Below, piece after piece: positions 1 through 52,611 of a stretch of 52,611 nucleotides of DNA. The notes below the pieces were generated by a model. The model was not told where the DNA came from. It worked only from the letters and a program-made list of their open reading frames with translations, and searched no databases. Position 1 is the stretch's first letter. Each line of letters starts with the position of its first letter. The translations under genes and the position numbers were made by a program. The stretch covers positions 1 through 52,611 of the forward strand of contig JAUIMJ010000002.1 of NCBI GenBank assembly GCA_030433295.1. The letters run 5' to 3'. Origin of the DNA: a bacterium. Lineage in GTDB: Bacteria; Bdellovibrionota_C; UBA2361; SZUA-149.

Positions 1-407
1 GTTGATAAGTCTGACAGAACATCAGCTATCGGCGACACATAATCTACGCTTAGCGTTCGACCTCCCGCGACAGGTTCTTTTCGGTAGTGCCACTTCGAAA
101 AGAAATCACGACCATCAAGCCACTCCATCAAAAGGAAGCACCAACCGCAAGTAAACCCGCTATCAACCAAGTTGGGGACGCGGAGAACCCGAAAGGACTT
201 CGAAGATAATGCGGGCAGGAGTTCGACCTGAACCTCAAAAGGATACGGGACAACATCTAAATCTTGCCTAAACAGCTTCAAGGCATACCGCTCGCTCCCC
301 CTGCTTACTTCATAAACAGCTCGCTGGGCCTTGCTCGTTATCAAACGCGTCGGCGTATAGTCGACTAGCTCAGGGGACGAAAGAACCTTTTCATGCTCAT
401 TACACAT
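1..407 (-). CDS. APH/kinase-like phosphotransferase, N-terminal part (runs off the window edge)
   Basis: Not in the ORF track. Manual translation from the ATG at 407 is open to base 1: MCNEHEKV...AVYEVSRGSERYALKLF...VPNLVDSG...LLMEWLDG, resembling a kinase N-lobe (ALK lysine, MEW-x-x-G hinge). Co-oriented directly downstream of the radical SAM gene. Confidence 0.6.
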   Translation of the reverse strand, partial: MCNEHEKVLSSPELVDYTPTRLITSKAQRAVYEVSRGSERYALKLFRQDLDVVPYPFEVQVELLPALSSKSFRVLRVPNLVDSGFTCGWCFLLMEWLDGRDFFSKWHYRKEPVAGGRTLSVDYVSPIADVLSDLS

Positions 408-449
408 CCGAGAGCCCAGTTAAATATACTCTACTCCTGAGAGTCGCAT

Positions 450-1871
450 TTACCTCGCCCGATCTAACGCCATAAGAGGCTGTTTCTGACCGGACTGGTC
501 CCTCACGATCAACTTAGCGCCTCCTAATTGTCCTGAGCGAATAAAATTACAACTGCGGCAGGTCACAGGAAGTGTACCTGAGGCAAAGGTGGATCGGAGC
601 TGCTGATATCCTTGTCCGCTCCAAATATCTGCAAAGCTTTTTTCTTTGACATTGCCGAGACTGGGAACTGAGCGAGATTGGCCGCAGGGTTTTACGGTCC
701 CATCAACTAAAATCATCGCGCGATCATACATAAGCCGACAGGCTCCCTCGACTTCGTTCGTCGGATGGAGTTGGTGATAGCAAGGCTTATGAGCATTGAG
801 AGCTTCTTTAGCTACACCATTCGCCGCTGGTAGATAAGGAGGAAGTTTTAGATCAATTCCCAGCTCAGCCGCTACTTGATAGGTCTCATCCAGGTAGCTG
901 TTCATCCGCTCAGGCTCTCTAGTCGGGTCTTGCTCTTGGGACCAAGGGAGATCTGGGAAGGGAACAACCCAGGCCGCCTGCAACTCTTGAGCGCCGTTCC
1001 GTTTGGCAAACTCAACCATGCGAGGCAACTCGTGAGCATTGCACCGCATGATGACGAAGCCAAAAATCAACTTAAAGCGCGGGAGTCTATGCTTATTTAT
1101 AAAAGCTAATGACTCAATAACTCTCGAAAACTTCGCCCGTTCGCGCACGTATTCATACGTTTTTGCGGTAGCGCCATCAATTGATACCGTCAATGTAGAA
1201 AAGGTTTCACCAATCAGACGTCCGATACTGTCATCAATGACACTCGCATTCGTGACGGTATTAAGTTTTACCTCGTTCTGCTGAAAGATTCGAATGATTT
1301 TCTCAATGTCAGGATTTAGGAAGGGCTCCCCTCCTCCGTGCATTTTTGTGTCAGAAATAAATGGCAGCGCTGGACGCAAACGTTCCATTACCTCCATCTC
1401 AATATGTTGAATTTTTCGAGTTCGACCTGGCCTGACAATCGAGCACATACGACACCGAAGATTACAGTACGTGCTCATTTCTACGTGTAAAAGTTTGGGA
1501 TAGCTTACTAACTCGAAGTGTTGTTTTCTGATATTGCGTCGAATGTGATAGCGATTTCGCTCCTTTAGTATATCTAGTTGACCTCGTTTTCTTAGCCATT
1601 CAATTACAAAGCTTCTTCGCAAAACTGAACTTTTATTGAATGCCGTCTGGTCAAGGAGATACCCCCTGGGGTTATGATACAGACCCAAAGCATGGTTCTT
1701 GAGTCGGATGAGAATTCGCCTTCCCTCGGCGAAGAAATAAGGGACAATTCGTTCCGGGTTATTGTAGGCCTTAGCGAAGCGCTCTGCGGTCCAGACTGAA
1801 ATCACGAATGCACTCCCAAGCTTAACAGAATATCGAAAAACAACCTCAAACCAGACCGTTTCCCGAATCAT
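450..1871 (-). CDS. Radical SAM protein with C-terminal SPASM/twitch-like domain
   Basis: CxxxCxxC motif (YCNLRCRMC), GGGEP, VTNA and SIDG motifs; C-terminal C-x17-C...CxxC (CRLMY...DGTVKPC...LGNVKEKSFADIW...CRSC). Start codon uncertain. Confidence 0.9.
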   Translation of the reverse strand: MIRETVWFEVVFRYSVKLGSAFVISVWTAERFAKAYNNPERIVPYFFAEGRRILIRLKNHALGLYHNPRGYLLDQTAFNKSSVLRRSFVIEWLRKRGQLDILKERNRYHIRRNIRKQHFELVSYPKLLHVEMSTYCNLRCRMCSIVRPGRTRKIQHIEMEVMERLRPALPFISDTKMHGGGEPFLNPDIEKIIRIFQQNEVKLNTVTNASVIDDSIGRLIGETFSTLTVSIDGATAKTYEYVRERAKFSRVIESLAFINKHRLPRFKLIFGFVIMRCNAHELPRMVEFAKRNGAQELQAAWVVPFPDLPWSQEQDPTREPERMNSYLDETYQVAAELGIDLKLPPYLPAANGVAKEALNAHKPCYHQLHPTNEVEGACRLMYDRAMILVDGTVKPCGQSRSVPSLGNVKEKSFADIWSGQGYQQLRSTFASGTLPVTCRSCNFIRSGQLGGAKLIVRDQSGQKQPLMALDRAR

Positions 1872-2189
1872 AAGGTTCAGGTTTGTTCAGGGAATGGCAG
1901 CAAGCAACTCACCGTAATAACAGTCCCCTACTGCTATTACGGTTTATTTCTACTAGTTCAGTTTTCGAATGTAAATTTCGCTTAGTCTGCCCTGGGGCCG
2001 CGAACAGAGCACTCCCCACCCCGCGGAGCCACAGCCCCCAACCTTGCTTTCAGCAGCATGAAGCTATAATATTCCCAGCAAAGATAGTCGGGAATTATCG
2101 TGCATTTTGGTGAAAAAGTTTTTTGCGGCCTGTGAATTACTCAAGCAAGTAGTTAAAATCGCTGTTTTTTCTTTTTTCGCCCCCCGGCC

Positions 2190-2218
2190 TTGACACCGGG
2201 CCATGCCGTGCTTAAAAG
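2190..2218 (+). promoter_or_regulatory. Putative sigma70 promoter for groES-groEL
   Basis: Perfect TTGACA at 2190-2195, 17-bp spacer, TAAAAG (4/6 match to TATAAT) at 2213-2218, about 145 nt upstream of groES. Confidence 0.4.
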
Positions 2219-2363
2219 AACTCTCGAACGAAGGGAGTTTTCGACAATTTTCGCTCAGAAAAAGAATGGCGCGTGAGGAACTGCATGGCTCCGGGAGCCG
2301 CTGAACGCGTAGGGTATTACTAACAACATCCATTTGGTGAAGTAACCAGAGGAGAAGGAAAAC

Positions 2364-2651
2364 ATGAGTTTACGTCCACTACACGACAGAATCCTCGTTG
2401 AAAGACTTGAAGAGGAATCTGTGAGCAAAGGCGGAATTATTATCCCAGATTCCGCTAAGGAAAAGCCGCAGAGAGGGAAAGTCGTCGCTGCCGGTAAAGG
2501 CAAGGTTTCAGAAGACGGCACCGTTCGTCCTCTCGACGTAAAAGCAGGCGATGTAGTGCTTTTCGGTAAGTATGCCGGCACTGAAGTCAAAATCGAAAAC
2601 GAAGACCGTCTCATCATGCGTGAAGACGACGTTCTTGCCGTTATCGAATAG
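2364..2651 (+). CDS. groES: Co-chaperonin GroES
   Basis: [23 protein letters not shown] and [18 protein letters not shown] signatures; AGGAG/AAGGA RBS upstream. Confidence 0.99.
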
Positions 2652-2676
2652 TTGCTACGCAAGAGTAATAGACTGA

Positions 2677-4371
<1,695 letters not shown>

Positions 4372-4438
4372 TTTCCCCCTGAAACCCGCAGAGGTGCTGC
4401 TTCGCGGCAGCCCCTCTGCACCGCCTCATACGGCAGCT

Positions 4439-4473
4439 AAGCCCCGGTTGATTTCAGCCGGGGCTTTTTTTTT
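4439..4473 (+). terminator. Rho-independent terminator of groESL
   Basis: AAGCCCCGG...CCGGGGCTT stem followed by a 9-T run; a second hairpin lies at 4388-4419. Confidence 0.9.
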
Positions 4474-4480
4474 GCGCAGA

Positions 4481-5515
4481 CTATAGCTTTGCGATCCTCA
4501 GGCCGGGAAGATCAAAACCGGCTGAACAGTAGTGCACCGCTTTGTCCGGTGTGCCACCTGCCACTCCGTAGCTCAGGGATTTCCCCTCGTAGGCCAGCAA
4601 GGCGTGCTGATGACGCTCCGGATCGCGCAGGGCCTCGTCGATGCGTCGAAAGAGAAGCAATGAATCGCTAATTGCATCCTCAAGTAATTCATCAACCGTC
4701 TTTTCACAGCCCTCACCGGTAATCGGATTTTTAAACAAAAGAGGGGAGTCAAAAATACTGGCCTTTTGCGTTCGCCCCCTGGAGAAAAGAACTTCAAGCG
4801 GCGCAAGCTGGGGACGTAGGTAGAGCAAGCCTTTAGCCAGCGCACCCCATGCGGGTGAGAGAAACAGGCGCTGTAGTTTGCTAAAGTGAGAGAAGCTTCG
4901 ATCCCAGGTCATCTCGCTGCTCGCTCCGGAGGCCACGTAGGCTGCCGGACTGAAATGCCGATCGAGAAATTCACATACGCGGGCGAAGTCAGAGCGCAGT
5001 CCCGAGATATCCACGGCGATCAGGTTCCTGTTCTTAAAATCGCGCTTTCCTGAATAATAACTGTCCAGATAGGTTTCAAAAAGCCGATGCCGACGGCGCG
5101 CCTCTTCTCGTTTCTCCGGGTCTTCGTGGTAGTAGTTGCCCGTGAAGTAATTTACGACAGGATGAAAAACCACATCGCACGCATAGTGGGTAAGCATCCC
5201 GAGCATGAAACTCATCAGGCAGCCGCGCAGATGTTCATCCGGTACCTGACTGGCTGCCAGTATGGCCTCTGCCATAGGAGCAAAGGTATTCTGTCCGCTA
5301 CGGCCGTGCAGCACTTCAGACACCTTCTCAAAAGGCGTGCCCCCCATACGGTAATAATAGGGGGCATCGTGAGCAACAGAGCCAAGCAAAAGGGCGTGGG
5401 GAAACTTCCGACAATAGTCTAAGAGCTGCGACATCTGCGGCCCACCGGGGACATCCCCCTCAAGCCGCTGTGCGACATCATGCGCAACAGACCAATGAAC
5501 TATCTCTCTCGGCAC
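4481..5515 (-). CDS. Zinc-dependent phospholipase C family protein
   Basis: N-terminal MPxxxxH, LLGSVAHD, THYACDVVFHP and HRLFETYLD metal-ligand pattern typical of Zn_dep_PLPC. Confidence 0.8.
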   Translation of the reverse strand: MPREIVHWSVAHDVAQRLEGDVPGGPQMSQLLDYCRKFPHALLLGSVAHDAPYYYRMGGTPFEKVSEVLHGRSGQNTFAPMAEAILAASQVPDEHLRGCLMSFMLGMLTHYACDVVFHPVVNYFTGNYYHEDPEKREEARRRHRLFETYLDSYYSGKRDFKNRNLIAVDISGLRSDFARVCEFLDRHFSPAAYVASGASSEMTWDRSFSHFSKLQRLFLSPAWGALAKGLLYLRPQLAPLEVLFSRGRTQKASIFDSPLLFKNPITGEGCEKTVDELLEDAISDSLLLFRRIDEALRDPERHQHALLAYEGKSLSYGVAGGTPDKAVHYCSAGFDLPGLRIAKL

Positions 5516-5554
5516 CTTCTCTACCCTCTACGACTCTCTCAATCTGCTCTGTTC

Positions 5555-6391
5555 TTACGCGGACTCCGATCCGCGCCTACACAAAAAGGAAGTTATCTCG
5601 TCAATAACGTAGTCACGACGCAGGCCCATGGCCAGGGCGTGGTTTCCTCCCGGAACCCAGCGCGAAACCACCGTCGTATTGCTGCAGTACTTTCTCAATA
5701 TAAAAGGTACTCGTCCTGAGACATGGTGATCTTGAGGATCCTGCAGATAAAAAATCGGACAGCGAACTTTCCAGAGTTTTGCGAGCAGCTGCCTGCGAAT
5801 CTTAAGCATTCTCGCATTGGCGCCAAGCGAATGCTTCCTAAAGGCTCTTCGCTCTTTGGCAAAGGCCGTTTCGTCCTGAGGCGTTTTCTTTTTCACAAAG
5901 CCAAGTGTATCGAGCAGCGACTCCGGCAGATATGACAGCGTTCCAAGAACCCATTCGCGCAGGCTGGATGAAAGAAGCAGCGGAACCGCCATTGCTACAA
6001 TTTTATCACCGTCTTTCATTTCGGTTTCCACTGCGGCATGCAAGGCCAGGAGACCACCAAAGGACTGACCGACCATGAAGACATTCTCATAACCGCTCTT
6101 AAGCAGATAGGTTCGAGATGAGACAGCATCCTCAAGCCAATCTGAGGTCGGCGTCAGGCGAAGCTCTTCGAGGGTCTCTCCATGCCCACTGAGGCAGGGA
6201 ACGAAAACATCAAAGCCCTCTTTCTGCAGAACAAGAGCAACCTCCTCTAACTCATACGGTGAAGACGTCATACCATGAATCAAAAGCGCCGCTTTGGAAG
6301 CAGGCGACTCCGAGCGTAAAATCCGGCTCTGCGGCCTCCCGAGGGCCGCTGGCAGTGTGCTGTCTTTCGATGTCGCTTGTGAATCTTCCAT
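5555..6391 (-). CDS. Alpha/beta-hydrolase (carboxylesterase/lipase)
   Basis: LLIHG, LSGHG, nucleophile elbow GQSFGG, C-terminal Asp and His (QDHHV...GGNH). Likely start at 6391; the ORF extends to 6502. Confidence 0.88.
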   Translation of the reverse strand: MEDSQATSKDSTLPAALGRPQSRILRSESPASKAALLIHGMTSSPYELEEVALVLQKEGFDVFVPCLSGHGETLEELRLTPTSDWLEDAVSSRTYLLKSGYENVFMVGQSFGGLLALHAAVETEMKDGDKIVAMAVPLLLSSSLREWVLGTLSYLPESLLDTLGFVKKKTPQDETAFAKERRAFRKHSLGANARMLKIRRQLLAKLWKVRCPIFYLQDPQDHHVSGRVPFILRKYCSNTTVVSRWVPGGNHALAMGLRRDYVIDEITSFLCRRGSESA

Positions 6392-6550
6392 TGTATCTCT
6401 AGGATCTGTATCTCTACGATCGCCGCATAATGCGCACGGATATAAAAAACCTAGAGTAGACGTAAGAGAAAAGGTAACAATCCAAAACGACTTCTCTATC
6501 ATCTATAAAAAGCATGTGCGCAAATCCATTCGGTATCACATCATAGAGTC

Positions 6551-7321
6551 ATGTCTAAAAGAAGAAGGAAAGACAAAAAGGCAAGAGAAGCAGCGCTGAA
6601 GGAGAAGAATCCCTTCAGTCTGTGGTTCCTTTTTGCCATTCCGAGCAATTTTCTGCTGGGCTGTGCCTGCATCATTGCGCTTATCGGACTTCAGGAGTTC
6701 GCCGTTCTTCGCTCACAGACCCTGACCTGTTTCGGAACAGGAGTTCTGGGCAGTCTGATTATCATCGGCACCACTAAAATGCATAAGCTCCGGACCTTCA
6801 TTCATGAGCTCAAGCATGCATTTGTCGTGGTGTTTACCGGAAACAAGGTCAAAGACTTTCATTTCGATACCCATACGGGACATGTCTCCTTCACCATGTG
6901 CTCTACCAAGGTTCACTTCGCACCGCTCATCACCCTTGCACCCTATTTTTTCCCGATGTTTTCTCTCCCGCTCCTGATAATCTGCATACTCTGCGATCAG
7001 CTCTACATCTACCCCCTGTCATTTGCTCTGGGTTTTGCTTTGGCTGCTGACATATCCATGGGGTTTACCGAACTGCATCCCCATCAGTCCGATCTGCACA
7101 GAGTACCCGGCGGCTTTATCTTTGCCCTGCTCTACCTCAGTGGCTTTCATTTGTTGTGGACTGCCTTCGTGCTGATCTGGGTGTTTGCCGGACGCAATGG
7201 ATACGTCTACACGGGATACCTGATGCTGGAATTTGTTGAACTGCTCGCACAGAGACTGGAGCCAATGCTGGCCTTATACCTCGACCAAAGGTGCCTGGAA
7301 AAGGCTGGTACCAAGGTGTAA
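6551..7321 (+). CDS. M50B-like intramembrane metallopeptidase
   Basis: Multi-TM protein with TFIHELKHA (HExxH), LAPYFFP and a downstream SDL motif. Confidence 0.7.
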   Translation: MSKRRRKDKKAREAALKEKNPFSLWFLFAIPSNFLLGCACIIALIGLQEFAVLRSQTLTCFGTGVLGSLIIIGTTKMHKLRTFIHELKHAFVVVFTGNKVKDFHFDTHTGHVSFTMCSTKVHFAPLITLAPYFFPMFSLPLLIICILCDQLYIYPLSFALGFALAADISMGFTELHPHQSDLHRVPGGFIFALLYLSGFHLLWTAFVLIWVFAGRNGYVYTGYLMLEFVELLAQRLEPMLALYLDQRCLEKAGTKV

Positions 7322-7341
7322 TCCGGGAAATAAGTAGCGGT

Positions 7342-7887
7342 CTAGAAAGAGACGAGGTGATCGCTGTCATCGACGACGGCGGGCGCTTGCTCATCTATAG
7401 GATTCTCTTCGGCTGCATCACTGTCTGTTCCGTCGACCCAATCGCGCAAGCCCTGTCCGGCTTCTGCAGAAAGCTCATCGACACCCTCGTTGAGATAATC
7501 AATAAAGCTGGCAAACCAACCTTTTTCTTTTTTTACTTTCACCGGCTTCTTTGCAGAGAGCTGAGCACGCTGACCTTCCCGCGGTATGCGAATGTCCCCG
7601 GTATCTATCGCCTCAGTAACGATACCCTTTCCCTTTGCAATTTTTACATCGATACTCGTCTTTACCTTGTTCGCCATGGGAGCAGCACCGGAAAATACGC
7701 CAACGACGGACTGATAGCCCGTATAGAGCAACCAGATAAGAAGAAAACCCAAAAGATAACTCATAAAATCGGGCAGCTCAGGAAGTATCTTGGTACCTTC
7801 GTAGCTCAGACCACGCTGCTCGAGAAGTTTCTTTGGGCTTCCACCTCTATTGATTGAGTTCTGTTCCATAGCCGTATAATACTGCAC
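7342..7887 (-). CDS. Hypothetical single-pass membrane protein
   Basis: 181-aa ORF with one hydrophobic segment and an acidic C-terminus; fills the gap between neighbouring genes. Confidence 0.55.
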   Translation of the reverse strand: MQYYTAMEQNSINRGGSPKKLLEQRGLSYEGTKILPELPDFMSYLLGFLLIWLLYTGYQSVVGVFSGAAPMANKVKTSIDVKIAKGKGIVTEAIDTGDIRIPREGQRAQLSAKKPVKVKKEKGWFASFIDYLNEGVDELSAEAGQGLRDWVDGTDSDAAEENPIDEQAPAVVDDSDHLVSF

Positions 7888-8079
7888 AAATCTGCTTTAG
7901 TACCTTGTGGTACGCCCCCCAAACGGGAAAAAGCGATACCTCTGTTGAATAGATATTAGAACCTCCTTTCTGCTCTGATGCAGGAAGGAACCGACTAAAC
8001 TACAGCGGTTTTAGCTTACATCATTGTTATGCATCATTGTTAACAAAGGATAACCTTAGGCAGAGCGTAAATTATATCG

Positions 8080-8096
8080 TTATTTTAGGCACTTAG
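8080..8096 (+). promoter_or_regulatory. Recurring intergenic motif TTATTTTAGGCACTTAG (IHF-like), copy 1
   Basis: 17/17 identical to 48167-48183; variants at 18008, 31494 and 39520. Confidence 0.55.
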
Positions 8097-8174
8097 CGAA
8101 GAAGTAAAAAACGGATATCCCGAGAGTCGGCACGAGTGCTGCCTACCCGGGCACATGCTTTTAGAATCATCACC

Positions 8175-9227
8175 ATGAGAAGTATCAACACCGAAGTAAA
8201 AGACGGGGCACAATCAGACCCTGATAGCCCAGAATCTCCGCAAGGCGGGACCGTCCCCGACGGGGGCTCAGCGATTCTTGGTCGCGCTCTTGCCGCACTC
8301 ATCGATTACGTACTGCTCCAGGCAATCATGTTCGCCTGCACACAGCGTTTTCCCGACTCCGACCTGGCGTACTACTTCGCATTAATGCTGGGGGCGATTT
8401 ACCTGGTGGCCGGCAACAGTTGTGTGATGCGAGGTCAAACGCTTGGAAAAAAGGTTTTCGGTCTTCGCGTCCTGTCCCTTCCTTTCGAGGATGAGTCGCC
8501 GTATCTCAGCCTGAGTCGTTCCTTCTATCGATACCTCGGCCTCTACGGCGGCATGGTATTGCTCAAAGAAGTCCCGAGCCTGTTGTTTCGCGCCTACGGT
8601 GTTGTCGCTCCCATATACCTTTTAGACTCCTACATGCTCCCTGCATTGATGTACCCCATTGCCCTGTTTCTCTCCGTTCTGATCCATCCATGGCAAAGAG
8701 GTCTGCACGATGGCCTGGCATCCAGTATTGTCGTTCGCTCTTCAATAGAACCTCCGGCAGGCTTTCAGGATGAACACTACGGCCTTGGTTTAAAAAAGAG
8801 TCTTATCATCGGTGCAATTGCCGGTATTCTCGGCAGTATCTTTTGGACTCTCAGCGTAGTGCATCCGCCTCAGATACGCGCGCTGTATGAGCATCGTTTT
8901 GCCCTTGAGCAGCAGTTTCCCGTGCGCATGTATCGGGCCGATCTCGAAGCCGATGGGGCCCATCTTCATTTGATTCTCATCGGTGAACAGGATGGAAAAA
9001 AGCTCGCTACTGCAATTGCAGAGTATGCAGCACCGATTATTTCACCGATCATTTCTCCGAATGCCTTTTCTCAAGCTACGAGCGAGGAAAATGTGCTATT
9101 ATTGAGTTTCTACCGTCAGAACGCGGTGTCCGAGGAAGGAAAGGAAACGCAGGAGGCCATGAGTCAGCGCTTTCGCTACAGCTTTGCAAACAATACACTC
9201 GAAGAAGTGATTGAAACTGACCAGTAA
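8175..9227 (+). CDS. RDD family membrane protein with C-terminal soluble domain
   Basis: RALAALID, GQTLGKKVFGLRV and QRGLHDGLASSIVV RDD motifs. The ORF could start at 8136. Confidence 0.85.
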   Translation: MRSINTEVKDGAQSDPDSPESPQGGTVPDGGSAILGRALAALIDYVLLQAIMFACTQRFPDSDLAYYFALMLGAIYLVAGNSCVMRGQTLGKKVFGLRVLSLPFEDESPYLSLSRSFYRYLGLYGGMVLLKEVPSLLFRAYGVVAPIYLLDSYMLPALMYPIALFLSVLIHPWQRGLHDGLASSIVVRSSIEPPAGFQDEHYGLGLKKSLIIGAIAGILGSIFWTLSVVHPPQIRALYEHRFALEQQFPVRMYRADLEADGAHLHLILIGEQDGKKLATAIAEYAAPIISPIISPNAFSQATSEENVLLLSFYRQNAVSEEGKETQEAMSQRFRYSFANNTLEEVIETDQ

Positions 9228-9243
9228 ATAGGAAGCTCGCCGC

Positions 9244-10074
9244 ATGGCTGTAATTCTCACCGTTACTCCCGACGCATCGGCTCAGGAAAAGATTGAGCCA
9301 ATTGCCCTCGAGTACAACTTCAGACAGAAACATGTCGCGTCTATTGAAGCTGCAGAAGAATGGCTGGGGCTACAGACATTTGATGTAATCCTGGTTGACT
9401 CCAGGTTTGGAGAGTCAGAAGCAGTCGAACTCCTTGGAAAAGCCTGGAACAAAAATCCCTTTATTCTCGGAATCGTTTTTAATCTCGAAGAAAAAGTTCG
9501 AGACATCTGGGCAGCGGTTTTGCAGGGCGCAAAAATATTCTCCGGCGAAACTGCTCTTGCCGATCTGCGAAAGTGCCTGCAAACACTTCCAAAGGAAATT
9601 CAGCTCGGCACCCAGACTGAGATGGCAATTCTGATTGTGGAGGATCTCGATGCACCACGGGATATCATCTGCGCCTACGTCGAATCGATGGGATATCCTC
9701 GTGTCGACGGTGTAAGTTCCGCAGATGAATGTCTCGCTCGTTTGTCGGAGCGCCCGAATTACTACTTCTGCGTCATCAGTGATTTATTCATGCCGAAGAT
9801 GAACGGAATGCAGCTCATTCAGGAAATTCGATGTAATGAGGAAACTGCGGGTCTTCCGGTGCTCGTCCTGACTTCTGCTCCGACAACCGACAATCTGCTG
9901 GATTGCGTAAAAGCAGGGGCCACGGGTTTCCTCGCCAAGCCACTCAACAAAAAAATTCTGAAAGCAGAACTGGAGAAGGCAAAAAGAATTCGCCTATCCC
10001 GTCAGCCAGCACGTCTTTGCGCTCCTGAAGACGCACATCTGCTGGAAGACGCACTGCTTAAATTAGCCCGCTAA
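9244..10074 (+). CDS. Response regulator with tandem receiver domains and no output domain
   Basis: C-terminal receiver is canonical (ILIVED, ISDLFMPKMNG, LTS, FLAKP); N-terminal receiver is degenerate (FDVILVD, no KP). Confidence 0.85.
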   Translation: MAVILTVTPDASAQEKIEPIALEYNFRQKHVASIEAAEEWLGLQTFDVILVDSRFGESEAVELLGKAWNKNPFILGIVFNLEEKVRDIWAAVLQGAKIFSGETALADLRKCLQTLPKEIQLGTQTEMAILIVEDLDAPRDIICAYVESMGYPRVDGVSSADECLARLSERPNYYFCVISDLFMPKMNGMQLIQEIRCNEETAGLPVLVLTSAPTTDNLLDCVKAGATGFLAKPLNKKILKAELEKAKRIRLSRQPARLCAPEDAHLLEDALLKLAR

Positions 10075-10100
10075 AACTTCTAACAGCACTAGAAAAGCAA

Positions 10101-10841
10101 ATGAATATCATAAAATCTGTCTATGCAATTTTACAGGGCCTGCTCATCTGCCTGACTCGTCCCCAGGTAAGAAAACTCGCCATGGTGCCCTGGCTCGTAG
10201 GTGTCTTCTGCTATATGGGTTCGGTATATCTCGCCTATGTGTACCATGCGGATATTTTGGCTCAGATGGTGGATTCACCGGACGCCTGGTATTCCTACAT
10301 TTTATATGGCCTCGCGTGGATAGCGGTTACTGCAATACTCGCGGTTGCCACCCTGTTTGTCACGATGATGATGGTACTCATCCTTACGAGTGCCTTTCAG
10401 ACCGCAATTGCGACTGCCGTGTTGCGTGAACTCAATGAAGAAACACCAGAGGAGGAACAGGGATTTGCGGCTCTGATGCGCGAGACTCGGAGGACTATTT
10501 TTGTTGAGATCGCAAAACTCTTCTGGCTGGTGCCCCTCTTCATCATCCTGTTTTTTGTCGGATTCGTTCCCCTGCTCACACCTATCGCCTTTTTGCTCGG
10601 GTCCTGGCTTCTTGCGTATCAGTTCGTTGATATCGTGCTTGATGTGTACAAGTTGAAGTCCGGCAAGCGTCTTGGTTTTGCCATGAAAAACGCCGTGCCG
10701 GTCACCGTTTTCGGAGCTTCGCTCAGCCTCTGCTGGACAATTCCCTTCCTCGGTTTCCTCCTGCCGCCCGCTGCTGTTGCCGGAGCTGCCTGGCTCATGA
10801 GCGACACCGCTCTGCTTAAAACTTTGGAACACAAGGAATAA
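10101..10841 (+). CDS. EI24/CysZ-like membrane protein
   Basis: Pattern G-L-xx-L-xx-P-x-V-R-K-L-A-M-V-P, then TM hairpins, FVPLL...SWLLAYQFVD and a terminal IPFLGFLLPPAAVAGA. Confidence 0.75.
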   Translation: MNIIKSVYAILQGLLICLTRPQVRKLAMVPWLVGVFCYMGSVYLAYVYHADILAQMVDSPDAWYSYILYGLAWIAVTAILAVATLFVTMMMVLILTSAFQTAIATAVLRELNEETPEEEQGFAALMRETRRTIFVEIAKLFWLVPLFIILFFVGFVPLLTPIAFLLGSWLLAYQFVDIVLDVYKLKSGKRLGFAMKNAVPVTVFGASLSLCWTIPFLGFLLPPAAVAGAAWLMSDTALLKTLEHKE

Positions 10842-10889
10842 ACTCGTAACTTCAGTTACTTAGCCCCCAAGGGCACAGAGACTGAAAAA

Positions 10890-10917
10890 TCAAGTGAAGT
10901 CCGCAATCTGCCGATAC
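10890..10917 (+). promoter_or_regulatory. Putative sigma28 (FliA)-type promoter
   Basis: TCAAG-N15-GCCGATAC upstream of the 11062 gene. Confidence 0.5.
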
Positions 10918-11061
10918 TTATAGAGAATTGTTTTCCGAAGCGGGAATTGCGACGCCGCCCGGAAAACGAGAATTCAAGGGAAAACGAGAGTGCCCGCGTA
11001 CTTTCAGTTTCCGACGATTGCTCTATTTGCGTATTTGAACCAAGAGAAAAAAGCGGCCGGC

Positions 11062-11829
11062 ATGAACAACGAGGCAACGACAGTAGGTGACGTCGAAGAA
11101 GAGTTGGAAGACTTCCAGGATGAACTGGATGAGCTAGACCTTCTTACCAGCGCCCCAAAAGCCGACATTTCAAAAACTGCGAAAGCCTTCAACACCCGCA
11201 TCCAAAGAAAGACGCGGGAAAAGAAAGAAGCCGTAGGTGTTGCCGAGAAAGCCGCTCAGAATCGGCAGACGGTGATGCTGCAATCTATGATGCAAATCCG
11301 TAAATCCATGCGAGAAGTAACGCGCATCGATCTCGGGGACCGCTTCATGTTTCAATTTGTCGCTGATGACAGCGGCGGATGGCCTCGCCTGAGCATAAAG
11401 CTAAAAGACCGCGAATACATCAACGAGGACTACCCGGGGTTTGCAGTAATCTGTCACGACAGACAGGCTAAAGCTGAGATAGAAATCACCTATCACCCTC
11501 TGGAGAAGCCAGAGAGAATTCATCTTGTCGAAGAGACTCAGGTAAAGCGACTGCCTCTGATCCTTCGCAAATGCGTGCGCGTCTATCTCGATATGGTAGC
11601 TGATATCGTTCTTGAAGCGGTTGGAAAACCCACGGACACTGAAGACGAAGAGCTCATGAGGCAGAGAAACTCGGACAGCTTTAATGAAAAGTCAAAGCAG
11701 GAGGAGCACCCGCATTCTCTTTCAGCCGATCTATACGAGGACGACTTCGGAAACGACGAGATACTCGAAACACTCCCCTCACTTGGCGACGTCGAAGATA
11801 TCGGGCGCCTCGATGGTTTTGAAGACTAG
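11062..11829 (+). CDS. Hypothetical acidic cytoplasmic protein with N-terminal coiled coil
   Basis: Long ORF with protein-like composition. ATG at 11062 preferred over GTG at 10990. Confidence 0.7.
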   Translation: MNNEATTVGDVEEELEDFQDELDELDLLTSAPKADISKTAKAFNTRIQRKTREKKEAVGVAEKAAQNRQTVMLQSMMQIRKSMREVTRIDLGDRFMFQFVADDSGGWPRLSIKLKDREYINEDYPGFAVICHDRQAKAEIEITYHPLEKPERIHLVEETQVKRLPLILRKCVRVYLDMVADIVLEAVGKPTDTEDEELMRQRNSDSFNEKSKQEEHPHSLSADLYEDDFGNDEILETLPSLGDVEDIGRLDGFED

Positions 11830-11872
11830 AGCACTTTCTTAGCTCCTCGACGCAGCTGCCTGCGCTTGGCAA

Positions 11873-12301
11873 TCACTGCTCCAGCAAATCATCGAGAATG
11901 TCGTTTGCCGTGAGCTGCCGCTTCGGAGTCCAGGCATTCTCCCAGGTCGCTGAGAACACCTCATAGTCTGAAAGACCGGTCTCCTTAATCAGCGCAAGAT
12001 TCTGTCGACTCGCAAGCTCTCCTGCATCACTCCAGGACGTCACTCGACCTTTAGAAAATATGAGAATTGAACTGCCGTATTTCCAGGTGCCGGAGACACG
12101 CGCATCACCGCGTCTCGCATCCGGTTCCCCAAAGCGGCGCATGACCTGCGAGGCGCGCAGACCCTTTATCCCCCGAAGGCCTTGCATCGCCGGCAGGCGT
12201 GTATCCTGCGCAAGGGCACAAAGGGGCAGCAGGAACTGAAGAAATAAGAGACTCGCTAAAAATAATCGCATAGAAGCAAACATCGACTTTGGTGCGTACA
12301 C
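11873..12301 (-). CDS. Hypothetical exported protein
   Basis: Signal peptide (ALA-QD). V-xxx-FGEPD...WKYG...FSKGRVTSW resembles a BamE/SmpA-like fold. Confidence 0.6.
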   Translation of the reverse strand: MYAPKSMFASMRLFLASLLFLQFLLPLCALAQDTRLPAMQGLRGIKGLRASQVMRRFGEPDARRGDARVSGTWKYGSSILIFSKGRVTSWSDAGELASRQNLALIKETGLSDYEVFSATWENAWTPKRQLTANDILDDLLEQ

Positions 12302-12472
12302 AGTATCAGAAACTATAATTAAATTTTCCTCACTTGTCAGATGCTGTAATCCAAATTCTCGCTTCAGCTTTGGTCCCGCATGACTCTCTACGGCCGCTAA
12401 GCCCCTGAGAACATACGACTATTGCACGAAGAAACAACTACGGATCTGCACGCGGAGTAGCCGGAATACCGC

Positions 12473-14053
12473 ATGATTAAATACGTCCAATGGGATATGC
12501 TCAGCCCGCACTTTAGTAAAGCCGATAGCGTCTCAAACCCATTGATGTCCCACAGCAAAAACGAAATATGCTCAATCCCCTTTGTTTCGCGCGTGCGGGA
12601 AATCTCTCCTGCATTTCTCACGCAGGAAAACTTTTCCTTCTACGGCCACGTACTACTTCTTCTCTATTGCCTTAGCGCAGCCTTATCGATTGCTCTTGCC
12701 CAGATTTTTGTCGTCGCCCTGATTCTTTTCTGGGCCGCAAGAAACCTATGCTTTGATGACACCCCACTTCAGAAAGCCGTATCTCAGCAAACAATGGCCG
12801 GAGCACTGAGTCGCTTCTCTACTCCCCTGGCAGCCTGGTTATGTACCTGTGCAGTTGCCTCCGTGGTCGGTATCAATTTTCTCCGCTCCCTGCCTGAAGT
12901 AGGAAAAACGGTTCTCTTTCTTTTGTTTCCCTTTGCGGTATTCGATTTACTCTGCGGCAAAGAGCAAAAAATAGGCGAAACGCTGGGACGCATCCGCATG
13001 TATATCCTCTTTCTCTGTATTGGATTTGCCCTTTCTTCCTTCCATACCGTTGTGGAAACAACACTCGGAAGAAGTATCTCTCCACGAATACCGGGGGCTG
13101 TGACCGAGTCAGGACAGCTGGCCCTTCTCATTCCTCTTGTCGTGAGTATGCTCATATTCCTCGCACGTGATCCGCGCTCTACGTCCACACAGAACAAAAG
13201 GCTGATACTGGCTCCGGTCCTATTTGCAATACTGATCGGAATCGCCTGGCCTCTTTTGCCGGGAGCCGCTGCCCATCTCGTCCGGAGCGGCGCGTTCCTC
13301 GCTCTTATTGCCCTGCTTGTGCTCTCATATTTTTGGATTCGCGAGTCCGGCAAGGCGTCGAAAGAGGCGATTTTGCGCCTCTCCAGTAACAACAATGCAT
13401 TGCTGCTTGGGCTCTTTAGCGCCGTCCTGTTTGCTGCCCTGGTCCTCAACTTAAAGCGCGGCCCATGGGTTGCCGTTTTTCTTGTCTTACTTCTTCTTGG
13501 TGCCCTTACCTCCCGTCGGCTTCTCTTTTTAAGCGTTCTAAGTGCGGGACTGATCATGACCCTCGCTCCTGCGCGAGAGCGCATGCTTTCTCTCGTCGAT
13601 CATTTCATGATCCACGGGGGCAGAAGCAGCATGTGGCAGCTCGGAGCTGAAATAGCGGGCAGGTTCCCGCTTGGTCTCGGACCGGATAACGCAGCACATA
13701 TGCGAATACTGGATCCTACGCTGCCACTGCTCCATCGACACATGCACAACAATCTGCTGAATATAGCAGTGGAAACCGGATGGCTGGGCCTTGCCACTTA
13801 TATCTGGTGGATGGCGGCATCAATGCTTATCGGGCTCTCCGTCTGGAGAAATGCGCGAGCACATCCGGAAATTCGCATGCTATCGCTTGGACTGCTTATG
13901 AGCCTGCTCGCCTGGCAGCTTTCCGGGCTGGTTGAGTATAACTTTGGCGACGGAGAGGTTCGCCTCATTGCCTTCTTCTTCATGGGTCTGCTCATAAGCC
14001 TTGCGCATCTGAGCAGCTCCGCTGGCGAGTTGTCGGATATTCCCAAGAATTAA
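12473..14053 (+). CDS. O-antigen ligase (Wzy_C/WaaL) family protein
   Basis: Many TM helices; KRGPW, R-xx-MW, PLGLGPDN and HMHNNLLNIAVETGWLG motifs; next to GT9 genes. Start uncertain. Confidence 0.88.
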   Translation: MIKYVQWDMLSPHFSKADSVSNPLMSHSKNEICSIPFVSRVREISPAFLTQENFSFYGHVLLLLYCLSAALSIALAQIFVVALILFWAARNLCFDDTPLQKAVSQQTMAGALSRFSTPLAAWLCTCAVASVVGINFLRSLPEVGKTVLFLLFPFAVFDLLCGKEQKIGETLGRIRMYILFLCIGFALSSFHTVVETTLGRSISPRIPGAVTESGQLALLIPLVVSMLIFLARDPRSTSTQNKRLILAPVLFAILIGIAWPLLPGAAAHLVRSGAFLALIALLVLSYFWIRESGKASKEAILRLSSNNNALLLGLFSAVLFAALVLNLKRGPWVAVFLVLLLLGALTSRRLLFLSVLSAGLIMTLAPARERMLSLVDHFMIHGGRSSMWQLGAEIAGRFPLGLGPDNAAHMRILDPTLPLLHRHMHNNLLNIAVETGWLGLATYIWWMAASMLIGLSVWRNARAHPEIRMLSLGLLMSLLAWQLSGLVEYNFGDGEVRLIAFFFMGLLISLAHLSSSAGELSDIPKN

Positions 14054-14130
14054 GCTGTCGCCGACATTGCGACCCTTGCTGCAAGGCATATCACGAAGCA
14101 CCCGGGACTGCCCGCTGTTAGCCAGGGCAC

Positions 14131-15252
14131 CTACTCGGTCAGAAGCTCCTCGATTTGACGAATCACTGAAGGCACCGCCAACATTCGCATACAATCGCTT
14201 TTTGAGGTTCCTGTTGTTCGGCAGCGCTTGTAGTATGGTCGACAGCTACACAGCTCACTGGCAGCCACAACGTTGCCAATTCTCTGAATGCCCGGACGAT
14301 CCTCGAACAGCTTCATGCCGTCTCGACTTACATAGGAAACTCCATCTTTGTACTGCGGCCAGGGTGACCAGGTCTCCAGGGAAGTCGGACCAAAAAGCGC
14401 CAACGTCGGAGTCCCCGCAGCCGCGGCAAGATGAGTCGTCGAGGTATCGGTGCCAATAAACAAGGAAACCGCCCTGAGCAATACCACCAACTCTGAGAAG
14501 CTGAATGTGCCCGCTGCGTTAACGGCTTCAACACCGGCGAGATCGATGATATCGGCTACAAATTCGCGTTCGGCATTGCCCGGGCCACCGCTGAGGATAG
14601 GAACGATACCAGCATCCCTAAGGTAGCGAAGCACCTCTGCCCATGACTCCTTCGGCCACTCTTTATACTCCCCGCCCGGGCGGGGATGAAGCAAGGCCAT
14701 CCGCTGTCCGGTTTCGCTGAGCGAAATTTTTTCAAGCACAGTCGAAAGTGCGGTGCTGCAACTAGGAACTTCAACATCGTACCGCGGCTCGATTCCAATT
14801 GCTTTGGCAATGCGACTGTTTTTTAAAATTGCGTGTTCGTTCTGATGGTAGGGAGCCGTCACGGTGGAAAACAAATATTTCCAGGAACTGGCGAGGGAAT
14901 ATTCGGGAACCAGTGCTGCCCGATAGCGCGCTGCAATAAACTGATACCAGTAGTAGCGGTCTCCGATCGAGTTGGAGACCGCGAGATCATACTTTCGAAA
15001 CAGCCGCCTGTAGAGCGGGCCATTTTTATGTATCTTGGATTTTCTCTTGAAGGGTATGCGCTCTCGGATGCAGGAATTTCCGTGCAGGATCCCCAGGCAC
15101 TCTTCAGGAACAAGCACGTCAATCTCCGCATGCGGATAGGCTTTCTTCAATGTCGACAGCAACGGCGTTGCCAACAGCGCGTCGCCAATTGCGGGCACGG
15201 ATATCAGCAGTATCGATTGTATAGACTCCGGCCTCCAGCGCTTCATTGACAA
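14131..15252 (-). CDS. GT9 LPS heptosyltransferase (RfaQ/WaaQ-like)
   Basis: AIGDALLATP, KEWP, FIGTDTSTTHLAAAAGTPTLALFGPT and WSP motifs; overlaps the waaF stop. Confidence 0.88.
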   Translation of the reverse strand: MSMKRWRPESIQSILLISVPAIGDALLATPLLSTLKKAYPHAEIDVLVPEECLGILHGNSCIRERIPFKRKSKIHKNGPLYRRLFRKYDLAVSNSIGDRYYWYQFIAARYRAALVPEYSLASSWKYLFSTVTAPYHQNEHAILKNSRIAKAIGIEPRYDVEVPSCSTALSTVLEKISLSETGQRMALLHPRPGGEYKEWPKESWAEVLRYLRDAGIVPILSGGPGNAEREFVADIIDLAGVEAVNAAGTFSFSELVVLLRAVSLFIGTDTSTTHLAAAAGTPTLALFGPTSLETWSPWPQYKDGVSYVSRDGMKLFEDRPGIQRIGNVVAASELCSCRPYYKRCRTTGTSKSDCMRMLAVPSVIRQIEELLTE

Positions 15253-16403
15253 TCCCCCAGGCGAAGAACACGAGCACGATCGGCATTTCTTGGAACAACT
15301 TCAGCACGTTCAGAAATGCTCGCAAAGGTGTTTTCCTCAAGCAGGGACACCGAGGCCTCTTCAACGTCCGCGACGGAAATCCTCTCCATGCATTCATGGC
15401 TATGCAGACATATTTCGTTCGAGCACCCCACGCATTGGGTTTCCTCCCGGCGCAGCACCCGCTTTCGCGGGCACCAGGGTGCCGTTTTGACTACATCGGT
15501 CGGCCCGAAAACGGCAACGAGCGGGACATCCAGGGCCGCGGCTGCATGCATGAGTCCCGAGTCATTACTGAGTGCCAGACCGGCGTATGAAAGCAAAGCG
15601 ATCGCTTCTGAGAGCGTGGTTTTTCCCGCAAGGCTCACGGCGGAACAATCGGCAAGGGCTCCGGCTATCTCAGCTCCCAGGGCCTGCTCAAACTCTGCCC
15701 CAAACACCAGCACCCTGGCGTTGTATCGCTTCGCCAGTCTACGGCTGACTTCTATAAAACGAAGCGGCGACCATCGCTTCTGAATTCCCCCTTTAGAACC
15801 AGGAATCACCGCCAGTATTCTCGAATCATCTCCTACGCCCAGATCCCTTAGTTTTTCTCGGGCCAGCTCATCCTGATCCGGGCTGAGCGCAAAAACCAAT
15901 CGATCACTCCCCGGGATCCCGAATCCCTCAATCAGCTTGAGATCGTGCAGGGGGCGGGCCTGATTAAAATCAGATTTTTTGCACTGCACCTTATGGGTAA
16001 GAAACGCACTGCGACCATCAGTCGCATAGCCCATGCGCAGAGGGATGCCCGCCAGGTAAGGGATAAACGCGGACTCGAAAGCCCGGCGAAAGGTAATAGC
16101 GGCCCTGTAGTTTCCCCGTTTTAGCAGGGAAACCAACCTGAGCGCACCCCAGGCGGTGTCTGCAAAATGGATCTTCTTCGCCCGCTGCTCGTAGTGAATA
16201 ATTTCGTCGATATCCGGATTACACTCATACACCGGTATCACCCAGGATTTTGCGATTACCGAAATACGGCTTTGAGGAAATCTGTTTCGCACAGCACGGA
16301 TGGCTGGCGTAGACATTATTGCATCACCAATCCAATTGTTCGATCGGATAACAATTCCCTGCCCCGCTTCTACCTCGAATGGCTGAGTGGAAAGATATTT
16401 CAT
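15243..16403 (-). CDS. waaF: LPS heptosyltransferase II
   Basis: RSNNWIGDAIMSTPA, AGIPLRMGY, KRW and SNDSGLMHAAAALDVPLVAVFGPT motifs. Confidence 0.88.
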   Translation of the reverse strand: MKYLSTQPFEVEAGQGIVIRSNNWIGDAIMSTPAIRAVRNRFPQSRISVIAKSWVIPVYECNPDIDEIIHYEQRAKKIHFADTAWGALRLVSLLKRGNYRAAITFRRAFESAFIPYLAGIPLRMGYATDGRSAFLTHKVQCKKSDFNQARPLHDLKLIEGFGIPGSDRLVFALSPDQDELAREKLRDLGVGDDSRILAVIPGSKGGIQKRWSPLRFIEVSRRLAKRYNARVLVFGAEFEQALGAEIAGALADCSAVSLAGKTTLSEAIALLSYAGLALSNDSGLMHAAAALDVPLVAVFGPTDVVKTAPWCPRKRVLRREETQCVGCSNEICLHSHECMERISVADVEEASVSLLEENTFASISERAEVVPRNADRARVLRLGDCQ

Positions 16404-16544
16404 GTGAGAATCAAACGGTCACACATTGCTGAAAAGATACGGGGAGCGATCCGGATGAAACGACAGGAACCGGAAGGTACGTGTGCTCAGGGGGAAAGTC
16501 GCGCGGACTCTCGTCCGCGCGCATACGCATTGTTCGCTACGTTA

Positions 16545-17768
16545 TTATCCAGCGATCAGCCGCTGCATGGTCTTGATGTCTTCCTCAAGAATGAGAGAAA
16601 TTTCTCTGAGACCCAGACGAATCTTTCGCGCATCGCTGGCGTCATCAAGGCCACGCACACGTCGTCTTAGAACATCCAGAGAAGCTCCCTTAGAGGAAAC
16701 CAAAGCCTGCGGTGAAACGGACACACCTCTTCCTTTTTTCTTCAGTCGATCGATGAAATTCTTTCGTGTCATGATCTGCTTTTGAATCTTCTTTAGCTCT
16801 GCCTTAAGCGATTTTTTCGCCATGGCTATTTCGGTCGGGGTAGAGACCGGAGCAGAGGACCGTATGTCGCTGACGGCCGGCTCTCGCTCTGGCGTTCTCA
16901 AAGCCGCGCGGGCACGAGTCTTTTCGGCCGACGAAGATTGCAGGGAGGCAAGCATTGTTTCCTGCTCCTTCAGGACATCGCGCACCTGCGCAATTTCTGC
17001 GTCCTGCATCGCAATTCGCTCCGCCTGGGAAGCAATCTTTTTCTCAAGCTCAGCCCGCTTAAGATCCAGTGCCTGCTTCTCTTCCATTAATTGTGACTTC
17101 TCAGCAGAAGCCTCGATGAGCTGCCCCTTGATCTTCTCTTCACGGGCTACCGACTTCGCATAGGCTTCAGCAGACGGTCCCTGCATCAGCGCATTCTGTA
17201 GTTCGTTAACCTGGTTCCAGAGCGGATTCTTTGGTGACTGGTAGTCACAGGCAACCTGCTTGGTAACCACTTTTGCAGGAGCTGCGGTTTTTGCATCAGC
17301 AAGCTTCTTCTCCAGATCTGCCATCTTCAGATACAAAGAACTGACGAGGTCGTTACAATTGGGGGCATCCGCAGCATTAGCGGCCATGGTCTTAGCCGGA
17401 GGCAGCTTAGATGAGGTCCGGCCAGTCGGAGGTAGAAGGTCGACCTCCTTGACTGCGGCGCTACCAGGGGCAGCAGATGGCCTGCCCTGCTTCACACGGC
17501 TTAGCTCATCCTCCAGAACTCTAAGCTGACGCTCGAGATCGTCATTGGTAACTTCCAGCTCAGCGATACGATCGACGAGGCGATACCCCTCTTTATCGAT
17601 GCGATATGCACGCCCATCGGGAAGGCGCCCACGCTTGCTGTCCTGGGCGCCGGCCATTGCAGGCAGGAGCAGGGTGCAAAGGACAAATATCAATCCGATG
17701 GAAGGACGGGCACACATGGTGGCTGGAAATGAACGCGGCAGAACACTGCTGGAATTACGGTACAACAT
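16545..17768 (-). CDS. Hypothetical exported coiled-coil protein
   Basis: GGAGGT RBS upstream of ATG 17768; signal peptide (AGA-QD); long heptad-rich segments. Confidence 0.7.
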   Translation of the reverse strand: MLYRNSSSVLPRSFPATMCARPSIGLIFVLCTLLLPAMAGAQDSKRGRLPDGRAYRIDKEGYRLVDRIAELEVTNDDLERQLRVLEDELSRVKQGRPSAAPGSAAVKEVDLLPPTGRTSSKLPPAKTMAANAADAPNCNDLVSSLYLKMADLEKKLADAKTAAPAKVVTKQVACDYQSPKNPLWNQVNELQNALMQGPSAEAYAKSVAREEKIKGQLIEASAEKSQLMEEKQALDLKRAELEKKIASQAERIAMQDAEIAQVRDVLKEQETMLASLQSSSAEKTRARAALRTPEREPAVSDIRSSAPVSTPTEIAMAKKSLKAELKKIQKQIMTRKNFIDRLKKKGRGVSVSPQALVSSKGASLDVLRRRVRGLDDASDARKIRLGLREISLILEEDIKTMQRLIAG

Positions 17769-18059
17769 ACTCTCTATTTACCTCCGACATAGACACACGA
17801 GGGAGTTGGATTAGTCTTCGGATAAACACAATACGCTTGTACCCCAGGACTGCTCCAACGGCTCTTCTCCCGCACAGACGTACGTCCGCGCTCGAAACTA
17901 CCGAGGAGCTTACTACGCTATGGCTTCTGGGCAAAGTCACTTGCCGGCCCGCGTGCCCCGGTGAGCGCCGTATCTAAATCCCCGTGAGCCTCAGGCAGTT
18001 TAGGTATTATTTTAGGGCACTTAAGGCGGGAAAACCTTTGCTCACATCTTGAAACACTC

Positions 18060-18132
18060 CTAGCTGACTAAGAAGATGTTTAGCTAGACAAACAAGTCTT
18101 TAGCTCTCTAAACCTTTACTTAGTCGCCCAAA
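18060..18132. promoter_or_regulatory. Four tandem TTAG-N4-CTAA-like operator boxes (DtxR/MntR type) at 20-bp period
   Basis: cTAGctgaCTAA (18060), TTAGctagACAA (18080), TTAGctctCTAA (18100), TTAGtcgcCCAA (18120), immediately upstream of the DtxR-family gene. Confidence 0.7.
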
Positions 18133-18177
18133 GCATGCTAGTTTCAGCCGTCACACACCACAATTAGGAGGGCGCCC

Positions 18178-18603
18178 ATGGAATCTACAATGGATGTTTG
18201 GAAGGAGTTCAGCGAGAACCCGATTACCCATAGTGCTGCCCACCATCTTCTCGCCATTCTGGAGCTTACCGAGAACCGTGGCTACTCACGGGTCACGGAC
18301 GTCGCTAAGTTTCTTGAGATAACCACCGGAAGCGCAAGCACCAACCTCAAGAACCTGAAGCAGAAAGGCTACGTCATAGAAGACGAGAACCGTTTTCTCA
18401 GCCTCTCAGAGAACGGCAAGCAGATTGCTGAAGCTATCTTGAACCGTCGTCAGATCCTGGAGCGTTTCTTCACCGAGGTCTTGGGAGTCAGTGAGGAGCA
18501 GGCAAGCATCGACGCCTGTAAAACAGAGCACCTGCTCAGCGCTGAAACGACCGGGCGCATGCTCTCCTTCGCTGACGGACAGGCCAAGGCAAAAAAGAAG
18601 TAG
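18178..18603 (+). CDS. mntR: DtxR/MntR family metal-dependent transcriptional regulator (no FeoA domain)
   Basis: HTH RVTDVAKFLEITTGSAS; FFTEVLGV...DACKTEHLLS metal site; AGGAGG RBS. The cognate metal is not determinable from sequence. Confidence 0.9.
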   Translation: MESTMDVWKEFSENPITHSAAHHLLAILELTENRGYSRVTDVAKFLEITTGSASTNLKNLKQKGYVIEDENRFLSLSENGKQIAEAILNRRQILERFFTEVLGVSEEQASIDACKTEHLLSAETTGRMLSFADGQAKAKKK

Positions 18604-18622
18604 TTCAAAACGACGGATCGAT

Positions 18623-20104
18623 TTGAACGACGACGAAAGCAGCAGGAAACAATCGTTTTTCGTAGCGTCCGGCCTGTTCCTGATCGGACTGCCATTCATA
18701 TACATAATTGCCTTCGCTTCCTTCGCCGTGCAGGCGGAGGGACTGTTTGGCGCTGAGGGAATCCTGCCGTTTCGCGGATACCTGGACTCGCTGCGTGAGA
18801 TATACGGCTCGAAATCCTACTGGCTGGCCCCCGGTGTATTCTGGCTCCTCGACAGTGATCGCAGCCTCATTCTCCTTCCGATCGTCGGTGTTCTTTGCTC
18901 CCTGTTCGCCATATTTGCGCGGGGAAGAAAAAGGACCATCGGTCTGGGACTGAGCTGGCTTTTCTATCTCTCCATCGTTTCAATTGGCCGTGATTTCTTT
19001 GCCTTTCAGTGGGATAGCTTGCTACTTGAGGCAGGGTTAATCGCAGTCCTGCTCTCCTCACACGCCAATGGGAGGGATTCCCTGTTCTGGCCCCAGCTTC
19101 TTCTGCGGTTCCTTCTGTTTAAGCTGATGTTTTCCTCAGGTGTGGTTAAAATGCTTAGTGGGGATCTCACCTGGCGCTCTTTCACCGCACTGGAATATCA
19201 CTATCTAAGCCAACCTCTTCCCAATGTGGTCTCATATTATGTGTCCCATATGCCAGCCTGGTTCCACAGGCTGTGCACCGCAAGTGTTCTCGCGATCGAA
19301 CTACTCCTGCCTTTTTTCATTTTCGGAAATCACTACTGTAAACGCATTGCCGCTGTCATATTCATCCTGCTGCAGATTGCTATTCACGTAACGGGCAATT
19401 TTGCATTTTTTAATATGCTCACCATTCTTCTTTGTCTGCTGCTGCTCGACGACGAGATCCTGTCTCGATATGTCGCCCCCGTGAGATCCCTTATTCGCGA
19501 ACTACCGCCGAAAGAGGGCAGGCTGCAAACGGTTCTGAGAAACTATGACTCCTTTATTTTCCTGTTCTTTAGCGTCATCCCCCTCTTCTCCACCCTCCAC
19601 CTCGGCAAAACGGTACCCGAGGCCTTCAGGGATGCTTCCGCCTGGGCTTCACCACTTCGCTCATTCAATTCGTACGGCTTATTTGCCGTCATGACGACGA
19701 AACGTTTCGAACTGGAAATAGAAGGAAGCATGGACGGCAGACAGTGGTTGGCATACCAGCTCCCCTACAAGGTAGCTGAGCTGGAGGACGCCCCCCCACT
19801 GGTCGCCCCTCATCAGCCCCGTCTCGACTGGCAAATGTGGTTTGCTTCTCTGGGCTCGATTCAGCAAAACCATTGGCTCGTTTCGCTGACAAGGCAGCTA
19901 CTGGAAGGCTCCCATTCGGTCGCGTCTTTGTTTGCCCATGACCCCTTCGCCGGAAAGGCGCCAAAATACATCCGCATAGTGCGATACGAATATTTTTTCA
20001 CTAAGCACTTTCAAAAGAAAACCGAAGGGATCTGGTGGAAGAGAAGAATAACAGACCTCTATCTGGAGCCACTCACACTAATGAACTTTGAAACGCCTGA
20101 ATAA
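18623..20104 (+). CDS. Lipase maturation factor (LMF1) family membrane protein
   Basis: FQWDSLLLEAG, FKLMFSSGVVK, SQPLPN, TGNFAFFN, NSYGLFAVMT and APHQPRLDWQMWFA motifs. TTG at 18623 is the likely start; the ORF is open from 18491. Confidence 0.93.
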   Translation: MNDDESSRKQSFFVASGLFLIGLPFIYIIAFASFAVQAEGLFGAEGILPFRGYLDSLREIYGSKSYWLAPGVFWLLDSDRSLILLPIVGVLCSLFAIFARGRKRTIGLGLSWLFYLSIVSIGRDFFAFQWDSLLLEAGLIAVLLSSHANGRDSLFWPQLLLRFLLFKLMFSSGVVKMLSGDLTWRSFTALEYHYLSQPLPNVVSYYVSHMPAWFHRLCTASVLAIELLLPFFIFGNHYCKRIAAVIFILLQIAIHVTGNFAFFNMLTILLCLLLLDDEILSRYVAPVRSLIRELPPKEGRLQTVLRNYDSFIFLFFSVIPLFSTLHLGKTVPEAFRDASAWASPLRSFNSYGLFAVMTTKRFELEIEGSMDGRQWLAYQLPYKVAELEDAPPLVAPHQPRLDWQMWFASLGSIQQNHWLVSLTRQLLEGSHSVASLFAHDPFAGKAPKYIRIVRYEYFFTKHFQKKTEGIWWKRRITDLYLEPLTLMNFETPE

Positions 20105-20118
20105 GCCAGGTACCCGGG

Positions 20119-21381
20119 CTAAAAGCCGAAATCGAGCGTGACCTGACGAGCGCTGATAGATACTCGAATAACGCCCACCGACTTGTCGATAAACGTCGCC
20201 CGTTTATGGGTGAGAACCCCCGGGTCCCCCACCCTTTTGGCATACGCCTTAGTGATGGCTTCAAAAAACTCTCGTGCATCCTCTTCCGTGTCCCACGCAG
20301 TAAACCACTTGGCCCCGAGCCGACCACCTCCTTCGGATGAATAGAGCCCGATAGCATCACCAGCCCAGCCCGCAGAAGCTCGCGCAGCCTCACCGGCCTC
20401 CAGCCATGTAGATAGCAAGGTCGATATGAGGAACTCGCCAAGGCGATCGCTGTACCTGCGTTGACCAATCCCCGAGATGCTTTCGGGAAGATCAAAATAC
20501 TCAATGGCATGAGTACCACTCAGGTAGATATCCGGATGAAGGATCTGCTCCGTGGTGCCGGGGAGTTCTCGATACGCGCGATTTATACGCTTGTATCCCC
20601 CGTTCCTGAGCAGCGCATGAGCAAATCGTAAACCACTTGTGTATGGAAACACGAGACTGGCTCTTAGCGCCGGCGGACTCTCGGCTCCGGAGGCCTGTAA
20701 ACTCACGCCGGCAAGATACTCCGCGACAAAAGCAGATACGGATTCTCTTTTAGCCAGGGGAACTCCTCCCATTTTGGAAAAGCGATGATCAAGCATGACC
20801 AGCATGGCATCGCCCTCGATCAGGGCAGAACGCGCCATCAGTTCATCGCTGCTCAGATGCTCCAAGTCAAGAATACTCTCCAGGGTGAAGTGCTGGTCCT
20901 GCAACGCATGCGTTAACTCATGCACCGCAATCGGCATCTGCATCACCGAAGGGAGCCATCTCGCCATCGCATAGTACTCCCGATACGGATCGTAGTAACC
21001 GCCAAGCTGCTCCGTGTACAGGGCAATCAGGCCTTCACGGTATTTGAATGACCTGGGAATGAGGCCGATGAGTTTGTACACAGAACTCTCATGTTCCAGG
21101 CGAGCATCGGTGATTCTTTCCCGGATAGTTTGTACCAGGTAGGCTTCGACTTCATCCCTGCTCTGAAGCTTGCAGGGAACGCTTTTTACCACCGCCAGGC
21201 CACGAAGCTCGCTGGCCCGTTCGATTGCAGTTTTTGCTATTGCGCAATCATCGCCCTCGACAGCATGAGCCGAGTCCCACGAAAGTGAATTTAGAAGAGA
21301 GCTCAAAAAACACAGCACGAAACAGGATCGAAGAAAACACGAAGTAGGTGCGGAATGGGGCCAGGCGAAAGATGTCACCAC
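20119..21381 (-). CDS. Exported putative zinc metallopeptidase (HExxH; Hvo_1808/DUF6782-like)
   Basis: Signal peptide; GGYYDP, HELTHALQDQHF, ALIEGDA, FPY-x-SG, TTEQILHP and GWAGD motifs. Confidence 0.75.
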   Translation of the reverse strand: MVTSFAWPHSAPTSCFLRSCFVLCFLSSLLNSLSWDSAHAVEGDDCAIAKTAIERASELRGLAVVKSVPCKLQSRDEVEAYLVQTIRERITDARLEHESSVYKLIGLIPRSFKYREGLIALYTEQLGGYYDPYREYYAMARWLPSVMQMPIAVHELTHALQDQHFTLESILDLEHLSSDELMARSALIEGDAMLVMLDHRFSKMGGVPLAKRESVSAFVAEYLAGVSLQASGAESPPALRASLVFPYTSGLRFAHALLRNGGYKRINRAYRELPGTTEQILHPDIYLSGTHAIEYFDLPESISGIGQRRYSDRLGEFLISTLLSTWLEAGEAARASAGWAGDAIGLYSSEGGGRLGAKWFTAWDTEEDAREFFEAITKAYAKRVGDPGVLTHKRATFIDKSVGVIRVSISARQVTLDFGF

Positions 21382-21394
21382 TTCCTGACCTCGC

Positions 21395-21742
21395 TTACTT
21401 GTCCATAGCGGGGGTTATCGGGCGATATCTTTCTTCGGGGAGCATAGGACGTGGGGGAACGAGAACGCCCTGCTCTTTCACTTCTCGTTCACAGAGAGAA
21501 AGCCGACGATCGGAGAGTTCGACTACCTGCTCTAGCTCCTCAATCATCTCACGCATCCGGTTGCGCTGGGCGATCACATCTTCCTTGTAGCGCAAAGCCC
21601 TGTCCCGGGCCGCTATCGCACTTTCCTGCGCCTGAAGGGCAGTCATCTGATGAACCGGCTTTACCGCGGTGCGATGGCATGCGGAGATACCAATGAGCAG
21701 CATGAGTAAAATGACTTGATGAAACTGACGCGATGAGATCAT
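21395..21742 (-). CDS. Hypothetical coiled-coil lipoprotein
   Basis: From ATG 21742: hydrophobic signal with ISAC lipobox, then a coiled coil; ends 13 nt before the next gene. Confidence 0.6.
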   Translation of the reverse strand: MISSRQFHQVILLMLLIGISACHRTAVKPVHQMTALQAQESAIAARDRALRYKEDVIAQRNRMREMIEELEQVVELSDRRLSLCEREVKEQGVLVPPRPMLPEERYRPITPAMDK

Positions 21743-22129
21743 TCGAGCATCTTTGAAAGCCGGGCAAGCTACTTCGCTCCGGACTGTTAATGTAAAATTT
21801 TTCTGCACCACTTTATCCGATACTAGCACACATTCTGCCGAATCTCCTTCCCGGCTATGCTTGCTATCGAAAAAAAATAGAATATACTGCTTCCCAGAAT
21901 CTTCTAACATACCCGCAGCTGTTGATGCACCCTTTGATGATACACTCCCCTATGATCAGCTCCTCACGAGGCGTCCTTCCCCTTGGATTGCCATCTCTCA
22001 CTAGGAAAAATGCGTCTTCACGGCACGTGGCGGATTCCTTAAAAACTAACGGGGGAAAAACAACGACGGGGAAAACAGCAAAGAAGGCATTTGCCAAAGG
22101 CCATACTCTGGCATGCCAGGAGAATTTCC

Positions 22130-25100
22130 ATGCCCGCTAGCGCATCGAAAAAAACTCGTTCCTCCAGCCTCAGGGACGTTCTGCATCTGTGCGGTCTGAG
22201 ACAGAATAATCTCAAGAATATTGATATTGAACTCGAACACGATCTGCTCCACGTGGTTACCGGTGTTTCCGGTTCCGGTAAGTCCACGTTTGCCTTCGAC
22301 ACGATTTATGCAGAGGGTGGTCGAAGGTATATCGAGACCTTCAGTCCCTACACCCGACAGTTCCTCGATCGGCTCGAACGTCCCGACATGGATAGCATTG
22401 GCGGTGTTCGTCCCGCGCTTGCCCTCGAGCAAAGGAACCGGGTTACCTCTTCACGATCTACGGTAGGTACCGTTACTGAAATAAATGACTACCTCAAGGT
22501 GCTCTGGTCTCATCTTGCGCTGCTTCGCTGCAAAAAATGCGACAGCGTAGTAGAGCGTGACACCCCGTACACGGTCGCCACACAGATTGCAGAGAATCCA
22601 CTGATTCAGAAACATTCGCGCTTCCTGCTGTGCTTCCCTCTGAAGCTTTCCGGACTGGCCTCCGCCGAGGCCCTCGCCTCAACGCTGCGTGCTGAGGGCT
22701 TTTTGAGGTTCTTTGATGTGGCGAGTGGGGAAGTTAGGAAAGTCGACGATATCGACAAGGAAGTCTGCGATTCTAACAAGTCGCTTCTGATAGTCGTCGA
22801 TCGACTGAGCCTCGACTCAAAGGCGACGATGTCCAGGGATATGCGGGAGCGTTTGATTTCGAGTATTGTCCAGGCATTTTCTTTCGGACACGGAAGACTC
22901 GAAATACTGATACCCGACGCAGACGCTGAGCGTCTGCAGTTTGCGCAGGGTCTGCGCTGCCCGAGCTGCGATACGAAATACGATTCCCCTCGCCCTTCCC
23001 TGTTCTCATTCAACAGCCCCCTGGGGGCCTGCAGCGAATGCACGGGCTTTGGTAAGACTCTGGAGATCGATCCCGATCTTTGCGTTCCGGACCAGCGCAA
23101 ATCTATCAATGAGGGGGCAATTGTCTGTTGGGACACCGACGCGACAAAAGTACAGCTGCGACGCCTGAAAACCTTCTGCGCTGAAAATGATATCGACATG
23201 GATGTGCCATGGCGCTCCCTCTCGGCAAAAACTCGTGAAACACTTTTGCACGGCCCCGAGACAAAGCAGGCATACAAAGGACTGTATGCCTGGTTTAAAA
23301 AACTGGAGCGGAAGCGACATCGCATGCATGTCCGAGTGCTGCTCAGTCGTTACCGAAGTGAACGAACCTGCACCAAGTGCGGGGGAACGCGGATCGTCAG
23401 GGAAGCGCTCCAGTACCGAATTCTCGAACGCACCATTGCTGATGTCTGGCAGTTGCCGCTCGACCAGTGCCTGGCATTCTTTGAAGAAGTCATCGAGAAG
23501 GATACGCCTGACCCGGTGCTGCTCGTGGTTCTGGAAGAAGTCCGCAGCAGACTGGCATACCTCTGTGAGATCGGTCTTTCGTACTTAACGCTGGATCGAC
23601 AATCGCGCTCTCTCTCTGGCGGCGAAAGCCAGAGGGTAAACCTCACCGCTATCCTCGGCGCTCAATTGGTCAACACCATGCTCGTCCTCGATGAGCCGAC
23701 AATCGGGCTACATACAAGGGATACCCAACGCCTGCTCGGCACTCTGAAGGCGCTTCGAGATCGGGGAAATACCCTGGTAGTCGTAGAGCATGATACGGAA
23801 GTAATTGCACAGGCAGATCAGGTTATTGATATCGGTCCGGAATCGGGTCGCTCCGGTGGGGAGATACTCTTTCAGGGAAGCGTCGATGCCCTTGCCGAGG
23901 TAGAGAATTCTCTCACCGCACGTTATCTCTACAAAGAAATACCTCATGTCAGAGAAGCCCGGCCCCGCAAGAAATCGGCAAAAAAATTATCCGTGAAAAA
24001 TGCGCGGGCTCACAACCTGGATAATATCGATGTCGATATTCCATTGCATTCCCTGGTCGTGCTCTCTGGCATCAGCGGCTCCGGAAAGTCTACCCTCGTT
24101 AACCTTTGCCTCCATGATGCCTACAGAAAACTGCGACGTGGCGCATCTGAGAGCGCGTTTAAGAAAAATCCGGACGCGGCAATAGACTCCCTCAAGGGCA
24201 TACAGCATATCGATGATATCGTTCTTATCGACCAGAGTCCTATCGGGAAATCCCCCCGCTCCAATCCTGCGACCTACAGTAAGGCCTGGGACAGCATACG
24301 TGAGTGTCTCGCCGAGACCGAGGCAGCTCAGCAACTGGGGCTCAGTAAATCCGCCTTCTCCTTTAACGTTGAAGGCGGACGATGTCCGGTGTGTTCTGGT
24401 GCGGGGCAAATTCGAGTGGAAATGCAGTTTCTCGCCGATGTTTTTGTCGAATGCGAGGCCTGCGGAGGGACGCGCTTTCAGGATAGCGTTCTTGGAGTAC
24501 GATTTGCCGGGAAAAACGTAGTCGAACTCCTCGAGACAAGCCTTCAGGAGACTATAGCGCTTTTTTCTGATGTGGCCGACTCTGCTCGTGCGGAGAAAGT
24601 CACGACGGCGCTTAAACCTCTGGTCGATTTAGGGCTTGGATACCTGACCCTGGGCCATCCGCTCAACGAAGTTTCCGGTGGTGAAGCGCAGCGTATTAAA
24701 CTTGCGTCGTACCTGAATCCTAAAGTAACTGAGCAATGTCTCTTTATTCTGGACGAGCCAACAACCGGCCTGCACCCCCACAACGTCCAGGATTTACTGC
24801 GCTCCTTTGATCAGCTTCTTGCGCAGGGCCACTCAATACTTTGCGTAGAACATAATCTGGACATCATTCAACAGGCGGACTGGATTATAGATCTCGGGCC
24901 GGACGGAGGAGACAAGGGAGGACGAATTGTCGCCCAGGGACAGCCGTCAGATCTGATGAAGAAGCCTGATGATTTCCCGGAATCCGCGACCGTCGCTCTT
25001 CTTGTCGATAAGGAACCTCCCCGACAATCATCCGCAGTGCCGGTGAAAGCAAAGAGCTCAAAGCGAAGAAACAAGGAAACGCAGTCTGTCCACATCTCGG

Positions 25101-27667
25101 GTGCCCGGCAGAACAACCTCAAAGAGGTGTCTACGAGTATTCCCCATAATGTAATGAGCGTCATCACGGGAGTTTCCGGTTCCGGTAAGTCCACACTGGC
25201 CTTTGATATCGTGTTCGCTGAGGGGCAACGAAGGTTTATCGACTGTCTCTCACCATATGCCCGACAGTATATCAAGCAGCTAAGTCGGGCAGACGTTGAC
25301 CGAGTCCACTGCATTCCGCCAACAGTAGCGATATCTCAAAAGACTTCGCCGCCCATGGGGGTCTCGACTATCGCGACTCTTACTGAACAATACCAGTACC
25401 TGCGTCTGCTTTTTTCGAAGCTGGGAACTCAGCATTGCGTACATGATGGGGCTGAAATAACTGGCCGTTCTCCGGGAACTATTACCGGAGACATCATCAA
25501 GCAGTTTGGAAGCAAGCCAATACTCGTCTTTGCTCCCGTGGTTTCCGGGCGCAAGGGCTATTATAACGAACTCTTCAATCGAGCGCTTCGCGCGGAAATT
25601 TTTGAAGCAAAAATAGACGGGGAAATGCGCAGCCTCGAAGCAGACATGCGTCTTGAGAGACACAAGCTGCACTATATCTCCCTCAAAGTTGCGTCATTTT
25701 CCAATCCCAAGAAGAATGCGGATCTGCTGCAACAGGCAGTTCAACAATGCCTCGTGCTCGGCAATGGCATGCTGGAGGTATATCAGGGAGATCCCTACGG
25801 CGAAGCGGCGGTGTTCAATATTGACCGCGTATGCCCCAGCTGTCGAAGGGGATACAGAGAACTTGATCCTCAGGACTTTTCATTTCGTAGCGCACGAGGA
25901 GTCTGCACTACGTGCAGTGGCAGAGGAAGCCTGCCAGTAAGAGGCAGTGAGTTTGAGCAAAAGCAGTGCCCGGATTGTCAGGGTGCCCGGATCGGCGCTA
26001 TCGGACGTAGTGTTACCGTCGGCGGAAAGAAGATTCACGAACTGACACAAATGACCGCACCGGAACTCCTTTCTTTTCTGCAACAACTGGAGTTCCCTCA
26101 ACGGCTTAACCCCGTGGCCGAACCCATTACCTTTGAGCTGATTAATCGCCTCCAGGTTCTCGTACGCGTCGGTCTGGACTACCTGCAGCTAGACCGCGAT
26201 GCGACGAGTATTTCAGGGGGCGAAGCGCAGCGCCTGCGATTAGCGAAAGCTCTCGGAGCCCCGCTCACGGGTGTCTGCTACATCCTAGATGAACCCAGTA
26301 TTGGCCTGCATCCAAGAGATCATTCTCAACTCATTGAAACGCTACATGGCTTGCGTGATGCCGGTAATACCGTTGTCGTGGTGGAGCATGACGAAGATAC
26401 TATCCGTGAAGCAGATCACGTGATCGATATTGGTCCGCGTGGAGGTGCTCAGGGTGGAACTCTCGTGTATGAGGGGCCAATCGACGGCCTGGAGGACTGT
26501 CCTCAATCACTCACCGGCCAGGCCTTGCGTGAGCGAAGTCAGGGAACTGCTATCTCCTTCTCAAAACGGGTACCGAAGAAAAAAGACATGATGATCCTCA
26601 AAGGAGCTCGTGCAAACAACTTGAAAGAGGTGACAGCAAGCATCCCTAAAAACGCCCTTACCGTGATAGCTGGTGTCTCGGGTGCGGGAAAAAGTTCCTT
26701 GCTGCACAGCACTCTTGTTCCCGCGATTGTCGAAGCTTTTGAAGGAGAGGCCGAGCGCAAAAAGTTCTATCCGCGCACCTGGGACTCCCTTGACGGCATT
26801 GACGGTCTTGAGAGCTTTACTGAAATCGATCAGTCTCCTGTGAGCCGAACCCCGACCTCAACGCCCGCCTCGTATCTCGGCATTTTCGACCAGATCAGAA
26901 AAGTATACGCCCTTCTCCCGGAAGCGAAGGCTCAGGGCTGGACCGCTAGTCATTTCTCCTTCAATACCGGTAAGGGCAAGTGCAGTGAATGCGGTGGTCG
27001 AGGATACATCACAATTCCGATGAGCTTCCTGCCGGATGCGACGACCAACTGTGAGGTCTGCCGCGGTAAACGCTACAACGAACAAACCCTCGACGTTCTT
27101 TATCAGGGATTTTCAATTGGCGATTTACTCCAGAAGACGTTTACGGAGGCGCGAAGTATTCTTTCCAACCATTCGAAAATCTGTCGCACGCTCGATTACG
27201 TGCTGGAGCTTGGACTTGGCTATCTCACCCTTGGCCAACCCACACACACTCTTTCCGGGGGTGAGGCACAAAGAATTAAAATTGCCCGGGAACTGGGTCG
27301 ACGTGACGCAAGCAACACTCTGTATGTGCTGGATGAGCCGACAATTGGTTTGCACATGGTTGATGTGGAAAAGCTGCTGAGCGTATTGCGCAAGCTCGTT
27401 GAAAAAGGGAATACGGTAGTCGTCATTGAGCACAATATGGACATTATCCGGGCAGCAGACTATCTTTTGGAGATGGGGCCTGACGCGGGTGATAAAGGCG
27501 GACGCATTCTGTACTCCGGCCCGCCCAAAGGATTGAGCAAGGGATCGAAAAAGACGCCCACGAAGCAGTTTTTAGAACTAGAGGTGGAGCGTGTTCCCTC
27601 TGCTGCCGTTCTCAGCAAAAACGGTGGAGCCTCAAAGACGAACTCGATTAAGCAAAGAGTAGGATAG
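22130..27667 (+). CDS. uvrA: Excinuclease ABC subunit A, tandem-duplicated (about 1850 aa, four ABC ATPase sites)
   Basis: Four Walker A motifs (GVSGSGKS, GISGSGKS, GVSGSGKS, GVSGAGKS), four xSGGExQR signatures, four LDEPxxGLH and multiple CxxC pairs; AGGAG RBS before ATG 22130. Confidence 0.95.
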   Translation: MPASASKKTRSSSLRDVLHLCGLRQNNLKNIDIELEHDLLHVVTGVSGSGKSTFAFDTIYAEGGRRYIETFSPYTRQFLDRLERPDMDSIGGVRPALALEQRNRVTSSRSTVGTVTEINDYLKVLWSHLALLRCKKCDSVVERDTPYTVATQIAENPLIQKHSRFLLCFPLKLSGLASAEALASTLRAEGFLRFFDVASGEVRKVDDIDKEVCDSNKSLLIVVDRLSLDSKATMSRDMRERLISSIVQAFSFGHGRLEILIPDADAERLQFAQGLRCPSCDTKYDSPRPSLFSFNSPLGACSECTGFGKTLEIDPDLCVPDQRKSINEGAIVCWDTDATKVQLRRLKTFCAENDIDMDVPWRSLSAKTRETLLHGPETKQAYKGLYAWFKKLERKRHRMHVRVLLSRYRSERTCTKCGGTRIVREALQYRILERTIADVWQLPLDQCLAFFEEVIEKDTPDPVLLVVLEEVRSRLAYLCEIGLSYLTLDRQSRSLSGGESQRVNLTAILGAQLVNTMLVLDEPTIGLHTRDTQRLLGTLKALRDRGNTLVVVEHDTEVIAQADQVIDIGPESGRSGGEILFQGSVDALAEVENSLTARYLYKEIPHVREARPRKKSAKKLSVKNARAHNLDNIDVDIPLHSLVVLSGISGSGKSTLVNLCLHDAYRKLRRGASESAFKKNPDAAIDSLKGIQHIDDIVLIDQSPIGKSPRSNPATYSKAWDSIRECLAETEAAQQLGLSKSAFSFNVEGGRCPVCSGAGQIRVEMQFLADVFVECEACGGTRFQDSVLGVRFAGKNVVELLETSLQETIALFSDVADSARAEKVTTALKPLVDLGLGYLTLGHPLNEVSGGEAQRIKLASYLNPKVTEQCLFILDEPTTGLHPHNVQDLLRSFDQLLAQGHSILCVEHNLDIIQQADWIIDLGPDGGDKGGRIVAQGQPSDLMKKPDDFPESATVALLVDKEPPRQSSAVPVKAKSSKRRNKETQSVHISGARQNNLKEVSTSIPHNVMSVITGVSGSGKSTLAFDIVFAEGQRRFIDCLSPYARQYIKQLSRADVDRVHCIPPTVAISQKTSPPMGVSTIATLTEQYQYLRLLFSKLGTQHCVHDGAEITGRSPGTITGDIIKQFGSKPILVFAPVVSGRKGYYNELFNRALRAEIFEAKIDGEMRSLEADMRLERHKLHYISLKVASFSNPKKNADLLQQAVQQCLVLGNGMLEVYQGDPYGEAAVFNIDRVCPSCRRGYRELDPQDFSFRSARGVCTTCSGRGSLPVRGSEFEQKQCPDCQGARIGAIGRSVTVGGKKIHELTQMTAPELLSFLQQLEFPQRLNPVAEPITFELINRLQVLVRVGLDYLQLDRDATSISGGEAQRLRLAKALGAPLTGVCYILDEPSIGLHPRDHSQLIETLHGLRDAGNTVVVVEHDEDTIREADHVIDIGPRGGAQGGTLVYEGPIDGLEDCPQSLTGQALRERSQGTAISFSKRVPKKKDMMILKGARANNLKEVTASIPKNALTVIAGVSGAGKSSLLHSTLVPAIVEAFEGEAERKKFYPRTWDSLDGIDGLESFTEIDQSPVSRTPTSTPASYLGIFDQIRKVYALLPEAKAQGWTASHFSFNTGKGKCSECGGRGYITIPMSFLPDATTNCEVCRGKRYNEQTLDVLYQGFSIGDLLQKTFTEARSILSNHSKICRTLDYVLELGLGYLTLGQPTHTLSGGEAQRIKIARELGRRDASNTLYVLDEPTIGLHMVDVEKLLSVLRKLVEKGNTVVVIEHNMDIIRAADYLLEMGPDAGDKGGRILYSGPPKGLSKGSKKTPTKQFLELEVERVPSAAVLSKNGGASKTNSIKQRVG

Positions 27668-28407
27668 TGGAATCCAAGCCGACGTTTGAAGCGATTCGTA
27701 GTCGTTCCTCAGCTCGACAGTTCTCCAGTAGAAAAGTCGATGAACGGCTGTTGTTCGAATTGCTGGACCTGAGCAACAGGGCTCCAAGCGGATACAACCT
27801 GCAGCCGTGGGAGTTCGTCATAGTTCGTGATGAAGAGCTGCGAGGACTACTCAGCCACGTGGCCTTTCAACAGAGGCAGGTTAAAGAGGCACCGGTCACG
27901 GTCGTTTTTGTAGCAGATCCCCTTGCCTGGAAAACGACCTACCCACGGATTCTCTCGGACAGCGTTGCCGCAGGACTTATCGCAGATGACTACGCGCTTA
28001 TCAGTCAGAAGAACGTCAATCAGCATTTTCGTCTCGGGCCATTCGGACTGTATGGATTGCTCAAAAAAATGAGCGAACCGCTACGTCGACTACGACGGCC
28101 GACGGCACGCCACCTTGGAACGAGCGACGAAACAATCGCCTATGTGAATGCGCAATGCATGCTTGCTGCAGCGACCTTTATGCTGGCGGCTCAGAGCGTT
28201 GGTTTGCACACCTGCCCTATGGAGGGATTTGACCCCGAACGGATCAAAAGGTTGTTGGCAATCCCAATGCATATGAGCGTACCGATCATCATACCGCTCG
28301 GCTATCTCGTTGACGGAGAAGAGGTCGAAATCTCATATCGCATTCCTACCGTTGAAAAAGCTCGGGTCGACCTCTTCCCCAATCAGCTTTCTCTCCTTAA
28401 GAAATAG
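27667..28407 (+). CDS. Nitroreductase family protein
   Basis: IRSRSSARQF, APSGYNLQPWEF and GLHTCPMEGFD motifs; the GTG start overlaps the uvrA TAG by 1 nt. Confidence 0.93.
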   Translation: MESKPTFEAIRSRSSARQFSSRKVDERLLFELLDLSNRAPSGYNLQPWEFVIVRDEELRGLLSHVAFQQRQVKEAPVTVVFVADPLAWKTTYPRILSDSVAAGLIADDYALISQKNVNQHFRLGPFGLYGLLKKMSEPLRRLRRPTARHLGTSDETIAYVNAQCMLAAATFMLAAQSVGLHTCPMEGFDPERIKRLLAIPMHMSVPIIIPLGYLVDGEEVEISYRIPTVEKARVDLFPNQLSLLKK

Positions 28408-28409
28408 GC

Positions 28410-28446
28410 AAAAAAAAACGGCGGCATCCTCGATTGGACACCGCCG
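28410..28446 (-). terminator. Rho-independent terminator for the pspA-membrane protein operon (possibly bidirectional)
   Basis: On the minus strand CGGCGGTGTCC-aatcga-GGATGCCGCCG followed by 9 T, between convergent genes. Confidence 0.8.
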
Positions 28447-28466
28447 CTGTATTCGTCAGTATGTGC

Positions 28467-29852
28467 CTATTCCCAGGCTCGTATCTTGTTTCGGAACAGC
28501 TTCAGTTTTCCGAATACCGCACCCTGGTTCTTCTCGAAATACGAAGCGAAGATTACCAGGCTGGTTCCGGCTACTGCCAGTGTCAGCCATGGGCTGATGC
28601 TCAGGGCATCTACCGCATAGACGACATGGTAGAAGAGGCCAATAGCAAGACTGATAGCACCGGCAAAAAACGTCGCTCTGTTCTCGAAGGTAAATGCAAA
28701 GATCAAAGTAATCGCAGAAACCAGGATACAGAATGTCGCCGAAGCAATTCCCGGATAAAAGGCCAACTGAATCACGCCTGCGGGTGCGCAAATCATTGCC
28801 GCCACCTTTCTGTATGTTTCTCCGCTACTGATCGTCAGGTAAGAGACAAAAAGAAGGAAGGCCGCAATCGGAACGATTGACATCGGAATATAGAGTATAT
28901 CAATCGGGGCTCCGAAAATTTCAGCATCCGCCACAGAAAAGATAGTACCGTCCAACAACAACATCCAGCTAAACGCTGCGGGAAACATCGACACTCCTTG
29001 AATGAATGAGCCAAATTCTTGAGAGTTCGTCAACTTCGGAACGTAGTAAAACATCGCAACAAAGATCATTGCGAGCGCCGAAGAAAACAGAAGCACATGA
29101 TTCGGATACAGCGCTACACTTCGCCCAATCAGCAAGAACACCGGAACCAGTGGTAAGAAACGTGCCACTCTCCCTTCTCTTGTTTTCAGGGCGGAGGCGC
29201 TGGAGAAAAGAAAGGAATCAGCAAAGGCCGCAAATGCCGTTCCGAGGACAGCAATAATCGCAATGGAAACACCATCCCGTGTCGGTATGAGCAGTAGCGC
29301 ATTGGTAGCGATATACACGCCCGTGAGACGCTTTGCCTCGAGGCGAGCCAGAGAAGAGAACCCGAGATAGGCGATCGGTATTAAGACTACTCCGGCGAGC
29401 ACCATGGTGACCCACACACTCAAGCCAGAGGGAGCGGTGTAAATCGCAAGGTTCCTCACATAGGACGAGTACCCGGCAAACAGCTCCTGATGGTTCTCAA
29501 TAAATCTAGAGAACAAGAGGGCCCCCAATTGGACAAAGTGTGCCGGAAGAAACGCCGTGGCAATCGCAAAGAAGGTTCGGGCACCCTTGGTCTCTTTCAA
29601 ATAAAGGCCGCAGAAAATTCCAGCCATCGAAAGCACAAAGGTAAAACCCAGGAAGCTATAGTAGCGAATCATGGAATCAAGACCCACCCATCGCTGCAGC
29701 AGAAATGAGAGTGCTGAGCTTATGAGAATCGCCGCGCCGACAAAACGTACGATACTGGCAAATGAGGTCCACTTATCCTCGCCGACCTCCGCGGAGCTAT
29801 CAGCATTCTCTGCTTCAAGCAGTGCTGCATCTACTTCAGAAACTGTATTCAT
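28467..29852 (-). CDS. Polytopic membrane protein (about 12-14 TM), function unknown
   Basis: Continuous hydrophobic helices; GAGG RBS before ATG 29852; downstream of pspA. The N-terminal GAAIL...W...R pattern loosely recalls DUF2157-type proteins. Confidence 0.8.
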   Translation of the reverse strand: MNTVSEVDAALLEAENADSSAEVGEDKWTSFASIVRFVGAAILISSALSFLLQRWVGLDSMIRYYSFLGFTFVLSMAGIFCGLYLKETKGARTFFAIATAFLPAHFVQLGALLFSRFIENHQELFAGYSSYVRNLAIYTAPSGLSVWVTMVLAGVVLIPIAYLGFSSLARLEAKRLTGVYIATNALLLIPTRDGVSIAIIAVLGTAFAAFADSFLFSSASALKTREGRVARFLPLVPVFLLIGRSVALYPNHVLLFSSALAMIFVAMFYYVPKLTNSQEFGSFIQGVSMFPAAFSWMLLLDGTIFSVADAEIFGAPIDILYIPMSIVPIAAFLLFVSYLTISSGETYRKVAAMICAPAGVIQLAFYPGIASATFCILVSAITLIFAFTFENRATFFAGAISLAIGLFYHVVYAVDALSISPWLTLAVAGTSLVIFASYFEKNQGAVFGKLKLFRNKIRAWE

Positions 29853-29969
29853 AGTACTTCCTCGAAAAATCGCCCGCCCAGAGGCGGGCTTATTGTGTGT
29901 CACCAGATATGAAATCTGCCCTGGAGCAGTCCCTGGATAAAATCATGCTATGTGTATCCGGAGACTGCT

Positions 29970-30614
29970 CTAGCCCTCATTAATCAACTTCGCCAGTTCA
30001 TCTCTCAACTCCGAAGCCTCCTCTTTGCAGAGAAACTCGCTCTCAAAAGAATCCTGCGTTTCCTCGACATACTCTTTTGCTTCGAGATTCCCCTCCCAGC
30101 GGTCGAAGATATCGTCCAGCTCACTTACGATTCCCAATTCCTCCTCCTTACCAAAGTGGATCACATCGCTGCGACTCTCTCGAGCTGCAAGTTCATTCTT
30201 CTTCCTGCGTAGAAGTTCAATCCGCTCATCGACTACTCGAAGGTCCTGTTCGAGCTGTCGCTCAAGCGTTCCGTGTTCCGCGATGTGCTGCTCCAGTCTC
30301 GTTATCTCGCGACGACACTGCTTTGCCCTGCGCACACACTCGAGCGCCTTGTCTTCGCTCTCTCCGTGAATGCTCTTTGCCCGCTCACGCCAGACTTCTT
30401 CCTGCGTCCTCAGTTCGCTCAGACGCTCTTTCATTCGCTTGCCGTCCTTACGCACGCGGTAAAGACGACGCTTGGCTTTGTTGCTACCGGCTCGCATCTC
30501 CTGCAATGCACTTTCAACGAGGGCTTCATGATTCTCCACCTGCCGCACCAGCCAATCAAAGTGTGATGCTACGGATACGGTCCATCGACGTAATGTATTC
30601 ATTGTGTTCTCCAT
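29970..30614 (-). CDS. pspA: PspA/IM30 family protein
   Basis: About 210-aa all-helical coiled coil with VENHEALVESALQEM, W-xx-RA and EDKALECVRR, plus an acidic C-terminal helix. The alternative start at 30602 has a GGAG RBS. Confidence 0.8.
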   Translation of the reverse strand: MENTMNTLRRWTVSVASHFDWLVRQVENHEALVESALQEMRAGSNKAKRRLYRVRKDGKRMKERLSELRTQEEVWRERAKSIHGESEDKALECVRRAKQCRREITRLEQHIAEHGTLERQLEQDLRVVDERIELLRRKKNELAARESRSDVIHFGKEEELGIVSELDDIFDRWEGNLEAKEYVEETQDSFESEFLCKEEASELRDELAKLINEG

Positions 30615-30638
30615 CTATTCTGATAAAGCATCCAGAGC

Positions 30639-30703
30639 TGAACTCCGGCTCTGTTACAAGAATACGCGGAGCCGCGCTCAATTTGAACGTAGCTCTTGTT
30701 ACA
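30639..30703. promoter_or_regulatory. Duplicated 20-bp motif TGAAC-N8-TGTTACA upstream of pspA
   Basis: tgaactccggctctgttaca (30639-30658) and tgaacgtagctcttgttaca (30684-30703); a further TGTTACA at 30815-30821. Confidence 0.5.
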
Positions 30704-31046
30704 GTGTTTAGTGCGAGGGCGGAGAGAAGACGAACATTCGTTTTAGTGCGTCATTTACTGGAATTACTGGAGTTTTACAGCGACTATTAGAGATGGTCCG
30801 CTATTTACGGCATTTGTTACACTGTAAATACAATGACAATACTGTACTCTGTCATCTGTCGCATCACTTGGACAGGAAGATGCACTGGAAGCAGATTTGC
30901 CGGAGTTAGTATTGAGAGGAGGCTCAGCTTAGCTGCGCTTTTTGACATGCATGTAAGGCCGAGTACAAAACAAAAGGCCTCTCAAAGAATGAGAAGCCTT
31001 CGATTCGTTTAAGTGCTTGTCGCACAATGAAATAAGCGAAAAACGC

Positions 31047-31343
31047 TTAATAGCGGTCATTCGAGAAGATGTTTGCCATCTCCTTTCCAGCAGTAATCTG
31101 ACTATAGGTCGAAATAGTATCTTCTCCGACATAGCCAACCCGTCTGGTTGGAACGCACTCACGATATACGTAGCGCCCCAGGATAAGTATACCCAGCGAT
31201 AACGCTATAATACTCGGTATCACACTCTCAAAATATGCCGCACAAACAACAACCGCCCCAATACCGATTCCCACTGCCACCAATGGGGTAGCAAATTCAA
31301 CAAAATCGGATCCACGTCCAGCCTCACCAGCTTCCATCACCAC
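31047..31343 (-). CDS. Small hypothetical membrane protein (2 TM)
   Basis: 98 aa with two hydrophobic helices and a GAGG RBS. Confidence 0.55.
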   Translation of the reverse strand: MVMEAGEAGRGSDFVEFATPLVAVGIGIGAVVVCAAYFESVIPSIIALSLGILILGRYVYRECVPTRRVGYVGEDTISTYSQITAGKEMANIFSNDRY

Positions 31344-31529
31344 TTCCTCTCAACACCTTCAACAACAACAAACCAACACAACAGAGCTTTTTAGGAGTAT
31401 CCGAAACCCGTGTTTCGCGCCTACTCAGAGCCCTTACACCCCCATATCCGCCCCACAGAAGGAAATACTTCACTTTTCTATGGAAATTCAGTAGTTATAG
31501 GCACTTAACCGCAAAGAAGGAGCTGCATC

Positions 31530-32294
31530 TTGGCAGATTTGCAGGCAAGGCCTCATCTATTGTTCATCCACGGATTCCTGGGCTCCGGCGATGACTGGAA
31601 TACGTTTCGGGATGCCCTGTCCGGCGAGTACCACAGTAGTTCGATTGACCTGGACCAATGGTCGCCCTGCGAAGAATACTCCCTCGAGTTTATCGCCGAG
31701 CAAATCGCTCAGTCCCTTGATGAAGATGCCGGTGGAACCATAGTAATCGGCTACTCCATGGGAGCAAGAGTTGCGCTAAGCCTCGCATTGCGTAACCCCG
31801 AGCTGCTGCGTGCGCTAATACTCGAAAGTCCCTCAGCCGGTATAGCCGAGGAAAGCGAACGCCAGCAGCGAGCTGAAAAAGATGCCAGGCTTGCGGCAAT
31901 GATACGAGAAGAAGGTATGGAGAGCTTTCTGGAGCGATGGTACTCCATCCCCCTTTTTGAATCCCTTCGAAGAAAACCGCTAAAACTTGCAGCTCTCAAA
32001 GAGAAAATCCTGCTCCGACAACAGCAGGAGCAGGCAGCATACATGCTCGAGAAGCTATCACCGGGACGGGCACCGAACTACTGGCCGGAACTTTTTAAAC
32101 TACAGCTTCCAACACTCCTCATCGCCGGCGAGCTCGATACTAAGTTCTCAGATTCGGCCAGAGAGATGGCCGAGGTGCTGCCTCAGGCTACTCTGAAGAT
32201 CATTAAGGACACCGGGCACAACATACATCTTGAGAAACCAGAGGTTTTTCTGGAAACGATTAGGCAGTTTCTCGCCAAGCAAAATATGGGCTAG
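31530..32294 (+). CDS. menH: MenH-like alpha/beta hydrolase (SHCHC synthase)
   Basis: FIHGFLG, GYSMGAR, LES, ERQQRAEKD...FLERWY..PLF, GELDTKF and GHNIHLEKP motifs; AGGAG RBS. No other men genes nearby. Confidence 0.75.
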   Translation: MADLQARPHLLFIHGFLGSGDDWNTFRDALSGEYHSSSIDLDQWSPCEEYSLEFIAEQIAQSLDEDAGGTIVIGYSMGARVALSLALRNPELLRALILESPSAGIAEESERQQRAEKDARLAAMIREEGMESFLERWYSIPLFESLRRKPLKLAALKEKILLRQQQEQAAYMLEKLSPGRAPNYWPELFKLQLPTLLIAGELDTKFSDSAREMAEVLPQATLKIIKDTGHNIHLEKPEVFLETIRQFLAKQNMG

Positions 32295-32301
32295 CAGGAA
32301 G

Positions 32302-33114
32302 CTAAACCGCGCCCAAACTGCGCTTTCGCGCCTCAAGGATCAATTCATAGGCCTCCTGTACCGCTCTGAACTCTGCGTTTGAGCGAGAAAGCATCTGATT
32401 GCTTACCCCGTGTGCCTGAAGGATATCCGGATGAAGCGTCTTTACGAGTTCGCGATACCGCTTCTTACAAGTTGCAGTGCTATCTGAGACCAGACAGCCG
32501 AGAACCCTGTAGGCCTCCTCCAGTTTTTTCGCTGCGCTCTGCCCCCGGTCACCACTGTTCGAAACATACTGTTTTTTTAAACTGAGGTATTCTTCCCGAG
32601 AGAGGCCGAAAATTGTTGCGGCAGAGAGAACGAGCTTCTCCTCTTCTGACGAGAATTCCTTGTCTGCAAACGAGAGGATTAGAAACAAGCAGATCGCATT
32701 CTCCATCATCACGGGATTGCCACAAAACAACTCTCGATAATGTCGGGCATAGTATTCGAAGGGAACACTGGAGCTTCTTGCAAGTTTAAAAGTCTGCAAG
32801 GCCAGATTCTTTTGTTGCTCGCTGAGACTCAGCTTTTCGTCAATAAAGGAAGAAATTAGAGCCATCTCACTCCGGGCAACTCTTCCATCTGCAGCTGCCA
32901 CCTTTGCCAGCATGGAGAAAATCGCAATGAAGAAAACAGACTGCCGCTTGCTTGAGCCCAGAAATGGTCGACGGCTCGTGCACCATGGGTGCCAGAAGGC
33001 TCGCGCTCGGCTACGTAGTTCCAATGCTTTCACAACAGCCAGCCGCAGACGATTGAAGGAGCCCTGAAACAATACGCCTCGTTCACTGCGAAGTAATTGC
33101 TCATACCAGGACAT
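32302..33114 (-). CDS. DjlA-like co-chaperone (TerB-like plus J domain)
   Basis: MLAKVAAADGRVARSE TerB motif; C-terminal AYRVLG...YRELVKTLHPD...AY J-domain; AGGAGG RBS before ATG 33114. Confidence 0.85.
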   Translation of the reverse strand: MSWYEQLLRSERGVLFQGSFNRLRLAVVKALELRSRARAFWHPWCTSRRPFLGSSKRQSVFFIAIFSMLAKVAAADGRVARSEMALISSFIDEKLSLSEQQKNLALQTFKLARSSSVPFEYYARHYRELFCGNPVMMENAICLFLILSFADKEFSSEEEKLVLSAATIFGLSREEYLSLKKQYVSNSGDRGQSAAKKLEEAYRVLGCLVSDSTATCKKRYRELVKTLHPDILQAHGVSNQMLSRSNAEFRAVQEAYELILEARKRSLGAV

Positions 33115-33411
33115 CGTTCCCCTCCTAAATCCTCTCCTTAGACCCAAGGCCATCGAGACATGCGAAGACCCTGCATGAATAACCAAAAACCTACTATTTA
33201 GACGGAGATTCTTGAGAAATCCTTGAAAATGGCTAATATTCCTGCAGTCTTTTCGCTGCTAGCCGACTCTAAACAGGTAACAAGCGAAGACAGGACGCGA
33301 CTACCCTTTGGGTATCGGGATTTTCCCCTCGTTTGAGAGAAAATCCGGAAACCCCGGGCCCTGCTATTTTTGACTGTCGCTCCGGGACACATCTCGTAGA
33401 GGGAGGAAACC

Positions 33412-34506
33412 TTGATTAAGATCATAAATATCGTCGGTGCCAGACCAAACTTCATGAAAATCGCACCGATCATCCATGCCATTGAGAAAGAGGATGGCAT
33501 GTCTCAGTGCCTTGTCCACACCGGACAGCATTACGATGAAAAACTATCCAAGGTATTTTTTGATGAGCTCGGTATCCCTCGTGCGGATATCAACCTCGGC
33601 GTTGGTTCTGCCCCCAGAGAGGAGCAGATTGAGGAGATCATGGAGCGCTTTGAGCCTGTTCTTCTCGAGCAGAAGCCCCAGCTCGTTCTGGTCGTGGGTG
33701 ATGTGAATTCAACTATTGCCTGCGCTCGCGTCGCAAAAAAACACGGAGTGAAGGTTGCTCACGTGGAAGCAGGTCTTCGCAGTTTTGATATGGATATGCC
33801 GGAAGAGCACAACCGTATTGAGACTGACCAGATTTCTGACTACCTCTTTATTACCGAGCAATCCGGTATAGACAATCTTGAGAAGGAAGACATTCCGGGT
33901 AAGGCTGTCCTTATCGGCAATGTCATGATTGATACGCTGATTTCAAATCTCAAGCAGGCCGAGTCCTCAGATGTTCTCGAGCGACTCTCTCTTACTCCGG
34001 CGTCCTACTTTGCATCCACCTTTCACCGACCAAGTAACGTCGACGCAAAGGAAGATCTCAGCAAACTGGTCGGAACAATTGAGCAGCTCTGCAAGAAATT
34101 GCCGCTCGTCCTTCCCCTCCATCCACGTACGGAGGCATCCTTGAAAAGACACGGTCTGGATGAACAGTTTCGCTCAATAGAAAACCTGATACTTTGTGAG
34201 CCGCTTGGCTATCTGGACTTTCTTGCACTTATCCGTAACGCAAGAGCAGTCATCACCGATTCGGGCGGAATCCAGGAAGAGACTACCTATCTACAGGTTC
34301 CCTGCATCACCATGCGAGAAAATACTGAACGACCGGTAACGCTCACCGTAGGCACAAACGCGCTGGTCGGGAGTGACCGAACACTGCTTTTCGCCGAGGT
34401 AGAAAAAGTACTTTCGAGCAGTGAGACCAAGGGGAGTATCCCGGAATACTGGGACGGGAAAACGGCTGAACGAATTATTGCGTACCTGAAAGATGAGCTC
34501 TCCTGA
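33412..34506 (+). CDS. wecB: UDP-N-acetylglucosamine 2-epimerase (non-hydrolysing)
   Basis: VGARPNFMK, HTGQHYD, HVEAGLRS and TDSGGIQEE...RENTERP motifs; GGAGG RBS. Confidence 0.95.
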   Translation: MIKIINIVGARPNFMKIAPIIHAIEKEDGMSQCLVHTGQHYDEKLSKVFFDELGIPRADINLGVGSAPREEQIEEIMERFEPVLLEQKPQLVLVVGDVNSTIACARVAKKHGVKVAHVEAGLRSFDMDMPEEHNRIETDQISDYLFITEQSGIDNLEKEDIPGKAVLIGNVMIDTLISNLKQAESSDVLERLSLTPASYFASTFHRPSNVDAKEDLSKLVGTIEQLCKKLPLVLPLHPRTEASLKRHGLDEQFRSIENLILCEPLGYLDFLALIRNARAVITDSGGIQEETTYLQVPCITMRENTERPVTLTVGTNALVGSDRTLLFAEVEKVLSSSETKGSIPEYWDGKTAERIIAYLKDELS

Positions 34507-35749
34507 GAGAGATGAACCCTCTCGGGTTCTCATGCTTTGCTATTTTTTTCCTCCGATACTCACGACAGGGGCAACGAGAAGTATTGCCTTCGGGCGGCAC
34601 TTACCCGCGTTCGGATGGACTCCCCAGATATTGACGGTTAGAGACCATAAAGATCCCTGGGTGAAAACAGGTGCTCCTGTTCCCGAAGACATCGAAATAA
34701 TCAGGACACCCGAGTGGAACCTGAATGCACTGATATCGATTCTGAACGGGGCAATCAGCAAAGCCTGCTCCCTCTTCGGGCATGACCTCAAACGCGACTA
34801 TCCGCGTGAAATTCTCTGCCTGCCGGACTCTCAGATGGCCTGGCTCTCTACCTGGTATGGCCTATCAGCCGCAAAAAACAGTGATTGTATCTATGCAACC
34901 TGCTCACCATTTAGCTCTGCAATCAGCGGCACCTGGCTAAAAAAACTTACCGGCAAACCACTGGTTCTGGATTTTCGCGATCCCTGGACTCTTAATCCGC
35001 ACACCTCGCCTATCTGGTTTCATAAACAGGGAACCGAGATACTTGAGCGCCTGGTGATCAGGAACTGTGACAGGCTGATACTCAACACACCGGGCGCCGA
35101 ACGACTCTATCGAGAAAAGTATCCTCAGTATCAAGACAAGTTCCTCGCTATTCCCAACGGCTATGACGAGCTTCAGCTAGTTGAAGCGAAGCAAGGCGAG
35201 ACGAAAGATGCACCGCTTAAGATAATGCACGTGGGTAACTTTTACGGAGCGCGTAACCCCGACAATCTCCTCGAAGCGCTGACGCGCCTTGAGCGCTCAG
35301 ACATTGAGTTTGTCCAGGTTGGCGGGACCTTTCCATCATATGAACACTACAAATCAAGACTCTCGATTACGGTTACCGGAATGGTCTCACGCGAAGAAGC
35401 CCTAAAGCAGATGAATACTGCTTCCCTTCTCTTTCTTAAACAAGGGTTTGAGGAGGGCGTGGATGATTATGTTGCCGTTGCGGCAAAGACCTATGAGTAC
35501 CTCGCCTGCGGCCTGCCTGTAATAGCGGACTGCCCGGAAGGTGACAACGCGGATATCATCAGGGAATACGGCTCCGGTAGTCACGTCGTATGTGATAACC
35601 AGATTGATAGTGTGGAACAGGCAGTGCGTAAGGCACTGGAAGAAGAGGGATGGAAACGGCCTGCTATAAAGGAAAGCTTCAAGCAGGCCTTCGATCGAAA
35701 AAATCTCAGCAAACTCCTGGCTGAGACGCTCAGTGCAGCCTGTCAGTAA
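34493..35749 (+). CDS. GT4 family glycosyltransferase
   Basis: YFFPP, LDFRDPW, IPNGYD and KTYEYLACGLPV motifs; overlaps the end of wecB. Confidence 0.9.
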   Translation: MSSPERDEPSRVLMLCYFFPPILTTGATRSIAFGRHLPAFGWTPQILTVRDHKDPWVKTGAPVPEDIEIIRTPEWNLNALISILNGAISKACSLFGHDLKRDYPREILCLPDSQMAWLSTWYGLSAAKNSDCIYATCSPFSSAISGTWLKKLTGKPLVLDFRDPWTLNPHTSPIWFHKQGTEILERLVIRNCDRLILNTPGAERLYREKYPQYQDKFLAIPNGYDELQLVEAKQGETKDAPLKIMHVGNFYGARNPDNLLEALTRLERSDIEFVQVGGTFPSYEHYKSRLSITVTGMVSREEALKQMNTASLLFLKQGFEEGVDDYVAVAAKTYEYLACGLPVIADCPEGDNADIIREYGSGSHVVCDNQIDSVEQAVRKALEEEGWKRPAIKESFKQAFDRKNLSKLLAETLSAACQ

Positions 35750-35770
35750 GTCCCACTTAGAAGATTCGAC

Positions 35771-37912
35771 TTACTTCTGTTGTAATGACCAGGAGGGATC
35801 CCAGTTCTCGGGAGAAAAGTCCTCCCTCAGCTCTTCTTCGATTCTCGCCACATACGCTCGTGCGACGGGATCTTCCCTCAGCTCAGTAAATACAGAACGT
35901 GCTGCGCTGAGATCACCCCGATCAAAGTAGTCGAGTCCCTGCTCGTATCGACTGAGAGCATCTCCTGTAAATACAATTTGCGAGTCATCATACTTTGGTT
36001 CATACACCCGAACCGCCTGCTCCCTGCCAATCACTCGAATATCGGCAACACGCCGATACGGGAAATCAGAGGCAAGCTGTTTGCGGCAACTCTCTGAGAA
36101 GAGCAAATAGGTACCAAAATGTTTATTGGCGCCTTCTATTCTCGACGCAAGGTTAGCGCCATCACCTATTACAGTGTAGTCAAAACGCGACTTCGATCCA
36201 AAATTTCCTACGCTGACCTCCGCTGTATTGATACCGATACGCGTCGCAGGAAAAACACCGTAGGCACTTTCAAAGCGTTCCTTGTTAGCAAGCAAAACCT
36301 GCTGACAGGCGATCGCAGCTTCGAGTGAAAGGGCCGCATGTCGAGCGTTGTGAAGCGGAGCATTCCAGAACGCGACAACAGCATCACCAACGTACTTATC
36401 TACCGTACCACCTCGCTCCTGAATCAAGTCCGTCATCAGCGTAAGATACTCGTTGAGCAGAGCTACGAGTTGCGCAGGATCCAGCTTCTCGGACGCTGAC
36501 GTAAAGCCTGCAATGTCACTGAAGAAAATGCTCACTTCGCGCTTTTCTCCTCCAAGTGAAAGAGCCGCGGGAGATTCCGCTATCTGCTTTACGAGCTCCG
36601 GACTTACGTAATGCTGAAATGCACCTCGAATAAAACGATGACGTCGTCCTTCAAGCTGATACTGCAAATAAAAGCAAAGCATGGCGGTCATAATTGCCGA
36701 ACTGAGGGGCAGGACCAGAGGCACCCAGTATCCTTTTGAAGCACCGGCGACAGTAAACAGAAGAAAACCGGCCCAGAAGGCAATGAGCCAAAAGAAATGG
36801 AGTTTTCGCTGGCTACCTGCAAGCGTTGACCAGGCTGACAACACGATCAACAGTCCGGCGATGAGCACGGTCTCCGAGGAGCCAAGCTTACGGATAAAGT
36901 CTTTATTCAGGGCGTTGTCGAGCACTGCGGCTATGTATTGAACGCCCTGACCGCGACGCTCAAGCGATGTTGGTCTTAAATCAAGCAGGCCGGGAGCGCT
37001 GGTTCCAATAAATACCCATGCGTCTTTGAAAATACTCTGGTCTACCCGTGGTTCTTTACCGTCCTCGATGTCGGCCTGCGCCTGAACAATGCTTGCAAAG
37101 GAAATCCTCTCGTAGGCATGGCTGCCGCCATGAAGCCGAACGCTCAACCGACCTTCTTTATCGAGAAAATCAGAGAGGTGTTCAACACGAAGCCCCCCGG
37201 CTTCTAAAAGAGCGAATGGCATAGACAGCACGAGATAATCATCGAGATAGCTCACCGGCTTATAATGTCGATACACACCATCAGAGTCCGGCTCTGACTG
37301 CACAGCACCAAAGGCAGCACTATGCTCGAGCAATTCAGGGATAGGCAAGGTGGCGTAAGAAAAGCGTGGCGTATCGACCGTGCTCGGATAACGAGATTCT
37401 ATATTTCCGCTAGCGCTGAACTCACGCTGCCTTTTTGCGAACAGCTTCTTCTTCTCCGGTCGGCTATACGAAGAATAGCTATTGAGACTGACTGCGGAGA
37501 CGACCGGTAGTTTGCCCCCTGCCGCTTTTGCAAACTGCGCATCCCCATCGACGGACTGGGCTGAGGACTCCGCAAAAAGAATATCAAAGGCAAGTGCCCG
37601 GGCACCAGCTCGGGTAAGAAACTCAATTGCATAGGTGTAGGTTTCGCGCGGAAGCGGCCAGGTGAGGCCATACTCCTTATCAAAAAAATCAAGTGATGCC
37701 TGATCGATTTCAATTATCTTGATTCGCGCATCCGCCCGTCGAGCCTCGGAGGTCAGAGAGACACGCCAATCCCAGGTTCTGCTTTCAATTTCTTCGATCA
37801 GCGTCCATCGGCTCTGTGTTGCCAGAAAGACAAAAAGGAGCGCAAGCGCAATAATACAGACGCCACCATTTCCCTTAGTAACTTTTCCGCGCAGTGATTG
37901 AAAGGCAGCCAC
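35771..37912 (-). CDS. CHASE2-domain class III adenylate cyclase
   Basis: N-terminal TM; CHASE2 motifs (IIEIDQASL, WPLPR, AFDILF, DSDGVYR, FIGTSAPGLLD..PT); three TM; catalytic FSDIAGFT, DKYVGD, FDYTVIGDGANLASRIEG. Confidence 0.95.
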   Translation of the reverse strand: MAAFQSLRGKVTKGNGGVCIIALALLFVFLATQSRWTLIEEIESRTWDWRVSLTSEARRADARIKIIEIDQASLDFFDKEYGLTWPLPRETYTYAIEFLTRAGARALAFDILFAESSAQSVDGDAQFAKAAGGKLPVVSAVSLNSYSSYSRPEKKKLFAKRQREFSASGNIESRYPSTVDTPRFSYATLPIPELLEHSAAFGAVQSEPDSDGVYRHYKPVSYLDDYLVLSMPFALLEAGGLRVEHLSDFLDKEGRLSVRLHGGSHAYERISFASIVQAQADIEDGKEPRVDQSIFKDAWVFIGTSAPGLLDLRPTSLERRGQGVQYIAAVLDNALNKDFIRKLGSSETVLIAGLLIVLSAWSTLAGSQRKLHFFWLIAFWAGFLLFTVAGASKGYWVPLVLPLSSAIMTAMLCFYLQYQLEGRRHRFIRGAFQHYVSPELVKQIAESPAALSLGGEKREVSIFFSDIAGFTSASEKLDPAQLVALLNEYLTLMTDLIQERGGTVDKYVGDAVVAFWNAPLHNARHAALSLEAAIACQQVLLANKERFESAYGVFPATRIGINTAEVSVGNFGSKSRFDYTVIGDGANLASRIEGANKHFGTYLLFSESCRKQLASDFPYRRVADIRVIGREQAVRVYEPKYDDSQIVFTGDALSRYEQGLDYFDRGDLSAARSVFTELREDPVARAYVARIEEELREDFSPENWDPSWSLQQK

Positions 37913-37917
37913 GATTA

Positions 37918-38823
37918 TCAGCTAAGCGATCTAAGGGCCCGGGCGAAGCGCCTGCTACGAGCCGCACTTGAAACGAACTCAGTGTCGGTTTTTACCTCAA
38001 GCTCCGCAATGCGATCCTGTGCTGAGGGATGCGTGGAGTGCCATCCTCCGCTGGACGCATCAGCGTCTACCCGTCTAAGCATTGTAGCCAGGCCACGCAC
38101 ATCATAGCCGGCACGGGCGAGCAACACTGCGGCATAGGAGTCAGCCTCGTACTCCTGAGAACGGCTATAGCCATTCGACAAGATCGTAGACGCGATATCG
38201 GACACGCTGTCTCCAAACGTGGTGGTCACCTTTCCGACCAGAGCACCGCCCTGCTGTCGCGCAGTATCCTGCCCGAGACGAAGCAGGGCTTTAGAAAGAT
38301 TCGCTTCAGAAATGGCCGCCATGCCATGCCCTTTCACCACATGAGCAACTTCGTGCGCCAGTACCGCGGCAAGGGCTTCTTCATTAGGAATGACTCTAAG
38401 AAAGCCCGTAGTTACGAAGATGAAACCACCGGGTGCCGAAATCGCATTGACTTCAGGGCTATCGAGAATCTGAACAGAGTATCCGCCAAAGGTTTCAGGC
38501 CTGTCAGACACCGCAGCAAGAACTGCTGCTATCTTATTCACGTACGTGTTTGCCGCAGCCCCGCGATAGGGTCGATAACGCGAGAGTATGGTCGCTGCAA
38601 CCCCCCGACCGAGGTAATACTCCTCTTCGTCAGTTATATCCTGGGCGCTCTCAGCAACACTCCCGCCAAAGCGCATTATAGAGTTTGCCTGGGCCCCGGA
38701 CACCAGACCGGTTTGTCGCAATAAAGAGGAACCCAGAGACTGAAACTTCTTATCAGCACATGCGGCACAAACAAAAACACAAACAACTGCAACTACTGCC
38801 TTAGAAACGACGTATCTCATCAA
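37918..38823 (-). CDS. M48 family metallopeptidase, probable lipoprotein
   Basis: Lipobox-like CAAC; VNAISAPGG, LAAVLAHEVAH, YSRSQEYEAD and THPS motifs. Confidence 0.92.
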   Translation of the reverse strand: MMRYVVSKAVVAVVCVFVCAACADKKFQSLGSSLLRQTGLVSGAQANSIMRFGGSVAESAQDITDEEEYYLGRGVAATILSRYRPYRGAAANTYVNKIAAVLAAVSDRPETFGGYSVQILDSPEVNAISAPGGFIFVTTGFLRVIPNEEALAAVLAHEVAHVVKGHGMAAISEANLSKALLRLGQDTARQQGGALVGKVTTTFGDSVSDIASTILSNGYSRSQEYEADSYAAVLLARAGYDVRGLATMLRRVDADASSGGWHSTHPSAQDRIAELEVKTDTEFVSSAARSRRFARALRSLS

Positions 38824-38840
38824 CCCTGATTGACCTCTAC

Positions 38841-39386
38841 TTAAGGAGTAACTCCGGCGAGCCTTCCCTCTTTAGCAAACTGCAGAAGTGCGGCACTGGA
38901 AACGGACTGTTTCTCCATGGCATCCACTGCTTTAAAATTCAGACTGCGGTTTCTGGAAGCATATGCCCGCTCCACCGCTTTGTTAAAGCCCTTGCCCGCA
39001 AGTATCACCGTACTGTCACCGCCACCTTTGTTATCAAAGGCAGCACCGGAATCGAGCACAACCCGGCGCTCAGTTACCGCAGAGGCATGAACGAATCCCG
39101 ACTTGCCGGAGAACGTGCGCACGGCAAGCCAGCTTCCGTCCTGTCGCTCCAGGTCGAGACGATCACCATGACGAACCTGTGCTATCACCGGGGCAATAAA
39201 GCGGGCTTTACTCAAGAGCTTCGCTTCCCGAACCTTAACGTAGACCGCTCCGTTACTTGCAGCGGCGATCGAGGCGGCGAAAAGCCACAACAGCACTATC
39301 GCAAGGCTTGGTAAAACGATGCGCAAACAAAATCGCGATACATCGCGCATATGAATTGAATGAAAAATCTTCGCTGAACTGCTCAT
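38841..39386 (-). CDS. Exported SH3b-like domain protein
   Basis: Signal peptide; G-x-W-L-x-V-xxxx-G-x-x-G-F-V-H SH3_3-like pattern; C-terminal LAGKGFN..VE and F..EGRL segments. Confidence 0.75.
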   Translation of the reverse strand: MSSSAKIFHSIHMRDVSRFCLRIVLPSLAIVLLWLFAASIAAASNGAVYVKVREAKLLSKARFIAPVIAQVRHGDRLDLERQDGSWLAVRTFSGKSGFVHASAVTERRVVLDSGAAFDNKGGGDSTVILAGKGFNKAVERAYASRNRSLNFKAVDAMEKQSVSSAALLQFAKEGRLAGVTP

Positions 39387-39865
39387 TGTTCGCTTCGCCT
39401 CTCAAAAGGTAGTATCTGGCTAACCCCATCGCAGCATCGACATCCAGATCACTGAGACTAACACAAAACACTTTCCCCCGGGCATCGGATTGCGCAAAAT
39501 CACGAGAAAAATAATTTAGTGATAGCAGGTACTTAGAATGCCGATGTACACTAAACGTACTGGTGCGCGCGACTCCCTTGAATTACCCACCTACAGACCG
39601 TATTATTACCAGTGAAGAGTTTTCCAAGGTTTTTTAGCTGATGGATTGTTTCCGACATATCCTTCCTCAGAATCAGGACGGACGTCGATACGGCTGCGGT
39701 TTTTTAAAGGTACTTTTTCAACTCCCTCGAAACCCCTCCCGATAACGATCTATCCCGAATGTTTTTCTCACTACTAGTGCTACTCAGTTCTGCACGTAAT
39801 ATTCTCTGCCTTCTTCGTACGGCAGGCGGATATTCAATACGTAGAACCTAGTAGTATGTAGCTCT

Positions 39866-40756
39866 TTGAAAGCAATATCTGAGTTCCCCCCGTCCCCCAC
39901 TACAGGACCTACTACCGTGTCAATTGATATCAAGTTGGAATCGGCGCTTCGTTCGCTTGGGCTCTTTTCGGAGAACCCACGCCCTACTCGGCTTGCCGCG
40001 GGAAACTTCAACGCCATCTACGAAGTCAGAGACGGTGCGAAGAAATTCGCATTGCGGCTGAACAACGTGAATGACGACCCCGCAGTATATGACCGAGAGG
40101 ACGAGTACGCCGCCCACGGATGGGCCGCCGAACACAATGCAGCTCCGCAGATTTTTGCAGCAACTAAGGACTATTTGCTGATGGAGTTGTTGCGTTTTCG
40201 GCACCCGACGATTTCAGACCTCAGGAACACTGAGCTTCTGGCAAAAATCGTCAACGTGATAAAGGTCGTCCACGCAGGACCAAAGCTCTCGATCAATAAA
40301 TCTCTTCTTACCCGTGCGACCTATTGGTTCGAACGGCGAAAAGAAGAAGGGGTTTTGAACGAAGCTGCGGAACGGGCGTGGGAGATTGTCGGGACGGACA
40401 TCTTCACTGAGAATCTTGAATCCGAACAGGTTTCAGGTCACGGAGACTTGAATCCTGGTAACATCGCGCTTGTAGACGATCGAGTTCTTGTTCTCGATTT
40501 CGAGACGGCTGCCATGATGGCACCGAACTTTGATTTGTCCAAGCTGTGTTACAACGGAGCAGATGACTCGGTGGAAAATGTGGTCCTTCAGATGTATTAC
40601 GGAGATACGAACCCAAAGCACAAACGACAACTGCTTGTGGCGCTTGCCCTGCAGGCCTTTGTCGGAATGGTGTTCGGAACAAGTCAGGACGGAGCGTGGT
40701 CGATCAACAATCGAGCACGTGCACGCTTTGAGCGCTACCACGCTCAACTGCGCTAA
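39866..40756 (+). CDS. Choline/aminoglycoside phosphotransferase-like kinase
   Basis: GNFNAIY, ALR, Brenner motif HGDLNPGNI, LDFE and FDL. Start uncertain. Confidence 0.85.
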   Translation: MKAISEFPPSPTTGPTTVSIDIKLESALRSLGLFSENPRPTRLAAGNFNAIYEVRDGAKKFALRLNNVNDDPAVYDREDEYAAHGWAAEHNAAPQIFAATKDYLLMELLRFRHPTISDLRNTELLAKIVNVIKVVHAGPKLSINKSLLTRATYWFERRKEEGVLNEAAERAWEIVGTDIFTENLESEQVSGHGDLNPGNIALVDDRVLVLDFETAAMMAPNFDLSKLCYNGADDSVENVVLQMYYGDTNPKHKRQLLVALALQAFVGMVFGTSQDGAWSINNRARARFERYHAQLR

Positions 40757-41015
40757 ACGTTCTTTCTCTTCTTCAGGCTTTCAAACAAAAGAGAGGTTAT
40801 CTTTCAAGGGTTCTGAGCGCGGATATATCATTGGATATATCCGCCTCTTCACCCCCCAGGATCGGATCACCCCAACTCTCAGGTGACTCTTTTATCCCTA
40901 GTTTCAGGGCAAACCACCCTTACGCACCTGTCCCCCTAACAGAAATCTTTCTCAGAGTTCCCCACTGCCAAAAGCATGGTAATTATTCTTACTTTAACTA
41001 CCGATAGCTAAGAAC

Positions 41016-42797
41016 ATGAAAGTATCTCTTCCCGAGCAGGTCTGGATCGATGTTGCACCCGCCAGTTTTGGTAGTCGTGCGTTGGCCTACATTGTCGATT
41101 TTCTTATTCGTTGGTCAGTTGCCGGCTCGATTATCTACGTGCTTGTTATTGGCTTTCTCGTCGTTACCCCAAACCTCGCCGGCCATGTCGATGCATCGAC
41201 ATTCTGGGGCCTAGGGCGAGTAGCGCTGGCCCTGCTGTTCATCGGTATCTTTCTCGTTGAGTGGAGCTACCCGATTTTCTTCGAAGTCTATCGAGATGGA
41301 GTGACCCCTGGAAAGAAGATGCTGGGACTGCGCGTCGTCGACGAGCGAGGGCTCCCTATCTCATTTCGGAGTTCTTTTCTGAGAACGGCTCTGAACACCG
41401 TTGATATGATGCCGAGCTTTGGCCTGGTAGCCTTTGTCTCTATGGCGATGAGCAAGCGCTCCCAAAGACTTGGCGACCTGGTAGCAAAAACCATGGTTAT
41501 CTATCAGGAGCAAGACGTTTCTTTTGATAAGGAGGATTCTGAGGATTCCGACAGTGCCAAGACGCTCACCATGCCGCTCGAGTTGTACAACATCATCGAC
41601 CGCTATAAGGCGAGACGAGAAACACTTCCGGAAGACATACGTCTTCATACCCTGTTGCGCATTGAAGCTGCCATCAAGCGCGTAGTTCCGGACGCCCCTG
41701 AGATTGGAGAGACCGACCTCGCAAGCCGAGAGCTCTGGCTGGCTGACGTTCTCAAGAAAAGTAAGCCGGAAAAGCAGAGTGAGGCGAAATCAAAACGTGA
41801 TTCGAACATACAGTGGGGAAAGATTCGCAAGGAACTGCTGGAAACTGAGCATCTCTTAAAAACTATCTCGCAAACACAGGGCACAATCACAAAGGAAGAG
41901 CTCACCAGATTTGCACAGGCCTATAGAGGCGTCTGCCAGCGCTATGCCTACCTCTCTACCTTCTATCCGAAGACTCCTGAGGCAAACAAAGCTGCACAAA
42001 TCGTCAGGAACGGGCGGCGCTTCGTCTACGGCAAGCGGCTTGATGCCTTGAACCGGGAAAATATCGGCTTATCGGAGCGAGTCGGAAACAGCTTTGCGGC
42101 AATCCGCTTTCACTGCGCCCTTGCATCCTCGATCGCTATCCTCGGCGGAGTATTATGCGCTCTGCTGATTCAGTTGCAGCCCGGTCTTTCGTGGCATTTT
42201 CTCAATGAAGAAACCGTCGCACAGTTGCGAGCCGGTCACATCTGGACCGAAAAGATTGTTGGTATGAATGAAATTGCCGCGAGCAGAATCATGACCAACA
42301 ACATATCTGTTTCCATCACCGCCTTTGTGCTTGGTATTACCGGTGGCGTTGGCACGGTGATCATCATGCTCTTCAACGGTATACACCTGGGAGGTGTCTT
42401 TGCCTCACTTGCCATCTACGATATGGCTGATCCCCTGTTCAATTTCGTCGTCGCGCACGGATTTCTGGAAATCTCAATTATTCTGGTTGCCGGTGGCTGC
42501 GGTTTGTTTCTCGGTGACGCAATTCTCAACCCCGGTCACAAAAGCCGGAAACACGCATTGCAGGAGAACGCCAGCATCGTGGTGCCCCTGCTCCTCTTCA
42601 ACGCCGCCTGTCTGGTGCTTGCCGGCCTTGTCGAGGGATTTATTTCGCCTCAGCCCCAAATTCCCTTCGTTGTAAAACTCGCCATTGGTCTGGTGCTTGG
42701 ATCGCTCTACTGGTCCTTCCTCCTGCCGGGAAGTTCGATTAGTAAAACGATGTACAGGAAAGTGAGGGCTTTAATTCAGGACGCAGGCGCGAGGTAG
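41016..42797 (+). CDS. RDD-SpoIIM (DUF95) fusion membrane protein
   Basis: N-terminal RDD (SRALAYIVD, GVTPGKKMLGLRVV, QRLGDLVAKTMV); C-terminal SpoIIM (IMTNNI.V, FNG..LG, AHGFLEI, AGLVEGFISP). Confidence 0.9.
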   Translation: MKVSLPEQVWIDVAPASFGSRALAYIVDFLIRWSVAGSIIYVLVIGFLVVTPNLAGHVDASTFWGLGRVALALLFIGIFLVEWSYPIFFEVYRDGVTPGKKMLGLRVVDERGLPISFRSSFLRTALNTVDMMPSFGLVAFVSMAMSKRSQRLGDLVAKTMVIYQEQDVSFDKEDSEDSDSAKTLTMPLELYNIIDRYKARRETLPEDIRLHTLLRIEAAIKRVVPDAPEIGETDLASRELWLADVLKKSKPEKQSEAKSKRDSNIQWGKIRKELLETEHLLKTISQTQGTITKEELTRFAQAYRGVCQRYAYLSTFYPKTPEANKAAQIVRNGRRFVYGKRLDALNRENIGLSERVGNSFAAIRFHCALASSIAILGGVLCALLIQLQPGLSWHFLNEETVAQLRAGHIWTEKIVGMNEIAASRIMTNNISVSITAFVLGITGGVGTVIIMLFNGIHLGGVFASLAIYDMADPLFNFVVAHGFLEISIILVAGGCGLFLGDAILNPGHKSRKHALQENASIVVPLLLFNAACLVLAGLVEGFISPQPQIPFVVKLAIGLVLGSLYWSFLLPGSSISKTMYRKVRALIQDAGAR

Positions 42798-42837
42798 AAC
42801 TCTCGCGCACAGAAATGAGTTCGCGTAGAGGAAAGCC

Positions 42838-44205
42838 TTAAAGCCTGCCCGACGCCTTCATCATGTAATACTTCTCTCGAATCATGACCGCTAATTGTTT
42901 TACATCACAGTAGATACAGTCGATCCCCTCTCGCTGTAACTGTCTGGCACGAGACCGTATTTCATCGAGCTGCTCAACTGCCGCAGAAATCTGATAGGCA
43001 TCATCCAGATTCGCAGCCGGAGCAATACTCAACTCCTCTAGCTCTCTGTCCGCAACCGCAAATACCAGAGGCAGATGCTTCCTGCGAACGGGATACAGAG
43101 CCTCACGAATAACATTCAATCCCTCAGGGCTTGAGATACTCGTAATCAAAATCAACAAGGAGCGCTTGCGATTCAAGTGAGCCCATTCGGAGAGTAACTG
43201 GTAGTCCGCCTCAAAACTTCCGACCTGAAGCTCGGTCAGTTTCCGGGAAAGCAATTGCTCCTGTCTTGGCCCGCTTCGACAGGGCACCTGGGTAAGCACT
43301 CGGTGACCGAAGGCAAAAAGGCCAACCTGATCAGCATTTCGATTGGCAATCTGCGCGAGATGACTCGCAGCGTCTGTGGCGAACTCAAGCTGTAATCGCT
43401 TATCAATCAAGTTCCCCATACGCCGGCTGCAGTCGATGGCAATGTTAATTCGCTGGTGCGTTTCCGGGCGAAACACCTTCATCATCAGGCCACGTCCGCG
43501 AGAGCTTCGCTTCCAGTCGACGCGCCGTAAGTCATCGCCGAGCGCATACTGCCTGAGCGAATCAACCTCGCGACCTTCTGCCGTTCGCTTATTCACCATC
43601 AGCTCACCCGCGCGATGCCGCTGAAACGCCTGTTGTTTTGCGCCAATCACACCGCTGGCGTTCGGTGAGACCGTATAGACGTTGGCCTCGTCTATCAGAA
43701 GCTCGCACTGCCAGGCAAAGATGTTTGCTCTTCGATGAAGCCGCAGATACGCCTTTTCCCATTGGACCGGGCCTCGAGCGAGGGGCGTTAATGTGAAGCG
43801 AACTTCCTTCTCAGTTTCATTAACCCGGAAGGTGACATCTCGGGAATCATCCTCGAAATCAAAATGCTTTGGATGAATCGGCCGAAAGCTCACCGATACG
43901 GCCTCAGACGTGTTCTCCCGATGCAATCGAAAACAAAGTTCATTCTCTATGCCGGACTGCAAGGCAGTATCCAGATCCAATTTCAGCCTGAACCCGCCCA
44001 GCATGGATACGACACGAGTGAAATCGAGTATCACATATGCCAGGAGCGAAAAGAGCAGAATAGTGAGCAACTGCAACTGCGTTACCAGGTCCCACTGAAA
44101 CAAAAATCCGAGCAAGGGCACGAACACAAAGAAAGACAACAGAAAAACCCCCCGCACTCGGAGCAGGGGGAGAGGAAACAGTTTACAGAACTGACCTATC
44201 TTCAC
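42838..44205 (-). CDS. DUF58 domain protein with vWA-like region
   Basis: Two N-terminal TMs; P..RG, E.DSLRQY..GDD.RRVDWK.S.R, IDCSRRM and DQVGL.AF motifs; GTG start overlaps the MoxR stop. Confidence 0.92.
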   Translation of the reverse strand: MKIGQFCKLFPLPLLRVRGVFLLSFFVFVPLLGFLFQWDLVTQLQLLTILLFSLLAYVILDFTRVVSMLGGFRLKLDLDTALQSGIENELCFRLHRENTSEAVSVSFRPIHPKHFDFEDDSRDVTFRVNETEKEVRFTLTPLARGPVQWEKAYLRLHRRANIFAWQCELLIDEANVYTVSPNASGVIGAKQQAFQRHRAGELMVNKRTAEGREVDSLRQYALGDDLRRVDWKRSSRGRGLMMKVFRPETHQRINIAIDCSRRMGNLIDKRLQLEFATDAASHLAQIANRNADQVGLFAFGHRVLTQVPCRSGPRQEQLLSRKLTELQVGSFEADYQLLSEWAHLNRKRSLLILITSISSPEGLNVIREALYPVRRKHLPLVFAVADRELEELSIAPAANLDDAYQISAAVEQLDEIRSRARQLQREGIDCIYCDVKQLAVMIREKYYMMKASGRL

Positions 44206-45191
44206 ACTGCTACCCGCTCAGGAACAGAAACCGTCGATAGAATGCCCTCCAGTAAACGCTCAGCTTCCTCTTCGATTTCGAAAATTTCCGGTTGAAAAAT
44301 GATTCGATGCGACAGGACGTGTTTGCACATCACCTGAACATCGTCGGGTATGACGTACTCACGACCCTGCAAGGCAGCTTCCAGCTTACTCGCCAGAGCC
44401 AGATTCAATGCCGCTCTCGGGCTTGCGCCAAGTGCGAGATCCGCGTGATCTCTGGTAGCCGCCACAATGCGCTGTATATAATCACTGACTGACTGGTCGA
44501 GGTGTATCTGTCGTATGAGCGCTCTTGTTTCAACGAGCACGTCCCTGTTGATAGCACCTGAGAACTGAGCATTTTCCTGACTCCCCGACTCAGCAGTCGT
44601 TGCGGCACCACTGAGCTTACGGATCATTTCCTCTTCAAAGGCAGCACCGGGGTATTCCATCTTCAACTTAAACAAAAAGCGGTCGAGTTGTGCCTCGGGA
44701 AGTGGAAATGTTCCCTCGTGCTCAACGGGATTCTGCGTCGCTATGACAAAGAACAATTCATCCAGAGAATGACGCTCACCATCGATGGTAACAAAACGCT
44801 CTTCCATAGCCTCCAGCAAAGAAGCCTGCGTTTTTGGTGGCGTTCGGTTGATTTCATCCGCGAGAATAATGTCAGCGAAAATGGGGCCTGGCGCGAAACG
44901 AAATGTAGCACTTCGCTGATCGAACATCGTCACACCGGTAACATCCGACGGCATCAGATCGGGAGTAAACTGGATTCGTTTGAAACGAAGCCCCAGCGAA
45001 GTCGCAAATGTCCTTGCCGTAAGCGTTTTAGCGACACCCGGCGGACCCTCGAGCAGCACATGACCGCCAATAAGAAAGCCACCAATCAACAGTCGAACCG
45101 TCTCCTCATGACCATAGACGTCTTTGCGGACCTGTTCGTAGACGGTATCAACGACATTTTTTATCTTTGCTGGTATCATTTGCTCTTGCAT
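44202..45191 (-). CDS. moxR: MoxR-family AAA+ ATPase
   Basis: GHVLLEGPPGVAKT, RIQFTPDLMPSD, LADEINR, ATQNP, LPEAQLDRF and GASPRA motifs. Confidence 0.96.
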   Translation of the reverse strand: MQEQMIPAKIKNVVDTVYEQVRKDVYGHEETVRLLIGGFLIGGHVLLEGPPGVAKTLTARTFATSLGLRFKRIQFTPDLMPSDVTGVTMFDQRSATFRFAPGPIFADIILADEINRTPPKTQASLLEAMEERFVTIDGERHSLDELFFVIATQNPVEHEGTFPLPEAQLDRFLFKLKMEYPGAAFEEEMIRKLSGAATTAESGSQENAQFSGAINRDVLVETRALIRQIHLDQSVSDYIQRIVAATRDHADLALGASPRAALNLALASKLEAALQGREYVIPDDVQVMCKHVLSHRIIFQPEIFEIEEEAERLLEGILSTVSVPERVAV

Positions 45192-45251
45192 TCTCTCTTC
45201 GCTTTCTTAAAAAACAATTGTCAAAAACTGCTTGTCGCTACGCAAACTGTC

Positions 45252-46394
45252 TCATGCCTGTGGGGCACCCACTCTCTCCGTGTCGCTTATCTGCTCCAGG
45301 TAGGCAATACGCTGCTCAGACGCGGTATCAGAAAGTTTTTGAGTTTCCAGTTCAAACACGTAGCGTGCCGCTTCTTTTGCCTGCTCATTGTTTATCACAC
45401 CCTGCTCGACAAGCTGGCCGAGCGCTTTCTCATGCGTGAGGCCAGAAGCCACCCCAAAGATTCGGGACAATCGACGTCTCCAGCTCCGGACGTAGTACGA
45501 GAGCACTTCCTGTGCCTGATGCTCCCGATACAGCATGCCCAGCACTCCGGCAAACTCCACTGAGGAAGACAGGGGCTCTTCCGGAATCACCGTCGGCGGT
45601 CCGAATCGAACAGCCCTACTAAGCGCTCCCAGTAAGAGCACGGCCACAAGCGTTCCGATCAATACCCAAACAGCATCTCTTCTCGCTTCCAGCCGTGCAG
45701 CAACCGGACTGCGGTAGCCGTGATGAAACTCATCAAAGAGAATTTCATCATGCACCGTGGCAATCTGGTAGAGGAACCGAAAGTTGTCGTGGTTCTCGAT
45801 ATTCTGGTTTAAAATCAGAGACTCAGAACTAATCAGAAACACATCACCAGAGCCGACCTGCTGATACGCAATTTTTGCATCGGCTTTGGTCCCCGCAAGT
45901 ATCTCCACGTCCTCGCCTTCCAGCACCAGAGATGGAACCATTTTACTTACCGAAGTGATCCCATCACACACCTCCTGCAGGGAATCGCTGCAAGAGACCG
46001 ACATTGATTTCTTCTCGTCCTCAAACAAATCAAAAACAGCCTCAGTAGTCGTGCTCTCTTTTGCCATTCCTTTTGTAAAGCCGGCACCGGGGAAAGAATT
46101 TATCAGGATGAGTCTGTTTCCCTTTCTGACCCACTCCTCAAGAAACTTAATGCCTTTAAAATCGGGAACAGAGACTACGAACATAGTCGCCTTCTCAGTC
46201 TTTGTCTGCAAAGACTCAAAGGGTTCCAACCAGGGCGAAGCATTCTTGCCGAGTTCCTGTAAGCTGAGAAAAAACGCGCGCGCTCCCTGTCGCTTGGACG
46301 CAAAGGTCGATCCAAATGTCATATCCTTTGCGAGTTCGAAGTAAATCGTCATCGCAAGAAACGCTATCAGCAGCACTACATGCTTTCGTTTCAT
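45252..46394 (-). CDS. DUF4350-like membrane-anchored protein
   Basis: N-terminal TM; STF....GARAF, WVRKGNRLIL, N..I...DN, FDEFHHG; C-terminal TM followed by RFGP; canonical position before moxR. Confidence 0.85.
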   Translation of the reverse strand: MKRKHVVLLIAFLAMTIYFELAKDMTFGSTFASKRQGARAFFLSLQELGKNASPWLEPFESLQTKTEKATMFVVSVPDFKGIKFLEEWVRKGNRLILINSFPGAGFTKGMAKESTTTEAVFDLFEDEKKSMSVSCSDSLQEVCDGITSVSKMVPSLVLEGEDVEILAGTKADAKIAYQQVGSGDVFLISSESLILNQNIENHDNFRFLYQIATVHDEILFDEFHHGYRSPVAARLEARRDAVWVLIGTLVAVLLLGALSRAVRFGPPTVIPEEPLSSSVEFAGVLGMLYREHQAQEVLSYYVRSWRRRLSRIFGVASGLTHEKALGQLVEQGVINNEQAKEAARYVFELETQKLSDTASEQRIAYLEQISDTERVGAPQA

Positions 46395-47140
46395 GCCGCC
46401 TCCACCTGCTCTGCAATCGCAAGGATACGAGATTCGTCCAGGGAACCCTCGGCAAAAGCGATGGCTTCGAATAGCTGTACGATGTCCGCAAAGAGCGCAT
46501 AGCCTTCGGCATCTTTGGGGATTTCGCGAAGAACGCGGCGATCGGTCACGGAAAACGGCAGTGAATACGTTTCATGGTACTGCGTGCGGAAACGAATTCG
46601 CAGTTCCTCCAGCATCGCGATGTAGTCTTTATTCTTTAAAAGCTCCGACAAAGACAGACGTGGCTCATTCCCCGTCTCGCTCTGATACTCCGTATCACGC
46701 CAGCGAACATTGTTTTTTCGAGCCCGATAGACTCGATAGAGCGCAAAAGCGCCAAGTCCGATAATCACGGCAAAAAGCAGCGCCGGTGCGATTTCAAATA
46801 CGTAGACAGCGATGCTCGCAAGAAATTCGAGCACCTCGACAATTCCATCGAACATAGAGCTAATCCAGGAGTCATCCTCGACTCTGAATTCCGGCAAATC
46901 AATGGAATCGAAAAAGGACTTTACGTAGCTGCGAATCTCAGCAGAAACCTTTTGCTTAAAGCGATCCCACCAACTGAGTTCTTTGGAACTTGAAGCAAAC
47001 TCCGGGCGCGCGAGAACCTCTTCCAGCGTTGCTGTTCCGTCTTCCGGAAGAGGCTCAGCCCAAACCACCCCCCCGAACACAAACAAAGACAGCAGTGATA
47101 GGAGGCTACCAATTAGAAAAACGCATCTTGCGAATCTCAC
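46391..47140 (-). CDS. DUF4129-like membrane protein
   Basis: Signal peptide, EVLARPEF, one TM, C-terminal TDR...FE.IAF helical domain; canonical cluster position; ATGA overlap with the next gene. Confidence 0.65.
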   Translation of the reverse strand: MRFARCVFLIGSLLSLLSLFVFGGVVWAEPLPEDGTATLEEVLARPEFASSSKELSWWDRFKQKVSAEIRSYVKSFFDSIDLPEFRVEDDSWISSMFDGIVEVLEFLASIAVYVFEIAPALLFAVIIGLGAFALYRVYRARKNNVRWRDTEYQSETGNEPRLSLSELLKNKDYIAMLEELRIRFRTQYHETYSLPFSVTDRRVLREIPKDAEGYALFADIVQLFEAIAFAEGSLDESRILAIAEQVEAA

Positions 47141-47150
47141 GCATCTGCCC

Positions 47151-48044
47151 CTAGCTTGCTTCTATTTCGTCAATCCCGGAAAGAATATCAGTCGCCTCAT
47201 AGCGTGCTAAGAGATCGTTATAGAAACCAACATAGGCAAGGCTGCCGAAGGTTTGCACGAATAGCTGGATGAAAGAACCAAGAAAGAGGGCTCCGAGCAG
47301 CAGCAATGGAATGACGTCAGTTCCCTGAGCGATAAGGAGCGTTGCCCCGATAGTAGGAACAGACGCAAAGATACTGACTACCATTATCAGCAAAAGAAGA
47401 CCGGTGACTCTCATCCACGGACTGCCGGAGCGATACCATTTTTCACCCAGCATGAGCTTCTTACTCTTCTTCAGGGAGTCAGAGATACTCGTTTTCTCAA
47501 TGATAAGTATGTAGATGGCGAGTATTCGATTGACGAAGTAAATAATGCCAGGAATGACGAGAAGTATCATCAGAAGACCAGTCACAAGTCCGACGCGCAG
47601 TAACAAGCCAAAGACTCTGAATATAAGAGAAAATGAAATATCCTTGCGCAAAGCCGAAAGTGATACTTTCTCTCCTTTCCAGTGTCGTGCAGCCAGCAGT
47701 GGCATCGCGACCATGAGATAAAAACTGAGAACCATCTGGACAAGCGATCCAACCCCGCGTATCGCCATGTTCACCTCGTACGCAGGCATCTGAGAAACCG
47801 CAACGCAGAGCGCCTGGATAACAAAAAGTATAATAAACTTTTGAAACACACCGGGGGTAAGTCGCAAGGCACGGTCGAGCAGCTGACCAATGCGCATTGG
47901 TTGCACCGCAGCGCTCTGGGCAGGCGTTGCGCTTGTGGCTGCCGCACCGGGGACTGAAGTCGCACCGAATCTCGACTCAAAAGGGTTTTCTGATTCACTC
48001 ATCTCAAATCTCGCATATTTCAGCATTTCTAGGGGGTCGAACAA
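47151..48044 (-). CDS. Membrane protein heading the MoxR cluster (GDPD membrane-anchor-like)
   Basis: PMRIGQLLDRA, IIE....SLKKSKKL, W.R..G and Y.DL..RYEA.D motifs; 5-6 TM. The true start is probably near 48002. Confidence 0.75.
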   Translation of the reverse strand: MFDPLEMLKYARFEMSESENPFESRFGATSVPGAAATSATPAQSAAVQPMRIGQLLDRALRLTPGVFQKFIILFVIQALCVAVSQMPAYEVNMAIRGVGSLVQMVLSFYLMVAMPLLAARHWKGEKVSLSALRKDISFSLIFRVFGLLLRVGLVTGLLMILLVIPGIIYFVNRILAIYILIIEKTSISDSLKKSKKLMLGEKWYRSGSPWMRVTGLLLLIMVVSIFASVPTIGATLLIAQGTDVIPLLLLGALFLGSFIQLFVQTFGSLAYVGFYNDLLARYEATDILSGIDEIEAS

Positions 48045-48218
48045 ACAGTCTCAACGCGGGGCTCTGCACTTCCACCTTATGATGCAGTTTTACCCAATAT
48101 GGTCGTTTCATCCCTAAAAAAAGAGAACTACGCAGTAAACCGGTGGGGAAAAGCCGTATTTTGAGCTTATTTTAGGCACTTAGTTACAAAAACGGGGCTA
48201 AAAACATAGTCTCGGGTC

Positions 48219-48246
48219 TTAGGTTTTTTACCGAGAAGGACGATAG
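48219..48246 (+). promoter_or_regulatory. Possible sigma28-type promoter
   Basis: TTAGG-N15-GACGATAG upstream of the 48406 gene. Confidence 0.3.
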
Positions 48247-48405
48247 CCAATGTAAGTCGGGATTTTATTGCCTTCCCGATGGGTCATCCTGCTTGCCTCT
48301 TTTGCAGGCGAAGCATTTGGTGGACAGAATTTTGAACCATAGGTCGCGGTAGTGCTCCACGAACAGAGCCACGACTCAGATCGTTTGGGTATGAAGAGGT
48401 AAACC

Positions 48406-49119
48406 ATGAGTCAGAAGAAAGAATTCATTCAGGGCATAGGCCGCTACCATGGCGTCGTAATCGGAGCAAACAAAGCTCTCACCAATCCGCTGCGTTCCGC
48501 ACTGAAGAACATTGGATTTAAGAATGTAGATATTGCAGGCACTCTTGCCGAGGGCTACGAGTCTGCCAGGCGCTCATCGGTTACACACGTCCTGTTCAGC
48601 ACCTCAGACGATTCCATGGACCCCATCGAATTCGTACAAGAGGTGGTCGCCGCAAACCAAAAAGCAATTCTTGTCGTCATCACGGACAACCCGGGGATGG
48701 ATAATGTGTTTGATTTGATCAAGGGCGGTGCTCGGGGATTCCTTGTACCACCTGCAAGTCTGGAGTCGGTCGAGGCTGTGCTCATCGCGGCAACGAGCGG
48801 ACCACCAATTAGTCAGACTATTCTTCAAGCAGACGACAGAAACGACGCATTCGCGCGGCTTATCCTCGACATGCTGTTTCGCGTTGCCGCTGCAAGAAAA
48901 GAGCTTCTGAAGACAGGAAAAGGTGGTCAAATGTACGACCGCTTTTACATGGGCCTTCAGGCTTCAACTGCTACCGCTAAGATGTTCTGTGAGGGGGGCT
49001 TTGACGCACTCCAGGAGAAAATTGTAGAGAACTGCATCAAGCGGGCGGACGTGAAGAAGACCCGACTCAGCGAGGTTCGAAAGAACCTGCGAAGAGGGCG
49101 AGGTGCAGCCGGCAGTTAG
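48406..49119 (+). CDS. Pseudo-receiver (atypical response regulator) domain protein
   Basis: Receiver-like pattern (LKNIGFKNVDIA, VVIT, IKGGARGFL) lacking the acidic pocket, the phospho-Asp (VLFS) and the Lys (FLVPP); GAGG RBS. Confidence 0.7.
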   Translation: MSQKKEFIQGIGRYHGVVIGANKALTNPLRSALKNIGFKNVDIAGTLAEGYESARRSSVTHVLFSTSDDSMDPIEFVQEVVAANQKAILVVITDNPGMDNVFDLIKGGARGFLVPPASLESVEAVLIAATSGPPISQTILQADDRNDAFARLILDMLFRVAAARKELLKTGKGGQMYDRFYMGLQASTATAKMFCEGGFDALQEKIVENCIKRADVKKTRLSEVRKNLRRGRGAAGS

Positions 49120-49241
49120 CAGACCGCGTAGGGCAGAATACTCCCAAAAACTTAGATTTGGCCACCGGCGCCGAACACCCAAACCCCAAAAAACTATGGG
49201 GACCAGATGCTCAGGTCGGCATGCTTCGTAGTGGGTATCGT

Positions 49242-50060
49242 TTACTCGGAGCGGCGCTTAAGCTCGCTGCTGCCAACCAGCTCCACACCTGTGGATTTGA
49301 CCTGATACTGACTAACCCTCGCTTTGATGTTTCCGGGTGCTGAGTCATGGCACAGACGGACAGTCCCATAGACTCCAGGACCGACGAGACTATGAATATC
49401 AAAATCAAATCGACGATCCGACAAGACGACAGAGGGAACGTTATCAACCGGTGTGCTGTTATTTACTATATCCTGAAGCGTAATCGATATATTGGTTCCA
49501 TCTGAACCGCCAACAACTCCGCTCTGTTGCGTCTGGAGGTTAGAAACCTCAAGGAAATTATAGTCTGCAATACTGGTGTTAAATCCCCCGTATAGAGTCG
49601 TCTCGTCGCAACGAACCTCAACCAGCGGCGCGGAAGTCGCGCCACTTTGAAAGGTGATCACCGAACGGTGCAAGCCCGACTCTTCGGCAGTAAAACACAC
49701 ACGCTGGCTTGGATTACCTACCTTTTCATCGGTCTCCAGAGTTGGTTCCGTAGCTCCTCGATCTTTCGTCCTCAGGGTTTCAGCACTTGGTCCGGTGACC
49801 GTGGAAAGACGAGGCAGAAGACTGGTATCCTGCGCCAGTATTGAACAGCAGTAACAACGATCAGACATCGCCCAGAAAACAATGGCATCATCAGAGGCAG
49901 TCACGTTTGAAAGCACTCCAGAAACCTGGCTCGGCTCCTTATCAACGATGACTCTGAAATCCTCTGCGCTGGCAGAAGTAACAGACGCAAGCAGAATGAC
50001 TACTGACACTAACGACAGGCAAACAGTGTTGAAAGAACAAGGAACATTTCGAAAACTCAT
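49242..50060 (-). CDS. Hypothetical exported beta-rich protein
   Basis: Signal peptide (ASA-ED); six Cys in the mature part; ETTLYGGFNT segment; GGAG RBS before ATG 50060. The ORF is open to 50141. Confidence 0.7.
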   Translation of the reverse strand: MSFRNVPCSFNTVCLSLVSVVILLASVTSASAEDFRVIVDKEPSQVSGVLSNVTASDDAIVFWAMSDRCYCCSILAQDTSLLPRLSTVTGPSAETLRTKDRGATEPTLETDEKVGNPSQRVCFTAEESGLHRSVITFQSGATSAPLVEVRCDETTLYGGFNTSIADYNFLEVSNLQTQQSGVVGGSDGTNISITLQDIVNNSTPVDNVPSVVLSDRRFDFDIHSLVGPGVYGTVRLCHDSAPGNIKARVSQYQVKSTGVELVGSSELKRRSE

Positions 50061-50260
50061 CTCAGAAACTCCCATCTCATAAACTCCAGGTAATAAACAT
50101 TGATCCAGATGGCAGGCACAGCGCAAGCCACAAGGATCCAAAGGCTCTACATAGAAGCGCCCTCAGAACTCCGGCTGCCTGTTTTGCATACGGAGCATGC
50201 TAACACTGGTCTGATGGTGAAACAAACGGAAGGCCCGACACACAATCGGCTGGGGGAAGG

Positions 50261-50291
50261 GAAAGAGGCCAGAGGTGTATCCCTGGCCTCT
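50261..50291 (-). terminator. Probable terminator hairpin downstream of dps
   Basis: AGAGGCCAG/CTGGCCTCT 9-bp stem, followed by a short pyrimidine tract on the minus strand. Confidence 0.45.
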
Positions 50292-50302
50292 CTGCTGGGA
50301 TT

Positions 50303-50740
50303 TTACTCGAGGTAACTCTTTAGCATCCACACGGTTTTCTCATGCACCTGCATGCGAGCTATCATCATATCCTCTGTTTCAGAATCATTTGCCTCTCCGG
50401 CATGATCTCGCGCGGTCTTCAGGTCAGCCAGCAACTTTTCATTGGCCTTCACCAGATGCTTGACCATATCAACAGCAGGGGCGTTCTCGGCGATTTCCTC
50501 GATGCCGGCCATTTTCGCAAGATTCGAAAGACCACCCGGCGCCAATGCTCCCTTTGCCCGAATTCGCTCGGCGATTTCGTCTACCGCTGCAAACAGCTCA
50601 GTGTACTGTTCTTCAAACGCGGTATGCAGAGAGAAGAACGACGTCCCTCTGACATTCCAGTGGCAAATGTGTAATTGACCGATCAAAGCGTAGGTGTCTG
50701 CAACTACCTGTCGCAAAGAATCAACTACCGCATCACTCAT
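50303..50740 (-). CDS. dps: Dps family DNA-protection/ferritin-like protein
   Basis: HWNVRG..FFSLH..FEEQY, DEIAERI and HEK..WML motifs; GGAGG RBS. Confidence 0.96.
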   Translation of the reverse strand: MSDAVVDSLRQVVADTYALIGQLHICHWNVRGTSFFSLHTAFEEQYTELFAAVDEIAERIRAKGALAPGGLSNLAKMAGIEEIAENAPAVDMVKHLVKANEKLLADLKTARDHAGEANDSETEDMMIARMQVHEKTVWMLKSYLE

Positions 50741-50884
50741 TTTTTTCCTCCTGTTAAATCATTGTAAAAACAGCACATCGCCCCGCTAAAGACAGGACAA
50801 AGTAAACTACCGGAACGTATGTTGTATCATACAAGTTCCAGATTCAATAAATCCCGGATACGAAAGCTCAAGAAACATGGGTGT

Positions 50885-51508
50885 CTAGCCACAGAGCTCC
50901 GTGGAAAACGAATACCTGCTCCACGGGCTTTCGTCGCTCGTCTTCAACCAGACCTTAATTTCGTTCAAATCAAAATCGGCCCCGAAATTCATACTCAATC
51001 GCCAGAAGTCAAAACCAAGGCAAAAATCTTCGGCAAACTCATCCCAGGAATTGTACTCTCCCTGAATTCTTTGCGCGCTTCGCATAATCCAATCCCATGC
51101 AGCCCCCTTTTTGAGATACCCCGTAGTGTAGGACCAACGAGCCACCTGTATAAGGCGAGAGAGATCCCAGCCGATGATGTAATGTTCTTTGAGGCGAGCT
51201 ATATGTGAATCCAAAAAAGCATCGAACTGCACTATGTCAGTAGCTTTCCAGTCCTCCTTCCCGTACGAAGCGCAAATATCCCGGCAGTTCTCACTGTGTC
51301 CACAATCGTAAAGCCATCGAAGCATCTCGTCCGCCTTTCTCGCGTTTGAGACCCCCCAGCTTCCCGACAGTAATTTTCTGCTGCCTCGCCTGCCACTGTT
51401 ACAGCGAAGCTGCTCGAAGCCCTCATTGTTGTGAGCGGTGAGCAAACCTCCCGCTGCAAGGCCCCAGAGCTGAGATTCTGTCAGCACATCCGGTTTTGAG
51501 AACCACAT
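50885..51508 (-). CDS. DUF1266-like protein
   Basis: L..SWGV, WL...GH, GWDLSR....RW....GYL and SWDEF...F..G..FW motifs; GAGG RBS. Confidence 0.8.
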   Translation of the reverse strand: MWFSKPDVLTESQLWGLAAGGLLTAHNNEGFEQLRCNSGRRGSRKLLSGSWGVSNARKADEMLRWLYDCGHSENCRDICASYGKEDWKATDIVQFDAFLDSHIARLKEHYIIGWDLSRLIQVARWSYTTGYLKKGAAWDWIMRSAQRIQGEYNSWDEFAEDFCLGFDFWRLSMNFGADFDLNEIKVWLKTSDESPWSRYSFSTELCG

Positions 51509-51618
51509 AGATTCACCTCTCTACATGAACACTTGGAACACGCCTATTCAATTTCGGAAACTCTCTCGACGAGAAGAATACATCCGGGGAACCCGGGCGT
51601 TACGGTTCTCCGAAAGAT

Positions 51619-51772
51619 TTAAAACACAGAGCACGCGGAGCACGCAGAGGAGCTACTGAGGAAAAGCAGTCTTGCGCCAGCACGACTTAACGTAGGGAAC
51701 ACTGACCCAATCTCTGAATTAGTTAAAACACTGGTTCTCCTCTCTGTGTGCTCTGAGTGCTCTGTGTTTTAA
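51619..51772. repeat. 154-bp inverted-repeat (MITE/REP-like) element
   Basis: TTAAAACACAGAGCAC (51619-51634) is the exact reverse complement of 51757-51772. The arms extend to about 30 bp and are built from 9-bp CAGAGCAC-like units. Confidence 0.8.
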
Positions 51773-52146
51773 TCTCCCCCAGAACTATCGCCAGTCCGCG
51801 ACTTCGCTTCAGCTTGCATAACGATGCGTCCGAGATTTGCAGGCTCCGGACCTTTAGACTCAAAGGCAAGGCGTTTTACCTGATAGCCATCGCAGGCTAT
51901 CTGCAATTCAAAATCCCTACTCCATGGCGAAACCGTCCAGCCCTCTTCGAATGCTCCGGAAATTTCTCTCGGTCTGCTGTATTGATTATTGCGATCTGAC
52001 AGGGACGCACGACACTGTGCTGCGACATCGCCCTCGTCCAGTATCAGAACTCCCTGAACGCGTAAAAAAGCATCGCAGCCGAGCAAGACAAGAGTCATTG
52101 CACCCAAGGAAAAGGATAATAAATACTGCCTTCTCATCTCTGGCAT
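51769..52146 (-). CDS. Hypothetical lipoprotein
   Basis: LLGC lipobox; beta-rich mature part resembling a prealbumin/carboxypeptidase-regulatory-like fold. Confidence 0.6.
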   Translation of the reverse strand: MPEMRRQYLLSFSLGAMTLVLLGCDAFLRVQGVLILDEGDVAAQCRASLSDRNNQYSRPREISGAFEEGWTVSPWSRDFELQIACDGYQVKRLAFESKGPEPANLGRIVMQAEAKSRTGDSSGGD

Positions 52147-52427
52147 TTCTCCTCGCGCCTGGAATGCTACCTTACCATAGGGAAGCAGCCTTAACGTTTC
52201 TCAAAGGAAAATGAATCGATGAAGTATTGATATCAGCATTTGACTCCGGGAAAAACTGGATATTCTGCCTGAAGAAAGGTATCTTCAGTGGGTGCTTTTG
52301 TCTTACCTTCTCATTCTCGGATAGCGGTAATTTGGCCGAAAGCACACAAAAAGAAGAAGCGCGAATTAGACGCAACTACAGAAAGGTACCGGGCTTAGTA
52401 TGACCTGGTACCGAGCAAGAGACAACA

Positions 52428-52611
52428 ATGCCCTGCCCCTTTGCCCCATTAGTTGGGCTACTGCCCACACTACTTGCGATCCCCTATCTGGTGTCGGCGA
52501 GATTGCGTCGTATGCGAAAATTGACTCAGCAAAAGTTCGGCGACCTGGATATCCGCAAGGCAGAAGAAGAGAACGTCACGCTGAATACCTTTGGCTACCT
52601 GCGGGCACCGC
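52428..52611 (+). CDS. Possible CDS start running off the window end
   Basis: Frame open from ATG 52428 (or 52512) to the end: ...MRKLTQQKFGDLDIRKAEEENVTLNTFGYLRAP. Confidence 0.35.
   Translation, partial: MPCPFAPLVGLLPTLLAIPYLVSARLRRMRKLTQQKFGDLDIRKAEEENVTLNTFGYLRAP

Follow-up and report, generated by a model that had tools for sequence, protein, structure and literature searches.

Little is known of what CHASE2 domains recognise (PMC5192318), and the one CHASE2 cyclase case studied points to a protein signal passed on through an envelope partner (PMC13001267). In Sinorhizobium meliloti the M48 lipoprotein JspA, which carries a LysM domain, acts together with LppA to lower ExoR, the periplasmic inhibitor of the ExoS kinase (PMC10659215). 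Here we describe a bacterial locus in which a small exported SH3b protein, an M48 protease and a CHASE2 adenylate cyclase are encoded side by side. The preliminary description of this DNA knew of no characterised example of the triad and, likewise, no account of the SH3-M48-CHASE2 trio was found in the literature searched.

The window, i.e. the whole stretch of DNA analysed, spans 52,611 nucleotides, and the trio occupies its minus strand. The exported SH3b-tail protein (38841..39386, minus strand, 181 aa) is followed after 17 nt (38824-38840) by the gene for an M48 zinc metalloprotease and putative lipoprotein (37918..38823, minus strand) and, after a further 5 nt (37913-37917), by that of a CHASE2 class III adenylate cyclase (35771..37912, minus strand, 713 aa), which has a GTG start codon 5 nt past the M48 stop. 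The protease may start at TTG 38823, giving 301 aa, or at ATG 38820, giving 300 aa (the length of P0001). The preliminary description had read this layout as three co-oriented genes with 17-nt and 5-nt gaps, encoding an exported SH3b-like protein, an M48 enzyme with an intact HExxH/E site and a cyclase keeping its metal Asp pair, Lys, Thr, Asn and Arg; the minus-strand open reading frames and the sequence letters bear out the layout, and the three protein assignments agree with the profile, fold and residue data given below. A scan for promoters and terminators returned counts close to those in shuffled sequence (6 against 3.3; 8 against 4.8) and is therefore uninformative. RNA contigs with 95-99% likeness, from a pair of libraries in a single study, cover parts of the cyclase gene (36069-36814 and 37089-37381) and of the SH3 gene and its 3' end (38794-39063 and 39139-39300); this is not proof of transcription, and the uncovered stretches are uninformative.

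The SH3 protein was modelled by AF2 (mean pLDDT 81.9) as an N-terminal signal helix, an SH3b domain, a disordered linker and a conserved three-helix tail; the signal peptide has no conserved Cys. Its single-sequence score against Pfam SH3_3 (PF08239) was 22.7 bits (E 1.1e-4), under the 27-bit cut-off. The family profile matched the SH3b domains of NlpC/P60 peptidases in the PDB (3pvq, E 1.6e-11), and Foldseek superimposed the predicted β-barrel (residues 47-105; 39072..39248, minus strand; strands within 47-100, block pLDDT 97-98) on the SH3b domains of 4r0k, 3npf and 4krt with an rmsd of 1.1-1.3 Å over about 60 residues; for 4r0k the probability was 1.00 and the rmsd 1.2 Å over 61 columns. 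SH3b identity is thus confirmed at the level of profile and predicted fold, with peptidoglycan binding only putative.

The best conserved part of this protein lies outside the barrel, in the LAGKGFN motif (residues 129-135; 38982..39002, minus strand) at the border between linker and tail. Among 35 proteins G133 never varies, and A130, F134 and, just past the motif, E139 are near-invariant. Residues 115-125 of the linker are predicted to be disordered (pLDDT <50), and the C-terminal module (residues 136-173; 38868..38981, minus strand) to form helices at 136-145, 152-159 and 164-173 with block pLDDT of 79-91. This tail matched no Pfam family and had no counterpart among the listed PDB profile matches; a search of the ESM Atlas returned only SH3_3 clusters named ‘hypothetical protein’. 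Against representative proteins the SH3 profile gave 940 matches with E of 1e-30 or lower, among which proteins with multiple SH3 repeats are mixed, so that no clean size for the SH3-tail family can be stated; among the best 150 of the 940, 69 were single-stretch proteins of 140-219 aa.

The protease is a clear member of Peptidase_M48 (PF01435; 114.3 bits against a cut-off of 20.3, E 7.9e-33), with 3c37 (E 1.4e-32) and BepA (E ~1e-23) as its closest solved structures. Its zinc site, HEVAH (residues 157-161; 38341..38355, minus strand), is completed by Glu224 (38152..38154, minus strand), which aligns with the conserved Glu of 3c37 and BepA as the third zinc ligand, and H157, E158, H161 and E224 are invariant in the 35 trio proteases. 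The candidate lipobox Cys22 (38758..38760, minus strand) is near-invariant in the same proteins (alignment A5), and Cys21 is invariant in alignment A1; the consensus before the conserved Cys is G-C, whereas the window has C-A-A-C with an atypical Cys at -3. The scores with the models for BepA (NF052400; 63.5 bits, 570 required, and no TPR found by Pfam) and LoiP (NF052399; 60.7 bits, 365 required) place the protease outside both of these families. Since its own genome carries further M48 genes, one of them scoring 112 bits, the trio protease is not the sole envelope M48 enzyme. M48 domains recur with domains of a wall-binding type: PG_binding_1 is fused to the protease in one locus (L057), a paralogue encoded in the window's own genome ends in an SH3_3-like stretch, and JspA has LysM.

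The third protein has the architecture of a CHASE2 receptor, as indicated by Pfam and by the helices of the AF2 model (mean pLDDT 90.5), in which an N-terminal helix (residues 2-34) precedes CHASE2, three membrane helices (within 345-432) and the output domain. The periplasmic CHASE2 domain (PF05226; 134.2 bits against a cut-off of 26.3, E 7.8e-39) covers residues 25-357 (36842..37840, minus strand), and a genome search gave the same coordinates. The catalytic domain (residues 457-632; 36017..36544, minus strand) matched Guanylate_cyc in Pfam (63.3 bits, cut-off 21.9, E 2.8e-17) and CyaB (3r5g) both by profile (E 1.7e-28) and by structure (VIA Z 23.4, rmsd 1.8 Å over 188 residues); a VIA search with the whole model was filled by matches to this domain (Z 23.4-23.7). 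All 35 trio cyclases share D466, K506, D510, N587 and R591, and T563 lies within GINTAEV. The protein is accordingly a class III adenylate cyclase by sequence, the Lys and Thr suggesting specificity for ATP over GTP. No cytoplasmic sensor domain was found in its 713 residues by Pfam.

Only three CHASE2 columns, Q71, S117 and G422, are specific to the trio subfamily, so that no docking surface stands out. An extra loop (about residues 150-195) makes this CHASE2 ‘long’; it is variable, absent in 4 of 35 proteins and predicted to be helical (block pLDDT 77-92). The same genome encodes a paralogous CHASE2 cyclase, on contig C184, which adjoins a TonB-receptor-like barrel, and has eight matches to cNMP-binding domains, candidate downstream readers.

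The conservation of the locus was examined in 80 loci around the nearest M48 relatives, taking one genome per species. The SH3 gene stands directly upstream of M48 on the same strand in 64 of these, CHASE2 lies within 2.6 kb in 55, and both are present in 52; among the nearest 46 loci the figures are 45, 41 and 40, respectively. Within the 52 trio loci all three genes share one strand, in the order SH3-M48-CHASE2 (33) or CHASE2-SH3-M48 (19), and as each order is conserved, the linkage has been kept despite rearrangement. The closest coupling is between SH3 and M48, whose genes overlap by 4 nt in 32 of the 52. More than 15 phylum-level labels are represented, and the groups named for the loci include Bdellovibrionota, Desulfobacterales, Verrucomicrobiota, Kiritimatiellia, Aminicenantes, Elusimicrobiota, Planctomycetota, Myxococcales, Methylococcaceae, Nitrospirales and Spirochaetes. 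The genes are found together far more often than chance would give, and the check for synteny in other genomes, set beforehand in the preliminary description, was hence positive. Distance matrices of the three proteins from 35 loci correlate with r of 0.85-0.91, a value that none of 2000 permutations reached, although shared ancestry inflates it.

Culturable carriers among the loci are Desulfobotulus alkaliphilus ASO4-4 (L020) and Paenacidovorax caeni R-24608 (L065). Two apparent gene fusions were rejected as read-through: P0084 (SH3 and M48, 473 aa) still contains a signal peptide and lipobox in its interior, and P0121 (M48, CHASE2 and cyclase, 978 aa, a single sequence) has a junction that resembles a frameshift and a topology that is impossible. 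Downstream of the cyclase, 12 of the 80 loci encode a cNMP-binding MscS channel and 14 an MBL-fold protein.

Within 124 genomes of the window's phylum, CHASE2 is present in 56 of the 56 with a full-length SH3-tail match, compared with 37 of the 68 others; shared ancestry likewise inflates such phyletic counts. For 39 of the phylum's 72 SH3-tail matches, a CHASE2 is listed at no more than 2.5 kb. All 41 CHASE2 matches linked in this way measure 945-1032 nt, whereas the 109 unlinked ones, out of the 150 listed for the phylum, have a median of 867 nt. Partners are missing from these 109 and from 61 of 80 metagenome loci anchored on the cyclase; both partners are present in only 16 of those 80, and in 10 a FecR-domain gene stands beside the CHASE2 cyclase in place of SH3-M48. 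The link is therefore specific to one CHASE2 subfamily and is not a feature of CHASE2 cyclases in general. Furthermore, two trio loci (L074 and L080) encode a CHASE2 protein lacking the cyclase domain, indicating that the linkage follows the sensor and not the output.

The association is looser from the side of the pair. SH3-M48 pairs without CHASE2 within 2.6 kb account for 12 of the 64, five of which have less than 1.3 kb of flank on one side, and some genomes, e.g. G060, G061 and G066, hold more pairs than CHASE2 genes, suggesting that the pair has or can have other clients. One pair (L067) has as its neighbours a GGDEF gene and the gene for a LapD_MoxY_N-HAMP-GGDEF-EAL receptor.

With 52 trio loci spread over phyla and two gene orders, and CHASE2 in all 56 genomes of the phylum with the SH3-tail protein, the linkage is tight and ancient, and there is good support for a functional connection of the SH3-M48 pair with this CHASE2 subfamily. 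The preliminary description had inferred that the pair forms the input of CHASE2, for example by proteolysis of the SH3 protein's LAGKGFN tail; of this the functional link is supported, and it holds for one subfamily, not for CHASE2 cyclases in general. The three proteins very probably act in one pathway, and we lean towards the pair acting upstream of the cyclase. By analogy with JspA-LppA-ExoR, we put at about even the chance that the three genes form one signalling module in which the periplasmic pair sets the CHASE2 cyclase via regulated proteolysis. In such a module the SH3b domain would tether the small protein to the cell wall or another envelope ligand, and the helical tail would engage the protease and/or the CHASE2 domain. 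A cue from the envelope would then alter what M48 cuts, the simplest case being a cut in the SH3 protein at the disordered linker or the GKGF border, although a cleaved regulator is, for the SH3 protein, a tentative assignment. Cleavage would release or impose control on CHASE2 and so switch the cyclase dimer, with cAMP made in the cytoplasm. When the CHASE2 ectodomain, mature M48 and mature SH3 protein were predicted as a complex in one run, a control with chain 1 replaced scored the same as the complex, so that the prediction speaks neither for nor against contact.

The tight SH3-M48 coupling could also mean that the SH3 protein is an adaptor, as LppA is for JspA or NlpI for Prc, and that the M48 substrate is the CHASE2 ectodomain, which the pair processes, activates or removes. 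Pairs without CHASE2 would fit an adaptor-protease unit with several clients, and the trio CHASE2 proteins do form a distinct, longer subfamily. However, the helical extra loop, variable or absent in 4 of 35, is unlike a conserved cleavage site, and the most conserved short motif sits in the SH3 protein; we regard this reading as unlikely. It seems rather improbable that M48, with the SH3b protein holding either the substrate or the wall, cuts an envelope or foreign protein to yield a product that binds CHASE2. The S. meliloti CHASE2 cyclases do respond to a protein signal, plant uL2, through NsrA (PMC13001267), and other CHASE2 cyclases are found with other extracytoplasmic partner genes (FecR in 10 of 80 loci; the TonB-receptor-like barrel at the paralogue). 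Against this, the loci hold no conserved candidate substrate gene, neighbour clustering beyond the trio having given only genes of the cytoplasmic or membrane cAMP side, and the translational coupling of SH3 and M48 would be left unexplained.

The direction of control might also be reversed. LapD holds or releases the periplasmic protease LapG, and a CHASE2 receptor might in the same manner hold or release the protease pair, with envelope proteolysis as the output; the pair next to the LapD-like receptor and the CHASE2 proteins of L074 and L080 without a cyclase domain would suit such inside-out control. Yet the cyclase keeps an intact active site, without variation in 35 of 35 proteins, the 713-aa protein has no cytoplasmic sensor domain and L067 is a single locus, so that we give the idea very little credence. 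Nor do we give much to mere proximity, with the cyclase simply carried along next to a general envelope quality-control protease and its adaptor. The M48 enzymes BepA and LoiP do carry out quality control and 12 of the 64 pairs lack CHASE2, but the persistence of the full trio in 52 of the 80 loci, over many phyla and in either gene order, the 56 of 56 co-occurrence, the confinement of the link to one CHASE2 subfamily and the other M48 genes of the same genome, including that at 112 bits, all speak against it.

Returning to the regulated-proteolysis module, conservation of the trio across numerous phyla puts forward two proteins as candidate partners of one CHASE2 subfamily and offers a lead on what CHASE2 detects. 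If the proposal is true, protease-gated envelope sensing extends from two-component systems (JspA/ExoR) to cAMP signalling. A broader and more speculative possibility is that CHASE2 reads protein partners and is not a small-molecule receptor, its envelope cassettes being interchangeable and SH3-M48 serving as a portable proteolytic switch from wall or envelope state to second messenger. The orphan pairs and the pair next to the LapD-like receptor suggest that the cassette, though used mainly with one CHASE2 cyclase subfamily, may serve other receptors too. Three envelope cassettes were met with CHASE2, namely the SH3b-tail protein with M48, a FecR-domain protein and an outer-membrane barrel.

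Compared with known systems, the protease shares the M48 fold and zinc site with E. coli BepA and LoiP, and with the lipoprotein LoiP putatively the lipid anchor, but differs in lacking TPR, in having a dedicated SH3 partner and in being linked to CHASE2. The CyaD1/CyaD2/CyaK-NsrA system of S. meliloti resembles the trio in its CHASE2 class III cyclases, for which cAMP requires an envelope partner and a protein signal; there, however, the partner is an outer-membrane β-barrel, and the available part of the report describes neither a protease nor an SH3 protein (PMC13001267). In the window genes scanned on either side of the trio Pfam recognised no barrel family, so the locus is not of the NsrA type, and the barrel neighbour in this genome belongs to the C184 paralogue, not to the trio cyclase. 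The Burkholderia BiofilmReg operon, which encodes a response regulator, a periplasmic LysM-FecR protein and a CHASE2 histidine kinase, likewise pairs a CHASE2 sensor with a periplasmic protein bearing a wall-binding-type domain, but in the portion of the account available it has no protease, its partner is LysM-FecR and its output is a histidine kinase (PMC5192318). FecR-domain neighbours occur with other CHASE2 cyclases (10 of 80) and are absent from the trio.

The likeness to JspA-LppA-ExoR-ExoS/ChvI is that an M48 HExxH protease, a lipoprotein there and a putative one here, and a small extracytoplasmic partner control, or in the trio would control, a membrane sensor from the periplasm, with a wall-binding-type domain in both systems (LysM there, SH3b here). 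JspA has 497 aa with a fused LysM, whereas the trio protease has 301 aa without one, and LppA is a lipoprotein for which the available text mentions no SH3 domain, in contrast to a trio partner whose signal peptide has no conserved Cys (PMC10659215). Moreover, ExoR, the target there, is an inhibitor distinct from the sensor, which is a histidine kinase that has no CHASE2 domain, and, in the same text, the genes are not in the sensor operon (PMC10659215). The trio is not a member of the JspA-LppA-ExoR system; the likeness lies in the way the two would work.

The three genes follow one another in the same orientation on the minus strand of the window, beginning with that of the SH3b-tail protein (181 aa, 38841–39386), followed by the M48 metalloprotease (301 aa, 37918–38823) and the CHASE2 class III cyclase (713 aa, 35771–37912). 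The open reading frames and the sequence letters bear out the co-orientation and the gaps of 17 and 5 nt given in the preliminary description: the TAA stop of the SH3 gene is followed after 17 nt by the TTG-ATG start of the M48 gene, and the TGA stop of the latter after 5 nt by the GTG start of the cyclase gene. The flanking genes are both on the opposite strand: one for an APH-type kinase, at 39866, lies upstream of the SH3 gene, and one for a glycosyltransferase, which ends at 35749, lies downstream of the cyclase gene. The unit therefore comprises exactly three genes in this genome. Two unusual fusions are encoded nearby, a 294-aa TerB domain–DnaJ J-domain protein (32302–33186, minus strand) and a 593-aa RDD–SpoIIM domain protein (41016–42797, plus strand). 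The closest named relatives of the protease belong to Bdellovibrionota/Oligoflexia, and at least half of the sampled words of the stretch were present in DNA runs from four studies whose labels read aquaculture, biofloc, aquatic or simply metagenome.

Despite a Pfam SH3_3 score below threshold (22.7 bits against a cut-off of 27), the first protein is assigned an SH3b fold on the basis of profile, AF2 and Foldseek comparisons. A profile built from 36 relatives matched the SH3b domains of NlpC/P60 peptidases (E 1.6e-11). The AF2 model (mean pLDDT 81.9) predicted an N-terminal helix corresponding to the signal peptide (residues 16–41), a β-barrel (47–105, block pLDDT 97–98), a disordered linker (pLDDT below 50 at residues 115–125) and three short helices within residues 136–173, and the barrel superposed on SH3b domains with an rmsd of 1.1–1.3 Å. 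The best-conserved stretch of the family, LAGKGFNxxVE, lies outside the SH3 domain, where the helical tail begins; G133 is invariant in it, and A130, F134 and E139 are nearly so. The tail itself matched no Pfam family, and none of the listed matches of a PDB profile search fell on it.

The second protein matches the M48 metalloprotease family (Pfam E 7.9e-33), with H157, E158, H161 and E224 invariant among its relatives and Cys22, which follows the signal peptide, near-invariant. By the NCBIfam cut-offs it is neither BepA (63.5 bits, where 570 are required) nor LoiP (60.7 bits, where 365 are required). The same genome encodes a paralogous 453-aa M48 protease on another contig (C171, L085, 4006–5367), with a weak SH3_3-like C-terminal stretch (Pfam E 0.0027; E 1.9e-5 with the SH3 profile built in this work) and followed by a DUF5610 gene. 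In the third protein, membrane helices flank a CHASE2 domain (residues 25–357), and the class III cyclase domain retains D466, K506, D510, T563, N587 and R591; the nearest structures are CyaB, Cya2 and CyaC. All that the preliminary description had read from the sequence, namely an exported SH3b-like protein, an intact M48 protease and the cyclase residues, was upheld. Acidic residues D70, D110, D124, D209, D211 and D311 are common to trio and non-trio CHASE2 domains, as are R89, R215 and the WPxPR motif (85–89), and together these positions (within residues 70–316) look like a candidate common binding or metal site.

Conservation was surveyed around the 80 best protease relatives, one genome per species, with neighbours scored using profiles built for this analysis. 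The SH3-tail gene was found directly upstream of the M48 gene on the same strand in 64 of the 80 loci (45 of the 46 nearest), and a CHASE2 protein within 2.6 kb in 55 (41 of the 46). Both partners were present in 52 loci (40 of the 46 nearest). Of these, 33 have the order SH3-M48-CHASE2 and 19 the order CHASE2-SH3-M48; the genes share one strand throughout, with a 4-nt SH3/M48 overlap in 32 of the 52. The synteny to which the preliminary description had looked is kept across many phyla, as named in the record titles of the loci. The 13 loci with neither partner were the most distant and had longer M48 proteins. Three had CHASE2 with no SH3 match at threshold, of which L024 lies at a contig start, L064 gave a weak match (E 1e-4) and L075 has a 291-aa ORF without assignment in place of the SH3 gene. 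Two Planctomycetia loci (L054, 5186–7992; L056, 4499–7305) carry two tandem SH3-M48 pairs after a single CHASE2 cyclase. Distance matrices of the three proteins across 35 loci correlated pairwise with r of 0.85–0.91, which fits block inheritance of the trio, though shared ancestry alone yields some correlation.

Within the window's phylum (124 genomes, match coordinates collated by script), 72 full-length SH3-tail matches were distributed over 56 genomes. CHASE2 was present in all 56, against 37 of the remaining 68; the Fisher p of 2.5e-10 overstates this co-occurrence, because related genomes are not independent. Among the 150 of 215 CHASE2 matches listed, one shared the contig at a distance of up to 2.5 kb for 39 of the 72 SH3-tail matches and lay at 4.3–11.8 kb for four; the other 29 had none, many of them being less than 2.5 kb from the end of their contig. 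In this same set the linked CHASE2 matches (n = 41) measured 945–1032 nt, the unlinked (n = 109) had a median of 867 nt, and 8 of the 11 unlinked long matches began in the first 1.5 kb of their contig. By model and alignment, the added residues form a variable and largely helical loop (at about 150–195), missing in 4 of 35 sequences. The linkage is specific to one CHASE2 subfamily.

When 80 loci on metagenome contigs were anchored on the cyclase, only 16 had both partners and 19 at least one. Among the relatives at ranks 2 to 11, eight had both; the others were L089, with its protease at the contig start, and L095, with neither partner. Ten of the 80 loci (including L104, L110 and L116) had a FecR-domain gene instead of the SH3-M48 pair, and in five of these the cyclase gene is immediately preceded by one for a protein of about 800 aa without assignment. 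On contig C184 (L001, 3–3619), the window's own genome encodes another CHASE2 cyclase (682 aa), which starts 10 nt after a gene for a TonB-dependent-receptor-like β-barrel and is followed by a TPR gene; a third CHASE2 protein of this genome has no output domain.

The SH3-M48 pair can also stand apart from CHASE2. For twelve of the 64 pairs the nearest 2.6 kb contained no CHASE2 gene, though five of these pairs have little flank on one side, and in some genomes pairs outnumber CHASE2 genes. Neighbours of such pairs in L023, L036 and L046 were unrelated by Pfam, the L057 M48 protein has two PG_binding_1 domains, and at L067 (1426–6723) the pair directly follows genes for a LapD_MoxY_N-HAMP-GGDEF-EAL receptor and a GGDEF protein. 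In two otherwise typical trios the cyclase is replaced by CHASE2 proteins of 565 aa (L074, 3594–5291) and 561 aa (L080, 2860–4545) with no recognisable output or cyclase domain, and the linkage therefore tracks the sensor domain rather than the output. The trio cyclase was followed by an MBL-fold (Lactamase_B_2) gene in 14 of the 80 protease-anchored loci and closely by a gene for a cNMP-binding MscS channel in 12 (examples are L013, 9032–9904, and L014, 9847–11304); the products are possibly a cAMP breakdown enzyme and a cAMP reader, respectively. Neither gene occurs in the window; its genome has eight cNMP-binding matches.

The linkage is ancient and subfamily-specific, its core is the SH3-M48 pair, its three products are intact extracytoplasmic or membrane proteins, and the small protein carries a wall-binding-type fold. 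We infer that the pair feeds the CHASE2 domain. Several workings could be envisaged: the receptor itself might be cleaved with the SH3 protein as adaptor, the pair might produce or present a peptide ligand, or the protease might be under inside-out control; the arrangement might also be mere gene neighbourhood. We favour, by analogy with JspA-LppA-ExoR, a switch in which the SH3-tail protein would undergo regulated cleavage, at the disordered linker or at the GKGF border.

That system is the nearest published working model for the trio: JspA is an M48 lipoprotein with LysM which, helped by the small lipoprotein LppA, reduces the amount of ExoR, and ExoR inhibits the ExoS kinase from the periplasm (PMC10659215). 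No paper tying CHASE2 to an M48 protease or SH3 protein was found among the main texts of the open-access articles searched, and the one ‘metalloprotease’ match for CHASE2 was unrelated. The CHASE2 cyclases of S. meliloti are described as responding to a protein signal via the barrel NsrA (PMC13001267), and CHASE2 kinases of Burkholderia as encoded together with a LysM-FecR protein (PMC5192318); partner-mediated CHASE2 sensing therefore has precedents, in these accounts none with a protease. The barrel and CHASE2 cyclase of L001 recall NsrA with CyaK. With its mechanism as a proposal, the trio would fall, by analogy, among accessory-protein and protease-gated envelope sensors.
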